A DNA stretch of 62,119 nt, counting the filler, from Bipalium vagum (lineage: Eukaryota), in NCBI GenBank assembly GCA_037834085.1. It is 3 parts of 3 records of this genome, joined end to end, with 100 filler letters (N's around TTAATTAATTAA, not from the genome) between each part and the next. Parts side by side here need not be neighbours in the genome. Positions count along the whole stretch, not along the records: positions 46,368 to 62,119 come from JBBMKC010147980.1; 2 more parts are not named here. One strand, 5' to 3'. Shown piece after piece: positions 1-62,119 of the stretch. A program made the position numbers and the translations under genes. Position 1 is the first letter of the stretch, and every line of letters begins with the position of its first letter. The notes under the pieces were generated by a model. The model ran no database searches and was not told the DNA's origin. It was given only the letters and a program-made list of their open reading frames with translations.

Positions 1-139
1 TATAATGTAATAAAATATATGTTCATATTTAGTTCTTAATAAAATTTTACTTCATAAATTTAATTTTTATATTTGTGGATTTATTTCCGCGATTATACGA
101 CTCACCCGGTATAATAAATAAAAACCAAGTATAAACAAC

Positions 140-723
140 CAATAGAACCCAATTTGCCATATTGAAGGGAAACACAAAAGAATGATTGTCCATAAATAGA
201 TCGAGAGTGTTCATATTTATAATCACCATAAAATGGAAATCCTGGAACGGAGTGAATTAGCCAAAATCCATTTGTAGTATCAAAACTTAGTACTCCTACG
301 TGGAAGCTGTTAATGAACTGTTAGATTATAAAATACCTTTTAAATGACCTCTTTTTGAATCAGAGTTTTTAGAATATGGAGACTTGTCATTGTAAAACGC
401 ATAGAAAGATGACCGATCAAGTTTGGATGTCTGCTCAATTGTCAGAGCAATAAGATTTTTACTACTAGACAAATCGTATTCCGAAGTTTTCCACCCGTGG
501 TCTGGACAATCAGAAGTCAAATATGCAAATCGATAGGAATTTGGATATTTTAGTGCTATAAACCTAAAAAAATTTAATACAACTAAAGAATATAATAATA
601 ATAATAATAAAATAACCAATCCACATCTTTATTCTTTTCATTTTTACAAACCAATTTGCAAAAAAAATTTTTGATTTCAAAATATAATATTAAAATACAC
701 AAAAATCTTTTTGGTATTCGCAT
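140..723 (-). CDS. DNASE2: Deoxyribonuclease II (acid DNase), 5' exons; 3' part runs off the window
   Basis: Exons 723-617, 563-337 and 295-~140 joined by GT-AG introns of 53 and 41 bp give MRIPKRFLCILILYF...CKNEKNKDVDW|FIALKYP...YAFYNDKSP...SKRGHLK|GVLSFDTTNGFWLIHSVPGFP...YGQSFFCVSL. This matches the DNase II motifs VDWF, YNDxxP, GHxKG (first HxK) and GFWLxHSVPxFP. Confidence 0.92.
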
Positions 724-1049
724 TCTTTATCATAAAAATTTTAGTAAGCACTTGAGCTTTGTATTTTGACACAATTAATTTTAACGTCTCATCTCTAAAA
801 TATCAAAGATAGATTTTCTTTTAAAAATTATACATTGAAATTATATTATATTTTTTAATTTATATGTTATGGGATTAAAACAGAAATTTAGTCTTTTAAA
901 TGCATTACTAATTGAAAAGTTTTTAAATTTCATGTTAGATACATACATAGTTTTACATAAAAACTCTCATACTTATCTTAAATTATCTCTAACAATTTTA
1001 ACAAAAGTATTTAAACACATTCTTAAAGAATCTAAAAGTCTAATAAAAG

Positions 1050-2790
1050 ATGGACCCATGAGATACACTTCACTAACAGGATGTACGAATATGGTATCCC
1101 GTATACAAACCTCGTTTAAATTTGTAGGACAGATGACAGAAGAAATAGTCTCAATAATAAATAATAATGTTCTGACAGATGTTAAGAAAAATGGGTTACA
1201 ACTGGCGTTAGGTTCTCGAACAGTAACATGTCAGAGTTTTGAATTTTTAGGCAAACTTTTATGTGTAGTGGAACTTAGTGGTCATATAATAGAACATGGC
1301 TTGAAAGTGATCGCCAATTGTCCATACGATGGATTAATTTGAATGGACATTTTGTCGCAGTTACAAGGAGTGGCGTAATATTAAACGAAAAATTCTTATT
1401 GCAATTATACCAGAAAATGAGAATTGATCAGCTGCAGTTATTAACAGCCTTGTGCATATGCAATCAACATTAACTTGATAAAACCACCTGAAATTAAAAA
1501 AGTACAAGCTGGTGATTACGACTCAAAATTTGGTTCTAGGTGTTTATGGACTACAGAAGGTTTACAAAGTAACAAGGAAGGATATATATTTAATACCAGT
1601 AATTGAGATGATACTTGATAAGATCAAAAGATTAACAATATTTACAGTTACGTATCTACAAAAGGGATACAATTAAGTAGTCATTGATAAGGATAGTAAG
1701 GAAATTAAAGCTTCGGTGATCAGTAAAAGATTATATCAATTCAATAAAATAATTTTTGAATTAACAAGAACTCCACCAACGTTTTAGCGAACTTATTACA
1801 GATGTATGTAGAACACATCATAATTTATTTATATAACATAATAATTTTTTGTCCATGGCAATGAACTTATCAAGGATATAGCGACAGTCCTATAAAAGTT
1901 GAAAATGGCGGGTTTGAAAGTGTAGTCTAACAAATGGGAATGAGTGAAGGACACTGTTAAATATATAGGCCACACAGTGTCAGGTTCAGAAATTTCACCA
2001 GACCCTGAAAATGTAAAGAAATTGGAAAACTTTGTCATACCGAGAAACACAAGGGAAGTGAAAGAATTTGGATTACCAAGGATTCATAAAAACTATGGCA
2101 AAAAAGAAGTGTATTCAATCAGAGAATTTTAGAACAACATTTGGCAATATTAACCAATTTAATCATGATACATGAAATCGGGAGTAGATCAGGAAAGTAA
2201 TAAGGGCAAGAATAAATTAATTCTTAAAAATCAACAATATTGCTTATATTTTTCGTCTTAAATTTTAAAACGGTATTTTACAGAGGCTAGTTGCTCTTAT
2301 GAAACTCATGGTTTATGGAAAAACATTAAATGATCAGGTTAAATAAAGGCTAGAAGCTATTTTTCTAATATTATTTAAACCCAAAGGAATTGCGAAAAGA
2401 TTAATGAGTTTTTATGATGCAATTGTTAAGTTTTGTGAGAGTGAGGATGAATACAACTTATCTTAATTTGACTCCTTAAGGTAAAATCACACAGTTCCGA
2501 CTATTTTCAATAATCAATTTTGATAAAGAAAAAAAGGAGCAATGAATGTCACTAAGGAAGGGTTGTCGTTAAAATGACACCACGCTATCAATCTAGACAA
2601 TCTTCTTAATTTATAAACTATGATACATGCATATGCAGGCCAGACTCTGACTCATGCAAGAGTGGATCAAAGAGGTTTTTGTCCTGAACACATGATATTA
2701 AAGTGAATACCTGTTTTAAAAAGGAGGTTCAAGATTTTCACCAGTGTTGGATACACCAATGGCAGGAATTCTAGATTTGGAGACCACCAA
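1050..2790 (+). mobile_element. Decayed Ty3/gypsy pol remnant (protease/RT)
   Basis: Protease-end-like CPYDGLI*MDIL near 1320 and RT C-terminal motif VKYIGHTVSGSEISPDPENVKKLENFVIPRNTREVKEF (1944-2070); many stops and frameshifts. Boundaries approximate. Confidence 0.7.
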
Positions 2791-3436
2791 AGGTGTATGA
2801 TAATAATAAAATTATTAAATTTATAACTAGTAGTAGGAATTCAAAATTTTAGTCTATCTTTTCCCTCACTAATGATTGAAAGCATTTTTTATCGATCCTA
2901 GTGCGATAAAGACGTAGATTGGTATCTTTTCCAACAAAATTTTAAATTCTAAGAATTCGAATTAATTAAATATAAATATAAACTGCTAATAAAAACTTGG
3001 TTGAACATGCTGCAGGTATTTCGAATGAGATCCAAAAATTGTATAAAAATTATATTAAAATAAAAATTAGTTTATACGAAAATTGTATATTATATTAAAA
3101 TAATCACTCATATTGTATACATATTTAATATTATTAAACTAGGTATATTGGTTTAAGCCTCAAAGATTTATAAAATGTTTAAATATTGAAGACAACTAAT
3201 GAATTTCTATAAAAGGTAATTTCAGAATTGATTTGCTATTAATAAACAATTTACGGCAATATGGACTTTTTCTAAATGCTTTCCTATTAAACCTTTAGGA
3301 ATTTTTGATAAAACCCCTTATTATACTAATCGAATAATATTTAGATGATTTAACTGAGATTTTTATTTTAACTTTATTAAAGATAAATTTAGTATGAAAA
3401 TTGTTTAAATAATTTGTTTCGTTTTTTTTTAAACAA

Positions 3437-3861
3437 ATGTTTCGAAATTTTTGCAATTTAAAATATTTTATTTTAAAAAATTTTCATGTTGTGGTACTGA
3501 GTAATTATATTTCAATTTTTTTTATTATGGTTTTTAGGTTAATAGTCATAAGCCGATGATTAAATTTCCAGCAAGACATCAAAATGGTAATCTAATGAGA
3601 TAATTTTATCATTTTAATAATGCTCTTAGTGAATAGTTTTAAATTAAGTGATTCACTTATATCGAATGAAAGTAAAACGGGTTCCTCTACCTTCACTGTT
3701 AAATGTAGTATTTTGCCTGAAAATGCCATATCTTCAAACCAACTTGATAAAAAGTATCACAGGAAGCCATTATCTGTTGAAGAAATAGAAGCTATTAAGG
3801 TAAATTGATATTTTTTTTCAGTTTAATTTATATGATCTAGAACGGAGATGTTACGTCGTAA
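3437..3861 (+). CDS. MRPS36: MRPS36/KGD4 (alpha-ketoglutarate dehydrogenase adaptor subunit)
   Basis: Exons 3437-3493, 3538-3586, 3630-3799, 3841-3861 (introns 44, 43, 41 bp) give MFRNFCNLKYFILKNFHVV|VNSHKPMIKFPARHQN|V...QLDKKYHRKPLSVEEIEAIK|NGDVTS*. This matches the family motifs HxPLIRFPxR and LPQKYRRKxxSxEExExIxxGG. Confidence 0.8.
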
Positions 3862-6541
3862 TTATTTGTTGAAATAATTTTTTAGGATTAATACTAAGAT
3901 TATGTGAATAAATTATTTATCAAAAAATCATTTAGCAGTCTCAACAACTCTAATTTTCAATGTTCAATGATTTTTAGCCGCTTTACATCCTATTTTTTCT
4001 TAAATACTTATGAAACCTTCATTGACCCCTTAAACAAATTTAGAAATGTTTTAATCCATTTGGATGTCAAAAATCAATTATCATACGTCTTTTTTATCAT
4101 ATCCTAAAAGATTGATTATAATTCTGGAAAGTTAAATTATTCTATTTAACAAGTGTTTCGGAATTAATTTTAGATGTTCTAAATAATTGACAGAGGGTTG
4201 CATCTAAATATGGTGATAAATATATTGTATCCTATAGTTAATTGATCGGTTATAAATGCAGTAAATTCTATTCAATCCTGATAATCTGTTGGAAAGACTA
4301 AGTTCTGATTAAAGTGTTTAATCTATAGATTTCATAACTGTATAGGAAATTTAATCTGGACTAATAGGACTCGGTTTGGTTGAAATTTACTTTTATAGTT
4401 TTCTTCTCTTAATAAGCTCAATTGAATTCTTGTTTTTCCAAAAGAATTAATAACGCTTTTAGTAGCTAGTAATTATGCAATACTGAAGCTACTTTTTTAA
4501 ACAATGTCAGTTTTTGAAATTTTCTTCAAAAAATGTGAAAAATTAGTTCTTTAAATTTGTGTATATTTGAGAATAGTTTTAACCATGAGTTTATTATTAA
4601 GATTCAAATTATTAAAAGCGAGAGTCGAGTTTAGCGTAGAAACATAAAAAGAGAAATTTTTATCAATATTGAGAGAAAATATAATCTCGAAGGTGACGTA
4701 ATTAACAGAATTCAAGACATGTCTCGGTGAAAAAAATTTGTTTTAAAAGATTAATAAAAGTCAATTTTCAAAGATAAAATCAGAGGATGAAATGGAAGGC
4801 ATAGGATTTAGAGAATTGGCAAAAATAACCTTACGCATTTGTAAAAATGGCAAATTTGCGAGATGGAGAAATAAGAGTACTGATTAAAGAACAGTCATTT
4901 TGAGTCAAGTCATGAAGGCTGCAATATCTTCTATGATTTCTCCATTTTTTAGAGGAGTTTGATACTATTAAAGTTAAGTTCAGTAATAATCCTACGAACA
5001 AACTAATTCGCCAACAAGCAGATTTATTACTCTGCTAATAAACAATACATTTTGTTTGTTAAAAGCTCAACTTTAACTCTTACACAAACGATAGCAAATA
5101 CTTTGTAACTAGTCGTTGATTTACTTATCAATATTAACACTAATCGATTGATGGGTAATCTGTGTAATCGATTGTAATATAAAGTAAAACATGAATCAAA
5201 AAGATTTAAATTCTTACACGGTTCACAAATAATAAAAATTAACATAATATCTGAGGCTGGTTATTTTGAAAATCAAGCTTGTAATATGACACTAACAATT
5301 TAAATACCAGTTAATTAAAGACAAAAATATCTTTTACCTCGAAGGTAAGTGAAGAGTCTTTTAATAAGAACTACTGACTATTTTTAACGAATAGCTTGGT
5401 GAACCTGCAAGTAAAAGAAAACTCTAGAAACAATTAAAAATATTAATAACTGATTAATTTTTATCAGTCCCTAACTAAACTTAGCTTAACTATAACGTTT
5501 ACCGTAAAAATACCGAGAAGTACAAATCTTACATAAAATAACACCATTCTGCTGTTATAGAATTTCATAAAACCACAGAAATTTATATATTAACATTACA
5601 AGAATCTAGTTTATACTGTAAATTATTCTCTAATTCCTGTCATTAATAAATTATTAATTTATTTAAGTACACTTCGACCAGTCAATTCGTATAGGTTAAA
5701 TTAAAATTATAATCAGAGACAATTCGACCTTTAGGAATGCGGAAATTTTTAAAACAATTTTCATTAATTAAGATTGACATTTCAGTCACGAATTGAAAAT
5801 TTTAAATACAAGAACTCAGAAAATAGAAATAAGGAAACATTTAAAACGTATATTTTATAACTAAACGTTTCTATCCATTAAGAAGCATCAGAAATAGTTA
5901 CCAATTGATTACAGAATACTGGAATTGTAGAATCGTCTAGTAGAAACAATTTGCTTACAGGCCTAATTTCCTTTAGCCTTTAACCGGTATTGGTTCTTCA
6001 GCCCAGATTTCTTTCAAATTTTTCAAGACTATATCGAAATGTTTATTAAATGTCCATATTCGATCAAGCAGCTTTTAATTGTTTCGACAATTTATTAGTA
6101 AAACATTAAGCAATTAATTACAGTAAGCTATTTCTAATAAAATTACCTTATTTAAACAATGGTATTTAAGGTGCTATTTATTGTAAATATTGAACAATGA
6201 TGATTTTAGGCTTATCATAATAAAGTTATTAATTGCCACAACCAAGTATTTAAATTGTGTAAAGTTAATAATATATTTGTATATAGTTTTAAGACAAGGC
6301 TTGTTTTACAAACCTCACCTCGAACAAGCTTAAGATATTAAAATATTTTTTATAAAAAATAGTTGAATTCTGTTATGATTTTTTAGATGATAATACAGAA
6401 AAAATTAATCATCATAATAATTTAATTTCAATCTTTAGAATTTTTAAATTGAAACATCCAGTTCCGGAAAAAAAGAATTATCATATAAGATGTTATTTAC
6501 TCAAATTTATATAAAGTATACTAATTTGGCTATATTAATAT

Positions 6542-6686
6542 TAGGGAAGTGTATAAAATAAAGCAACACCCTAGCTCTAAAATATAAATAAAAAACATGT
6601 CATTTTCATCCTCATAAATTCGGACAAAAACGAGGTTTATTTATATTTCAGAGCTATAATCTCGAATTATTTTATGCATTTCCCTA
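6542..6686. mobile_element. Short fold-back MITE
   Basis: TAGGGAAGTGTATAAAATAA at the left pairs with TTATTTTATGCATTTCCCTA at the right; inner AGCTCTAAAATATAAATAAA pairs with TTTATTTATATTTCAGAGCT; flanked by TA. Confidence 0.7.
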
Positions 6687-6828
6687 CTACTATACATATC
6701 ACTGGTCATAAATTGTGAATTTTATCACATCGTTTTTCATAAAAATAATATTTTTTCTTGATTTTACAAAATATAGAATAAATATTCAAATAAAAATATC
6801 AACCAACAATATTAAAAAAAAATCAAAT

Positions 6829-7740
6829 ATGGATGAAAATTAATCTACTTATTATTATGAAATCTGTGATAAAAGTTTCAAAAATAAAACAGTTTTATAA
6901 GTCATCTTGAGAATTTATTTATTAAATATAGCTTACTTAATGAATTATGTAATAATGAACTAATTTATATTGAATGTGTTTGAGGAAAGTTATAATAAAT
7001 TTTGGTACAATGGACATTCATTCAAAACTAGTAAAATTGAATTATATAGGAATACTAATGAAAAAGATATTTTTTTAATTTTGAAGTTGAATTAACAAAA
7101 ATAATAAGTAAATATTCTGATTAAAATAAAGATAAATTTTAATTTCAAATATTAATAAAATATAAGTATATTAATCCTCTTATTATAAATCAAGATACTG
7201 AGAAAAGAATAACTAACATATAAATTTTATACACATCCACAATCATTAACTATTAAGAATGAGATAAGTACATCAATACAACGTCACCTTCAGTACTTAA
7301 CCACCATTACCGAAGAAAGAAAATTGAAGGGTTCAGGGTGGAAGTTTGTAAATTTATATATTTTTTTCAAATAGATTTAATTAAATATCAATCATTAGTT
7401 GGATCCTCGTATACAAATTACCCTTTGAATCTAAAAACAATAAATATTAAAAATAAGGATGATAGATGTTTTATATATTCTGTACTAGCTTATCTTCATT
7501 CAACAACCTTTCATTCAGAAAGATTAAAAAATTATACTCCTTTATCCATGAATTAAATTTAGATGGTATTAGTTTTCCAGTAAAGATAGATGATGTTAAA
7601 AAAATTAATAATCAAAACAATATTAGTATAAATATATTTGAATTGCAGAATAACAAAAACATACTACCAATATATCAAGAACATCTTATTGCAAAACCAA
7701 ATTTGGAAGACAGAAAATGTTATTATAATTATGATTTGTG
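6829..7740 (+). pseudogene. Maverick/Polinton-type PolB-associated N-terminal region, frameshifted
   Basis: Across frames: C2H2-like YEICDKSFKNK..., then EGSGWK...GSSY...INIKNKDDRCFIYSVLAYLH...HSERLKNY...LNLDGISFPVKIDDVKKINNQNNISINIFEL, the motif series seen N-terminal to protein-primed PolB in invertebrate Maverick-like elements. Confidence 0.65.
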
Positions 7741-7798
7741 AAAAAATATGAAAATATTTTCTAATACAGGTTTATGCCGAAATATATAGAAAAATATA

Positions 7799-8803
7799 TG
7801 AGTTGTTCGGAAATAAATTAGCGTTTTTATTTTATTGTATATATATATATATATATTATTGTATAGAAAATTTGATCTCAGTGATGCAGAGGGTCGTAGG
7901 CGGAAAACTTCGGTGGACAATGATGATTTGAAGACAATTATTGAATCAAACCCACAGAATACAGTAAGAAATTTATCCAAGCAATTATCAGTATCTATTT
8001 CAACTGTTTCTCAACACCTAAAGGAAATTGGCAAGGTTAAAAAGTTAAATAAGTGGATACCGCATTTATTAACAGATTATCAAAAACAAATGAGATATGA
8101 TATCTGCTCAAAAATGATTCAAAGAAAGAAAAATAATCCATTTTTGCGCAGAATAATTATGTGTGATGAAAAATGGATCCTTTACCATAACCATAAACGT
8201 CCAACTGAGTGGATAGATCGTGGTTCAGTTCCAAATTGTTCTCCAAAACCAAGTTCAAAAAAAGATTTTGATATCAACTTGGTGTTGTCAGACGGGTTTG
8301 ATTCATTACGAATTCCTAAAAAACGGTGAATCAATAACATCAGATGTATATTGCAATCAATTGGAATGTATGCATCAAAGATTAAAAGTTTTGCATCCAG
8401 CAATTGTCAACAGAAATATTCCAATTTTGCTGCATGACAATGCGAGGCTACATGTCGCAAAACAAACACTACAAAGGTAGATGACCTTGGATATGAGATT
8501 CTTCCACATCCGGCATACTCACCGGACTCATCTCCTACGAATTATTATTTATTTCAAGCATTACATTATTTCCTGTCTCGAAAGGTCTTCAATAGTTACG
8601 ACACCTTAAAACAGGTATTTGAGGAATTCGTCGTGTCTTGTAAACATGATTTCTATGAAAAAGGAATATTAAGTCTTCAATCACGTTGGGAACAATGTAT
8701 TAAATGTAATGGAAATTATTTTTAATATATAAATGTCTTAAGTCAAAAAGTATTTCTTTTTCATTTTCATTCGAAAAAACGCTAATTTATTTCCGAACAA
8801 CCT
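7799..8803 (+). mobile_element. Mariner (DD34D) element, internally deleted, frameshifted
   Basis: TIRs GTTGTTCGGAAATAAATTAGCGTTTTT at ~7802 and its reverse complement at ~8775-8800; KKLNKWIPHLLT, IIMCDEKWILY, LLHDNARLH, HPAYSPDSSP. Confidence 0.93.
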
Positions 8804-8819
8804 GATATATATATATATA

Positions 8820-9330
8820 ATTCCATGCAAAAATATATAGAAAATTATTCAGAAATATATAGAAAAAATATTCGATTATTAAAGTACTGTCTCAAGAATT
8901 TTACGTGTCATGAATTATACCAGAAAGCGATTAGTCAGAGTTCCCGAAGAGAGAAATAACAGTAAAAACATTGAGGTTAGACAGGTTTATGAGAAACATT
9001 GAGTACATTGAAGACTGTAAGCTGATTTACTTAGAAGAAACAGGAGTCAACTTACACCAAAAAAGACGTTTTTGCCACCATACTCTCCTCAGCAGCTTCA
9101 AGTCGGAAATATGATCATTTATGAGAACCAATAGAGATCGACCATTTAAAAGAATTGATTACTCAAGTACTCATGCATAACGATATCGATTTAAGTGGTT
9201 ATTTTCGCAACATAAAGGCATTGCAAGACAAGACTTTTGTCCCGTAATGTTTTATTGTTTTATATATACATTTCCACTCGTGTATTTGTTATAAATTTTT
9301 CCTATATATTTTGAATAATTTTCGGATTAT
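8820..9330 (+). mobile_element. Tc1/IS630-like remnant
   Basis: KLIYLEETGVNLHQKR (DETG-like) near 9020-9065; inverted repeat GAAAATTATTCAGAAATATATAG (~8840) versus ~9295-9325. Confidence 0.45.
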
Positions 9331-9619
9331 ATTAACATGATACTACAACAACCAACAAATAAATCTTACACGACATAATGTCATCACTTAAATTTGACAC
9401 TACAGAAAAAAATCATTTAAATTTGAGACTATTTTTTCAGAAATGTAGTGTAAACTTAAATTGATCCTTTTCCTTTATCTTGAATTCATTCAAATATTTT
9501 TTCAACATTAATTTTATCAATCATTACAAAATTTGTGAAATTTTGAAATGTTTTTAATAAGCATAATTTTAAAGCCATATTAGAAAACAAATAAGAAAAT
9601 AAATTGTTTTGTACAGTTA

Positions 9620-10780
9620 TATTAGTTTTTTTAGAAATGAATGTCGTTTTATGACTTTTAACTCAATCCTTCGCCAAATGCTAGGCTGATGTTCCGACTT
9701 GCTTCTGCTGCTCTATGACTCAGCTTAAATTCATATAAGTAAATTGTACGTATGTTACCTCAAAACATTAATAATAACGTTATTTAAAATTAAATAATTA
9801 CGAAATGCTTATAAAATAAAATTTAAATTTGTTGGGGTTTTGAAAAAAATAATAAAAATAATAATTTTTAAATAATATTAATAAGAATATTTTAAAATAG
9901 TTTTTCTAAGGATAAAATATTTTTTTGTGTCATTAGTATAATGACAAAATCCCGCCGTGGGGATTATTTTTTTGATCAGGCTAATGGATTCCTGTCGGGA
10001 GACTATTTCGGCGTGGAGATAATGAAGGGCTATTCGGAAAAATAGCCGTCTGTGAGCGTAGGGATTGATGATCGTAGATCAATCTCTACGCCTATAAAAA
10101 GAGACGGCTATTCCCGTTTATAGCCAGAAAGTATCCAGAAAGAATCTAAAGGTATCTAGAAGTATCCAGAAGTATCCAGATGTAGCCAGATTCAGTACGT
10201 CAATTTCAAAATAATTATTCGCAGTTATGCCGACGGATTTTTGCAAGGGGACCCAGCAAGCTTGGGAATCCCTAGGCGACCTGAGAAGGGCCTAGAGGGT
10301 GTCCCGGGGACCCTTGTCGCTCTTGGTGAGACTGATTTTGTTCATTTTCATATATTTGTTTTCATTTTTTAAATTTAATTATTAAATTATTATCATTATT
10401 ATTAAATTCGCCTTCAGCGGTAGCGAGATTTCCGTTTATTCCATATAACATTTTTTTGTGATCGATTTAATATTTGTAATTGTTAATACAAATAAAGTTT
10501 TATTTTAAATATTTCTATTTGATTATCGAGGGAGCGGATATTGTATAGTGGAGGGTGTTTTACATTCAAAGGAGTTGAGAGGGATTTCGAACACAACGAG
10601 TTACACAAAGTGAGGAGTCATGAGCCGACGAACACACGTTACTGCAATTTAGTATAATAGTAACAAATTTCACGATTTAAAATTATATATAAAATATATT
10701 AAAACAAGACAAAATTATGATAAACTAACGTTAAATAAAATTGGTTTTTTAAAACGACATTCATTTCTAAACAACCTAAT
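9620..10780. mobile_element. Non-autonomous mariner-type element (TIR pair) carrying nested insertions
   Basis: TATTAG..TTTAGAAATGAATGTCGTTTTA at 9620-9651 and TAAAACGACATTCATTTCTAAACAACCTAATA at ~10750-10781 are reverse complements. Confidence 0.75.
9926..10450 (+). mobile_element. Solo LTR
   Basis: GC-richer island beginning TG and ending TAACA, T-run target duplication, CTATAAAA TATA-like box near 10093, and tandem AGAAGTATCC-like repeats at ~10125-10190. Confidence 0.6.
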
Positions 10781-10784
10781 ATTT

Positions 10785-11060
10785 TCAACTGCTTTTATAT
10801 CTTCAATTTCAATTTCAAAAACTATAATTAATTCTGATAAATCTTAACCATTTGCTGTTTGTAATAAAGAAAAAGTTAGCATTCCATTTTTAAAAAATTG
10901 TTTGCTGTTCCAGAAGTTAAAGGTATTTCTAAATAATCACACTTTTTTATTGTTAAGTCTTGGTTATATAACCTTTTTTAAAATGTGAAAAAAATTCAAT
11001 AGCTTATTTAATGTCAAAGGCTGAAGATTCTATTTTAGTGTCTGTAAAACCCATCCATTT
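10785..11060 (-). pseudogene. Possible Polinton major capsid protein N-terminal remnant
   Basis: Directly downstream of the A32 ATPase remnant; reads CDYLEIPLTSGTANN/KNGMLTFSLL...DLSELIIVFEIEI. Assignment rests mostly on position and weak motif resemblance. Confidence 0.3.
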
Positions 11061-11079
11061 TCTAAATTAATAAAAATAT

Positions 11080-11790
11080 ATTTCTGTCATAAAAATTATA
11101 CAAATAATCAAATTCATATTTTTCTATAAAGGTTGCTAACATTTTAGAATATATTTGCTCTCTATCTGATTTTTAAATTTTAACTAATAAAAATAATAAT
11201 ATAATAAAAAATTTGTATATTTCTTATACTTTTTAGTGGTAAATCAAAAAATGATTGAGATAAATAAATTACAGAACATTTATTATGTCTTCCACTTGTA
11301 AAATACTTTTCCATAATATATTGATTTTTTAAATCTATTACATCATCAAAATAAATACATTTTTAAGACATTTATCTAATTTATTTAGTGGTTGAATATC
11401 TATTGCTTTGTCAAACAATGAAACTTTTCTTTCCTTTTGTATGATCGTATTCATTAAATTTCATAAACTGGCTTCCTTTTTATTTTTAAATTTATTATAA
11501 ACTTCTTTAGATAATCCATTTTCGAAAAATAATTTATGTATTCAAATTCTGGTTGAATAAAAGCAGTTTAGAAAATTTGAATTTGCTCGAATTCCATGAA
11601 ACAAATTAAATAATTACTAAAATTTATTTATTTCAAAATTTATAATTATTGATTTTACTGAATTATTAAGATTAAAAACATATATAAAATTTTTTTCCTG
11701 ATTCAGAAGGACCAATAACTAACAATCTAAAAAATTTGTGGTAAATTATGATGGTGATTAAATTTTATTTCACTATCAAAACAAAGATTC
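11080..11790 (-). pseudogene. A32/FtsK-like viral packaging ATPase (Maverick/Polinton type), decayed
   Basis: Walker A-like FRLLVIGPSESGK (~11695-11735); Walker B and downstream motifs FDDVIDLKNQYIMEKYFTSGRHNKCSVIYLSQSFFDLPLKSIRKYTNF (~11210-11350). Confidence 0.85.
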
Positions 11791-11904
11791 TATTTTGTTA
11801 TAAAATTTTAAAAATCTCTTTAACTCAAACATACATTTTACTGTAGTTTAAATGTGTATTCGTTTTCACACAGACATTAGTCTGCTTCTGACCGAAGATT
11901 TTCA

Positions 11905-12050
11905 AAATTAATTAGGAGGGATAGTAAAACTGTTTTCTTATCCATTAAAGTTTATTAGTTCATTTTTGTTATCAAATATCCTAAATTTTATTTCATTAAT
12001 ATTTTTTGAAATTGAAGGATAATAAATTTTGAATTCCAAAGTCTCGAATG
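11905..12050 (-). pseudogene. Polinton minor capsid (penton) C-terminal remnant
   Basis: IIPSISKNINEIKFRIFDNKNELINFNG*ENSFTI resembles the penton C-terminal pattern IxIxxxDxxGxLIxFNG; it lies directly upstream of the ATPase. Confidence 0.55.
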
Positions 12051-13348
12051 AACATCGGGACAGATATCACAATCAAGCCGATATCCATAGAAGAAAACTA
12101 CCCAGGTATTTAATGAAACATATCGCGAAGCGGTGTACAACTCATCCTTCGGTTTACCATCACATTAGTAGGAACAGCTGAGGTCGGGTCAAAGTTACTG
12201 TTGCGGGTCACATAATCACTAGCGTTCTCACTGTCCACTGCAGAATAGATGCTTCATTGTGGCCAGCACTGACATCAATTTCGAGCTTACCACTTGTTAA
12301 ATTCAGCTCATATGCATTAATGCCGATCTGTGATGTGTATTCACGAAGAAGCAGATGAGATAATACAAGACTTTGCTTACATTTCGTCTTCATGATTGAC
12401 TCAATAACCAAATTAGTAAACCGAAAAGTGGATGATGTAGAGATTTTTAAGACAGTTGATGAAAGACAGTAGAGATGGTTGCAGATGGGTGGAATGAAGT
12501 TGAAGATTTTGTGAGATTCAGGAGCGTTGGTTACGGTTTTGAGCGAACATTACTGGAAACAGCTAGATAGCCTAAGTTTAATAAAGGTAAACCTCTTAAG
12601 TGGTTTATTCTCAGTTTGAGGTGAGAGACCGCTTGTGGTTTATATGGGGGAGTCTGACGGCAGCACCAAAATTGATGATAAAACAATATTCAAAGTCATC
12701 ATGAACAGTTGGATCTATAAGTTCGGCAAACTCAAGAGTATCCTGACAGACCAAGAAAAGAATTTTGAGAGAGCTTGGTTACAAAAAAATTGAAAGATCT
12801 GGAAATCAACCACGAATTCAGCTCTCCGTATCAACTTTAATCCAATGGGTTAGTCAAAAGAAAAATTAGAACTGTCCGCGATATGCCGAGAACATCACTG
12901 AATGGAAGTTGTTTAGAAAGACACTGGTATCAACTACTTCCAAAGATAGAATTCAGTATCAAAGCAACTTATTAGAGCACTACGGAATTCTCATCGTTCG
13001 AAATTTTATTTGGATATAGCGTTTCTTACACTCCAGAAGGAATGGGACGGTCGTTCCAGAAACAGAGGTCACAACTCAGGTGAAAAGGAATTTAGATTTG
13101 GCAGCTGACAAAATGAGTGTTTTTGAGAAGGACAAGAGAGATCTTTGGCAATTCAGAATTGGCGAAGAAATGTTAGTAAGAAAGGAACCACAGAACAGAA
13201 AAAAAATAAATTGCAGTACGAAGGCCCCTATAAGATAACTAAATTTATATTGACACACGGTATCGAACTTAGTGGTCCAGTTGGAACAAAGTTAAGGAGA
13301 ATCGAGTGGTTGAATAAATACCAACAATCATGTACAACGGGGGAGTTA
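12050..13348 (+). mobile_element. Ty3/gypsy pol remnant (integrase core)
   Basis: SILTDQEKNFE...EINHEFSSPYQ..SNGLVKRKIRTVRDM (12735-12890), then a GPY motif (YEGPYKI) and a polypurine tract GGGGGAG just before an LTR. Confidence 0.8.
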
Positions 13349-13878
13349 TGTTGTTTACTTTTGATTTGTTTTAATAAATACTTTTTAATTTATCACGTGT
13401 TATCTTTTCTACATCGCTACATCTTTGGCTTAAGTGGTTCTTATTCTTTTATACTTTTAAATCCATTTTCAATATATGAAGATATAACAGAAAATTTTCC
13501 GATTTCAGTTTCAAAAAATGTTAAATCTATACATGATTTAAATAAACAATGAGTTGAGTTCGGTTGTCTTTAGATCATCTAACTGAGAGTAGGTTGAAAT
13601 CGCTTGTCAGGTAAAGATTCGTACATTAAATTATTATTTTCTTTTGCTTCTTTTCATTAACTCTATTCTATAATTATTCATTGACATATTTTTATTAACA
13701 ATTAACTAATTATTGATTCTCGTTAACATAGTTATTTGACATTTGGTTACTGTTTTTTTATAAGCGTTGTCAGTAGTTGTGTTATTTTTGATCTATTTGA
13801 ATTGGTGATTGTGTAGTATCTTGGTATCGATAAAGTTTTATTGTCGTACTGATTATTAATTTTCTTTCATTAACAACA
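13349..13878 (+). mobile_element. 3' LTR of the gypsy element
   Basis: Starts TGTTGTT right after the PPT and ends AACAACA (terminal inverted repeat). Confidence 0.65.
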
Positions 13879-14397
13879 ATTAGGGAAAGAGTAGGGACTA
13901 CAATTTTGAAGTCTTACTACTCATAAATATAACATTTTTAAGATTAATATTTTGAGATTATATATTTGTATATTATATATTGTATATTTACAAAAAATTT
14001 TTTTATAATTCAGAGAAAATGAGAGTCTATCTTCAAAATAATAATCAGTTTTAAAATAAAATTTAATTCAAAAAATAAAAAAGTTTATAAAATTATGAAT
14101 GAATTAGTTTTACATAAAATATCACCATTCTGCTGTTTGTTTAAATAGATCAAATTTTCAAATTTTTAAAATTTAATAATATTTAATAATGATAATGTAT
14201 TGTATTAATGAATTTTATTAATTGTTTTAATCATTTTAGCATATTTAATACATTAAATCACGTTATTTAATCAAAATAAAATAAAACAATAAAAACGACT
14301 AAAATTAATTGAAACATTAAATTTTAATAATAGGCCGCAATCAAAGTAATTTCGTCGGTAAAAGTACATATAGCATACATTTATATAAATATATCTA

Positions 14398-14777
14398 TAG
14401 GGAGCGGATGAAAATGAAACGGAACATTTCAAGTTCAACAGAGGCCACATTCACTTGAATTGTTGGCTATCATCACATGGGGTGTCGAAAAAACGAGTTG
14501 GATATTGTTTGTATCGGTAGCACAAGCCAGGTGACGCTTGCAAACATTCGACTGCTTCTTCATGTCTGGCGTCCTGTGTATTCGAGAAAACAGACGATAA
14601 GCGGACTCCGTTTGATTTTCTCCGCAAACAAAGCTTTTTTGTTGAGAAACCGAATTTTTCTGGTCTGCGTCTGTATTTGTTACTATAATGCTTTGACTCC
14701 TCACTTCTTTAAAAATGTTGTGTTCGTTCCCTTTTAAACCTTATCCGAATCAAAACACCCACTATTATCCGCTCCCT
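14398..14777. mobile_element. MITE/non-autonomous DNA transposon with TAGGGAGCGGAT termini
   Basis: TAGGGAGCGGAT at 14398 and ATCCGCTCCCTA ending 14777; a related single end AGGGAGCGGATA..TAGTGG..GGTGTTTT at ~10529. Confidence 0.75.
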
Positions 14778-16953
14778 AAGAACTGAATCAAAAATTCTAC
14801 AATAAAACTTTATTTGAATAAAACACAATCACACTGGAAAATAATAAACATAACTACAATCCACTTCTATAAATCCCCCTATAATGAATGAGTCCAATAA
14901 ATAAAAATGTCACCAATAATAATGATAAAAAAATTAAATACTGTTACTGTTTTAATAAAAGAGAAGAAAGAAATGATCACAAAAGCAAGAGTCGTGAGTA
15001 AAATAAATATTAACCTCATGAATTTCCAAAAATATTTAAAATCAATTGAATTGAATTTAATGGAAAATTTTACAAAACCGTTTTATCAAACTATTTTATA
15101 TTGTGTAAAATACTAATAAACCAAATGGATATTAATGACAAATCAAATGCACCTTTTTATTCTAATTTATCATAAAATATATGTTACGATATTAAATTAT
15201 TATGAGACCTTGTCTAAACAATTAGCTAAGTTAAATTTCTCAACAATGCTACAAAACCAAAATAAAGAATAGTAAGAGTCATTCAAATAATATCAATTAC
15301 TAAAAAATGTCAATAAAAATTATAATAACTCTCACAAATCCTGTCGACAAGTGGTTCAAAGGGACGTTTGCTGAGCCTGGCCCAGTTTTCTCAGAAACAC
15401 CATAACAGCGCAGTACCCACCTGTACCAAGATTTACTAAAAACACGTTTAATATAGACTTCAAATGTAAAATTTGAAGTCATTTTAAGATTATAATATTC
15501 TGGATTTGGTTTGTTTTGAATCATTTTTATGCTAGAAAAATTAACGACGGTTTGAAAATAAAAATTTTTCTGGGCAAACCAATTTTTAATTAATATTTTG
15601 AGTTTTAACTCTATTCTTTTTCACTAACTCTTAGATAAAAGCATCGGCAGAAAAAAAATGCATTCAAACATTCCAATAGCACGATTCTATCTTTGTTTCA
15701 ATGTTCTTGCACATGTTTACACCATCGATAATGGTTAATTATTTCGATTCCTTTATCCATTAGTTTTAACCTGTAAATTTCAATCTTTTTCTTTCATTTT
15801 CATAAAGATTTTGCTTCAACTAAATTAAATGATTGCAGTGAATTCTAAACGTTACAAGTCAGTCATTCCAACTAGTAGAATATGTCAGATAATTTTGAGT
15901 TAGATTTCAAAATAAATGTTACTTAAATAACAGTAATGAGTGAATTAGGAATCTTTTAAATATTTTATTGATATTAACAAAACTACAAAAAATATTAATA
16001 GATAACGTGGAATTTGAATCACAAATATAATTGATTTAAGCACGTTTTCGATGCATTAAAACATTATTTTTTGAATAGTAAAGATTTTTATCATATTAAA
16101 TTTAATTCACTCCAACAAATAGTCAGTAAGTATATCATTAACATTATCATTCTCATTCATCACACCAGAAGCTGGCCGTTAGGAAACACTGAAATTTTGC
16201 ATACATCCAAATTGAATTTCCCCGGAATCTGAACGAAAGAAATGTAACAGATCGAAATATAAAAATATTTTGGATTGAAATTATGACGATGAGTCATAGT
16301 GAATTGTCAACAATTATTTTAACTGGAATTTTTCAACAATAAAACTTTTTACATTTTAAGACCATCATTATTTAACAAAACCAATTAAAAACATTAATAA
16401 CCATAAAATATCACAGAAAGAGATTTTGGCAAACTCTTCTCAAACAATGACAATTAATTTTCTATCTTATATATTGTATATTTTGGTTAAAATAAATCAT
16501 AACAAAAAATCAAACATGAATATTACATAAATTTTATTTTACAAATATAAAATGATACAATATAAAAAGTTAATGGCAAAACTTTTGAAAACAGTGATTA
16601 AAACGATGTTAATATTTTATGGTGTTTTGTTTAGACTGTTTTGACTAACCAGCTGATGTCTTATTTTTAGCTTTGCTCTTAACATTTATTTGTATATAGT
16701 TTCGAAATGTTTTCTCCAGATTTTGAAGTCATGTTTCGTGAAAATGATTTTCATTTGTAATATCAATTTTATCAACGGAAATATTGTATAAAAAAGTTAA
16801 ATGTGACAATTGATTTTAACTATTCACCTCTTAATAACTTGACCTAATAAACAACTGATTTTGCAAATTCTCCATTGTCTAATAGCTAAGTGATTTCGTT
16901 TTTTGTTTGTTATTAGTGTCACTCGGATCTTAAATCACAAATATTCATCTCAA

Positions 16954-17520
16954 ATGTCAAGCAATCAGGATATTGTGGAAAAACGGCATGCCCTGACGGA
17001 ATGTGAAGATAAATACATTTGTAAAGTACGACGGTAAGTAGCATATTGTAATTTGGGCGCCATATTGGATTTTTTTTCTTGTTGATTTTCGTTCAAAACT
17101 AAAGCTGTTAAGTGATTGATTTCTGTATACCACGTTAATTCCATTGGCCTTTTGCTCTCAAGCAAAGTTTCCAAACATGACTTCGTTATTTTCCATTGAA
17201 ATTCAACGTTTTTACTGTTAATAGCGTGCTGTTCAAGGTCATATTTTTGGATCTGGAAATTTTTTATGTTTTAATATCCTATGAAAGTTAAACGAGTTTA
17301 TGATTGAAATCAACAGATATTTCTCTTGTTCAATGCTTTTTATCTATGTTTATTTTTCAGAAATGATCACAATTATCGTCAAGTTTATGAATATGATAAG
17401 AAAATGAAGAGAGAAATCGCCAACAGCAATGAACGACGTCGAATGCAAAGCATAAATATGGGATTTGAGACTCTGAAGCAATTGCTGCCAATGGCAATGG
17501 ATGGTGAAAAGTTGAGTAAG
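16954..17520 (+). CDS. TFAP4: Transcription factor AP-4 (bHLH; cropped-like), first two coding exons
   Basis: Exons 16954-17033 and 17361-17520 are phase-compatible and give ...KREIANSNERRRMQSINMGFETLKQLLPMAMDGEKLSK|gtaag, near-identical to the AP-4 basic/helix 1 region. The helix 2 exon is not seen before the spacer. Confidence 0.93.
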
Positions 17521-19979
17521 GTAAGCCTCATTTTTATTGAGATCAATGATCTGTAAATTGTGTAATTTGATCCTGTCGACAGTTAGTTTTTATGTTATCA
17601 AATATTATCAATACCCAAAATTGACGATTAAAATCACAGTTGACGTAACTTAATGTTTGTAATTATTGTGGATCTGAATTAATCAAAATATGCATAAATG
17701 GGGAATTGATATCCCAGATGCGTGGGTAAAAAGTTGGACAGATTAATTCAAAGTGGAAATGGAGATACTATATTTATTATATAAGGACATGTTCTATGTC
17801 GTATCATTTAAAATCCGAACTAATTTGCATTATTAGTTGAAAGGCTTTCTTTTCTGTCCCATGAAAATTTTCTTTTCACATCTTGATTTTATATATATTA
17901 GTAAGAACAAGTGTTAATAAAATAACTGTAAAACGTCAATTAAAACTTTATTATATTTAAATTTAGGAAATTTCATCTTAATATTTGATTTTTCATTGTC
18001 AATTACAGATTGGCTTATGCTTAGCAAATCTGGTGATAAGCTTTCAATCCATTTTTAAAACTACAAATAATTCACCTTCATTTGATGGAGTTATTCTACT
18101 AAATTTTATTACGAAAAACCAATAATATTTTTGGAGGTTTATATCTAGAATTTGATTGTCGACTGAGCTGAAAATAGAATTGGACATTTTGGATGTCGGC
18201 AGAAGGGTTTCTTTTTTTTGGCTTCATCAAATCATTGATAATTCGTAATTAAGTCGATTAAAAATTTACGATTTGTGAAAACAAATCCCGGGGTCTGTTT
18301 AATGAAATTTTAAAAAATATTTTCACGTTTCATAATCAAATTAAATTCTGTGAAAAAATGTAACAATACAACAATTATTCACGTTTTTATTTCGGTGTTA
18401 AGTCCAGAATTTTATTTATATTGTCTACCAAGATTAGAGATATTAAGATTTTGCATGATTTATAACCCTAATTGATTTTGGAAGGAAATCCCGTCGTCCT
18501 AACACGATTGGATTTATTGCAATGAATATTTATAAATCATCAATCAGTTGTTTTGATAAGAACATGGTTGATAAGCATTTCTAAAGGTTGATGAAAATGT
18601 CTTTATCTGTCTGTTCAGATATGAATTTATTTTCGTCTACGACAGTTAGTTAGATCAGTGAAACCAGTTTGTATTGCATTCTCCAATGCTCGAGTTGATA
18701 TCCAATCGCTTTGACATTGAATTAGAATTTCGTTTGTCTGTTTACAAAATCTATTTTTATAGATTTGTAGTTAAAAATAGACGAACAATGTTTCATAAAT
18801 AGCGTGGAAAAAATGTGTAGAATTTGAAGTTCAAAATAACTCTGAATCTGTGGAGTTAATTAGAAACATTTTTTTCAAGTATCTTTAACTTTGTCTAGAA
18901 GTCATTTATTTCGTCTTTCAAGTATTGAGGATATCCGTAATAGTTTTTCCTTAATTCTTTGGTGACATTTTTTAATTATTTATATTTATTGAAAAAAATT
19001 TTATACATTGCATTAACTTTTTGACTCAAAGAAAATGAGAAATTAGATTTTTTATAATAATTTTGTACTCTTAAAATGGCTTTGCAAATTTATTAAATTG
19101 ATTGAGTTAAATTTCGATCATAGATGTTGTGCTTGGGTCAAAGATCATTTCTTAAAAATCATAAAAAATGTAAAAATGAAATATTTTCTGTTAAAATGAT
19201 ATGTAATTTGAGGAAAGATTAAATTTATAAAATTTTTAACATATCCCAAATGGTAAATTTATAAAAAAAATGTATACATTATCCATTACCTTACCCAAAC
19301 TTTGAAATGAAGGTTATGTAATTTATCGAGAACAGGTTTTGATAATCAATTAGAATTTATCAATAATTTCAAGAATTTGACACGAATCAATTGTTATGGT
19401 AAGTTGAATAACCAAAGATCAATTGAATAAAATTGATTAATTTATATTTTAAAATCAATAAATTTGTGCATTTTTTAATAATTTAGTTATTTTCAGCTTA
19501 ACACTTTGACTAAAGTGTAATTGTTTTTATAATTGATAAAAATGCACGAAATAATATTAAAAAATTAAATTAATTTTAATTTTGTAAAATAATAAATATA
19601 AAGAATTTTAGTCTTCTATTTAATTTTTTAAAATTTAATTCATTTTATTAATAATATTAAAATTGTGTTAGTTATAATAGATAAAATTAAAATTAATTTA
19701 GAAATAAATATAAATGTAAAAATATTAGACTGTAAAATAGTATAAATTCGTGTACATAAATTATTTGGTAAAACTTTTCAAAATTTTTTAACAGTCTAGT
19801 TTTTGGATCATGTTTTTTTTTACCTTATTGGTCAAATAAAAGACTTGATGCAACTCGAAGGTCAAAATAAAAACTTGATCTAATTGGAAGGTAAAAAAAA
19901 ACTTGATGAAACTGAAAAAATATGACAATATGAAAGAAAAAGAAAACATCAAATATTTGTTACATTTTATTAAATGAAA

Positions 19980-20079
19980 NNNNNNNNNNNNNNNNNNNNN
20001 NNNNNNNNNNNNNNNNNNNNNNNTTAATTAATTAANNNNNNNNNNNNNNNNNNNNNNNNNNNNNNNNNNNNNNNNNNNN
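19980..20079. other. Artificial assembly spacer (N44-TTAATTAATTAA-N44)
   Basis: Exactly 100 nt, with stop codons in all six frames between the N runs; identical to the spacer at 46268. Confidence 0.97.
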
Positions 20080-21059
20080 GAATCTTCGAATATCGAGTTT
20101 TAAAAAGGACACTTTATAAAAATTTAAAAATTCAAAAATATGTTTAAATACTCACAGGAAGAAAATTATTTTTCAGGTCTTTATGTTTATATGTTTCAAG
20201 CAGCATGTGTTAACGATGTTTAGCTTACTGTTGTGTAGCTTATATAAAGTTTTATTTTGATTCGAACAAGTTATTAACTAAAGTGAAAAAGTAAGTAAAA
20301 TCCATAGTTAGTGTTACGCAGTTTTCCTGGTAACAAAAAATGTTCTTCTTACCTCAATGTAACAATAATGAGATTATGGTAAAACATTTATTTAAAAAAA
20401 AATATTTTTCACTAGATAAAAAATATAACATAACTGACTATAATCTTTTATTTATGAAATAAATGTTTTCATTGTTTATTTTAAAGAGAAAAAATTATTT
20501 ACCACCCTATTCTATTTTTAATAATAAAATATAAATCAATAATTGAAAAAATAAAACTTAATCACAACTGATCTTTCTACAAAAAATTTCATTTAATTAG
20601 TAATAAATTATAAGTGTTCAGAACAAAAAAGTTTAATGCTAATTAGGCTTTGACATCAATTATAATTATTGTGTATTTTAATTTTGATAATGACATTAAA
20701 TTGTATTCTCTACAGTTATAAGTTATTTATTCAGAGAAGTAATCGTTGCTCATACCCATGGATATTAATAGGAGATGCATAAAGATCTGAGTTTAAACAT
20801 TCAGAAAAAAGAAAATAATCAAACTTAATAGAAAAAGAAAATATTGAATACCAATGGGAATATTAACCAATATTTAATTATTACAGTTATTTTAAACAAT
20901 TATTAACCAATGGAAATTGAGTATTAGAATACATATTTTTTCAACTAGTCGAATATAAAAAGTTGTAAATCAAATAGTGAGTTCAACTTTCATTACTTTA
21001 AATGTATTAGAAGTATTATCTTCGTCAATATATATTCGTATCACTATCTCACTGACATT

Positions 21060-22311
21060 CGTGGTAAGCCTATGAAGTACTTAGACTATACCAGAAATAA
21101 TGAAGATAACTGAACAACCTTTTTATTAACAATACATATATATGTATAGGTCTTATTTCTTGACATAACTGCTGCTTACATCAACGCCTTTATTTAAACG
21201 GTCGACCATTCCATTAAAACCCATTTTAAAGAAATTTTGATCCTTCTCCGTGAAGAATTTCGTCACATTATCCTTCATTTCATCATTTGAAAAAAAATTT
21301 GCCCTCGCATATATTTCTTCAGGATGGTTGAAAAACCGAAAATCACTTGGTGCCAGATCTGGAATGTCAGGGAGATGGTCCAATTGCACAATTACAGCTT
21401 TTGCTAATGTTTCTTGGGATTTCTTTGATGTGTGAATAGGAGCATTACATGGAGCAGAAAAAGGTAATGGTTCCGAGGCTTTCGTCGGATAGTTTGGGTT
21501 TGAAGTAAGAAATTAATGTAGTAATCGGATTTTATGATTTCTTCAGTAAAATCTACCTTCAAGATTTCTTTTCTATCCAAAAAGATGGTCAACATGGCAC
21601 ATTTACGATAACAAATACCCAGACAAAAGACTTTAGATGGTTTCTCATTTTGGAAAACCCATTCCTTTGACTCTCTTTTAGAGTAAGGAATGCAGAGACG
21701 TCTACGTCTCGTCTGTAGATATGATATTCCATAAAAATTTGTCTAACAGCATCTAGAAAACGAAGACCCCTTTTACAGGCCATTTTTCATCTAGCCATCA
21801 TCTCGACTGTTAGAAATCTTGACACAAATATTCGATTGGTTTAGAAGCTACTGTGTGGTTCCTTTGCATACATTTAGCTTTCCAGACAGCTCAGCTTGAG
21901 TAATTTTTCGTTCTTTTTTTAAAATATCTTTCAATTTTGTAATAATTTCTTCATTATTTTCGGTAGATCTTCCACCTTTGTTGCTTCATAAGTACTTGTA
22001 CGTCCAGATGAAAATTCTGGAATATATATGGTTGCCTCACACGGGACTTCTTCACTGTATACGCCTTTCAGATCATTAATAATCTACTCCTTTTATAGAT
22101 TCCTTCATTAGTAAAGAGTGGATCACACTTCGGAATTCTACATTTTCAAACATTTTTTTGAATTTATCATATCTAGTGGAAATAAAAATTAGAATATTTA
22201 AACAAATCATTTATTTCATACGTATATATGATTATTATTTTATGTGCAAAATTTTATTTAAATATATTCATTATTTCTGGTATAGTCTAAGTACTTTTTA
22301 GCCTTACCAAG
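21060..22311 (-). mobile_element. Near full-length decayed mariner element
   Basis: ~45 bp TIRs (GGTAAG.CTA..AAGTACTTAGACTATACCAGAAATAATGAA) at both ends; PDLAPSDFRFF motif at 21330-21365. Confidence 0.92.
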
Positions 22312-24279
22312 TATGCTTATTGATAACATATTTTAGTCATTTCAAGGTATAGAAATAGGTGTATAATTCCATTTCTCTACAATAAATTTATCATAGCTGT
22401 GAAATGCTTGATGAAAATAGATGATGTTGCTATGATAATCCAGATTGTGAGAAATGGAAACTGTCAAAAATAACAGAGGTTATTTTTGTTTCCATTTAAA
22501 AATACTTATTTTGCTAGTTGATTTTTTCTTAATGATCATTTAAAGATTGCGATTTGGCAGATCCAGATGTTGGTTTTCCAGAAGTTAATGAAATTTTGAA
22601 TGTTCATACTTTATTTTGAAGAAGATTTCAGCCTAAGATACCAAAACTTGTGTGAATTATGCGGAGTTTGAAGAAATATTGTATTTAAATCCATATTTCA
22701 ACCATGAGACGGAGAATTAGCACAAAAGCTCAGATTTGTATATAGAATTACACCCAAAGTCAAGTTGGTAGAATATGACTTTCTATTCAATAAAGATAAA
22801 TTAAAACTAATATTATTCCGATTATTACTCCTACTGTTACATGTATAGCATAACAAAGTCTTATTATAACAGAAAAATTTTCAATAAAATGCACTACTTA
22901 AATTTAAAAATGAACAAATAAAATTATTAAATATTTTTGATAAAGTGAATAACATAATTAAATCTATAATGAAAATCAGGCAGAGGTGTCAATAGTGAGT
23001 CATGTAACCGCTCCTTACGACATAATCTTGAATTCTTGGAATAATATAAAAGAATTATTTCCTCTTGGGTTATGTAGTATTGTTCTTGTTGAAGCTAAAT
23101 TTTTCATTTATCCAATGTTTTATGAGTACCAAAAGAAGACTGTTACTGATGACTCATGATATCCAATAAATGTTCTACAGGGAATAAAGCTGATGAATTT
23201 ACTGGCCAAGTTATTGTTTTCACAAATGATTTTTTCAAAACCTTGTTATACTTCCAATAATTAAAGTAATATGGGTCTTTGAATTTCATAGATATAACAA
23301 AGTAAATTCAAATTATCCAAAACAGATATCATAATTCCAGATAACTCCCTTGTGGCATGGTAACTTTAAGTCAATATTTTGTTGTTCGTCACGATAATGT
23401 CTCACCATTAAGGGTCCATCACTTTGCCATAATCAAAAGCTTAATTAGTCAGTGAGGTGATGTAATTTCATTCTTCATTCTAATGATGGTTTTCTTGACA
23501 CCATAAGGCTTGCAGCTTTATAATGTGATCTAAGTGATAAAGATAGCTTTGTATGGTATGAGCGCAAGTCAATATTACTCAATCTTTGATATTTAGTGCT
23601 TGCGATAAATATTTCCTGATATTCATTTTCTAATTTATGTCAATTTTGTGGTCAGCATAAATCTATCAGATATGACATGAGAATTTTATTTTCACTTTCG
23701 CTGGTACTTCAATGTTATCATTGTCACTGTGAGGATGTTGAAAATCTTCCTCACACAACGTATTCAAAGCCCACAAAATAGTGGAATCATTTCTTCCAGG
23801 ATATTTGGTTATTCATCAGAAACTTATTTCACATTCATAAAGTCCTACTATATAACCTTTTTCAAAACCTAACAACTATATGAAATGTTATGTTTGCCTT
23901 ATTCCATTCACTCTACTTAACTTAATACGAGTATTTCTTATGAATTACATATTTATATATTTAAATTATACTTAAAAAATGTGGATATCTGTTTAAACTA
24001 AACAACAGATGCAATAATTTCGATACCAATTTATTAAAATAATAAGTGATTGTTTTTATTGAAAATGAGAATATATTTAATTTTAATATTTATAGTTATA
24101 AGAACATTTTAAAGCTATACTATTAAGTCGTAAAGTCTGAAATGCATAATTGTATCTGGTCCTACCTTAACTTGAATTTTTCCGCAAATTTTTATTGTAA
24201 ATTAATAATTCATGTTTTATTATTTTGTCAGAACAACACAGTTTAAAATATGGTGTTAGACACAAGTCTATATTTTCAA

Positions 24280-25075
24280 AAATAATTTGTAAATTATGGC
24301 TTCCAGATAATGAAAAACTCGAAAATTCGTATTATCTTGGAATATATCGTGTAAGTTCTGGGGATGATCCACCATGGTCCAAACCACACGGTACATGAAA
24401 GATGGGTTTGGGAATAGTGTGTATTATCAAAGCACCACTATTCGTACATTTGCAAAATTCAAATCTGTTGACTTTGACTGTGAAAATCAGACCCGAGGTA
24501 GACCTAAAACCAAAGTCAACATTGACTAATTGAACGCCATAGTGTCTAACACGGAACAAAAAATGACCTGTTTACAATAACATAACATAATAATTTAAGT
24601 AAGTCATCGCAGGCAACTGCAAAAAAATTTGCATTTGAAGGTGATGTTATGCATTTGATGGGATATGGAGACAGTTATTTATTACGAACTGATTGGACAG
24701 ATTATCAATACGGAGAGATAAGAAGGCGATGTTAAAAACTTATGAAATCAATGAACAGAAATATTTTGAACTTTCACCAATTCAACAATCAACCGTTTAA
24801 TGAGACCCAAACGCAAACGAAGGACCATCGTACTCACTAATTGTAGCTACTTTGGATTTTCATCTTTTTCAATCGCTTCAAAAATGTCTGCACAAACAAC
24901 AAATTAATTCAATTGAGAATATCAATGATTTTTTGAAGTTGGTAAAATGAGCTTACCACAACGTTGGAAAAATTAATCGAAAACAATGGTCAATATTTTT
25001 TTGAATAAAATAAACATTTTTATATTAAGACTTCTTATATGGTGAAAATAATACAGGACTTATTCCACAATCAAA
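24280..25075 (+). mobile_element. Decayed mariner remnant
   Basis: Fragmentary FAKFKSVDFDCENQ (HTH end), VIYYEL, DFHLFQSLQK and LPQRWK motifs. Boundaries approximate. Confidence 0.65.
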
Positions 25076-26125
25076 TATTTTTGCTAAAACAAATTTAAAT
25101 ATTTAAATGATCTTCTTATGTTAATTGCATCAGTATAGTGGGCAAACTTTCGTACAACAATTGTTCGGGTCTTTAAGATCTCTAATAAATGAATACCCTG
25201 CACTTAAACTAATCGCTTTACATTTCTTGACAAAGAAAAGTCTGTGTATTAAGGTCAAGTGACTTTGGTGACCATTCACATTCTATCAAAATTCTAGGTT
25301 AGAGTTATCGAACTAGTTAATGATCAATGTCCAAAAGCACAGTATTTCTTGGTTATAAGTCGAAATCTATAGAAAAGAAAAAACTGTTATAATTTACCCA
25401 AAAATATAAAAATGTAATTTAAATGAAAATCTTTGAAGGATAAATTAAATAAGACATTTTATTATATTTGTAAAATTAAATTAAAGTAAACTCAAACACA
25501 TTTCCGTGTAGTAATTTAAGAATTATTAATATTAAAATAACTGTTATCAGGTAATATAGCTTGAATTAATAAAATCTTTCCTGATAATCTTTTTAAAAAT
25601 TTTTTGGTTGATTGTAAATTTCAAACATTCATTCTAAGCTGGCGATATTAAAAATATAACTCAGGACATGTCAATGATAAATACAAACTGTTTTATGAAA
25701 CATTAATTTTATTTACATTCACTCTTATTTATCTATTATTCAATATGTTCAAAAGTCTAAGTTTTGAAATAGAAATATTGAATAATAAAAAATATTAAAA
25801 TTTTGTTAAGAAGATAATTTTTGCACTGCTGAAATCCATAAATTATAAACTTTCATAATGAATTTTAAAACTTAATTTGAAATAATTGTAATAATAAAAT
25901 TATAAGTGAAAACAAAATCAAAATATCACTTTACAGAATTTTAAATTATATTTCAATTTATTTTAACTAATCATATAGTAAATTAGATTTGTTTAATACT
26001 ATTAATTTAATTTAAATTATATAAACAATTAACTTAAAGGGGGTGCGATTATTATTATGCATTTATTTTTTATTGACGAAAATATATGTTAAAATTATCT
26101 GTATTTATAAGATATTTAATATATT

Positions 26126-26323
26126 ATGGAACTCGAAAATATTGTTGCAAATACTGTGTATATAAAGGCGAAAGAAAGTACTTGAATGATTTATAAACTT
26201 ATGAACTATATTTAATTAAAATTTAAGGTGGTATGAACAAAGATAAAGGAAGAAGTAAAAAATGGAGAGAATTATTGAAATTTCCACATATATCAGAGTG
26301 TGGAAATTTGATTCATGAAATTG
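26126..26323 (+). CDS. G protein-coupled receptor kinase (GRK4/5/6 subfamily), first two exons
   Basis: Exons 26126-26177 and 26228-26323 give [17 protein letters not shown]|[32 protein letters not shown]|gtaagt, the GRK5/6 N-terminus. Later exons not found. Confidence 0.9.
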
Positions 26324-27163
26324 GTAAGTAAATAAGTTGATGTTGATTATAAATAAAGAGTTACGCAATTTTCAGATTGTAGTTTGAAGTTGTGTTTTTA
26401 ACATGTCTTCAATTATAATTCTTAAAATAAGTCCCCAGTTTATAATGAATTTATATAGCTTACAATTAATCAATAATCTCTCAATAAGATTCTAAGAGAA
26501 GATCTTTATAATCTATTGTAGTTGCAGGTTTTAAAAACATAAAACCTCTCACTAACAACTTCTGTCATGGTTTTTGTCAATTACTGTTTATCTTAGGCAC
26601 TATATTCTAAACAATTTCGTTAGAATCAATTGATAATTGTAATCAATTTCTCTAGCTGAAAATTCTTGAGTGCCCCGTAACTCATTATCCGCATTTATTA
26701 TTCGGGAATTGTGAAGCAGTTAGAATCAATATTTAAACTGTTATTTAAATATTGTATTTAATTTAAGCGTTGAAAACATGCCACCAAGAACGTAGCAATT
26801 ATATGTCTGCTACATCGATTATTGGGATCGATTAATCATTTCAATTTATCTAACGAACCCAATGATCGTTTGAAAAAGACATTTCATACTGAAAATATTG
26901 AAAGGTTTTAAAATAATTCTTTTTAATTTCATTGGTTAAATTTTTCAATTATATTTTGATCATTTTTGATTATGACCAATTAATATAGATTTTTTTATCT
27001 TGTTGATAATATTTATTAATTATTTATTTTAAAAAATCAATTATTTTTTATTTGATTATTATTATTAATGTTTCATTTCTATTGTTTTATAATTTAAATA
27101 TTTTTTGAATTATATTGTAATTTTTGTTACTATTATTTTTTATGATTATTTTTATTTGATTTC

Positions 27164-27167
<4 letters not shown>

Positions 27168-27204
<37 letters not shown>
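27168..27204. repeat. (ATT)n microsatellite
   Basis: Visible tandem ATT run. Confidence 0.9.
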
Positions 27205-28231
27205 GTTTTAATATCATTGATTAATAATAGTTGAGAATTCTTATGTAATTTTAATAATTAAAAAAAATTTTTTAAAGTAAAATAGTACAAGAAGTAATAA
27301 TAATAGTAATAAAATAAAAATTATTTAAAAAATTAATAATAATAATAATTAATATAATAATAATAATCATATTAAAAATTAATAATATAAATAATAATGT
27401 ATAATATCATATAAAAATAAATATAAAGAATAAAAATAATGATTAAAAAAAATAATAATCAATAAAATATTATAAATGATCCTAATAATATTAATAAGGA
27501 AATAAAACAGTAATAGTAATAATAGTAACGAAAAATTTTGCAGTGTATTAATTTATATTGTATATGATAATTATAGAAAATATTTTTAGATATTTATTTA
27601 ACAATTCGTTAATTTTACGCAATATTTGATCTAATTATTTTTTTATTTTGTTATCTAGAATTTACAAAATTTCAATTTTTCTTATTAAATTTTGTTTTAA
27701 ATTATCGAAATGCTTTATTACAATTCACAACTTTTTTTTTGGTTACAGTCATGCTTGATCAATAATATTTTTGTTTTATTTTATAAAATTTCATTTTAAT
27801 CAGTTCAAAAGGAAAGAATATTTTTCATGCTCAATAACTTTTGCGTTGTTTATTTTGAAGATCTAAACGAAATAAAAATCTGAAATCAATCAAAAATATC
27901 CCTTTGAAAAAGGTATTAAAATGACTGAGATTTCTTTCTACTATTTTATAAATAAAATAAAGGAAAAATTTGATTTTAACAGTCTAAACTAAACCAAAAA
28001 AATCTAAGTTGAATTTTCTGATGATAATTCGCAATGACTTTATTTTTGACATTACTGTTAAAACTAGTCTGAAATCGATTTTAAAGTACACACGACTCTT
28101 TTATCAAATTTGTCACGTAGTAAAAAATTAGTTAAAAATATAAATAATAATAAAAATCAACAATACTAATAGTAATATTAATAATTATAATAGTAATAAT
28201 AGTAATAATACTAGTAACAATAATAAGCGTA

Positions 28232-28283
<52 letters not shown>

Positions 28284-28287
28284 TAAT

Positions 28288-28319
<32 letters not shown>

Positions 28320-28320
28320 A
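28232..28320. repeat. (AAT)n microsatellite
   Basis: Visible tandem AAT run with minor interruptions. Confidence 0.9.
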
Positions 28321-29029
28321 AAGTAAAACAACGTAGCAAAATAACTGTGATTTATATTAAAATGTTAAAATTTAATAATATATTTTTAAAATGAATTTAT
28401 ATTCTAATTTTAAAAATAATAATTTTCTATTATTTTAGAGTCTGTGTTTGAAGAGTTACACTCGAATGGTACTTTTCAGTACTAGAAGGAAGGATAAGGT
28501 TCATGAAGTTATAAATAAAGATTTTTCGATTGATGTAAAAAAGTTTGTTACTACCTCAAAAAAGATTTTATAAAGTCTATGTTTGTATCTGCCAACAAAG
28601 AAAAATATAAAAAGAAATTTCCTATCGTTTAAATATAATTCCATGAAATAAATTTTGAAAAACCAGATTTTTTGAAAAATTGATTGGAAACGTTATTATT
28701 CTCATTAAAAAAGACAACTTAAAATATTTTAAAAATTTTCTTTAGATTGTTTTTAGTTTATATTTAGATTTGTAGGGTATCCATCTATCTTTTAAGTGTA
28801 ATCAGTTCTAGAAATGTTTTTACTTTTGAAGTTTAATTTTATTTTGTTCTATACGAAAGATATATTTATTAATTTAGGAGTCTTGTTTAATTATTAAAAA
28901 AGATATTTTACGTCGTTCGGAACTGATTTATTGTTCTTAATCTTTATCTGAATTAGTTTAAATAAGTTATCATTAATAATGTATGATAAAATACAACATA
29001 AGAATACCACTTAAGTATATCTAAATGAA

Positions 29030-29330
29030 ACTTTCACATGAATTATGACGGAGAATGTGTAAATTGTCAGAACACACTAAACGCTCATTTCGATGAATAT
29101 TTTAGATGAAACACACGTCAATCGTCGAGGAATTTTAAATTACAAAATTTAAATTACAAAAAGATAAAGACAATCCTCATTCAGTTTCTGAAGATTTTCA
29201 GTACAAAAAATTACTGTATAATGTAAACTTGGACAGCCTGGTGTTGTTATGTCGTTTTCTTTGAAGAAACTTTTGATAGCGCCATTTGTTTACAATGTTG
29301 TAATTATTTTTATTATTAATTTTTTCTTGA
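29030..29330 (+). mobile_element. Tc1/Tc3-like transposase remnant
   Basis: NAHF...VNRR...NPHSVSEDFQYKKITV*C resembles the Tc3-type FSDEAHF..VN..N...NPH..E....KITVWC motif. Confidence 0.55.
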
Positions 29331-29974
29331 AGTTCAAAATTTATTCCAACCTGCTAAGAATTATTGGAAGTCCATGGTTTCAATAAAATCACTAGTAAAA
29401 TAATAATTCGGACTGTGATGGAACATCCGAGGATTTTCATAAGATTTAAAACAAACATATTATATTATTGATTTATTAAAATGCAATTGAAAATATTTAT
29501 TTTATTGATTTTTTAAAATACAATTGAAAATATTATTATTTTATTGATTTTTTAAAATACAATTGAAAATATTATTATTTTCTGTTTAATTTTTTAAAAA
29601 ATCCTGACAATTGACATTTTAGAATTTCCATAACATAAATTTTGTTGATAGGAAACTGAGGCGATGAATTCAATATTTTTGTGAAATATAAAAGATAGAT
29701 TTATATTCTTTATAGTTCTCAAAAATTTATTTTTATTTTGACGAATTTTGTTAGGAGCTCCTATAAAAATAGAATTTTAATTTTAATTTATTTTTGATAC
29801 ATGGAGTAAACTTCCTCTAATTATTTTGAGATCAAAAACTTTTAGTTAACAATTATTAAAAAATAAAATTTAATAAGAATAAAAACCATTATGAATTGTT
29901 TTTGAAAAGGAATATAATTATTTTTCATAATATTTCTATGAATCTCGTTAAAGTTACAAGTTTTACAATTCTTA

Positions 29975-31990
29975 TATTGAGTTGAAAAAGTCTTATCGTA
30001 TTTTTAAGAAAAACTCAAAGTCAAGTTTTTATTATTATAAAAATGTTTTTCAACAATATATGTACCATTTAAATCAACGAATTTTCTCCATCTGTCAGGT
30101 TATTTGAAAATTCCATCCTTCCAGATTTTCTCTGGTTTCATTAGGTGTTAATTCCACTGGATTTTTTAAAAAAAAGAATTTATTTTAAAGACACAACACA
30201 TAATTATATGTTACATATTTCCCATCGTTATCTAAAACATTGGTTCAAATTTCTTTTAACTTGTGGATGCCATTGTAAAAGAAATTTTTTTCTTTAGACA
30301 AAATCCATTCATCTAGCCAAAATATGATTTCATCATATTTGCGAAAGCGCTGTTCCCACAGCCCATGTGCCATCGATCTGAATAAATGAAAATCAGATAG
30401 CGCCCAACCAAGTTTTTTACAATTATCCTTGACTGAATTTGGTACATGAGGTCGAGCACTGTCATATAACAAAATAACTTTCCCATGTCTCTTATTCCAT
30501 TCTGATCGTTTCTGCTTCAATTCCATGTCATTTGAATCAATTGTTGTTTATAAAGTTTGGCGTTGACCATTTCACTATAGAAGATGACACCTTTCGGGTC
30601 CCACCAGATACATAAAAATACTTCTTCGAATGGATATTTTACTTGGCAGTCGACGTTGATGATTGGCCTGGATCAACCAATGATTTCATGCGCTTTGGAT
30701 TATAAAAAATCCATTTTTCATCTCTTGTAACGTTACGATGTAAAAACTACTTTCTTTGGTATATTTCCATTAAAATTTCACAGGTTGTTTTTCGTTTTTT
30801 ATACTCCTTTCATTTAATTCATGAGACATCAGTTTTCTGTCGACTTGGATTTTTCCCATACTGTGTAGTCGATTGGAAATGGCGTGTTGTGACAGATTAA
30901 GTTTGGTAGCAAGTTGTTTTTAGGTTTGCGTATTATTCTGGAATAATAGGTCTTCTAATTCTGCATCTTTAAATTTTTTGGTTGACCTGGGCGTTCCTAT
31001 CTTTGAGATCATAATCACCTGTTCTGAATCGCTTTAACAAAGCATTCGCAAGTGTCTGTCGATGGAGCATGATTATCATAAGCTTCTCAAAGTAGGATAC
31101 AGTTTTTTCAGCAGTTTTCTTTAAATCTAATAATGCAGCATAGAATGCCACAAAGGTTCTTTCGTTGACTCATATTGACATATAGATTATTAAATATTTT
31201 GAAATTTGAAATTTTTTTAACAATTAAAATTTTACCTTTAGAAAGCTTGATTAAAACAATTACTAAAATGATAAAAAATCATTAAATAGATTTATAAGAA
31301 ATAAATATTTCCATTTTTAAAAATATGCAGAATTATCTGTTACATCTAATAGATCGATAAACTCCACCAGGTTCTTTTGGCAATCCTCTAAAGAAATGAA
31401 ATTTTTTCCATAAATAGAATTCTGTAAGGATCAAAGTAAATAAAAATCTGATGGTGCGAGATCTGATGATTAAGTTGAATAGGGCAAAATATCCTAGCCA
31501 AATTGTAATATCTTCTGTTGGGTCTGTAAAGAAATATGTGGTCTAGCATTGTGCTCTTGAAAGATTACACCATATTTACTGCCGTAATTTATTAGTTTTT
31601 TAAAATTACTTTTCTTCAATTGCTACCTTCGAATTATCGAGATGGATGCATTAATTACAAAAATCGATTCTTTCATTTTGTTTTTTCAGTTTCACCAAAT
31701 ACACAATCATTTTTGGTGAAATTTCGTTTGTGGTTGTTTACCCAAAGTTTTCAAGAATGCTTTCAGACATGTTCTGTTAATTTATAATTTATTAGAACAC
31801 ATTGTTTCCAAATGACAAAGTTAAAATTATTGAATTTTACATACGTAGACGGTCGTCTTAGTAAAAGAAACAATTGTTCATAAAACACAGTCTGAAGATG
31901 TTAAAAATTTAAAAAGGATTTCCGGATCTACTTTCCACACTCATCAAAGATTATCACGAACATATACAGCCAATTTTTTACAACTCAGAA
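29975..31990 (-). mobile_element. Outer decayed mariner, interrupted by a second mariner
   Basis: SDLAPSDFYL motif at ~31435-31465 continues past the insertion as KPEKIWKDGIFK..DRWRKFVDLNGTYIV at ~30055-30140; TIR-like ends near 29975 and 31990. Confidence 0.7.
30141..31350 (-). mobile_element. Inner decayed mariner (Mos1-like)
   Basis: ORF fragments LKRFRTGDYDLKD, RNVTRDEKW, VILLYDSARPH, SDFHLFRSMAHGL, NFFYNGIHKL; ends TTAGGTGTAA and TTACATCTAA. Confidence 0.85.
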
Positions 31991-32608
31991 AATATAAAGC
32001 AGAGAATGGCTAAAAAGATCGGAATAATGTTTGAAAGTCTTCGAAATATAATTATAAATAAACTTAGAATAATTATTTAAAATATCATCCGTGCTCTTTT
32101 TCTTAATAATTCACAGATTTCAGTGCTACATAAATCTATTACTAAATGCTGCTCTGAAGTCTTCATTGGTCACTAGTGTTGGTCACAGACCAGAAGATTT
32201 TGACTTATCAGCAAAACTGTCAGAATAAAAGAAAATTATTCTATATAAAACAAGAAGACAGTATACATAAAAACAACATTCAACCTTAACTTTACGGTGT
32301 TTGTAATGATACTGGGTAAACTCAGGTAATAATTTAAGAACTAAAAATCCACCATAAACTTTTAGTTATCAATGTATCACCGGAATGAACTGTCACTTAT
32401 CCAAATGTAATTATTTTTCCAACATTATTTTGACAATAATTTTATTTTAAATCAAATTTTTCAATGAAAAAAATATTTTTGTTATTGTTAATTAAAACAA
32501 AATCAGCAAATTTCAAATTCTTAAAGTAGTTTGGAATTTTTTTCTTTTTATTGAACAAAATTGCCAATGAAACAGTTCGATAAGCACGACACATTTTGTT
32601 ATGTTTTA

Positions 32609-33419
32609 TTATTCATCCCATAAATAAAATCCGTCATCTTCGATATTATCTGACAGGTTCATACTGTTTTCAGTAAATAAAGTTGCGTCCATATTCTTAA
32701 GTTTGTCTGCCACTATTGATCCTTGCTTTTTAACTGCCTGGTCAGAAATAGCGTTATTTGTCTGTTCATTTTCTTCAACAATTTTTTCTTTATTATTTCC
32801 TGCAATGGAACCTGACAATTCCTTAATATCACTATTATTCTCAATGACAAGCTGGGTTTTCTTTTCAATAGGATTTTCACTGGTAACATTTTCCGATTTC
32901 CAATTTGAATCTTCTTCCTTTTGTTGATTATTATAATCTTTTTCAATCTCATTTTCATCGTTTTCACCAGTTAATAGGGGTTCATTTTGATTCAAGTTAA
33001 ACACCAAGCTTTTCGATTTTCCTAAAGCAAATGGGTCCTTATTGTGACAATAGATTAAGCATTGAAGCAATGTCAAAACTCGAATTATCTGACCTTCACA
33101 AGCAGGGACATTTACCTTTACACATCGATGTATTATATGATCATAGTGATAGGTTTCTACTCTTTCAAGACTTTCACAAGGATTAAAAGAAACAGGCTCT
33201 GTGCAGACATATGTTTTTATATCTGATCTCATGTAACAATCAATTTCTTCCGGATCCTCAAATCCCTGACAGAACCTTACTAAAATGATTTATAGATATC
33301 TTAGTTAATGAAAATTAAACAGAATACCGGGTCTTTTTACATCTCTATCTACTCTTGGAATATTGGCTTTAAAAATTAATCCACTTATTTCTTTGGGATC
33401 TTCCAAGTTTTCAACATAA
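32609..33419 (-). CDS. Last exons of a gene with a divergent Kunitz/BPTI-like domain and acidic tail
   Basis: Exons 33419-33328 and 33279-32609 (48 bp intron) are open; six Cys spaced C-x8-C-x17-C-x7-C-x12-C-x3-C at 33205-33047, with YHYD at the Kunitz YYY position. Confidence 0.7.
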
Positions 33420-34329
33420 CTGAAAAACCAAATAAGAAGAACAAATATCAAAATCATTTATTTTATCGATTTAATAAATAATACTAACACCAAACAGAAA
33501 TTTATGAAAAATAGTTATCGTGTGGGCCTTTGATTTTCAATGATCAATAAAGATACATATATACATAAAAGAAAATAATTTTCATATGAAAACAGCTTTT
33601 GTTTTAATAATAGGAAATTTTCAAATGTCAACTAAATGCGAAAAAACACAAATATAAAGAAAAAATTCAGTTTCATGGGGGATGGCGGGAATAAAACATT
33701 TCCATACAAAAAGCTTCATACAGCTTCGATGCCAAACAGAGAAAGACAGAAAATGTGTTATATTTATTTGCTATTTATTTATTTAATATTTAAATCATAA
33801 AATTTTCACAAAAATTCTTTGACCCAAATTTCCATGAAATACTCTACTGAAATTGATAGGGAATAAGTATTTTGTATACCCTTGAATCTGAAGCATTACT
33901 TTCCATAAACAATAGTAATATTTTTTATTATTTCTTTTGACAAAATTAACTGTCCGACTCTATACTGAACAGTTTAAGGGGTAATAATTCTTTTAATAAT
34001 AACATTTGTGCAATAATTCTTATAAAAAGAGAAAAAATGTGATCTCGTGAGAAATAATTAGTTTTATACTCTCTTAAACTCAATTACCACCATATACCCA
34101 TAAATAATAATCAGGTTGTTTTATTGGATACCTTTCATTGTGTTTTGTCAATTAATATTCTATGGGAATTAAAACAAACAAATTAATAAATTTTGGTATT
34201 TACGTCTGAGGTTATAAAAGTTTCATCTAGCCTAGTATAATTGTATATTTTAATGAAATAACAACAAATATACAAAAAATAATGTTATATATTAATATTC
34301 TGGATATAAAATAAAGTAATGGAAATTTA

Positions 34330-35860
34330 TCTTTGGTTTGTCTCACTGATGCAAGCAGCTCAATATTATTATTTGTGTCCGAAGTCATTTCGAGAGAGTT
34401 CATGTTAATATTTTTCAGAACTGAGCTTCTTTTTTTATTTAATTTTGAAGTACCGTTATGGTCCATATTATTGTCAAATTGTAACACCAAACGACTCTTG
34501 ATTGCTTGGTCAGTCTTAACAAGTTTTCTTATTCAGATTAAGAAATTATTTTATAACATTTAATTTGTATTTTATAATTTAATATTTTTAAAAATACTTT
34601 TTACTTGATTTATTTATTATATTATGCCTGATAATGATAAAAGTACTTACACTCTATCAGAAATATTGAAGACACTCAAATAAAATTTTGCTCGTAAAAA
34701 AATAATCATATAACATTTACTTACTAATTACTAAGTATGAAATTATGATTTGTTTAAATATTATTATTTTTGCTTGCACTGCATTAGATTAATTCAAAAA
34801 ACGTTCGAAAATGTGGAATTTCTCAGTGTGATCTGTGTTGTAATTCTATATAGGGATCTGGGAAAAGTGAAATCATTAATCAACTTCAAAAAGTATATAG
34901 TGAAGAAGTCCCATTTGAGACGATCATTTAATACTGACTCGGAGGATTTTCATCTATCCAAACAAGTTTTCTCAATGAAACCAAAACTAATTATTAATAG
35001 ATCTTTTATTTTTTGAAGGTTCTATTGTTTCATTCTGGTTCTCTGGTTAAGGATTTTTGTTTTTGAACTGGTTTTAGTTTTCTGTTTACTTTTCCCGTAT
35101 TGAATGCGTTTAAACTGTTTAGATCTTTTCTTGTGAACAGTCCTCTTTAGGAATACCCGATTACCTGAGTATACAATATTGATAAATTTGAACACTATAT
35201 CTTTGTTCTTTCCTTGTGATCAGTGTGCATTATGTTCTTTTTTCAACGAGAACACCTTTCTGGATCAGCAAAGGTTTTATGATTTCTGTTACATGCTATT
35301 GGAGCTACACTGTGAAAGACGACATATGATGAATGCTTCAAGCAACTCCCAATTGGTCCTTTCTTCTTTATAAATCGTTATAGGATATATGTTCCTTTCC
35401 AGTGGCACAATAGCGGTTCCTTTGTTATGATCTTCTAAGATTCTAAGAAAATCAAAGGAATGCAAACATTGAGAATAAAAACTATTTAAAACTGATGATC
35501 AAAGCCATTATTCCAGAATTTTTATATCACAGCCACACGGATTGGCTTACTGATACCCAGAAATCATCTTTCTTTAAACTACAATGAGCCATAAAATGAG
35601 TCAAATGAATGTGTGTGCTGAATGATGAAGTAGTATGATCATAACTACTCATAATGGTATTGAATGCTGACGAATGTTTGCCTGAAGAAAAGGAAAATTG
35701 AAATAATCTAAATGAATCAATAAAAAGATAAATTTATGACGGACCTAAGTGTGATATAAGAAAGATGTTGATTTTTTTGGAACATCTTTTGAAATTAGTG
35801 AAGAAATTAATAAAAAAAAGTTGAAAGATATTGTGAAGAATAAACGAAAAATACTCCAAC
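34330..35860 (-). CDS. Probable exons of an unidentified gene (possibly upstream exons of the Kunitz gene)
   Basis: Phase-compatible open segments with GT-AG borders (MLEYFSFILHN...SHL|GKHSSAF...ISGY|QILEDHNKGTAIVPLERN...; KLVKTDQAIKSRL...). No domain recognised and connectivity uncertain. Confidence 0.4.
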
Positions 35861-36699
35861 ATAGCTATGTGGGACACTAAATGTATCCAAAAAGCCATCT
35901 AGCTGCTTTTATAATATTAAAATAAATCTTACATTAATAAATTTGAAAAATTATATAACTGAAACCATTACAGCTTAGATTTCAATCGTGAAAAGGTTAT
36001 ATTGAGTTACAAACCCCAATCTCATAAAAAGTACTTCTGATAAAAGCCCATACATTTTTAGACTAATAATAATAATAACAGGTGAAACTTAAAATATCAA
36101 ATTTTATGAATTAGAAATTTTATTGTACAAAATTTTGGCAAACGTAACAAAAACGATAATATTAATAAATAGAATCCGAATCTCAGAATGCATCTCGAGG
36201 TGAAGTCCTTGTAGTAACTGACACCTGATCAGACTAATTCCAGAATTAGATTTGTTCGCAAGAATAAACTCTTTTGTAAACATAAGGAGAGAGACAGATT
36301 CAATTTACTAATTAGAATAAATAAAATAATTTTAATATTTTCCGTGTGGCAGAGACATTTATAACAAAATTCGTAGAGAGAAAAATTCTTTCTTTCAGAA
36401 ATGTATTCTCAGATTTTCTTTTAATAAAACAATTATTTCTCAATGACAACAATCTTCAATTTGAGCAAAATTAAAATCGAATTAAAAGTGTTTCACTACA
36501 GTATAAAGGTTGAGTAGAACAGAGAGAATGACAGATTGTAAAGCTTTCAGTCTTTTTGATTTTGAGCAAAATCTTTGATCAAATAAAAATGAAACAATTA
36601 AAATTATTTTTATATTATAAATTCATTCAATTTGTTCTTAATAAAATTATTGTAACAATTTATTATTTATAAATAGTCTTTATTTTGGCTTATAGTTTA

Positions 36700-37190
36700 A
36701 TATTTTAAAAATACGTATAATTCTATTGCGATGCACATTTTACAATTATTCGAATAACAAAAATACAATTATTTCAATGTTTTTCAAAATATTCTCCGTT
36801 AATTCTTTAATTTATTTCAATTCAAAGGTGGTATGCTCAAAATCTGGGATTTGAATATCGGTTGATGTGGAAGGTGTCGTGGAGCGTTGGTCATCTTCCA
36901 CGGATTCTCTATTTTCTTTAAAAAGCTTGTACCAGACATTCGTTGGTCACGAAAAAATTTCTGCATCATTTCTAGTTCTCTGAAACACGGCATATTGTTC
37001 GGCTGACAAAATTTCATACAAATTCCTTGACTTTTAAACATTGAGATTTGAAAAATTGTTAGTCGATTTTTTATTGGATGACTTAAACTAGGATATCTCT
37101 TAATATTAATAAGCTTAATAACATAAAACTTATGATTTATATTAATGAAAGTTGAGGAAATCTATCAAAAAAATAAATTCTAAAATTCTA
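36700..37190 (-). mobile_element. Mariner 5' fragment
   Basis: MFKSQGICMKFC...ELEMMQKF resembles the mariner N-terminal HTH. Confidence 0.55.
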
Positions 37191-38691
37191 TTGTCAGAAA
37201 TATTAAAGTGAGGTTTTCTTGGAACTTTTTCAGCTCAGTTAAATTTTCCTTTAAACTGAAATAATTTTAAAAGTTATAATGTTTGATAACTGTATTTCTA
37301 TAACAATTATATAGTTGCGAATTATATAATAAGTAGTCAATTACTTTCTTATGGCAACTTTTCCAAATGTTTTGACTGACCCCAGTAGCTTTAATATTAG
37401 AGTGCTGTCAATTTAATTAAATAATAATCCACTGTTTTTCTAAATATGTACTTAAAAATATAAATAAATAATTTTTTTCAGAAATGAACGATTCATTATA
37501 AAATAAAAAGTGAGAATTAAATATCTTGACATATTGCGCTATATAACGTTTCTGGTAAAAATATAATTTATAATGGAAATAATTAAATTAATTTTATTCT
37601 GATAAAATATGAACGATTTAAAAATTATAGAAAATTTTCACAATTATTAAAATTATTAAACATTTTAAATTTTACAAATCTGTTATAAAAAGTCTATTAA
37701 ATATCAGCAGATAAAATTTACAAATAAAAAGAAGTGACATTTTCTGGAAACACTAGACCGATGTCAGAGCAAAAGAAAAACATGCAATATAAAATCGAAA
37801 TTCAGCATTTACATTCCTCGACACAGCGGAATTTTTAATTAAATTAAAATTTGTCACTGGAAACGTTTTTAAAAAAATAAAAAATATTTCCACAATCATC
37901 GAAAACAACTCTGAAAGATCTCCAAATGGAAAGGATGAAGCAGAACAAGCTTTATAATTTCCCTTTGTGAAAAGTGAATCTTTCATTTATTTCCAATCGT
38001 CTGTGGATCTGTATTCGAAAGTCAGTGATAAAATGATGGAAAGTACATTTCCCATTTTATGATTTATGTTTCCAGAATGAACAGCGCAATTTCTTTAATT
38101 ACCTATCAGCAATCATTCAGTAAAACAATTAATTAGTCGGCTAAATGTCTACATCGTAAATATTCTGAAATATTTTCAGACAGTTTTCACTGCCTCCTTT
38201 TGAATCTGGCAGCCTTTGAAAGTCTTCGAAACATTTACAGATCGAAAATTTCCCAAACACTTTAACAAAATCTGCACTCTTCTTACAATAAACTGAAAAT
38301 CGATCAATTGATTAAAACAAAATTTATTGACATTAAAGTGAAAAAAATCAATTTCTAAATATATAATATTAAAATTTATTCTCACTACCAAAACATGAAA
38401 AGTATTTCCAAAATCATACATTTTTAATACTAGTAAACGATTAAAACATTCTAAAATTGATAACAAATATGTTGAATAAAAAAATGTTAATATCCAATAA
38501 AATATAAACATAACACAATAATGATAACAATATTCCTGCAAAATATAAATGACGAGGAAAGTTAATAACAAAACAAAACCACAAAAAACCCATGTCATTT
38601 AAAGGCACAATTAAACAACATGGAAGATAAAAATGTTACTATTATATACACAAAGGGACCCAGACTCTGGACTTGAGACTCGACGACTTCA

Positions 38692-41600
38692 TCACTTGAA
38701 ATGCTGCAGAACTAAGATGTTCATAGAACTCTTGGGGAGCTGATAATTTTCAAGTTCTGACATAAATTCCTGGTCGAAGTAATCTTCCAATTCATTGATA
38801 TGTTTAATGCTTTTACCATCACAATCATCTTCCATGAAATACTCATCAATTAACGAAGAATTATTCCTGGTCATTTTTCTCGAACTTTCGTCATCGGAAT
38901 AGTTTTTACTATTGTCTCTCATTTTAGTTTTAATATTTTGACATTCTTCTTGTGATAAAGAGATTTGAGCAGCATTGACATAATCTTGAAAACCCGGTTT
39001 TTTCTCAACATTTCTTTTGATTCTAGGAGGAATAGGAGGTTTTGTTATTTCATTACTTGTGATTGGTATCCTTGACAATTTGGAATAGGAATTAGTCTTT
39101 TGGACTTCTGATGTTTTGAGTTTATTTGACTTAGACATTAAAATTGAGTTTGTAGGTTTTCTGTAAGGGTTACCATTCTTAGGCTTATCCCGTTCTTTAC
39201 TTAAACATTGATTGGATATTTTGGTCAGAGTCTCGGATTTCTGGAAAATTAATTTATCTTTAAGGATTTGCGAATTGACAGGTTTTTCCGGATCAGTTAA
39301 ACAAACGTTCACTGATTTTGGTCGAACTCGAGGAGGAACAATTCTACTTTTTTTAGAAGATCTAATCTAAAATTCCAAATGGAATACTATTTCATTGCAA
39401 CAATAAATTACTTCAATTTTTCTCTCCCTTTCGTGTACATGTTCTATTAACGGTGGTAAGGAGGAGATATGTTTAGATTCGTTCTAGAAATAAAAAGGTT
39501 TTAGTTATCTACGTGTTACTAACCTGAACTTTCAAAAAACCATGGTCTTACATTTTTATAATATTTTCAGTGTTATTGACTGGGTATTTCCAAAAGATAA
39601 AAATATTTATTATGTTATTATTATTAAAAAACTAATAGAAGGAAGAATATTTTAAGAAATTCATCAATAATTAAAATATTTTTTAAAAAGATTTCTTTTG
39701 CTTTGCGTTTTTAGAAAAAAATTGAATGCTTCAAATGAAATTATAATTTAAGAAGTCTATCTAGTGACTTTAGAGTCTTAGAAGAAAACGTATATTGTAA
39801 TATTTTATCTGAATTAATAAATACAATTTTTATTATTAATATTAAAACAATAATATTATTATTTCAACACCAATAGTAATACTCAATATTAAAATATCTA
39901 CAATATTAAAGGATCTACAAGTTAAAAAGGTGCCTATTTTAAATATTATTACAAATAAAAAGATTGATAAATTAAATGTGTTTATACAACATAAAACTAA
40001 AAATTATTCTGTGAAATATTCTCCATCATTCTCGATGCATTTTAAACATTTTCAGATATCTGGTGTATTCCGGTATGGAAAAAAAGATGACGATTTAGAA
40101 TCTATATAATTGGAGATAAATTTTTGAACATGATCAATCATTTTGAACTGCGAATCAGACAGGTGATATTGAAACCGAAGACGGTTTACCTAGAAAAACC
40201 CAATATTTTTTCGTTTTGGATTATCGTAATATACCTATTTTTCATTTCCAGTAACGATCTTGTTGCAAAGTCTTTTTAAAATCTTATTAGCAGGGATACT
40301 GCATTTTTCCATAGTCTTTCTTTTTCTCTGGAGTAAGGCTAGAAGGTACAAATCAAAAAATTCCTGAATCCTTCCTAGTTGTTTGATGTGTAATTCAAGA
40401 TACACAGTGACTCTTGCTTGCATGTGACATGATTTTTAAACCATCAATTTTTTAGGATCGTCATTTACCATTTTTTGATTGACTAAGATATCTGTTTGAT
40501 CCAAATTTCCGCTGATTTTTTATTGGTTAAACGATTTTGTTAATATTTTATAACTCACTTTGTTTTCACCTAAAGCAGAAATAACGTTATATCTAACACC
40601 ATATTATGTTTTCTTCAATTGGAAGTCAAATAATAAACAATGTCTTATACATTTTTTTGAATGTCATGAATTTTCACTCTGTTTGAAATATTAAAACAAA
40701 AAAATTTATAAATATATGTTAATTAGTGACTATCTTTAATTTAAAATTTTTTCATTTAAGTAAAGAATTTTGGTTAAATTGTGACTAAATAGGCACTTTT
40801 TCAAATTGCATCTCCAGTTTTTTATTATATAAAATATTTGATTTCAATTATTATCGACATAATCTGTCATTTTGTAACAAGACATTTAAACTTTTTCTCA
40901 TAGAACAAAAAGGATTTATGAAAAAAATTGTTTTGATTTTTTTCATCTCATCTTAATTGAGAATTTATCACAAAAGTGTTGGAATAGTCAGAGTAAGTAA
41001 ATCTTTTTAAACGTGATATCTGGTCTATATATATTGTTAATCACTATTTCCTATTCATGGTATTTTAATTTCTTAGATATAATTTTCAAAATTTTTTATG
41101 GAATAAAATGTTTTTACTGGGCATGTAAGTTTCAGAGCTCCAAATTTTCTTTGAAAAAGGCATGCTTCAATCTGATGACATGGAACATTAAAAATTTACT
41201 TTTGAAGAATTATCCTTGTAAGACGTTTTCATACACTTCTGCTGAATTCTTGTTTCTCCATATCTTATAGTTATGCTTGCGAACATAACAAAATAAGTGG
41301 AAAAAGAATTCATCGAAAAAACTATTAGTTTTTTTAAAGATGGTTTATATAGACAGAACAACGTGTCCTCAGTTGTTTAGACGTACAGTTCGTCTTCATA
41401 AAAGTATTGCTGCATTTAATTTCTATGATTTAACAGATAAAGCAGTAAATATAATTCCAAATGGTCGACCATTTCAATTTCATCAAAAATTTGTCTCAAA
41501 GTAGACTTAGACATCTCGTTCAAAATTACTTTGATTTGAGATTTTTTTTCTTTTAAGAATTTGTTTAACCTTCCAAACTTGGGCTGATCTGCAATCGATC

Positions 41601-44521
41601 CAGTTTCAAAAAAGCACTTGTAAATTGTTTTAATTGTCAGTCGGGTTAGATTTTCATGTATTCTTAATCTTTCAGATCTATTTGAACTTAAATGTACAGT
41701 TGATTCAGATTTTGCGGAAAGAATCACAATCAAATTGTTATTTCATTTGAAAGAATTATGATGTTTATGCTTAAATTGATGAATTAAAACTAACTTAAAT
41801 ATTTGTTATTAAAAATGTAAAAACACTTGAAAATTATTTATATTTTCAATTGATGACTTTAAAATTGTAAAGTGACTTATTTAACGCATGCTATATGTAT
41901 TTTGTAATAGTATTAAAAGAAAAATCGAAGTTGTCGGTGAATTATGATCAACTCTGTATACCAATGATATCCCATGAAATACACTCCATAAGTTTCTTGG
42001 GATGTAAGTGTGGATTTGGCCTTAGTCTGAGAGTATGTTTATATAAAAATATATAGCCTCAAATAGTTTTCATCAACATTTAATGTTTTTAATCGTTTTT
42101 AATTTTTTATTAAAATAAATTGAAGTAATTCTCACACTTGTCTTTGACTCTTGTGGTGATGTACACTAAATTATTTCCAGAAAGCCAGGCAATCAACAAA
42201 TATTATTACATGGAAGTTTTGAAACCTTTACATAAGGTATTCATCGAAAGCTGAAAGATTTATGGAAAGAAATCCAAGGATTTTGCATCATGATAATGCA
42301 CCATCACATAATGCTATATTTGTGCGCTAGTTTTTGACAAATAAATAAATATCATTCAACAAGCTCTATTTATTACAAATATGGTCCCATGTGATTTCTT
42401 TCTCATTCCAACAATAAAATTATTGCTGTGCGGAGTGATTTCAGTCGATTGATTATGTAGCAGAAATTCGCTTCAGAAGGTGAAAGAGATGATTGGGTTA
42501 AGTGTTAACATATGATTATCGAATCAGATGGGGTCCAGTTTGAAGGTGATAAAATAAAACTGGATGCTTAGTTAAATTATTTAGCCTTATTTAAAAACCC
42601 CGATTAGTTTTCTAACAGAATGTATGGTTTTTGTGAAATTAAAAATATAGAGAAATATATATCTTTGGAGAAAATATTGATAAAAAGTAATCTTGCAAAA
42701 CTATTTGGCTTACACTATAAAAATGTAACCAAAAAAAATGAAAAACATTTGAAAAGAAAAAATCTATTTCAGCAACAAAAAATAATAAATTATATATTAC
42801 ATTTTGTATTTTTAAAATTTCGATTATTTAAGTTCAATCAAATTACCTTTATGGGTTTGTTAGGATGTCCATAATTCAATGTCTTCCTTAATGGTAAGAT
42901 TTTGTTATTCATAAGCAAAGATGGTAATTCATCGTCTTCGAAATCTGAATCAATACAAAATCGAGTTCCATAGAGTTCCGTGTCAGAGAATACTTGCTGT
43001 TCTTCTTCAAACCCTGAATGAGTTTCTCTTTGCTTTTGTTGTCTATAACGAATCTTTCCATTGTGCAGTTTTGTTTCTAAATCAACACTATAGTTGACAA
43101 CGAATGTGTAAACTGTAAAGATTCTTTTTGATTTTCCACGCGATTTTTGTAAATGCTTCGCAAGAATAAAATATCTCTCTTTTTTATCTCTACAAAATTT
43201 AACTTGATAAATAAAATAAATAAATCAAAGTTGACAATAATTTACAGATTTTAGAAAGAATTAGATGATTAAATTAAGCTAAGTTTTCTATTTTCTATTT
43301 TGTTTTCTATTATATTCTTTTTTCATTGGAAAAATAAGAATATTTTATAAAATATCAGGAAAACGTTATGTAAAACGTCTCATTCCAGTAGATCTTTATC
43401 AGAAAATTTGCAGATCTGTATAACCAAGATTACAGAAATCAATAGATGCCCAAGGAAGGCAAACTAAACTATTTTAATATATTTTTAATTAAATTTGTTG
43501 AGTCCCTTTTTATTCGAATAGGTTTTGTACAAAAAACTCTAATAAATTCGGTTAAAATTAGTTGATTATTTTTGCCTTAAACGCGTATACATACATATAT
43601 ATTTTTGAAACACTCTATATATTCTAATATATATAATAATAAATAAATAGAAAATCTGATTGCATTTAATTTGTTTAAACCTACCTATACCAATTATTCA
43701 ATATTTCCAATTTTTTCCGATCATAAATATTCTGGTTCATTTAAAATAAACAAAAATTAACGAATAATATTAATAAATTCTTCATATTTTTATTAATATC
43801 GTAATCTTTAATTAACAGCCTTTGGGATATTTATTCATTCTTATGACTAAAGTTTCTGTGGGTATAATTATTTTTCGATTAATTATATTTTTCAATATTT
43901 AAAAAATTTTCTACAAAAATAATTATAAAATAATTTTTACCATAAATATTAAATTCTCTTTAAATATTGAAAATTAAATATCAATTAAAACAAAATAATT
44001 AGACTTTTTTTAATATTTTCTTTAATTTTAATTTGAAAAACCAAACATTCATTTAATCAACTCGATATTAAAATATGATTGCTTTGCAAAATAATAATTA
44101 AATTAAAACAAAATTACAGGAAAACTGCTACGGTTTTAAGAGTGGAATCTAAAATGGACATGGAATCGTTAATATTCATTGTTCCATCGTGAGAAGTTGA
44201 ATAGTAGCCGTCGTCCTTTTGGAAATTGTTATGCATGTCACTTGAGATTGTATCATATTGAAAACATGTGCAATTGCTCTCTATGGGAAAACTGGCATGA
44301 TTGTTTAACATGTTTTCATTCATTGTTTCATGGTTCTCTGTGAAGAGGTAAGCTGGAGCAGTCACTGGATCAGTTTTCTCTTCCATCAAACAAATGAAAC
44401 CAACTGACAAATCAGTCATGGGTGAAGTTGTCAAGAATTCATTGTTGGTAGTAAAGTCGATTTTGTAATAATCCTTGTCTTTTCTGTCGAAATTTATGGG
44501 ATCTTCCCAATGTTCAGAAAT
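38692..44521 (-). CDS. Unidentified multi-exon gene, low-complexity product
   Basis: Open GT-AG-bounded exons 44521-44118 and 43189-42847 (phase-compatible), 39483-39412 and terminal 39366-38692 (225 codons). Intermediate and 5' exons unresolved; could be two genes. Confidence 0.6.
41350..41880 (-). mobile_element. Tc1-like transposase 5' remnant
   Basis: TIKTIYKCFFETGSIADQPKFGRL matches the Tc1 HTH/GRPR region. Confidence 0.6.
42130..42615 (+). mobile_element. Mariner 3' remnant
   Basis: ILHHDNAPSHNA and MVPCDFFLIP motifs. Confidence 0.75.
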
Positions 44522-44652
44522 CTAAAAAAATTGAACAATTATTGGAACATTTAAAATATTAATATGGTTAAGTTATCACCAAAGCAAGAATGAAGTGGTT
44601 ATTTTATAAATTTATATTCCTCCATTCAACGAAGTGATTAAGGACTTATAGC

Positions 44653-45012
44653 TATTAGGTCTACAAATATGACTCCGCTGTTTTTATTTTTTATAATTAA
44701 AATTAAAATGAAATTATTTTTTTGTATATTTGTTGTTTAAATAATGTTCATTTTGAGCGCTAATTATAATAATATAATAATTTTTAAAATAGTTTGCACA
44801 TCATTAATTATGTGCAATGTCAACATAATTAATGATGTGACAACATTTGTGCCGGAAAATAACCATTTGCGGGAAGCTTTATTATTTTTATTTAATTTAA
44901 AGAAAAATGCTGCCGAACCATATAAATTACTAGTACAGGCTTATGGCAACAATTCTTTAGCTGAAAGAACATGTCGGGAATGGTTTCAAAAATTCAAAAC
45001 GGGCAATTTTTA
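44653..45012 (+). mobile_element. Mariner 5' fragment (TIR plus N-terminal HTH)
   Basis: TATTAGGTCTACAAATATG terminus; HLREALLFLFNLKKNAAE...AYG..SLAERTCREWFQKFKTGNF is a Mos1-like HTH. Confidence 0.85.
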
Positions 45013-46198
45013 ATATATATGTTACTTACAGATTTCTACATCCGTAATGACTTGCTATTAATATAATATAAATATATCTTAATAGGTTTGATAAAATTCT
45101 TTCAGCTGAGTGTGTTTATCACTTCGTAACAGGAAAATTTAGGTCAATAAATCAAATAATGACTTTGAACCATTTTAATATTCATACTATACGATTAATT
45201 AGGTATGAACTGGATATTTTACGTAAAGCAAATGAACAGGATCATCAATCACATTATTATTTATTTATTTTTGTTCTTTTCTATATTTTCCTGGCCATTC
45301 TCGATAATCTGTGGTTGTTAATATAATCTTTTGCAATATAATATTTTTCTGTTGAAATTCAATCTGTTTGTGTTTGCAAACAGAAAAATTGTAGAGGAGA
45401 TTTTATAAGACTTGTTTCATTCTGTAAAGAATTTATGAAAATAGTTAACAAAAAAGGAATATATTTGTTTGGTAAAAAAATAAATTACTTTTCGGTGATG
45501 ATGAACTTACTGCAATCCGTTACAAGGAATTTAATTCTACCTAATCAAAGAACCATTTTGAAGTTAGTGAGGATTAATCAGAATGAATACAAAAAGACCC
45601 GTAGACATTGTACAACATATGATAATTCATTCATAATTCCACAACACATTTCATAGAAAAACCAGATTCATTGATTATATTTTTCAATTTTAAACTTGGC
45701 TTTAAAATAAGAATAAAAATTATTTCTTACTCAGGTATGTGTACTTTTTATAATAATTAATAATCTTTCAGCTTTAATTACCGTTTTGTCATTGTTAATA
45801 TCAGAGGTTCTACTGCACTTATATTTTTCAGAAAAATAATTAATTTATCGATTTTATTTTAATAAAAATTAAACATGTAAAACCATATTGAAAAAATTAA
45901 TCTTTTCTTCCTTCATTTTTTCTTCAATTTCTTTCTCACTCATGCGATTAAGAAAATTCCATTCGTGGAATCATAGCTACATAACTTTAAAGTTCATCTA
46001 TAAAGTCAATATTCATCTTAAAGTATTACGAAATTGATTTTCCTGATATATTTATTTAATATTCATTCATGAAAGCAAATTTAAGTTTCTCCAATGACTC
46101 AGTTGCAGGCCAGTTCATTTGGAGCCATCTTAAGTGACTGCCAAAAATGTATAATATTCTAAAATGTTCTTTTCAAATGAATCAATATAGAAAATTTC

Positions 46199-46267
<69 letters not shown>
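46199..46267. repeat. (AAT)n microsatellite at contig end
   Basis: Pure AAT run abutting the spacer. Confidence 0.95.
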
Positions 46268-46367
46268 NNNNNNNNNNNNNNNNNNNNNNNNNNNNNNNNN
46301 NNNNNNNNNNNTTAATTAATTAANNNNNNNNNNNNNNNNNNNNNNNNNNNNNNNNNNNNNNNNNNNN
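46268..46367. other. Artificial assembly spacer (N44-TTAATTAATTAA-N44)
   Basis: Same 100-nt structure as at 19980. Confidence 0.97.
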
Positions 46368-48318
46368 AAGTTGATTTTTAAAAAAGTTATGACTTCTTAA
46401 AGTATATGGTTATAAACCGCAATTACTCTTTTGGAAACCTAATAGTAACAATATTCTTAAATAATTCAATTTTGCTTAATTTGAAATATATAATCATATT
46501 TCAAACTATTTATGACAAACGATTAAAATAAATATTCTATTTTTTATTATTTATATTATTTCCATTATTTAAATTATTATATTCTTATTTATAAATTTCT
46601 TAATTATAATTTATAATTTACTGTTAGTTTTTTATAAGTAAATATTTTTAATGATTTTTAATATAAAAATTGTTTTTGTTTTATACTAATAATATTAATA
46701 ATTATTATAAAATAATAAATATTTTTGTTTTTATTTTGTTTATTTTTCTTTTTGCCTATTTTAATTTTTATGGGAATTTTTTTGACATAAAAAATAAAAT
46801 AATAAAAACTCAATTAAACTTAATAATAGTATAACAAAAATATAATAATGCCACAAATAACCGAATATTATGATGATGATTGATTGACAACGAGCTTTAT
46901 CTCTTCACATATTAATTCTTACTATTTAATAAGTAGACTAAATAATTAAATTAAGATAATTTCCAAATAAAGTTAAAGGGTCGATCTATCGTTATACAGA
47001 CACACACAACTCCGATTGTTAATAGTGAAGTTAATAGTCATGAGCTAGTGACTACATACTTATTGGATTGAGTTCGTTCAGTTCCCCTTAAAAACTGGTG
47101 GTCATTCTAGAATTTAGCTCATCTGACAACCAAGTGAAGCAAAGCGCCTTTGGTGTGGTTATCTATCAGAAGGTTTGAACATAAAAATTGTTTATATGAA
47201 AACCCACATTTCTTTTAGATTTGTTTTTTATATGATTATCTACATTATATATAAAATATATAATAACAAAATTATTATTATTTGTCAAATTATTTATATT
47301 CTAAATAATGATAAAGTAATGTTTAATTTTAAAGGATTATTTACAAATAGCACCATACATACACACATACAACTTAGCTTCATTGTTATTACTGTAAATT
47401 GTAATTGCACAGTTTTATTTATAAGTAGTATATTCATGATGAAAAAATTAATTTTAATTATTTATATTTACATTTTAAAATTAATAAAGTATAACTTTAA
47501 TAATTATAGTATAACCAAGATGTTCGGAATGCTTAAATCATTAGTAACAATTTTTGCGAATAAATTTCGAATTCAAATGGAAGCACTGAAAATATTTGTC
47601 TACATTAAATATTTTAGAAATAATTGATTAATTGATAACAGAATAAATAATAAAATAAACGATATTTATTTTCACGAGTTCCAAAAAAGATCGATAAATA
47701 TATCGGAAATAATGCGAAGAATAAACAGTCTCAAAAATACAAAACAAAAGATCAGAAATGTAACATCAATGAGAAGTGAAAAAATAAAAAATCATTTTCA
47801 CCCACCAATAACGTATAAACCCAAAAATTGAAATTATAAAGTTCCAGCATTCTTCTACTATTTTGTCATTCATTGAAAATAACCCAAAACCCCAAAGAAT
47901 GCCCTAAAAATCAATCACAATGAAAATATTTCCCAGCGAAAACATTTGTGAAAAATTAATTATATTTTCGCAATTTTGTTGTTCGTGAGTGTGATTTATT
48001 ATTTATTTGTGATGATGTTCAGGAGGCAGGGGTGAAGGAGGCCGGCAAGTAAAAAAACTCGATCTAAAAACAAAAATCTAATGACGAAAACAATTATGAT
48101 TGTCCGAGAAAATGAAGTTAAAAGAAATCAATATTAACGAAACAAAATAATAGGAAAAGTTACAAATCCAAATGATAATAATTTATTCTCTCTTAATATT
48201 AATTTTGTTGATTCGCGGACTGTGCGTGCACACCCAAAACAACGTCTCGGTAGTATAATAATAATATCGATAATAAATATTGATTCTGATCGATACCGGA
48301 AAAATATCGACTACCCCT

Positions 48319-49533
48319 TCACCAGATTCGATTGTGAGCATAGTGTCGAGCCAGGCCCAATGAATAGTTGTAGTCGGTGGGTTTGGAATGGAAAGCTCTG
48401 TTGAAAGGTATTAGTTGTTTCAGATCCTCGTAATGAGGACGATGGTTGCCACTTAACAACGAACTACAAAAATAGAAAGGGATAAATTTTATAAAAAATC
48501 AATAATAGAAAATAATCACAGACCCCGGAAACGAAAGTCAAATGTTATACATAATCATTTTGAATATTATTACCTGTTTCTGTCGTACTGATTTGTATTG
48601 ATGACTTTGGGTAATATCTCCTTGACAATGACGACGTTGCCAGACTGATCGTTCTTCGGTTTGTTCCGCTGGTCTATCGTGAACTGAGATAAGTGATTGT
48701 CATTGGATTCTGGGGTACTGGAAGTGGTTCCAGTACGAAGTTGGTTAAGGTACCATTGATTCTGTCGAGTACCATCGCCCCGGGGCAACAACGGGGGATC
48801 TGAAGATGAAATTATCAATTTATCTACATTGTCGACAATTTTGAGCTTCAGCACTGGTGCTAAGGACAAGAACACCTACCCAAACCCGATGCATTGATTT
48901 TTACCGAAACATTCACCGGTGCCACATTGACATCTCGATCTCTCCGTTCATGGGATTGGTCGGTTGATATGATTTGTTCGGGCGACGCATAAGTCGATTT
49001 CAATGGTACGACCGAAATCGGTGTTTTGCGCTGTTCCAAAAGTCCAACGGTGGAATTCTGTCGACTGAAAAGTGAGAGATGATTAAAGATATATGATATT
49101 TTTATCAATAAAAAAAGTCGAATGAATCCATTACAGCTGATGTCGTGGAACTGCGGAATTGTTCGTCTGAAAAGTGAGCGTGCACAAAACATTTTGTCAA
49201 ACTCAATGAATTCTGTATAGAAATAATTTTACCGAAAATGGAGAAGACGTGCAATACTTGACAGTGTTTCTGGAATTTGCAGTTCTTGAGTCTGAGAATG
49301 GAATTAAATTAATGAATACTTTTTAAAAGCCGTAAAGGTTTTTATTACTCGGGAGATCTGAAAAAAATTTCTGAAACACAACGAAATTGTTAGACTGGCC
49401 AATCGGTTCTGTCAGTTGATAATGCTTAGCCAGAAATGAGAGGAATTTTGTAGAAGGCCGATCAATGGCCAAATTGTAAGGTTTTAAGTTCTCATTCTGT
49501 ATGAATTATTTTATTGTTAACGAGCATTTATAG

Positions 49534-49577
<44 letters not shown>

Positions 49578-51159
49578 ATTAATATAACAATGATACCATG
49601 ATGAGTTTATCAGATAAATGGCGAAAGGTTATCGAGTAAAATGAAACATATTTGATTCAATGAAGTTAATTTGTTAAAGGAAAAAAGTTTTTTGGTTTTT
49701 TAATTAAGAAACTGGGAAAACTCTGTAGGTCATATTAACATTAAGACATACCATACTAAAGAACTTTTACAAAAAACATTATTTAAGCTTCCATAATCTT
49801 TGCAATAGTTTAACAGTTTCATAAATATTCCATCATTTTCTTTTCTCTTTGAGAAAGCCAAACTACCACCATTACCTATAGTATTCATATTTTTCTATCA
49901 GACTCATACTGCAAGATAATAAATCAAAATTTCTTTTCCTTTTATTTGTATAATTATTGATTTAATTTAATTGATTTAATATAATTTATTAACTATTTAT
50001 GTTTATTAATTATTTATTTAATAAATTAATTTATTGTTCAAATTTTAAATTTTTAGGTTTTAAAATTATGAATGTATTGATCTTTATTAAATATTTTTAT
50101 CAATATATCTTTCTGGATTTAAATTTCAGTGTGACACGTTACCAAAATTCAATTAATGAGCTCTTTTTGAGACCATTTACGTTCCTTTTTATTTTAATCC
50201 ATTGATATTTTACAGAAAAATCGGTTTGAGTTGATTACTAAAAAATACTTCTGCAATTGTGCAGGGCTGTCCCCTCACATTTTCTGAAAAATTGTATTTT
50301 TCAGAAAATGTCTCATTGGTCAATATGTTATTCTAACAATTCATAGCTTGCAGTTTTATCAAGATTTGGCAGGTGCAATCAATAAAACGTTGAGATATGC
50401 CCACTGGGAAATGACTAATTCAATTTTTTTTAAAATGATTAAATTTCTAATCTAACGTTTTAGAAAGTATTAATTCATTTTTGATTTTTTCAATCTCTTT
50501 GTTCTTGAGCATAAATCACCGATTCAAAATATAATAAATTTAACGAAACATTCAATGACAACAGATTAAATTCTAATCATTTTTTTAAAAAAAGTAGTCT
50601 ATAATAAGCATTCATTAAAAAACGACACCTTGAGCATAAATTCAAATATCTGCTTCCCGTATCCCTGGCGTTGCTTGGTTTCATGGATGTAAAAGTCCAA
50701 AATGCACATTGGTGTGGTTTCAAAATGATTTCCCATTATGTCATATAGAAATAATTTCTTATATCCAACTTTTAACAAACCTACTACTTCTCCGTCATTG
50801 CTAATTGTTAAACAATAATACTGACAATAAGAAAAAATTAATAACTTATTCGATGAACTATTTTTAGAAATATATAATCTATGATCAGAGTTTTTCAATT
50901 TACTTCCAGTAGTTATTACAACTGGCAGGTTTTGAGCCAGCTTTGAAGCTTTACCCATTTCATCTATGATATAACTTAGTTTTTGTGAATTTTGAAGATT
51001 TCTAAAATTGTAAATTTCAAATTTTACATTTTTAAATAATTGAAATTACTTCACAGATTTTGCATCAACATTGTGATAATAGTAATCTAAATTTGATTTA
51101 TTGTCAATAATTTCAATTGAATTTCTTAAGATATCATTTACATTAAAATTAAATTGCAT
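48319..51159 (-). CDS. ATAT1: Alpha-tubulin N-acetyltransferase 1 (MEC-17)
   Basis: Exons 51159-51050, 51001-50846, 50800-50629, 49496-49349, 49291-49233, 49166-49135, 49064-~48880, 48859-48574, 48463-48319. Motifs [84 protein letters not shown]; ends RHYAHNRIW*. Confidence 0.95.
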
Positions 51160-51589
51160 TTTTAGTAATTTTAAATTTTTTTAACTGATTATGACTTTTA
51201 CTTAGGGAACATATCTTATTTGATACATTTAAACAAATTAATTTGACTTAATAGATCACTAAATTTTCTTTAAATGTTATTAATCACATAAATCCAAGTC
51301 AAGCTTTAATGTTTTATTATTATTACAATAAAAATATAATGATAAAATATAAATTTTTAAGTGAATTATAATATTTTTTATATATTTTAATTTTAAATTA
51401 AGTATGACAATTTTTAATTTGTAAATTCATTTCAAAAACTACCATTTTTTGGAAACATTATTATGTCTGTTATAAAAAATGGCTGAAAGATAAAGTGAAA
51501 TAAAATTATAATCTTAATAAAATTCAAATAACTAAAAATACTCGATTAATTAACATATATATAGTTAATATTTTAAAAATACTTAACTA

Positions 51590-52030
51590 AACATTCGCTC
51601 GATCTAACTCAAAAAATCTAATTGGTTGGATACTAAACGCAGAGCAATAAGCATTTAAGTCTAAATATTAATTTAAAATGCAATGAGAAATAACAATGTT
51701 CACGTCCACAATTTATGAAAAGAAATAATAAAAGAAAAGTGCAACTATTTCCCATGAAACCTCAGTGACGGAATAAACTATCACGTGATTCCGCGAATAC
51801 TTCATCCACCGAATATTTAATTAACGATAATTAACAAAACACGTCGATAAATGGAAAATGGTTCGATAGAAATATAACTCAAAAATCAAATAAATAATAT
51901 TCAGATGATTGAAAGCAAAAATGCAACGAAAATGTGGTGTTTGATAACCCTTGAGAAAAAATTTCCTTTTAAGATCTCCATGGCATATTATAGTCTCCGT
52001 CAATAGTTCACGACCTACATGTCACTATCA
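51590..52030. mobile_element. Possible LTR-retrotransposon integrase fragment
   Basis: Weak resemblance to integrase core motifs (e.g. ...IERMFS on the minus strand); heavily degraded. Confidence 0.3.
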
Positions 52031-52269
52031 AACCCATTGAATTTCTCCAAAATTAAAAAAGAAAGTGTTTAGTAACTTTAATGCTCAGTTTGTCATTCAA
52101 AATCAGAAATTATTTTGTTGAAGTCATGTATCTAAATAGTTTTAGATTGCCTAATGCAATTTCAAAACAATTTATTTAATATGAAAATCATAAAACCAAC
52201 ATCATTTTATATATATTAATAAACAACCAAACAAAATAAGAAAAACTAAAGCTAATAAAAATAACTACA

Positions 52270-52540
52270 TATTTACTCTTTTTGACACATGCCCTTACTG
52301 ATCAATGAAATAAAATTAGTTTTACCTTGATAACCTGGACAAATCGTCTAATCTCTGCTGCATAAATATGAAAAAGTGGTTGTATGGCGGATAGAACACA
52401 ACTTTCCAGCCGAATTCCTCGATTTTCGTCTGACATCTTTGCTTCATGTGGTTTAGAATTATCATGCAGCAATTTTCTCTTTTTTATATCAACTCCTGGA
52501 CGATAATGGACTTTTCATAGAAATCTGCTTGTGCTTTTAA
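52270..52540 (-). mobile_element. Mariner 3' remnant
   Basis: KLLHDNSKPHEA and LEEFGWKVV motifs. Confidence 0.7.
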
Positions 52541-52561
52541 ACTAAAAATGTTCAGCTAAAA

Positions 52562-53269
52562 ATGGAATTCAGAAAATGTAAACAATTTGAGCATATAAAA
52601 CTCATTGAAAATTCTAGAGAAATTCGTAATCAATATTATTCTCATTCGTGTAAACAATGTGTAAGTAATCAAGAAAGAAATTAAGAAGAGAGTTACATTG
52701 AGAAGAGACAAGAAAATGTTAGAATAATAAATCCATCATTAGATAATAAAATTTAATATAGATAAACAAATAACAGATTTTAGATATAGACTAAAACGAG
52801 ATTATTATGTTTATAAAAGTTCATGTAAAGAATGTGAAAAGGAATATGAAAAATAAGAAATCCAATATACAGGTATTATGAAAATCATAGGAAAAATTTT
52901 AGTATATCAAAAGAATTATGTAAAAAATAATCCTGATTTTTTATTTAAACAAAATATTCAAGGAAGTATTTTAAGACTTTTAAAAGAAGGTAAATCTTAA
53001 AATTGATAAATTAATTAGGAATTTTTCTTTTGGAATTTTTTGGAGAATGAAATGAGTTTAATTTTGATAAAAATATGAATTTGGTAAATCAAGGAAATTA
53101 TTGGTACGTTGATCACTTTCTATCAGTTTTATCATTTTATTTATCAATTGAAAAAAATGTTAAAATTTTTAAAAATTGGAAAGGTCTAAGACCAATAGAG
53201 CTAAAAGAAAATTTATCTAAAGATAATAAAATTGATATAACTCTATTTATTTTATCAAAGGAAAGCTGA
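52562..53269 (+). pseudogene. Virus-type HNH endonuclease, putative homing endonuclease, decayed
   Basis: MEFRKCKQ...HSCKQC...SSCKEC (CxxC pairs), then EFLENEMSFNFDKNMNLVNQGNYWYVDH...SFYL...KIFKNWKGLRPIELKENLSKDNKI. This resembles the MxWxNYGxxWHIDH...NWxNLxP....NLSK pattern of HNH endonucleases of large DNA viruses. Internal stops and frameshifts. Confidence 0.75.
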
Positions 53270-53290
53270 ATATTTTATTAACTTAAAACA

Positions 53291-53543
53291 TGCAACACCT
53301 TCAAATTGCGGGAATCTCCTAAAGTCTTCTTTTACTATTTCATCGGAGAAATCTTTTGAATGATCTCAGGTAATGACTGATCTCGGTAGTAAAAACAAAG
53401 AAGAATATATGGAAAATCAGCAGCTAAGATTAGAATATGGAGAAGGTTCAGAGACTGAACAGAGGTATACATGAGAAATCTAATCAATTTCAATGATTTC
53501 TTAAGACATAGTCTAGCTTGAATAGAAATAATCAAGAAGTCTG
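53291..53543 (+). ncRNA. Group I intron ribozyme core, IC1-like
   Basis: P AAATTGCGGGAA (53303-53314), Q AATCAGCAGC (53415-53424), R GTTCAGAGACTG (53446-53457), S AAGACATAGTCT (53503-53514). P3, P4, P5a/b/c, P7, P8, P9 and P9.0 pairings can be drawn; omega-G at 53543. Confidence 0.92.
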
Positions 53544-53760
53544 CCAGGAACAAATATTGATAACGTTTCGAAAATTATGAAGACGTTTCAGAAAATCCAA
53601 AAAGTAATTGATTATATTTTGATCCATATTTTGGAAAAGGATTAAAAGATGAAATTTTAAATAATTTAAAATATGATAATTTAGATAAATCTGAAAATAA
53701 AGAATTTAAAGAATTATTACAAAAATCGAGTAAGAATAAAATTAAGATTGTAAAAGAAGG
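53544..53760 (+). pseudogene. 3' exon of the intron's host gene (Polinton-like, PLA2-motif candidate)
   Basis: Starts CCA GGA ACA AAT ATT GAT (PGTNID), then after a frameshift RFENY...SN*LYFDPYFGKGL. Resembles the parvoviral-type PLA2 (Y/C)GPGT...KR motif and the GLYLxPY..GxGL motif of Maverick proteins. Confidence 0.5.
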
Positions 53761-54974
53761 AAATTGTGGGGACTCCCAGGCAAACTTCCAGCGATTTCAG
53801 GAGACGAAATATAATCCTTTTAAACATTTTCATGAATCTAGACATTTTTTGTGATTCTGTCAACCATTTTCTTTGTGTGATCTTTTATTACCTTTTGCAT
53901 GGAACAGAAATATTGTAAAAAGCTTTTTATTGTACATGTGTATAAAATATATGTTAAATAAATTATGTAAATTATTATTGATAAGTCCTGAAGCTATAAA
54001 TCATAAAATATAAAATAAATAAATAAAATTAAAATAATAAGTAATATTAAAATTAAAATAATGCTAAATTTAGAAAGTTCAGCAAAAATAATTACTAAAA
54101 ATAAAAATAATATTCTATAACCGAATAAATAATAAAAAAAATAATGTATAAAAAATTAAAATTAGTAAATTTAGATTACTAAAAATAATTAAAAGACAAA
54201 AAATTTTAATATAAATTAAACTGTCTATACTTATAAAACTCAGCAAAAAACGAGAAATAATTACAACGACATTAATTAAACGTCAACTAGAGTCTACATC
54301 AAATCAGAAACCGAATCCCAACCAGTCATTTAAACACAATTCACTTGATACGAAAATATCAAATATCGACTAGACTGTCAGAAATCGGATACAAAGAGAG
54401 AAAAGGAAAACTATATAAATTTGGGCAAAAATAATCACAAAAAGAGTGAGAAATTATAAATTCTCAGAGGAGGAAAACGACCGAAAAGGAACCATAAAGG
54501 AACGACGATAAAGAAACAAATTGAATAAACAGAAGAAGAAAAGGACTCAGACGAACAATCAAAGATTCAAGTCTCTAAAATGAAAATTCCAAAAGAACAA
54601 TCTCGAAAATCTTTCCGAAGGAAAATTAATAGACCGTATTTCGATTCAGAAGTATTACAGTCTAATCCGCAGATATAATATCCTTAAGTAATTATTTTGA
54701 TATTTATAAATTTTTAACAATCAGTAGTATCAATTTGATTTCAAGTTGAATATTACGATCATCTTTAAAATTAGCATGGATTATACAATTGGATAGATCC
54801 CCAAACGTCAAGTAGGACGGAGAAGCGATTTTTTATTTCGAGGGCTCTTTAAGCTAAGATTGCAAAGAGTATAACCTGATATCTTGAAGTTTAACCGGGA
54901 CTTATCATTAATAATAATATTGTTCTTATTTGTTCAACAAAGGTGTTAAAACTAAGTGTTAGGTTCAAATAAAT

Positions 54975-55046
54975 TGGAGACACCGGGATTCGAACCCGGG
55001 ACCTTTCTCATGCGCATGGACTGCTCTACCGCTGAGCTACGTCCCC
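54975..55046 (-). tRNA. tRNA-Ala(CGC)-like gene with disrupted anticodon stem (probable pseudogene)
   Basis: GGGGACGTAGCTCAGCGGTAGAGC A GTCCA TGCGCAT GAGAA AGGTCCCGGGTTCGAATCCCGGTGTCTCCA: A and B boxes, D and T arms and the G3:U70 Ala determinant are intact; only 2 of 5 anticodon-stem pairs form. Confidence 0.8.
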
Positions 55047-55369
55047 CATTCATTTTTAATCTAAACTCCTTACACTAAGTATCAATTATTTTTAAATCTA
55101 TATTAAAATAAATTTTTCAAAATCATATTAATTTGTTTTGATTTGTCTTAGTGATTAAAATTTTCATTTGGTAATATTCACTTTCAAATATTGGTTTTGT
55201 TTCATTTACACGCAAATTACAGTTACCTCGTCTATTTAAAAATTAAACATAAATAAACGCAACCTTTCACATAAACCAAACGTTACACTCTCTAAATCCT
55301 TCTGAAATAATAATATTAACAAGCGAGCCACGTAAAGTTTTGTAAGATCATCATAAAATCAAAAAACTT

Positions 55370-56060
55370 AACAAAATGGTTTATATTTTGACCCTTATGA
55401 AAAAAATTAAATATGTTTCTAAATATCATATTCAAAAATATCTCAATTTATGACTTTTAGAATTCGTTAGAATGCAACCAAAAATTTTGATATAATTTTA
55501 AAATTTTCTTACTTAAGCTTTTAGGAATAACTTTTTCAAAAAATGATGAAAAATTTATAATTGTTGATGAAATTTGTTGTGAAAGATGTGAAGATATCCA
55601 TACTGAAAATTGTAAGATCTGTGATTTAATTCATTTTTAATTCTTTCTCATAACTTTATATAATTCTGATTTAGAAAATACATATGAATAATTAAGTTTT
55701 AAATAAGAATCACCAATGATTATTGTGAAATTTTAAATTAAATTTGATCTATTTTCTGAATAAAATATTTTATTTTTTAAAAATGGAAGCATCTTTACAA
55801 AACGTATCAAATCTTTTATCTAAAAATGCTCAACACTGTTTATTATAGAAAGTAAAGGCTCAGACATATCATTTAAGTTAGGTACACCACTAAATCTTCA
55901 TCCAAATTATAAATATGAATTACCCTAAATTTATTTTTCAACTTATAATTCTATATTTAATATTAATGAAAAAATAATATAATATATCTAACTGTTACAG
56001 ATTCAAAAGGAAACAAAGTATCTCGAAAAATAAAGATAACTTCAGCAGCATTTGGGATTT
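55370..56060 (+). pseudogene. Polinton-like remnant including minor capsid (penton) N-terminus
   Basis: QNGLYFDPY near 55372-55400; a short Cys-rich fragment ICCERCEDIHTENCKIC; from 55783 MEASLQ.../FIIESKGSDISFKLGTPLNLHPNYKYELP*IYFSTYNSIFNINEKNN, matching the penton N-terminal P.L...YE..L....YNSI.NI...NN pattern. Confidence 0.6.
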
Positions 56061-56733
56061 TTGATATCTTCATATATTGTGAATGGATTTAAAATATTTT
56101 ATAAAAAAAAATTATAAATAATTTTATAAAAAAATAATAAATTTATAATAAAAAAATTTATAAAATATTTATTTATAAAATATATATGTAGATACGGTGA
56201 TATATAAAATCTCCAAATATATAATTTAGCATAAAATTCTATGAAAGTTTGAGTAGAAATTTCATCTTTATAAGAAGTAATACATCAAGTTTTAAAGAAT
56301 CTTAATTTATATCTCACATCTTCGAAATTTCATTATTATCTAGAATTAACTCTACAAATACAGAATACGTATTTTGCGAGTTCTAAGGCATGGTATTTTA
56401 CAAATAATCTTAATGTCTGTAATTTCATCGAAAGTAATATTTTCATTGTTGTAAAAATAAATGTAAAACAAAAACATCAGTGTTACATAATCCCCATATA
56501 TACTTTATTATTTATTATTAATAAATCAACCGTTATTTAATTGTATGAAATACTATTGTCTTTAAGAACTCTCATTTGATTTTAACTTTAAACTATTATA
56601 TTTATTAAATTAAATCATCAAATTTGTCAAAGTTAATTATGAAAGGAAAGTTAATTTATAAAATTGATTTTCAGATAAATCAGATAATTCAATTTCCTGA
56701 TTTCATAACTATAGTAATTGAATCCATCTTCAT

Positions 56734-59700
56734 ATGAGAGAAATTGTGCACATTCAAGTAGGTCAATGTGGCAATCAAATGGGTGGAAAAGTATTTCTTT
56801 GATGTCTTAAATCTTGCGATATAATATTTTATTATTATACTTAAGTTTTGGGAGGTAATCTCTGATGAACATGGCATCAGTGTGGATGGATTTTATAAAG
56901 GTGACAGTGATTTACAGCTGGAAAGAATATGTGTATATTATAATGAAGCTACTGGTTCGATTTTTTCAAAACTTTTATAAATAATAATATCTTTTAAGGT
57001 GGAAAATTTGTTCCTCGTGCAATCCTTACGGATTTGGAACCTGGAACAATGGACTCCTTAAGATGTGGAGTAGTTGGAAACCTGTTTAGACCTGACAATT
57101 TTATTTTTGGCAGCACAGGGGCTGGTAATAATTGGGCCAAAGGACATTATACAGATGGAGCTGAACTAATTGATAATGTCATTGAAGTGGTTAGAAAAGA
57201 ATCAGAAAATTGTGAATGTTTGCAAGGATTTCAAATCATCCATGCGTTAGGTGGAGGAACTGGAGCAGGAATGGGAACACTGTTGATTAGTAAAATTAGA
57301 GAAGAGTTTCCTGATCGAATTGTTTGTAGCTTTTCATGTGTTCCATCTCCAAAGGTACCATGGTTAATTGGAATAATTAAAAGAATTTTTATATCATTAT
57401 AATATTGAGATTGTTAAAATTCTAAAATTTGGTACTTAAAAATAATTATTAAAAAACATAATACGCAGCAATTAAGTAATAATTATTTTTATATTTTTCA
57501 TCATAATTTATTTTTATTTTTATTATTATTTAATAATTTTTTTATAAAAATTGTATTCTTAGTTAAATAATTATTTATATTTATTATTTATTTATATTAA
57601 TAATTACATGAAAACCAAAGTTTCTCAGATTTCGAAAAAAGTAAAAATATGACAAGAAATCATAAATGGAGTTGTAATTGCGTGACCTCCATGATGAAGA
57701 AAAATAAACAATTTAATATGTTAAAATACATACCAAATAAAATTTCTGGAAAGCATTATTATTTCATTCTCAAAGATAACTGAAACCGAAACTTAACACT
57801 TTCAAGAATTTATAGTCATATTAAGACGAATACGAGTTGCAGAGCTCTTTTGAAGATTTTGAAATAGCGGTTATCATTACCAATAAGAGAAAAAATAGAA
57901 ATCAAAAGAAATACAGAAACAATGAAACCCATACAAATAAGAATTACTAACCTGCTTCATCAAATAAAGTATTGAGTTTAAACTTAATGGTTAAATGTGA
58001 ATGGGTAAACAATTAATGGTTTCATCTTAATTAAATTGCTTCTTTGGACTGGTATTTGAGTGACGAAAAACCCTTTTGATAATTTTTTTTAAAAATCAAT
58101 TCATTATGACAATCTATGAAACAATTAACGTTGTGTGATACCAAGCAAATCCAATATATCAATACCCAAATAGAGTACCTGAGATTCAAAAGAAATTTCT
58201 ATTTGGTATTATATTGGCTTAATAATAAAAAAATTTTAAAGAGTCAATATTGGACAAAGGAAAAGTGACAACTTTAATCAAAGCAATCTCAGTAATTATC
58301 TAGGTCTTTTTGTCATCTTATAGGTAAATTCTTTATCCCATCTTCATGATAGTGATGGACTTTGATATAAAAAGTCCAGGGCAGTTTTGATATCATCCTT
58401 TGTTGAAAATTGTCTACTACTTAGGTAATTTTGTTGAAATCTGAACAAGTGATAATCTGAAGAGGTCATTTCAAATGAGTATACAAGCTAAGGAAGAAGT
58501 TACCATTCTAAATAATTAACTTTTTGAAATCACTCTCAAGTTTGGAGTCGAGCACTGTCATGTCAGAAATGTCATTCATTCTGTTGATCAGGTCTGGAGT
58601 TGCATTTTTCGATTCAACTTGGAGCTATCCTAATTGATCAGAGTAGACTTTTGCTTTGATAAACATGTTTTTGGCAATAACTCAAAATATATTACACTTC
58701 TATTATCCGATGAGGGTGAAGTGGCTTCTGACTCGGTGTTAGTTTTCCTTCTTTTAATATTAACCTGGCACATTCACTATTCTTTTTCAAAAGTTTTCTT
58801 TCTTGAATCTTGAAACAAAAGATGAGCAAAGCAACAACCTGTCATGTTTGGTTTTTTCACTCAACCAATGAAGAAACCAAAACCCTTTTCACTTAATTAT
58901 TTTATTTAGTGAAGATGAATTTCAATGGTGGTGTGAGAGACTTGCAGAAAATCCAATATTGTGATAATTGTTTAAAATAATTTTTAAATTAGTTTTCTAA
59001 TAAATTATATTACTTGCCTTTTGAACTTTACAAGCCAATATTATGAAGTCCTAAAACCTTCTGAATAAATAATTCGTTAGCATATTAATCAATACTATTT
59101 CATTCGAAGCAAAATTTGTTCCAAAGCAATTTGAATGAGTAAAACATGAAAAAATAATTACATGAAAAAAATAAGCAGTATTTTAAACAAATATTTATAA
59201 AGAGCATAATATAAACTTACAAATGATATAATTTATTGATCTAAACTTGACCTAAATAAAAAAACATCAAAAACCTGCATTTATATTGCATCGACCTAAT
59301 ATTACAGATTTTTAAACTAATTACTGAAATAAAAATCAAATTTTATAGTAAACTATTAAATTTGACTCGCTTATTACCATATCATTTTTAATAGGTCTCA
59401 GATGTCGTCGTTGAGCCATACAATGCTACCTTATCAATCCACCAATTAGTTGAGAATTGTGATGAAACATATTGCATTGACAATGAGGCATTATATGACA
59501 TTTGCAATCGAACCCTTAAATTAACCAGTCCTACATACGGTGATTTAAACCACTTAGTTAGTGCAACCATGTCAGGAGTCACAACATGCTTAAGATTTCC
59601 TGGTCAGTTAAATGCAGATCTGAGGAAATTAGCTACCAACATGATACCTTTTCCACGACTTCACTTTTTTATGCCTGGATTCTCTCCTTTAACAAGTCGT

Positions 59701-60192
59701 CATTCTCAACCATATCGTTGTTACTCTGTTCAAGATCTCACTCAACAAATGTTTGATTGCAAAAATATGATGGCGGCATGTGATCCTCGTCATGGTAAAT
59801 ATCTTACAGTAGCAGCAATGTTTCGTGGTAGGATGTCAATGAAAGAAGTGGATGAACAAATGCTAAACGTCCAAAACAAAAACAGTGCCTATTTTGTTGA
59901 ATGGATCCCAAATAATGTGAAGACTGCTGTTTGTGACATACCACCAAGAGGATTGAAAATGTCAGTTACATTTATTGGAAATAATACTGCTATTCAGGAA
60001 ATATTCAAAAGAGTTTGCGAGCAGTTTTCTGCTATGTTTCGCAGACGCGCTTTCTTGCACTGGTATACCGGAGAGGGGATGGATGAGATGGAATTTACAG
60101 AGGCTGAATCAAATCTTAATGATCTTATCAGTGAATATCAACAATTCCAGGATGCAACGGTTGATGATGAAATACAGGCAGCCGAAGCCTAA
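56734..60192 (+). CDS. TUBB: Beta-tubulin
   Basis: Exons 56734-56790, 56846-56954, 56999-57354, 59395-60192: [35 protein letters not shown], through [19 protein letters not shown]. Confidence 0.99.
58280..59301 (-). mobile_element. Decayed mariner in beta-tubulin intron 3
   Basis: Terminus TATTAGGTCGATGCAATA at ~59300; HDSARL and [10 protein letters not shown] motifs at ~58430-58565. Confidence 0.75.
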
Positions 60193-60879
60193 TAATTTAA
60201 TGTATAATTTCAACAGATGTCTTTAATTTATAAAAACCTCATTTAATGAGAATTTATTGTATATATAAAAACAGCTACTTAAAATGTTGCTTAATAAAAT
60301 TCATCTAAAAATTAATTTTAATAATAATTTCATGAAAATGATATTATTTTTATATTTTCAATATAAATATTTGAAAATTATATTCATTATTCAATTTTGT
60401 TTAATGACATCACTTTACGTGATTAAATTTTTAATATTTTTTAATTTTTAAAAAAATATTTTGTACACTATCAAAATAATAAAACACTATAAAAAAGATT
60501 AAGATTAAAAAGTCGTAATATTTTGGATAAATATATTTTTGAAGAAATAAACTAGTCTAAATATCAAACGAGATGTAATAAAGAATAAAGGACGATATTT
60601 CGCTAATAAATTTCAGTAAAACTGTTTTAAATGGTTACAATTTCTAAGATTATTGAAATTCAACATCAAATATTATTGAAATCCCGATTGGGATATGAAT
60701 TAAAATTTAATTCTGTTGCTCCAATAATTACATTAATTTAATAAATTATGCAAAATAATACTGAAAAGAAATTTTTTAAAAAATTATATTAAACATTATG
60801 GAAAAATGAAACAAGAAATAAAGATATGAGTAAAATAATTTTTACTATAGTTAAAAGACAAAAAAAGTCAAATATGTAT

Positions 60880-61960
60880 TCCAAATTACAGTTTTTCTTA
60901 AGGAAATTTTAATCAAAGGAGTTCCTGAAAGTTGGAACATCTTTAAATTAAGAAAATCATTAGCTTTTAGATCTTAACATACTTTACAATTTTTATAATA
61001 TTTTATGTAAGCAATAACATTTTGAAAAAGGTAACATGATTATTTTGTAAATGTCGGGAACGTCATTTACGGATTCTAAATCAAAAACTAATCCAAATCC
61101 TGGAATTGGTTTAAAATATATATGGAGCAAGTCCCCATAGTGGATGACTTCAACCAATATCTTTATTTTTGATTGCCTCAAGGCCAAGGTAAAAGAATAG
61201 GAGTGGACAAGATCCTTGACGGGGTTTTGAAAGATTTCCAGCTGGTATTCAAATCCCAAAATATTCTTACATTCTAGGCTTCTATTCCACTTTAAAAATA
61301 GAGTGGTGGATACCCAAACACTGTCATTATCTTTGGCTAGACCGGGTGAGGGGAGGAAAAAAGGGTGGGATTTGATGAGCTTGTCAGAAAGACACTGAAA
61401 TCAATAACCGACACGACATTGATCCAAAGTGCAAATATTTCATATTTGTATACGGCATTTGGTGATTTCGGTATAGTTCCTGGGAACGATGAGTACCAAG
61501 TTTGCAATGTGGTGCAGGGACTAAGATTTCTGACGATCAATGAACAGCAATGCAGGTCACTCTTGACCCAATCCATATTTAATAATATAAAGAAAAGGTT
61601 CCGTATAGAAATCTCGGTCTAACATTGAGATGGCTCAGCGATAAGCTTGATCTTAATGCTCAGAACACATGGTGGACCACGCCATGGGTTTCCGTGAAGG
61701 CTCTCCGATCCATAAGTATAGAATACGAATTCACTACTACAACAGGTGAATGAGTCATGTGAGCCAAGGTTGAGTTTTTGGTTGTTCCTCAAAAGAGCAT
61801 GCAGCGCATTGGTTTTTCATGATTAAATCACGGAGCAACAATTTGGCGCTTAAGTTTTGTCCTCTGAACATTGTGAAGGGGCGAGACATCCAATGCAGAC
61901 TCTGCAAAACTACAGTGGTGTTGGGTTAGCCAAGGACACATCCCTGTACACCCTTGTAAA
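60880..61960 (-). mobile_element. Decayed LTR-retrotransposon pol (RNase H / integrase zinc finger) remnant
   Basis: GC-richer decayed coding region; EVIHYGDLLH...NVIAYIKYYKNCKVC resembles the integrase HHCC region. Many stops. Confidence 0.5.
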
Positions 61961-62047
61961 AATTATATGTTAGAGACCGCAATAGGGTCTAGATTAGTTA
62001 TAATTATTATAAATTAATTATTAATACCGCAAAAGGATCAAAGGTAA

Positions 62048-62048
<1 letters not shown>

Positions 62049-62119
<71 letters not shown>
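62049..62119. repeat. (AAT)n microsatellite
   Basis: Pure AAT run to the window end. Confidence 0.95.

What the first reader, a model, noticed from the sequence alone, without database searches (positions are those of the whole stretch)
53291..53543. Near-intact IC1-type group I intron core in animal nuclear DNA, outside rDNA
Seen directly: P, Q, R and S occur in order with normal spacing. Pairings are P3 ACCTT(53297)/GAGGT(53462); P4 TTGCGG/CAGCAG (one mismatch); P5a TCTTCTTT/AAAGAAGA and TACTAT/GTAGTA with an A-rich bulge AAAAC; P5b capped by GAAA; P5c TCAG/CTGA; P7 GACTG/TAGTC with the bulged A and G-C guanosine-binding pair; P8 AGAAATC/GATTTCT; P9 CTTGA/TCAAG with a GAAA loop; P9.0 AG/CT just before omega-G 53543. 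Established: nuclear group I introns are essentially confined to rDNA of fungi, algae and protists, protein-gene group I introns occur in organelles, phages and large DNA viruses, and animal examples are known from mitochondria of non-bilaterians. Here the flanks are not rRNA and the locus sits between two spliceosomal-intron animal genes. Inference: the intron arrived inside an endogenised virus/Polinton gene. I do not know of a described equivalent but cannot search the literature.
Basis: partly seen in the sequence, partly recalled or inferred. Interest (0 to 1): 0.95.

Follow-up and report, generated by a model that had tools for sequence, protein, structure and literature searches.

The report
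Giant-virus intron relic in animal DNA
A stretch of about 0.8-1 kb between two ordinary animal-type genes is the leftover of a self-splicing (group I) intron and its homing-endonuclease gene, of the kind that lives in the capsid genes of giant viruses. It is a viral fossil, not a working animal intron.

Summary
A profile built only from 13 giant-virus introns hits it at E 2e-40. Its relatives are small group I introns packed into the major capsid protein (MCP) genes of Mimiviridae-like giant-virus contigs from IMG/VR. Directly upstream lies a broken HNH-type homing-endonuclease gene of the family that accompanies those viral introns. The flanks are not rRNA, organellar or MCP exons. The neighbours are ATAT1 and a beta-tubulin gene with GT..AG introns. 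The ribozyme core is well kept: 61 of 65 family-invariant bases and 34 of 39 core pairs. No 5' splice site, P1 5' strand or exon context can be shown, distal P6 and lower P8 are weakened, and the endonuclease gene is untranslatable. The best reading is a non-functional endogenous fragment of a giant-virus mobile intron in intergenic DNA. 'Inside a gene', 'Polinton' and 'IC1' are not shown. This is a new member of a known kind, of moderate interest. Host species and read-level support could not be checked.

The parts
52737..53269 (+). Remnant of an HNH-family homing-endonuclease gene, broken and given here as one part. It is firm from about 53000, probable from 52737, and possibly starts near 52560. 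The last 72 codons (53051-53266) are open and carry the HNH motif region.
   Evidence: tblastn to viral ORFs gives 35-50% identity over 60-79 aa. The viral ORFs match PHROG endonuclease VII / HNH at 6e-14. Alignment A5 keeps 5 of the 6 columns invariant in the viral ORFs (A4), and one is lost. A profile of the N-terminal half scores 14.3 bits upstream in another frame, and 0 of 300 local shuffles reach it. About 15 in-frame stops lie upstream of the open stretch if read in its frame. The alternative reading needs at least one frameshift and an internal deletion of about 50 codons.
53262..53548 (+). Group I ribozyme remnant. It runs from the stretch homologous to the viral internal guide region through P2, P3, P4, P5/P5abc, P6, P7, P8 and P9 to a short tail with candidate terminal G residues.
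   Evidence: Rfam RF00028 39.3 bits. Viral-intron profile E 2.3e-40 at 53270-53533. Alignments A1 and A3. Pair counts.
53325..53404 (+). P5abc-like extension: two-part P5a with an A-rich bulge, P5b closed by a GAAA loop, and P5c.
   Evidence: Helices verified and recovered by the free-energy fold. P5a pairs are 10/10 in the window and covary in the family.
53448..53513 (+). P7 (both strands), the P3 3' strand and P8, which together form the catalytic centre with the guanosine-binding helix.
Evidence: P7 6/6 pairs. P8 upper 4/4 and lower 1/4 in the family register.
53517..53536 (+). P9 hairpin with a GAAA loop.
   Evidence: The same hairpin type occurs in the viral relatives (A1).
49356..51159 (-). 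Neighbour: ATAT1 (Mec-17) exons at 50629-51159 and 49356-49505. The protein's N-terminus lies at the 51159 end.
   Evidence: Pfam Acetyltransf_16 5.6e-36. PDB ATAT1 chains 1.6e-28. tblastn with vertebrate ATAT1.
56998..60189 (+). Neighbour: beta-tubulin gene. Exons end near 57353 and resume at 59395, separated by a GT..AG intron of about 2 kb. Earlier exons lie around 56700-56950.
   Evidence: Pfam Tubulin and Tubulin_C. PDB beta-tubulin chains 5e-161. Splice boundaries read.

Best explanation
The region from about 52.6/52.7 kb to 53.55 kb is an endogenous, non-functional fragment of a mobile group I intron. It consists of a broken HNH-type homing-endonuclease gene followed directly by the ribozyme (guide-region homologue, P2-P9 with a P5abc extension). 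It belongs to the intron family that colonises the major capsid protein genes of Mimiviridae-like giant viruses. In the virus (established for relatives, inferred here) the ribozyme folds, binds guanosine in P7 and splices itself out of the capsid pre-mRNA. The endonuclease cuts intron-less copies of the gene so that the intron is copied in. In this genome a piece of such viral DNA was joined into intergenic DNA between ATAT1 and beta-tubulin (inferred; mechanism unknown, probably non-homologous end joining). It brought no recognisable capsid exon. It now lacks a demonstrable 5' splice site and has an untranslatable endonuclease gene. It therefore does nothing except record past contact with a giant virus.
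For: Ribozyme homology: blastn gives 62-70% identity over 250-270 nt, including P5abc, to introns in IMG/VR contigs; the best is L163 at E 4e-26. The viral-only profile scores E 2.3e-40. The structure is shared with strong covariation: 27 of 43 RNAalifold pairs are compensatory, and 95.5% of cells are paired against 79% in shuffles and 33-49% in slid controls.
Viral context of the relatives: they lie in or beside NCLDV capsid exons (Pfam Capsid_N and Capsid_NCLDV), on contigs of up to 548-720 kb, in arrays of up to about 19 introns per 10 kb.
Endonuclease: the window ORF is homologous to viral ORFs lying directly 5' of ribozymes. The family has 439 confirmed members in IMG/VR, and 67 of the 80 kept loci have MCP exons within 3 kb. 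The same order, endonuclease then ribozyme, is seen in L104:2089-2944 and in L008.
Host context: ATAT1 and an intron-bearing beta-tubulin gene lie on either side.
Decay: broken endonuclease gene, 8 of 47 conserved pairs not formed, and a lower Rfam score than most of the viral introns scanned (39 against 60-101 for most, with a few viral copies as low as 30-49).
Literature: endonuclease-bearing group I introns in giant-virus essential genes (PMC5871332), introns in the Mimivirus capsid gene (PMC2688009), and NCLDV inserts in Hydra, Daphnia and Exaiptasia assemblies (PMC5294986).
Against: No capsid or other viral exon is recognisable in the flanks, so the donor gene is inferred only from relatives. 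The closest viral relatives are only about 70% (RNA) and about 50% (protein) identical, so the donor lineage is not sampled. The ribozyme core is almost as well kept as in live viruses, and a 72-codon open stretch survives in DNA of 25% G+C. That fits a young insertion but does not exclude residual activity. Read-level support for the two junctions could not be examined. The host species was not identified: the best ATAT1 hits are vertebrate at about 49% identity, and exact-protein look-ups found nothing.
Confidence: 0.8

Rival explanations
1. It is still a working self-splicing intron (or free-standing ribozyme) that is transcribed in the animal, for example within an unannotated virus-derived or host transcript.
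For: 61 of 65 family-invariant bases are kept, P7 is 6/6, and P5abc, P9 and the tetraloops are intact. A 13-bp complementarity between 52545-52557 and the guide-region homologue at 53264-53276 could be a P1 that encloses the endonuclease gene in its loop.
Against: That helix is reached by 5% of shuffles and 6% of other real segments, and it has no U.G pair with the U on the 5' strand. No reading frame continues across the element. Distal P6 is 2/4, lower P8 1/4, P3 5/7 and P4 5/6. The endonuclease gene is broken. No exon homology exists.
Confidence: 0.04
2. Assembly artefact: reads of a giant virus (from a symbiont, prey or the water) were wrongly joined into a host contig.
For: Giant-virus DNA is known to contaminate animal assemblies (discussed in PMC5294986). 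The reads could not be inspected. Both virus and host are AT-rich, which favours mis-joins.
Against: Only about 0.8-1 kb is virus-like, and it has host-type sequence on both sides in one contig, so two false joins would be needed. The endonuclease gene is riddled with stops, unlike the full-length ORFs on viral contigs. No intact viral gene is adjacent.
Confidence: 0.05
3. The fragment came in with a smaller integrating element (polinton-like virus, virophage or a transposon that had captured it), not directly from a giant-virus genome.
For: Integrated polinton-like viruses of protists carry group I introns next to their capsid genes (PMC12220804). A possible mariner-type transposase remnant lies about 250 bp upstream on the other strand (52305-52514; a lead from memory, with no Pfam hit).
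Against: All informative relatives sit beside NCLDV-type capsid exons, many on contigs of 100-720 kb. No polinton, virophage or terminal-repeat signature surrounds the fragment.
Confidence: 0.08
4. It derives from an organellar (mitochondrial insert) or nuclear rDNA group I intron, of the animal itself or of a fungus or protist.
For: Group I introns in animals are otherwise known from mitochondria of non-bilaterians (PMC1618405, PMC5360047). P5abc extensions are typical of rDNA IC1 introns (general knowledge).
Against: No rRNA or organellar gene lies in the flanks. The specific full-length similarity and the adjoining HNH gene both point to giant-virus capsid-gene introns.
Confidence: 0.02

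Closest known systems
Homing-endonuclease-bearing group I introns in essential genes of Mimiviridae-like giant viruses (Bodo saltans virus RNA-polymerase genes, PMC5871332; Mimivirus capsid gene L425, PMC2688009)
   Same: The ribozyme fold is the same. An HNH endonuclease gene is attached. The pattern of endonuclease-bearing and endonuclease-free copies is the same. The nearest sequence relatives found here are introns of giant-virus capsid genes.
   Different: Here the element is outside any viral genome and any recognisable gene. Its endonuclease gene is broken and no splice-site context is demonstrable.
Giant-virus (NCLDV) inserts in eukaryotic genomes, including the few animal cases (Hydra vulgaris, Daphnia pulex MCP, Exaiptasia; PMC5294986)
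   Same: Virus-like DNA is flanked by intron-bearing host genes, which is the criterion used there for true insertion.
   Different: Those cases were found through viral core protein genes. This one holds no core gene, only an intron with its endonuclease remnant, so protein-based screens would miss it.
Group I introns in polinton-like viruses integrated in protist nuclear genomes (PMC12220804)
   Same: A group I intron sits in nuclear, non-rDNA DNA because a virus element carried it there, close to a capsid gene.
   Different: The host is different (animal-type genes here). The viral lineage is different (NCLDV-type capsid relatives). Here only a fragment is left.
Nuclear rDNA group I introns with P5abc (IC1, Tetrahymena type)
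   Same: The core is the same, and the P5abc-like extension has an A-rich bulge and a GNRA-capped P5b.
   Different: It is not in rDNA. P2.1 and P9.1/9.2 were not seen. Subgroup membership was not tested. The specific relatives are viral.
Mitochondrial group I introns of sponges, cnidarians and placozoans (PMC1618405, PMC5360047)
   Same: They are the only group I introns so far associated with animals.
   Different: Those lie in cox1 or nad5 and carry LAGLIDADG genes. Here the flanks are nuclear and the gene is HNH-type.

Membership tests
Group I intron (Rfam RF00028) | Covariance-model score at or above the curated gathering score (50 bits) | tested here: not met
   39.3 bits, E 3.2e-8, full model. 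Not listed at gathering or in the whole-piece run. A few viral copies also score 30-49 bits.
Group I intron (Rfam RF00028) | Conserved core P3-P4-P6 and P7-P3-P8 with the P, Q, R and S elements in order | tested here: met
   34 of 39 core pairs; 61 of 65 family-invariant bases.
Group I intron (Rfam RF00028) | Guanosine-binding P7 helix | tested here: met
   P7 is 6/6 pairs in the family register.
Group I intron (Rfam RF00028) | P1 formed by the internal guide and the 5' exon end, with U.G at the splice site | tested here: inconclusive
   Rfam's P1 has 2 non-pairs in 9 and lies in the endonuclease frame's tail. The candidate long-range P1 is not above chance and lacks the U.G pair.
Group I intron (Rfam RF00028) | Terminal G and a 3' exon that continues a gene | tested here: not met
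   Several G residues are possible at 53543-53548. The 3' flank shows no similarity to the viral last exon above shuffles and none to any viral ORF.
Group I intron (Rfam RF00028) | Self-splicing activity | not testable with these tools
   No expression or biochemical data are available.
IC1 subgroup | P5abc extension with A-rich bulge and GNRA L5b | tested here: met
IC1 subgroup | Remaining subgroup signatures (P2.1, P9.1/9.2, subgroup-specific models) | not testable with these tools
   Rfam has a single group I model. No second P2 or extra P9 helices were evident in the 53262-53548 fold, but this was not examined formally.
   E 2.3e-40, 131 bits; unseeded viral members score 146-231 bits.
   No capsid exon in the piece.
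HNH / endonuclease VII-like homing endonuclease (PHROG 1035 and relatives) | HNH motif region | tested here: met
   The window keeps 5 of the 6 columns invariant in the viral ORFs (A4; A5). The viral members match PHROG 1035 at 6e-14, with a weak His-Me finger hit to PDB 3fc3.
HNH / endonuclease VII-like homing endonuclease (PHROG 1035 and relatives) | Complete open reading frame | tested here: not met
   Only 72 codons are open. The upstream part has many stops or a frameshift plus a deletion.
Endogenous giant-virus element in a eukaryote | Virus-like DNA flanked by intron-bearing host genes on one contig | tested here: met
Endogenous giant-virus element in a eukaryote | Support from reads, other individuals or the orthologous locus | not testable with these tools
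   No reads or host assembly were available. Exact-protein look-ups were empty.

The most novel reading that the evidence does not exclude
The ribozyme is not dead. With 61 of 65 invariant bases and an intact P7, P5abc and P9, it may still fold and act. It may be transcribed upstream of ATAT1 as a working group I ribozyme in animal nuclear DNA, acquired from a giant virus.
Probability: 0.05. Interest if true: 0.85.

Novelty: new member of a known kind. Interest (0 to 1): 0.5.

Why it matters
Nuclear group I introns are held to be confined to rDNA of microbial eukaryotes (PMC8395846, PMC9223047). This is a real group I ribozyme sequence in animal-type nuclear DNA outside rDNA, and its route can be named: a mobile intron of a giant-virus capsid gene. 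Three things follow. First, giant-virus DNA can leave traces in animal genomes that contain no viral protein-core gene, so protein-based screens for viral inserts undercount them. Second, RNA models at curated thresholds also miss them: the score here is 39 bits against a cut-off of 50, and the hit is dropped by filters in a larger search. Third, the animal lineage, or something living in its germline environment, met a Mimiviridae-like virus. It does not show that animals use group I splicing.

Tried and rejected
Chance resemblance: rejected.
rRNA or other RNA family in the flanks: none.
Alternative genetic codes (mitochondrial, ciliate) to open the flanks: uninformative in DNA this AT-rich.
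Terminal or inverted repeats around the element: only weak AT-rich matches.
Capsid exons in the window: none by tblastn with viral capsid pieces, by all viral ORFs against the piece, by flank pieces against 196 viral loci, or by a junction-specific alignment test.
Permissive blastn of the flanks: swamped by AT-rich noise.
Host identification: ATAT1 exon search gave only about 49% vertebrate hits, and exact look-ups of two window ORFs were empty.
Exact 40-mer of the ribozyme in JGI metagenomes: none.
Close relatives of the endonuclease fragment in bacterial and archaeal genomes: none, at low sensitivity.
Family covariance model: build_rna_model failed internally, so an nhmmer profile was used instead.
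Free-energy z-scores: not informative.
Pfam on the endonuclease family: only noise-level hits.

Full report
1. What is in the sequence.
That covers P3, P4 with one mismatch, the two-part P5a with an A-rich bulge, P5c, P7, P8 and P9 (script). The free-energy fold recovers P2, P5abc, P8 and P9, but its z-score of -0.16 says nothing either way.

Rfam's group I model matches 53241-53535(+) over its full length at 39.3 bits and E 3.2e-8 when 1.3 kb is searched. The score is below the 50-bit gathering cut-off. The match is missing from the gathering run. It is also missing from an E-value run on the whole 15.7-kb piece, where the speed filters remove it. A routine annotation would therefore not report it.

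2. Surroundings.
- ATAT1/Mec-17 exons lie at 50629-51159 and 49356-49505 on the minus strand.
- A beta-tubulin gene lies at about 56.7-60.2 kb on the plus strand and has a GT..AG intron of about 2 kb.
- No rRNA and no organellar gene is present.

The best ATAT1 matches are vertebrate proteins at about 49% identity. The host looks like a non-vertebrate animal, but I could not name it.

3. Relatives of the ribozyme.
A scan of IMG/VR with a degenerate R...S pattern brought in 116 loci. The window's ribozyme aligns over 250-270 nt, P5abc included, at 62-66% identity with introns in several of them. After a second scan the best relative was L163 at 69.5% over 256 nt, E 4e-26.

These loci are giant-virus contigs:
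- L104 carries NCLDV capsid domains split by introns, GIY-YIG endonuclease genes and an HSP70 gene.
- The contigs reach 217-720 kb.
- The introns lie in or directly beside major capsid protein exons.
- The introns come in arrays: about 19 Rfam hits in 10 kb of L114 and about 10 in L008.

The closest endonuclease-free relatives occupy the last intron site of the capsid gene. A copy of the gene without that intron (L104) shows that the viral 5' splice site follows a U.

Thirteen viral introns share a structure with abundant compensatory change: 27 of 43 predicted pairs. With the window added and P3-P8 written by hand, including the P3/P7 pseudoknot, 95.5% of cells pair. That compares with 79% in shuffles (0 of 500 reach it) and 33-49% in slid controls. 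A sequence profile of the 13 viral introns alone hits the window at E 2.3e-40, 131 bits, at 53270-53533. Viral introns outside the seed score 146-231 bits. Membership of this viral intron family is therefore firm.

4. State of the ribozyme.
The window differs at 4 of the 65 columns that are invariant in the 13 viral introns. Leave-one-out values for the viruses are 0-4. Pair counts per helix are as follows.

| Helix | Pairs formed in the window |
|---|---|
| P3 | 5/7 |
| P4 | 5/6 |
| P5 | 3/3 |
| P5a | 10/10 |
| Proximal P6 | 3/3 |
| Distal P6 | 2/4 |
| P7 | 6/6 |
| Lower P8 | 1/4 |
| Upper P8 | 4/4 |

That makes 34 of 39 pairs in P3-P7, against 36-39 in the viruses. The core is only mildly eroded.

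What is missing is the 5' end. In the endonuclease-free viral relatives the P1 5' strand and splice site lie about 150 nt upstream of the guide region. In the window that space is taken by the endonuclease gene. Rfam's P1 is a weak helix inside the tail of that reading frame.

A 13-bp complementarity between 52545-52557 and the guide-region homologue at 53264-53276 would enclose the whole endonuclease gene in a P1 loop. However, 5% of shuffles and 6% of other real segments do as well, and it has no U.G pair with the U on the 5' strand. I leave it as a candidate. The 3' flank shows no similarity to the viral last exon beyond shuffles.

5. The gene next to it.
The 72-codon open stretch at 53051-53266 is 35-50% identical to ORFs of 175-316 aa in the viral loci. 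Several of these, such as L104:2089-2733 and copies in L008, lie directly 5' of a ribozyme. Those ORFs match PHROG endonuclease VII and HNH families at 6e-14. They give a weak His-Me finger hit in the PDB for their Cys-rich N-terminal part. Pfam gives only noise.

The HNH motif lies in the C-terminal part, which is the part the window keeps. Five of the six columns invariant in the viral ORFs are retained and one is lost.

Upstream, a family profile aligns colinearly back to about 52560 in the same frame, but through about 15 stops. A profile of the N-terminal half alone scores 14.3 bits at about 52737-52919 in another frame, and 0 of 300 local shuffles reach that score. Either way the gene is broken: many stops, or at least one frameshift plus an internal deletion of about 50 codons. 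It cannot make an endonuclease.

The family is large in IMG/VR, with 439 confirmed relatives, the best at 50-53% identity. Of the 80 loci kept, 67 have capsid exons within 3 kb. In many loci the same gene sits inside P5 instead of before P2 (alignment A7), so the gene module moves between loops.

6. Extent.
No other part of 51.2-54.9 kb resembles anything in the 196 viral loci, either as DNA or as protein. The recognisable viral DNA runs from about 52.6/52.7 kb to 53.55 kb.

7. Explanation.
The evidence fits an endogenous fragment of a giant-virus mobile intron (endonuclease gene plus ribozyme) in intergenic DNA, now inert. Shown: homology, shared structure, the viral context of the relatives, the host context and the broken gene. 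Inferred: that the donor was a giant virus and not another carrier, that the donor gene was a capsid gene, the joining mechanism, and inactivity. The rivals (live intron, mis-assembly, carriage by a smaller element, organellar or rDNA origin) are weighed in their own sections.

8. What is known.
- Endonuclease-bearing group I introns in giant-virus essential genes are described: HNH and GIY-YIG types with endonuclease-free offspring copies in PMC5871332, and Mimivirus capsid gene introns in PMC2688009.
- Giant-virus inserts exist in a few animal assemblies (PMC5294986).
- Group I introns occur in virus elements integrated in protist nuclei (PMC12220804).
- Nuclear group I introns are otherwise described as restricted to rDNA (PMC8395846, PMC9223047).

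I found no report of such a relic in an animal nuclear genome, but the library searched is incomplete. I rate it a new member of a known kind.

9. Limits and conduct.
The IC1 label, splicing activity, read support and the host species were not testable. 

Slips, declared as required:
- In my reasoning I also named the places of two in-frame stops of the endonuclease remnant and of individual unpaired positions in the ribozyme. They are not repeated here.

Noticed in passing
window 54975-55046 (-): A tRNA-like sequence, G+C-rich in AT-rich DNA, scores 48 bits with Rfam. ARAGORN cannot assign an anticodon, and the anticodon arm reads poorly. It may be a tRNA pseudogene or the head of a tRNA-derived repeat.
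   Followed up: partly
window 52305-52514 (-): A 70-codon open stretch contains a motif that recalls mariner/Tc1 transposases. This is a lead from memory only, and Pfam found nothing. It lies about 250 bp from the viral fragment.
   Followed up: partly
window 52545-52557 and 53264-53276: A 13-bp complementarity would enclose the whole endonuclease remnant as the loop of a P1 helix. It is not above chance (5-6%) and lacks the canonical U.G pair.
   Followed up: yes
L114:250-10700 (-), L008:330-7750 (-): The capsid genes of these viral contigs are extraordinarily intron-dense: about 19 and about 10 group I ribozymes on one strand within 10 kb, with exons of only tens of bases between some of them.
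   Followed up: partly
L153, L170, L134, L133, L189, L137, L143 around 3000-3500: The same HNH gene family sits inside the P5 loop of its ribozyme. In the window and in L104:2089-2944 it precedes P2. The gene module therefore occupies different loops in related introns.
   Followed up: partly
window 52800-54100 versus 46368-62119: The Rfam group I match appears only when a short stretch is searched. With the whole piece the filters drop it, although its E-value would still pass.
   Followed up: yes
window 61340-61618 (-): A weak Pfam hit to the second longin domain of FUZ/MON1/HPS1 (E 0.0024) may mark a third host gene at the right end of the piece.
   Followed up: no
window 62048-62119: A perfect AAT microsatellite of 24 copies runs to the end of the piece.
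   Followed up: no
window 53642-53715: An imperfect 24-bp tandem repeat of 3 copies lies just 3' of the ribozyme, inside an 80-codon open stretch with no family match.
   Followed up: no

Follow-up and report, generated by a model that had tools for sequence, protein, structure and literature searches.

A stretch of Bipalium vagum DNA of 62,119 nt (assembly GCA_037834085.1), referred to here as the window and drawn at positions 46,368-62,119 from JBBMKC010147980.1, carries what can be read with good confidence as a dead chromosomal group I intron at the FTG-PGT motif of a Maverick/Polinton gene, one that likely spread among such elements by homing via a predicted HNH nuclease. Copies with the intron and copies with an empty site occur in the same assembly, and together they likely record the spread of a selfish intron. 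The copy in the window is an ordinary dead fragment of this group I intron, which is found throughout a family of animal Maverick genes. The features that would identify a group I intron, i.e., a P3/P7 pseudoknot core, the G-site in P7, a U·G pair in P1, and P9.0 with a terminal G, are all present in the sequences of the family.

The last bases of the intron (...CTG) reach position 53543, and the exon opens at 53544 with CCA GGA ACA, i.e., Pro-Gly-Thr, which is the exon start after omega-G given by an earlier reading of this DNA, the sequence-only reading. Alignment with sister copies shows likeness from about 52507 and none upstream of about 52505, and the 5′ exon, the 5′ splice site, and the guide sequence are absent; since the 5′ splice site is lost, the window copy is dead and cannot splice. 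The mariner-like remnant at about 52400-52490 gave a best tblastn E-value of 2e-5, against 3e-4 for the best of 200 shuffles. The sequence-only reading was right about the missing 5′ exon and the decayed mariner, but the span that it gave, 52270-52540, was too wide, as 52507-52540 belongs to P2 and P2.1 of the intron. The intronic ORF in 52562-53269 contains numerous stops and frameshifts, P6a is partly deleted, and P4 has one mismatch, while the G-C pair of P7 is kept. RF00028 of Rfam matches 53241-53535 with 39.3 bits (E 4e-8), below its 50-bit cut-off, and a scan of the whole window at cut-off returned a tRNA alone; the cut-off is passed by each of the four sister copies tested, with 66-100 bits.

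On the other side of the junction, the 3′ exon of the window copy ends after about 58 bases at a deletion (about 53600-53612), which juxtaposes the LYFDPY piece of the next gene and thus explains why LYFDPY had been placed downstream. The motif indeed lies at 53612-53629 with an echo at 55381-55398, but it is not part of the PLA2 exon: the LYFDPY ORF occupies a separate frame, and in sister copies it lies 1-2 kb downstream of the PLA2 exon, after the integrase. The fragments at 54690-56080 match other copies of the Maverick/Polinton element, as the tie to one element family had suggested, although the penton fragment named near 55378 found no support in Pfam or the PDB. A repeat with a tRNA-like part splits these fragments. 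Its 118-base unit is likely a young SINE-like repeat, in which the anticodon stem is unpaired and to which ARAGORN assigned no isotype; the best 40 of 1916 candidate copies are 88-99% alike over the matched stretch, and unrelated flanks were found in 10 of 11 fetched loci. The tRNA-like gene is not part of the Maverick/Polinton element.

Table 1. Features of the intron-bearing element fragment and its surroundings in the window.
Feature	Position	Strand	Basis or remark
Host exon, presumably alpha-tubulin acetyltransferase (by motif)	50599-51045	-	Host gene flanking the element
Mariner-like transposase remnant, very decayed	52397-52490	-	tblastn to mariner-like frames; adjoins intron
Intron 5′ part still present: P2 hairpin (52508-52526), P2.1 5′ arm and extension (52530-52556)	52507-52556	+
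Broken intronic ORF, predicted HNH/endonuclease VII-like, in P2.1 loop	52562-53269	+	CxxC pairs; W-Y-V-D-H at 53102-53116
3′ arm of P2.1 extension and P2.1	53265-53293	+	Complementary to 52530-52556; shuts the ORF loop; pairing read from sequence
Predicted group I core P3-P9.0 with P5abc	53297-53543	+	RF00028 match; comparison with sister copies
Core element P	53303-53314	+
Core element Q	53415-53424	+
Core element R	53446-53457	+
Core element S	53503-53514	+
P9	53518-53535	+
Terminal G	53543	+
3′ exon start (PGTNID...) of PLA2-like/integrase ORF	53544-53601	+	Truncated by deletion
LYFDPY... C-terminal piece of separate ORF	53612-53764	+	After integrase in sister copies
More decayed element DNA	53760-54219	+	75% like a sister copy
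Scattered same-family fragments, including second LYFDPY and tentative penton piece	54686-56079	+	Split by tRNA-like repeat
118-base repeat unit	54957-55074
tRNA-like part of repeat unit	54975-55046	-
Beta-tubulin gene with long intron	56998-60192	+	Host gene flanking the element

The family is large. A DNA search of the assembly with the window excluded scored 40 of 1159 candidates, at 75-82% identity. Intron 3′ ends occur at no fewer than 96 places (32-base pattern with up to 3 mismatches; reversed control 0) and empty FTG-PGT junctions at no fewer than 363 (looser junction pattern; control 0); since the two counts come from different patterns, the statement that about one site in five is occupied is a rough one. 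The empty alleles are colinear across the insertion site, and a strict junction pattern found 9 exact matches, all 9 of which read FTGPGT. In the FTG-PGT motif of a PLA2-integrase gene, the intron thus separates the Gly codon from the Pro codon. Among 32 recovered intron 5′ ends, the 5′ exon ends in GGT in 27 and in T in 31, although these ends were found with a pattern that contains GGGT with 4 mismatches allowed, which favors T at position −1. The sequence-only reading had predicted insertion at G|PGT of the calcium-loop motif of a parvovirus-type PLA2 in a Maverick-like gene and a 5′ exon ending in GGT, and it had suggested a search for intron-less and intron-containing copies; it would have been abandoned had 5′ exons not given GPGT or had the 3′ exon matched a cellular gene, and sister 5′ exons do give GPGT while the 3′ exon matches PLA2-integrase.

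The intron was also encountered in a soil sequencing run (RNA only by guess), where a contig carries it at the same site with 34 other letters and 16 gaps in 448 relative to L009:1388-1819; a related carrier has so been sampled elsewhere. That contig crosses the intron unspliced, no joint was present in the run, and empty-type neighbors were. A second run, of a kind not on record, has joints that carry the letters of empty alleles, and none of the joints shown (15 of 235 and 15 of 55) is an exact splice product. The joints and intron contigs in these two runs carry no weight on splicing.

The host gene encodes a PLA2-like domain fused to a retroviral-type integrase, as read from profile matches and motifs. 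The 3′ exon of a sister copy (L017) matches the PLA2-like profile PF08398 with 20.9 bits, just below the 23.9 cut-off, and retains the HD dyad, and the rve integrase profile PF00665 follows in frame with 35.9 bits, above its cut-off of 32.6; the PLA2-like profile is the one that the sequence-only reading had suggested. A homologue search returned 179 proteins, and many among the at least 120 listed, including Hydra and Mya entries, contain both PLA2 and integrase. The aromatic-x-GPG-T/N motif is uninterrupted in 53 of 122 protein homologues, and 47 of those 53 also have the HD motif. PF03175 (PolB) has 75 matches in the assembly, and PolB-like remnants lie on two of eight contigs tested, downstream and on the opposite strand, both contigs being intron-bearing; this link to PolB is weak because the copies are fragmentary. 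Polintons/Mavericks are defined by PolB plus a retrovirus-like integrase in the accessible text of PMC8502044, and the integrase and PolB remnants fit that definition, which places the gene in the Maverick/Polinton family. In viral and metagenome contigs, the PLA2-integrase query found no relatives save one unrelated-looking match. An adenain-like protease (GPGTHW), which the sequence-only reading had kept as an alternative host, was rejected, as the 3′ exon is PLA2-integrase; the ORF that we take from its motifs to be the protease of the family has GIHW and is located elsewhere. Candidate protease, ATPase, and penton ORFs are likewise labeled on our assumption from motifs, and profile and structure searches gave these labels no support from Pfam or the PDB. 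Other PolB families, with open frames of 1242 and 941 codons, are found in L128 and L129; Maverick-like families younger than the intron-bearing one so exist in the assembly.

It is scarcely credible that a virus or protist contaminating the sample, rather than animal chromosomes, was the source of the DNA with the intron. Foreign DNA is present in the assembly, given that it holds three different cox1 of which one is unreadable with the flatworm code, and the closest introns found are viral; against this, the window copy is flanked, with no N gap, by another host exon and by a beta-tubulin gene that contains an intron and is 84-89% like named animal tubulins, other copies adjoin cellular genes and retroelements, and each copy shows its own decay and its own interruptions by mariner and other insertions. 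AAA encodes Asn in the code of rhabditophoran flatworms and echinoderms. Among the cox1 sequences L050, L051, and L052, the two best matches read a conserved Asn from AAA and the third does not; a prey animal and a second flatworm sequence may thus be represented in the assembly. The beta-tubulin exon is animal-like and gave no placement finer than "animal". The host is likely a flatworm, judging from the AAA-as-Asn cox1 and the AT-rich, mariner-laden DNA.

The ribozyme fold was evaluated over 58 named pairs in 28 copies, where 94.6% of 1585 cells are paired, against 33-49% in slid controls, a contrast that is inflated because the structure was drawn from the same 28 sequences. P3, P7, and P9.0 are paired in 93.5%, 98.2%, and 96% of cells, respectively, across these 28 copies. 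Thirteen cells are changed on both sides (none of 500 shuffles was as high), six of which are one P5a pair that is G-C in 19 copies and C-G in 6 and flips between subfamilies; the covariation is mostly due to one subfamily split. Within the 5′ domain, there is no covariation beyond chance, as 425 and 328 of 500 shuffles were as high. P1 is 95% paired, and a U·G pair stands at the 5′ splice site in all 16 aligned full introns, which agrees with the earlier expectation of a splice site that follows a U. P10 is 73% paired, with two firm G-C pairs in most copies and 2-4 pairs overall, the third pair being confined to copies whose exon opens with CCA, the window copy among them. The guide sequence proposed by the sequence-only reading therefore appears in P1, which pairs with the GGT-ended 5′ exon, while the pairing that it proposed with CCAGG amounts to just the 2-4 pairs of P10. 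Subgroup IC1 is marked by P2.1, P5abc, and an extended P9 region; with P2.1 and P5abc present and P9 a single hairpin, the intron appears IC1-like through P2.1 and P5abc.

Both self-splicing and homing are predicted from these data. The RNA in active elements would fold and splice itself out, with P1 setting the 5′ site at the U·G pair and P9.0 and the short P10 setting the 3′ site, and excision would restore the reading frame of the host gene. Sister elements with an empty site would be cut or nicked by the nuclease and would acquire the intron during repair; the transfer would bring along the two exon bases that P1 needs. The nuclease would then have been lost repeatedly, and the integrated copies would have decayed.

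The intronic ORF is predicted to encode an HNH/endonuclease VII-like homing nuclease. Its least broken version matches the endonuclease VII family of PHROG (PHROG 1035, E 5e-11), and Pfam HNH gave no match; its nearest protein-atlas clusters are viral, one with HNH in 13% of its members. In pairwise comparison (E 1e-12 and 9e-17), it matches an ORF carried by a group I intron that interrupts a viral RNA polymerase gene, and the W-H-x-D-H and downstream Asn motifs are common to the Bipalium ORF and this viral one (L176). The ORF has 151 matches in the assembly, and an intron landmark accompanies 16 of the 22 best new nuclease loci, although every copy examined is broken and no unbroken ORF was found among the copies read. 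Nuclease-bearing, nuclease-stub, and nuclease-free introns occupy one and the same site: among 27 distinct full-length introns, counted with duplicates removed, 3 are 889-1083 nt long and contain the nuclease ORF, 2 are 405-423 nt, 12 are 349-363 nt, and 10 are 302-329 nt. These size classes reflect the loss of the nuclease ORF. A second, more distant tier of HNH-type ORF (30-45% identity; L015:1947-2228, L023:1746-2265, and L200) is free of intron landmarks and may represent a nuclease that the element encodes outside any intron; in L015 and L023, an intron precedes it by about 1 kb.

Regarding origin, a 22-base word from the R region of the core occurs in 12 viral contigs, 8 with RNA polymerase large-subunit genes (an identity backed by Pfam in one of the 8) and 4 with a tandem intron array. 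The latter four (L167, L173, L174, and L175) apparently represent the same 3 kb stretch with six or seven tandem group I cores. A homologous intronic ORF is present in one of the 8 RNA polymerase intron contigs (L176). The intron and its nuclease likely derive from a giant-virus-like source.

We infer homing from the mixed exon trees and from silent differences in the exon bases. The 5′ exon comparison kept 49 of 60 entries after a homology filter, and the table upstream of −12, which is ungapped and confounded by indels, was unused. At exon position −1, T occurs in 27 of 28 intron copies and in 1 of 21 empty copies, and at position −4, G occurs in 25 of the 28 and in 4 of the 21; both are synonymous sites, and both are paired in P1. 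Across the first 45 positions of the 3′ exon, intron and empty copies show no difference. On trees of the near and far parts of the 3′ exon, for which rows with less than 80% coverage of the region were dropped (41 and 22 of 57 kept), intron status is unclustered, with 12 changes versus 14.0 when shuffled for the 41 rows and 7 versus 7.7 for the 22, and starred branches force at least 3 changes in status on the first tree and at least 2 on the second. Resolution of the trees is poor (stars on 3 of 38 and on 1 of 19 inner branches), so the mixing could also stem from recombination or noise. On the 5′ exon tree, mild clustering by status is seen (12 changes versus 16.2; 12 of 500 shuffles; 0 starred branches), which is too weak to call co-conversion.

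The same data bear on whether the intron is ancestral and the empty sites arose by repeated precise loss, via reverse transcription of spliced RNA, with no homing in the lineage. Such a history could also leave empty and occupied sites mixed on the trees and most introns without a nuclease, and one empty allele (L038) does have the intron-type ACG GGT junction. Precise loss, however, would leave GGT, usually ACG GGT, whereas a final T is seen in just 1 of the 28 empty alleles fetched, and the first 100 listed empty junctions include 8 with GGT, 3 with ACG, and none with both; moreover, the 53 motif-bearing homologues are uninterrupted at the protein level. The near absence of intron-type bases from empty alleles speaks for gain, with either short co-conversion or P1 selection, rather than for precise loss. 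An ancestral intron is therefore disfavored, and we regard it as quite improbable.

Another proposal, which can coexist with homing, is that the intron acts as a shield: Gly-Pro codons always spell GGNCC, and by splitting this word the intron would protect its carrier from a restriction-like nuclease of the family that would cut empty rivals. A separate ORF with a G-I-D...F-E-L-K motif, which we take to be of PD-(D/E)xK type, has 92 matches in the assembly. Among 16 spaced palindromes, element DNA is most strongly depleted in GGNCC, with 5 seen versus 30 expected when the junction site itself is excluded (flanks, 131 versus 120). Weighted for redundancy, this becomes 0.67 versus 2.6, with no site common to copies in 12.3 kb, whereas another PolB-bearing stretch of higher GC has 5 sites in 3.5 kb. 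The weighted deficit (0 shared versus 2.6 expected), however, falls short of significance (Poisson about 0.07), and CGNCG likewise has none; furthermore, at least 363 copies keep an intact GGNCC junction, one of them (L119) 1.9 kb from a nuclease remnant. In 53 PLA2-integrase homologues from elsewhere, uncorrected for relatedness, Gly-Pro is scarce outside the motif (6 versus 63 Pro-Gly), so the scarcity need not be specific to this Maverick family.

The one family hit of the separate ORF was to Eco47II, at E 0.93 in one of four copies, with nothing significant in PADLOC, PHROGs, plasmid, and PDB searches and no relative in viral contigs or plasmids. Its predicted model has a pLDDT of 40 and no fold match, and an Eco47II/Sau96I-type profile found no match genome-wide, although the control profiles were silent too. 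A comparison of contig lists placed the ORF on two contigs with the intron and one with an empty site. Relative to the integrase, its remnant is upstream in certain contigs and downstream in others, with the relative orientation unchanged (L119, L112, L113, L109, and L058/L059), hinting at tandem or circularly permuted copies. The GGNCC shield is weakly supported and, in our estimate, unlikely. The broader picture in which Maverick introns self-splice in the animal nucleus and serve provirus warfare, with HNH homing and GGNCC hiding forming a methylation-free self/non-self system, is similarly doubtful.

The nearest published counterparts of the intron are found in viruses and in nuclear rDNA. 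Polinton-like viruses (PLVs) of protists (Rhodomonas lacustris, Paulinella, and Desmodesmus) carry group I introns (PMC12220804), and the two systems share an intron of about 300-380 nt in a protein gene of an integrating Polinton-type element of a eukaryotic genome. In the available portion of that report, however, the hosts are protists only, the intron interrupts a short ORF that precedes the capsid gene, and no nuclease encoded by the intron is identified. The Bipalium intron, in contrast, occupies a PLA2-integrase fusion gene in an animal, where alleles with the nuclease, without it, and with an empty site occur side by side. For Bodo saltans virus, the accessible part of PMC5871332 describes RNA polymerase genes of a giant virus that contain group I introns with homing endonucleases. 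Giant-virus RNA polymerase introns (IMG/VR loci L165-L176) contain the identical 22-base R-region word, and they and the Bipalium intron both interrupt conserved motifs of viral protein genes; the differences are that the ORF of L176 lies inside the core region rather than in the P2.1 loop, that the host genes differ, and that the viral introns reside on large viral contigs, in contrast to the chromosomal copies in an animal. An HNH endonuclease within a group I intron is also encoded by PhiPA3 (gp210), a model for the cutting of intron-less competitors (PMC11620839, in part); like the HNH-type ORF of Bipalium, gp210 is encoded within a viral group I intron, although PhiPA3 is a bacteriophage and the activity of gp210 was demonstrated experimentally, while the Bipalium nuclease is predicted from sequence.

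The host gene resembles adintovirus PLA2X and Maverick PLA2 (PMC8502044, as far as its available text goes) in its parvovirus-VP1-type PLA2 with a GPG loop and HD dyad within an animal PolB/integrase element. Adintovirus PLA2X has a C-terminal pX domain, whereas here PLA2 is followed in frame by integrase and is split by the ribozyme. The GxGLY-type ORF is separate from the PLA2-integrase ORF, unlike the PLA2X arrangement, and the PLA2-integrase fusion is common to many database proteins, including the Hydra and Mya entries.

Nuclear group I introns are described as restricted to the rDNA of fungi and protists, with His-Cys nucleases, in the accessible sections of PMC9223047. The intron shares with the Tetrahymena-type rDNA IC1 introns of that account the P1 U·G pair, P2, P2.1, P5abc with a GAAA loop, the P7 G-site, and a nuclear location, and differs from them by its protein gene, HNH-type ORF, and single P9 hairpin without P9.1/P9.2. 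Among animals, the portion seen of a 2025 database (PMC11835236) lists group I introns in placozoans, corals, and sponges only, mostly mitochondrial, and Polinton-like insertions have been reported in flatworms with introns not considered in the text available (bioRxiv 10.1101/2025.04.19.649669). Supplementary intron tables aside, the full-text literature, in which subscription journals are largely absent, yielded no published case of a group I intron in an animal Maverick or elsewhere in the nuclear DNA of animals; the literature compared also includes the accessible parts of PMC11296320, bioRxiv 10.1101/2023.08.22.554363, and 10.64898/2026.10.13.758929.

Because two silent exon bases set occupied alleles apart from empty ones, spliced RNA would be distinguishable from transcripts of empty alleles, and with empty, nuclease-bearing, stub, and nuclease-free copies in one genome, the homing cycle could be dated or modeled from a single family. 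The implication would be that a ribozyme intron worked in the mRNA of an animal DNA virus or transposon, and about a hundred chromosomal copies in a protein gene of a likely flatworm would extend the limits given for nuclear and animal group I introns in the available text of PMC9223047 and PMC11835236.
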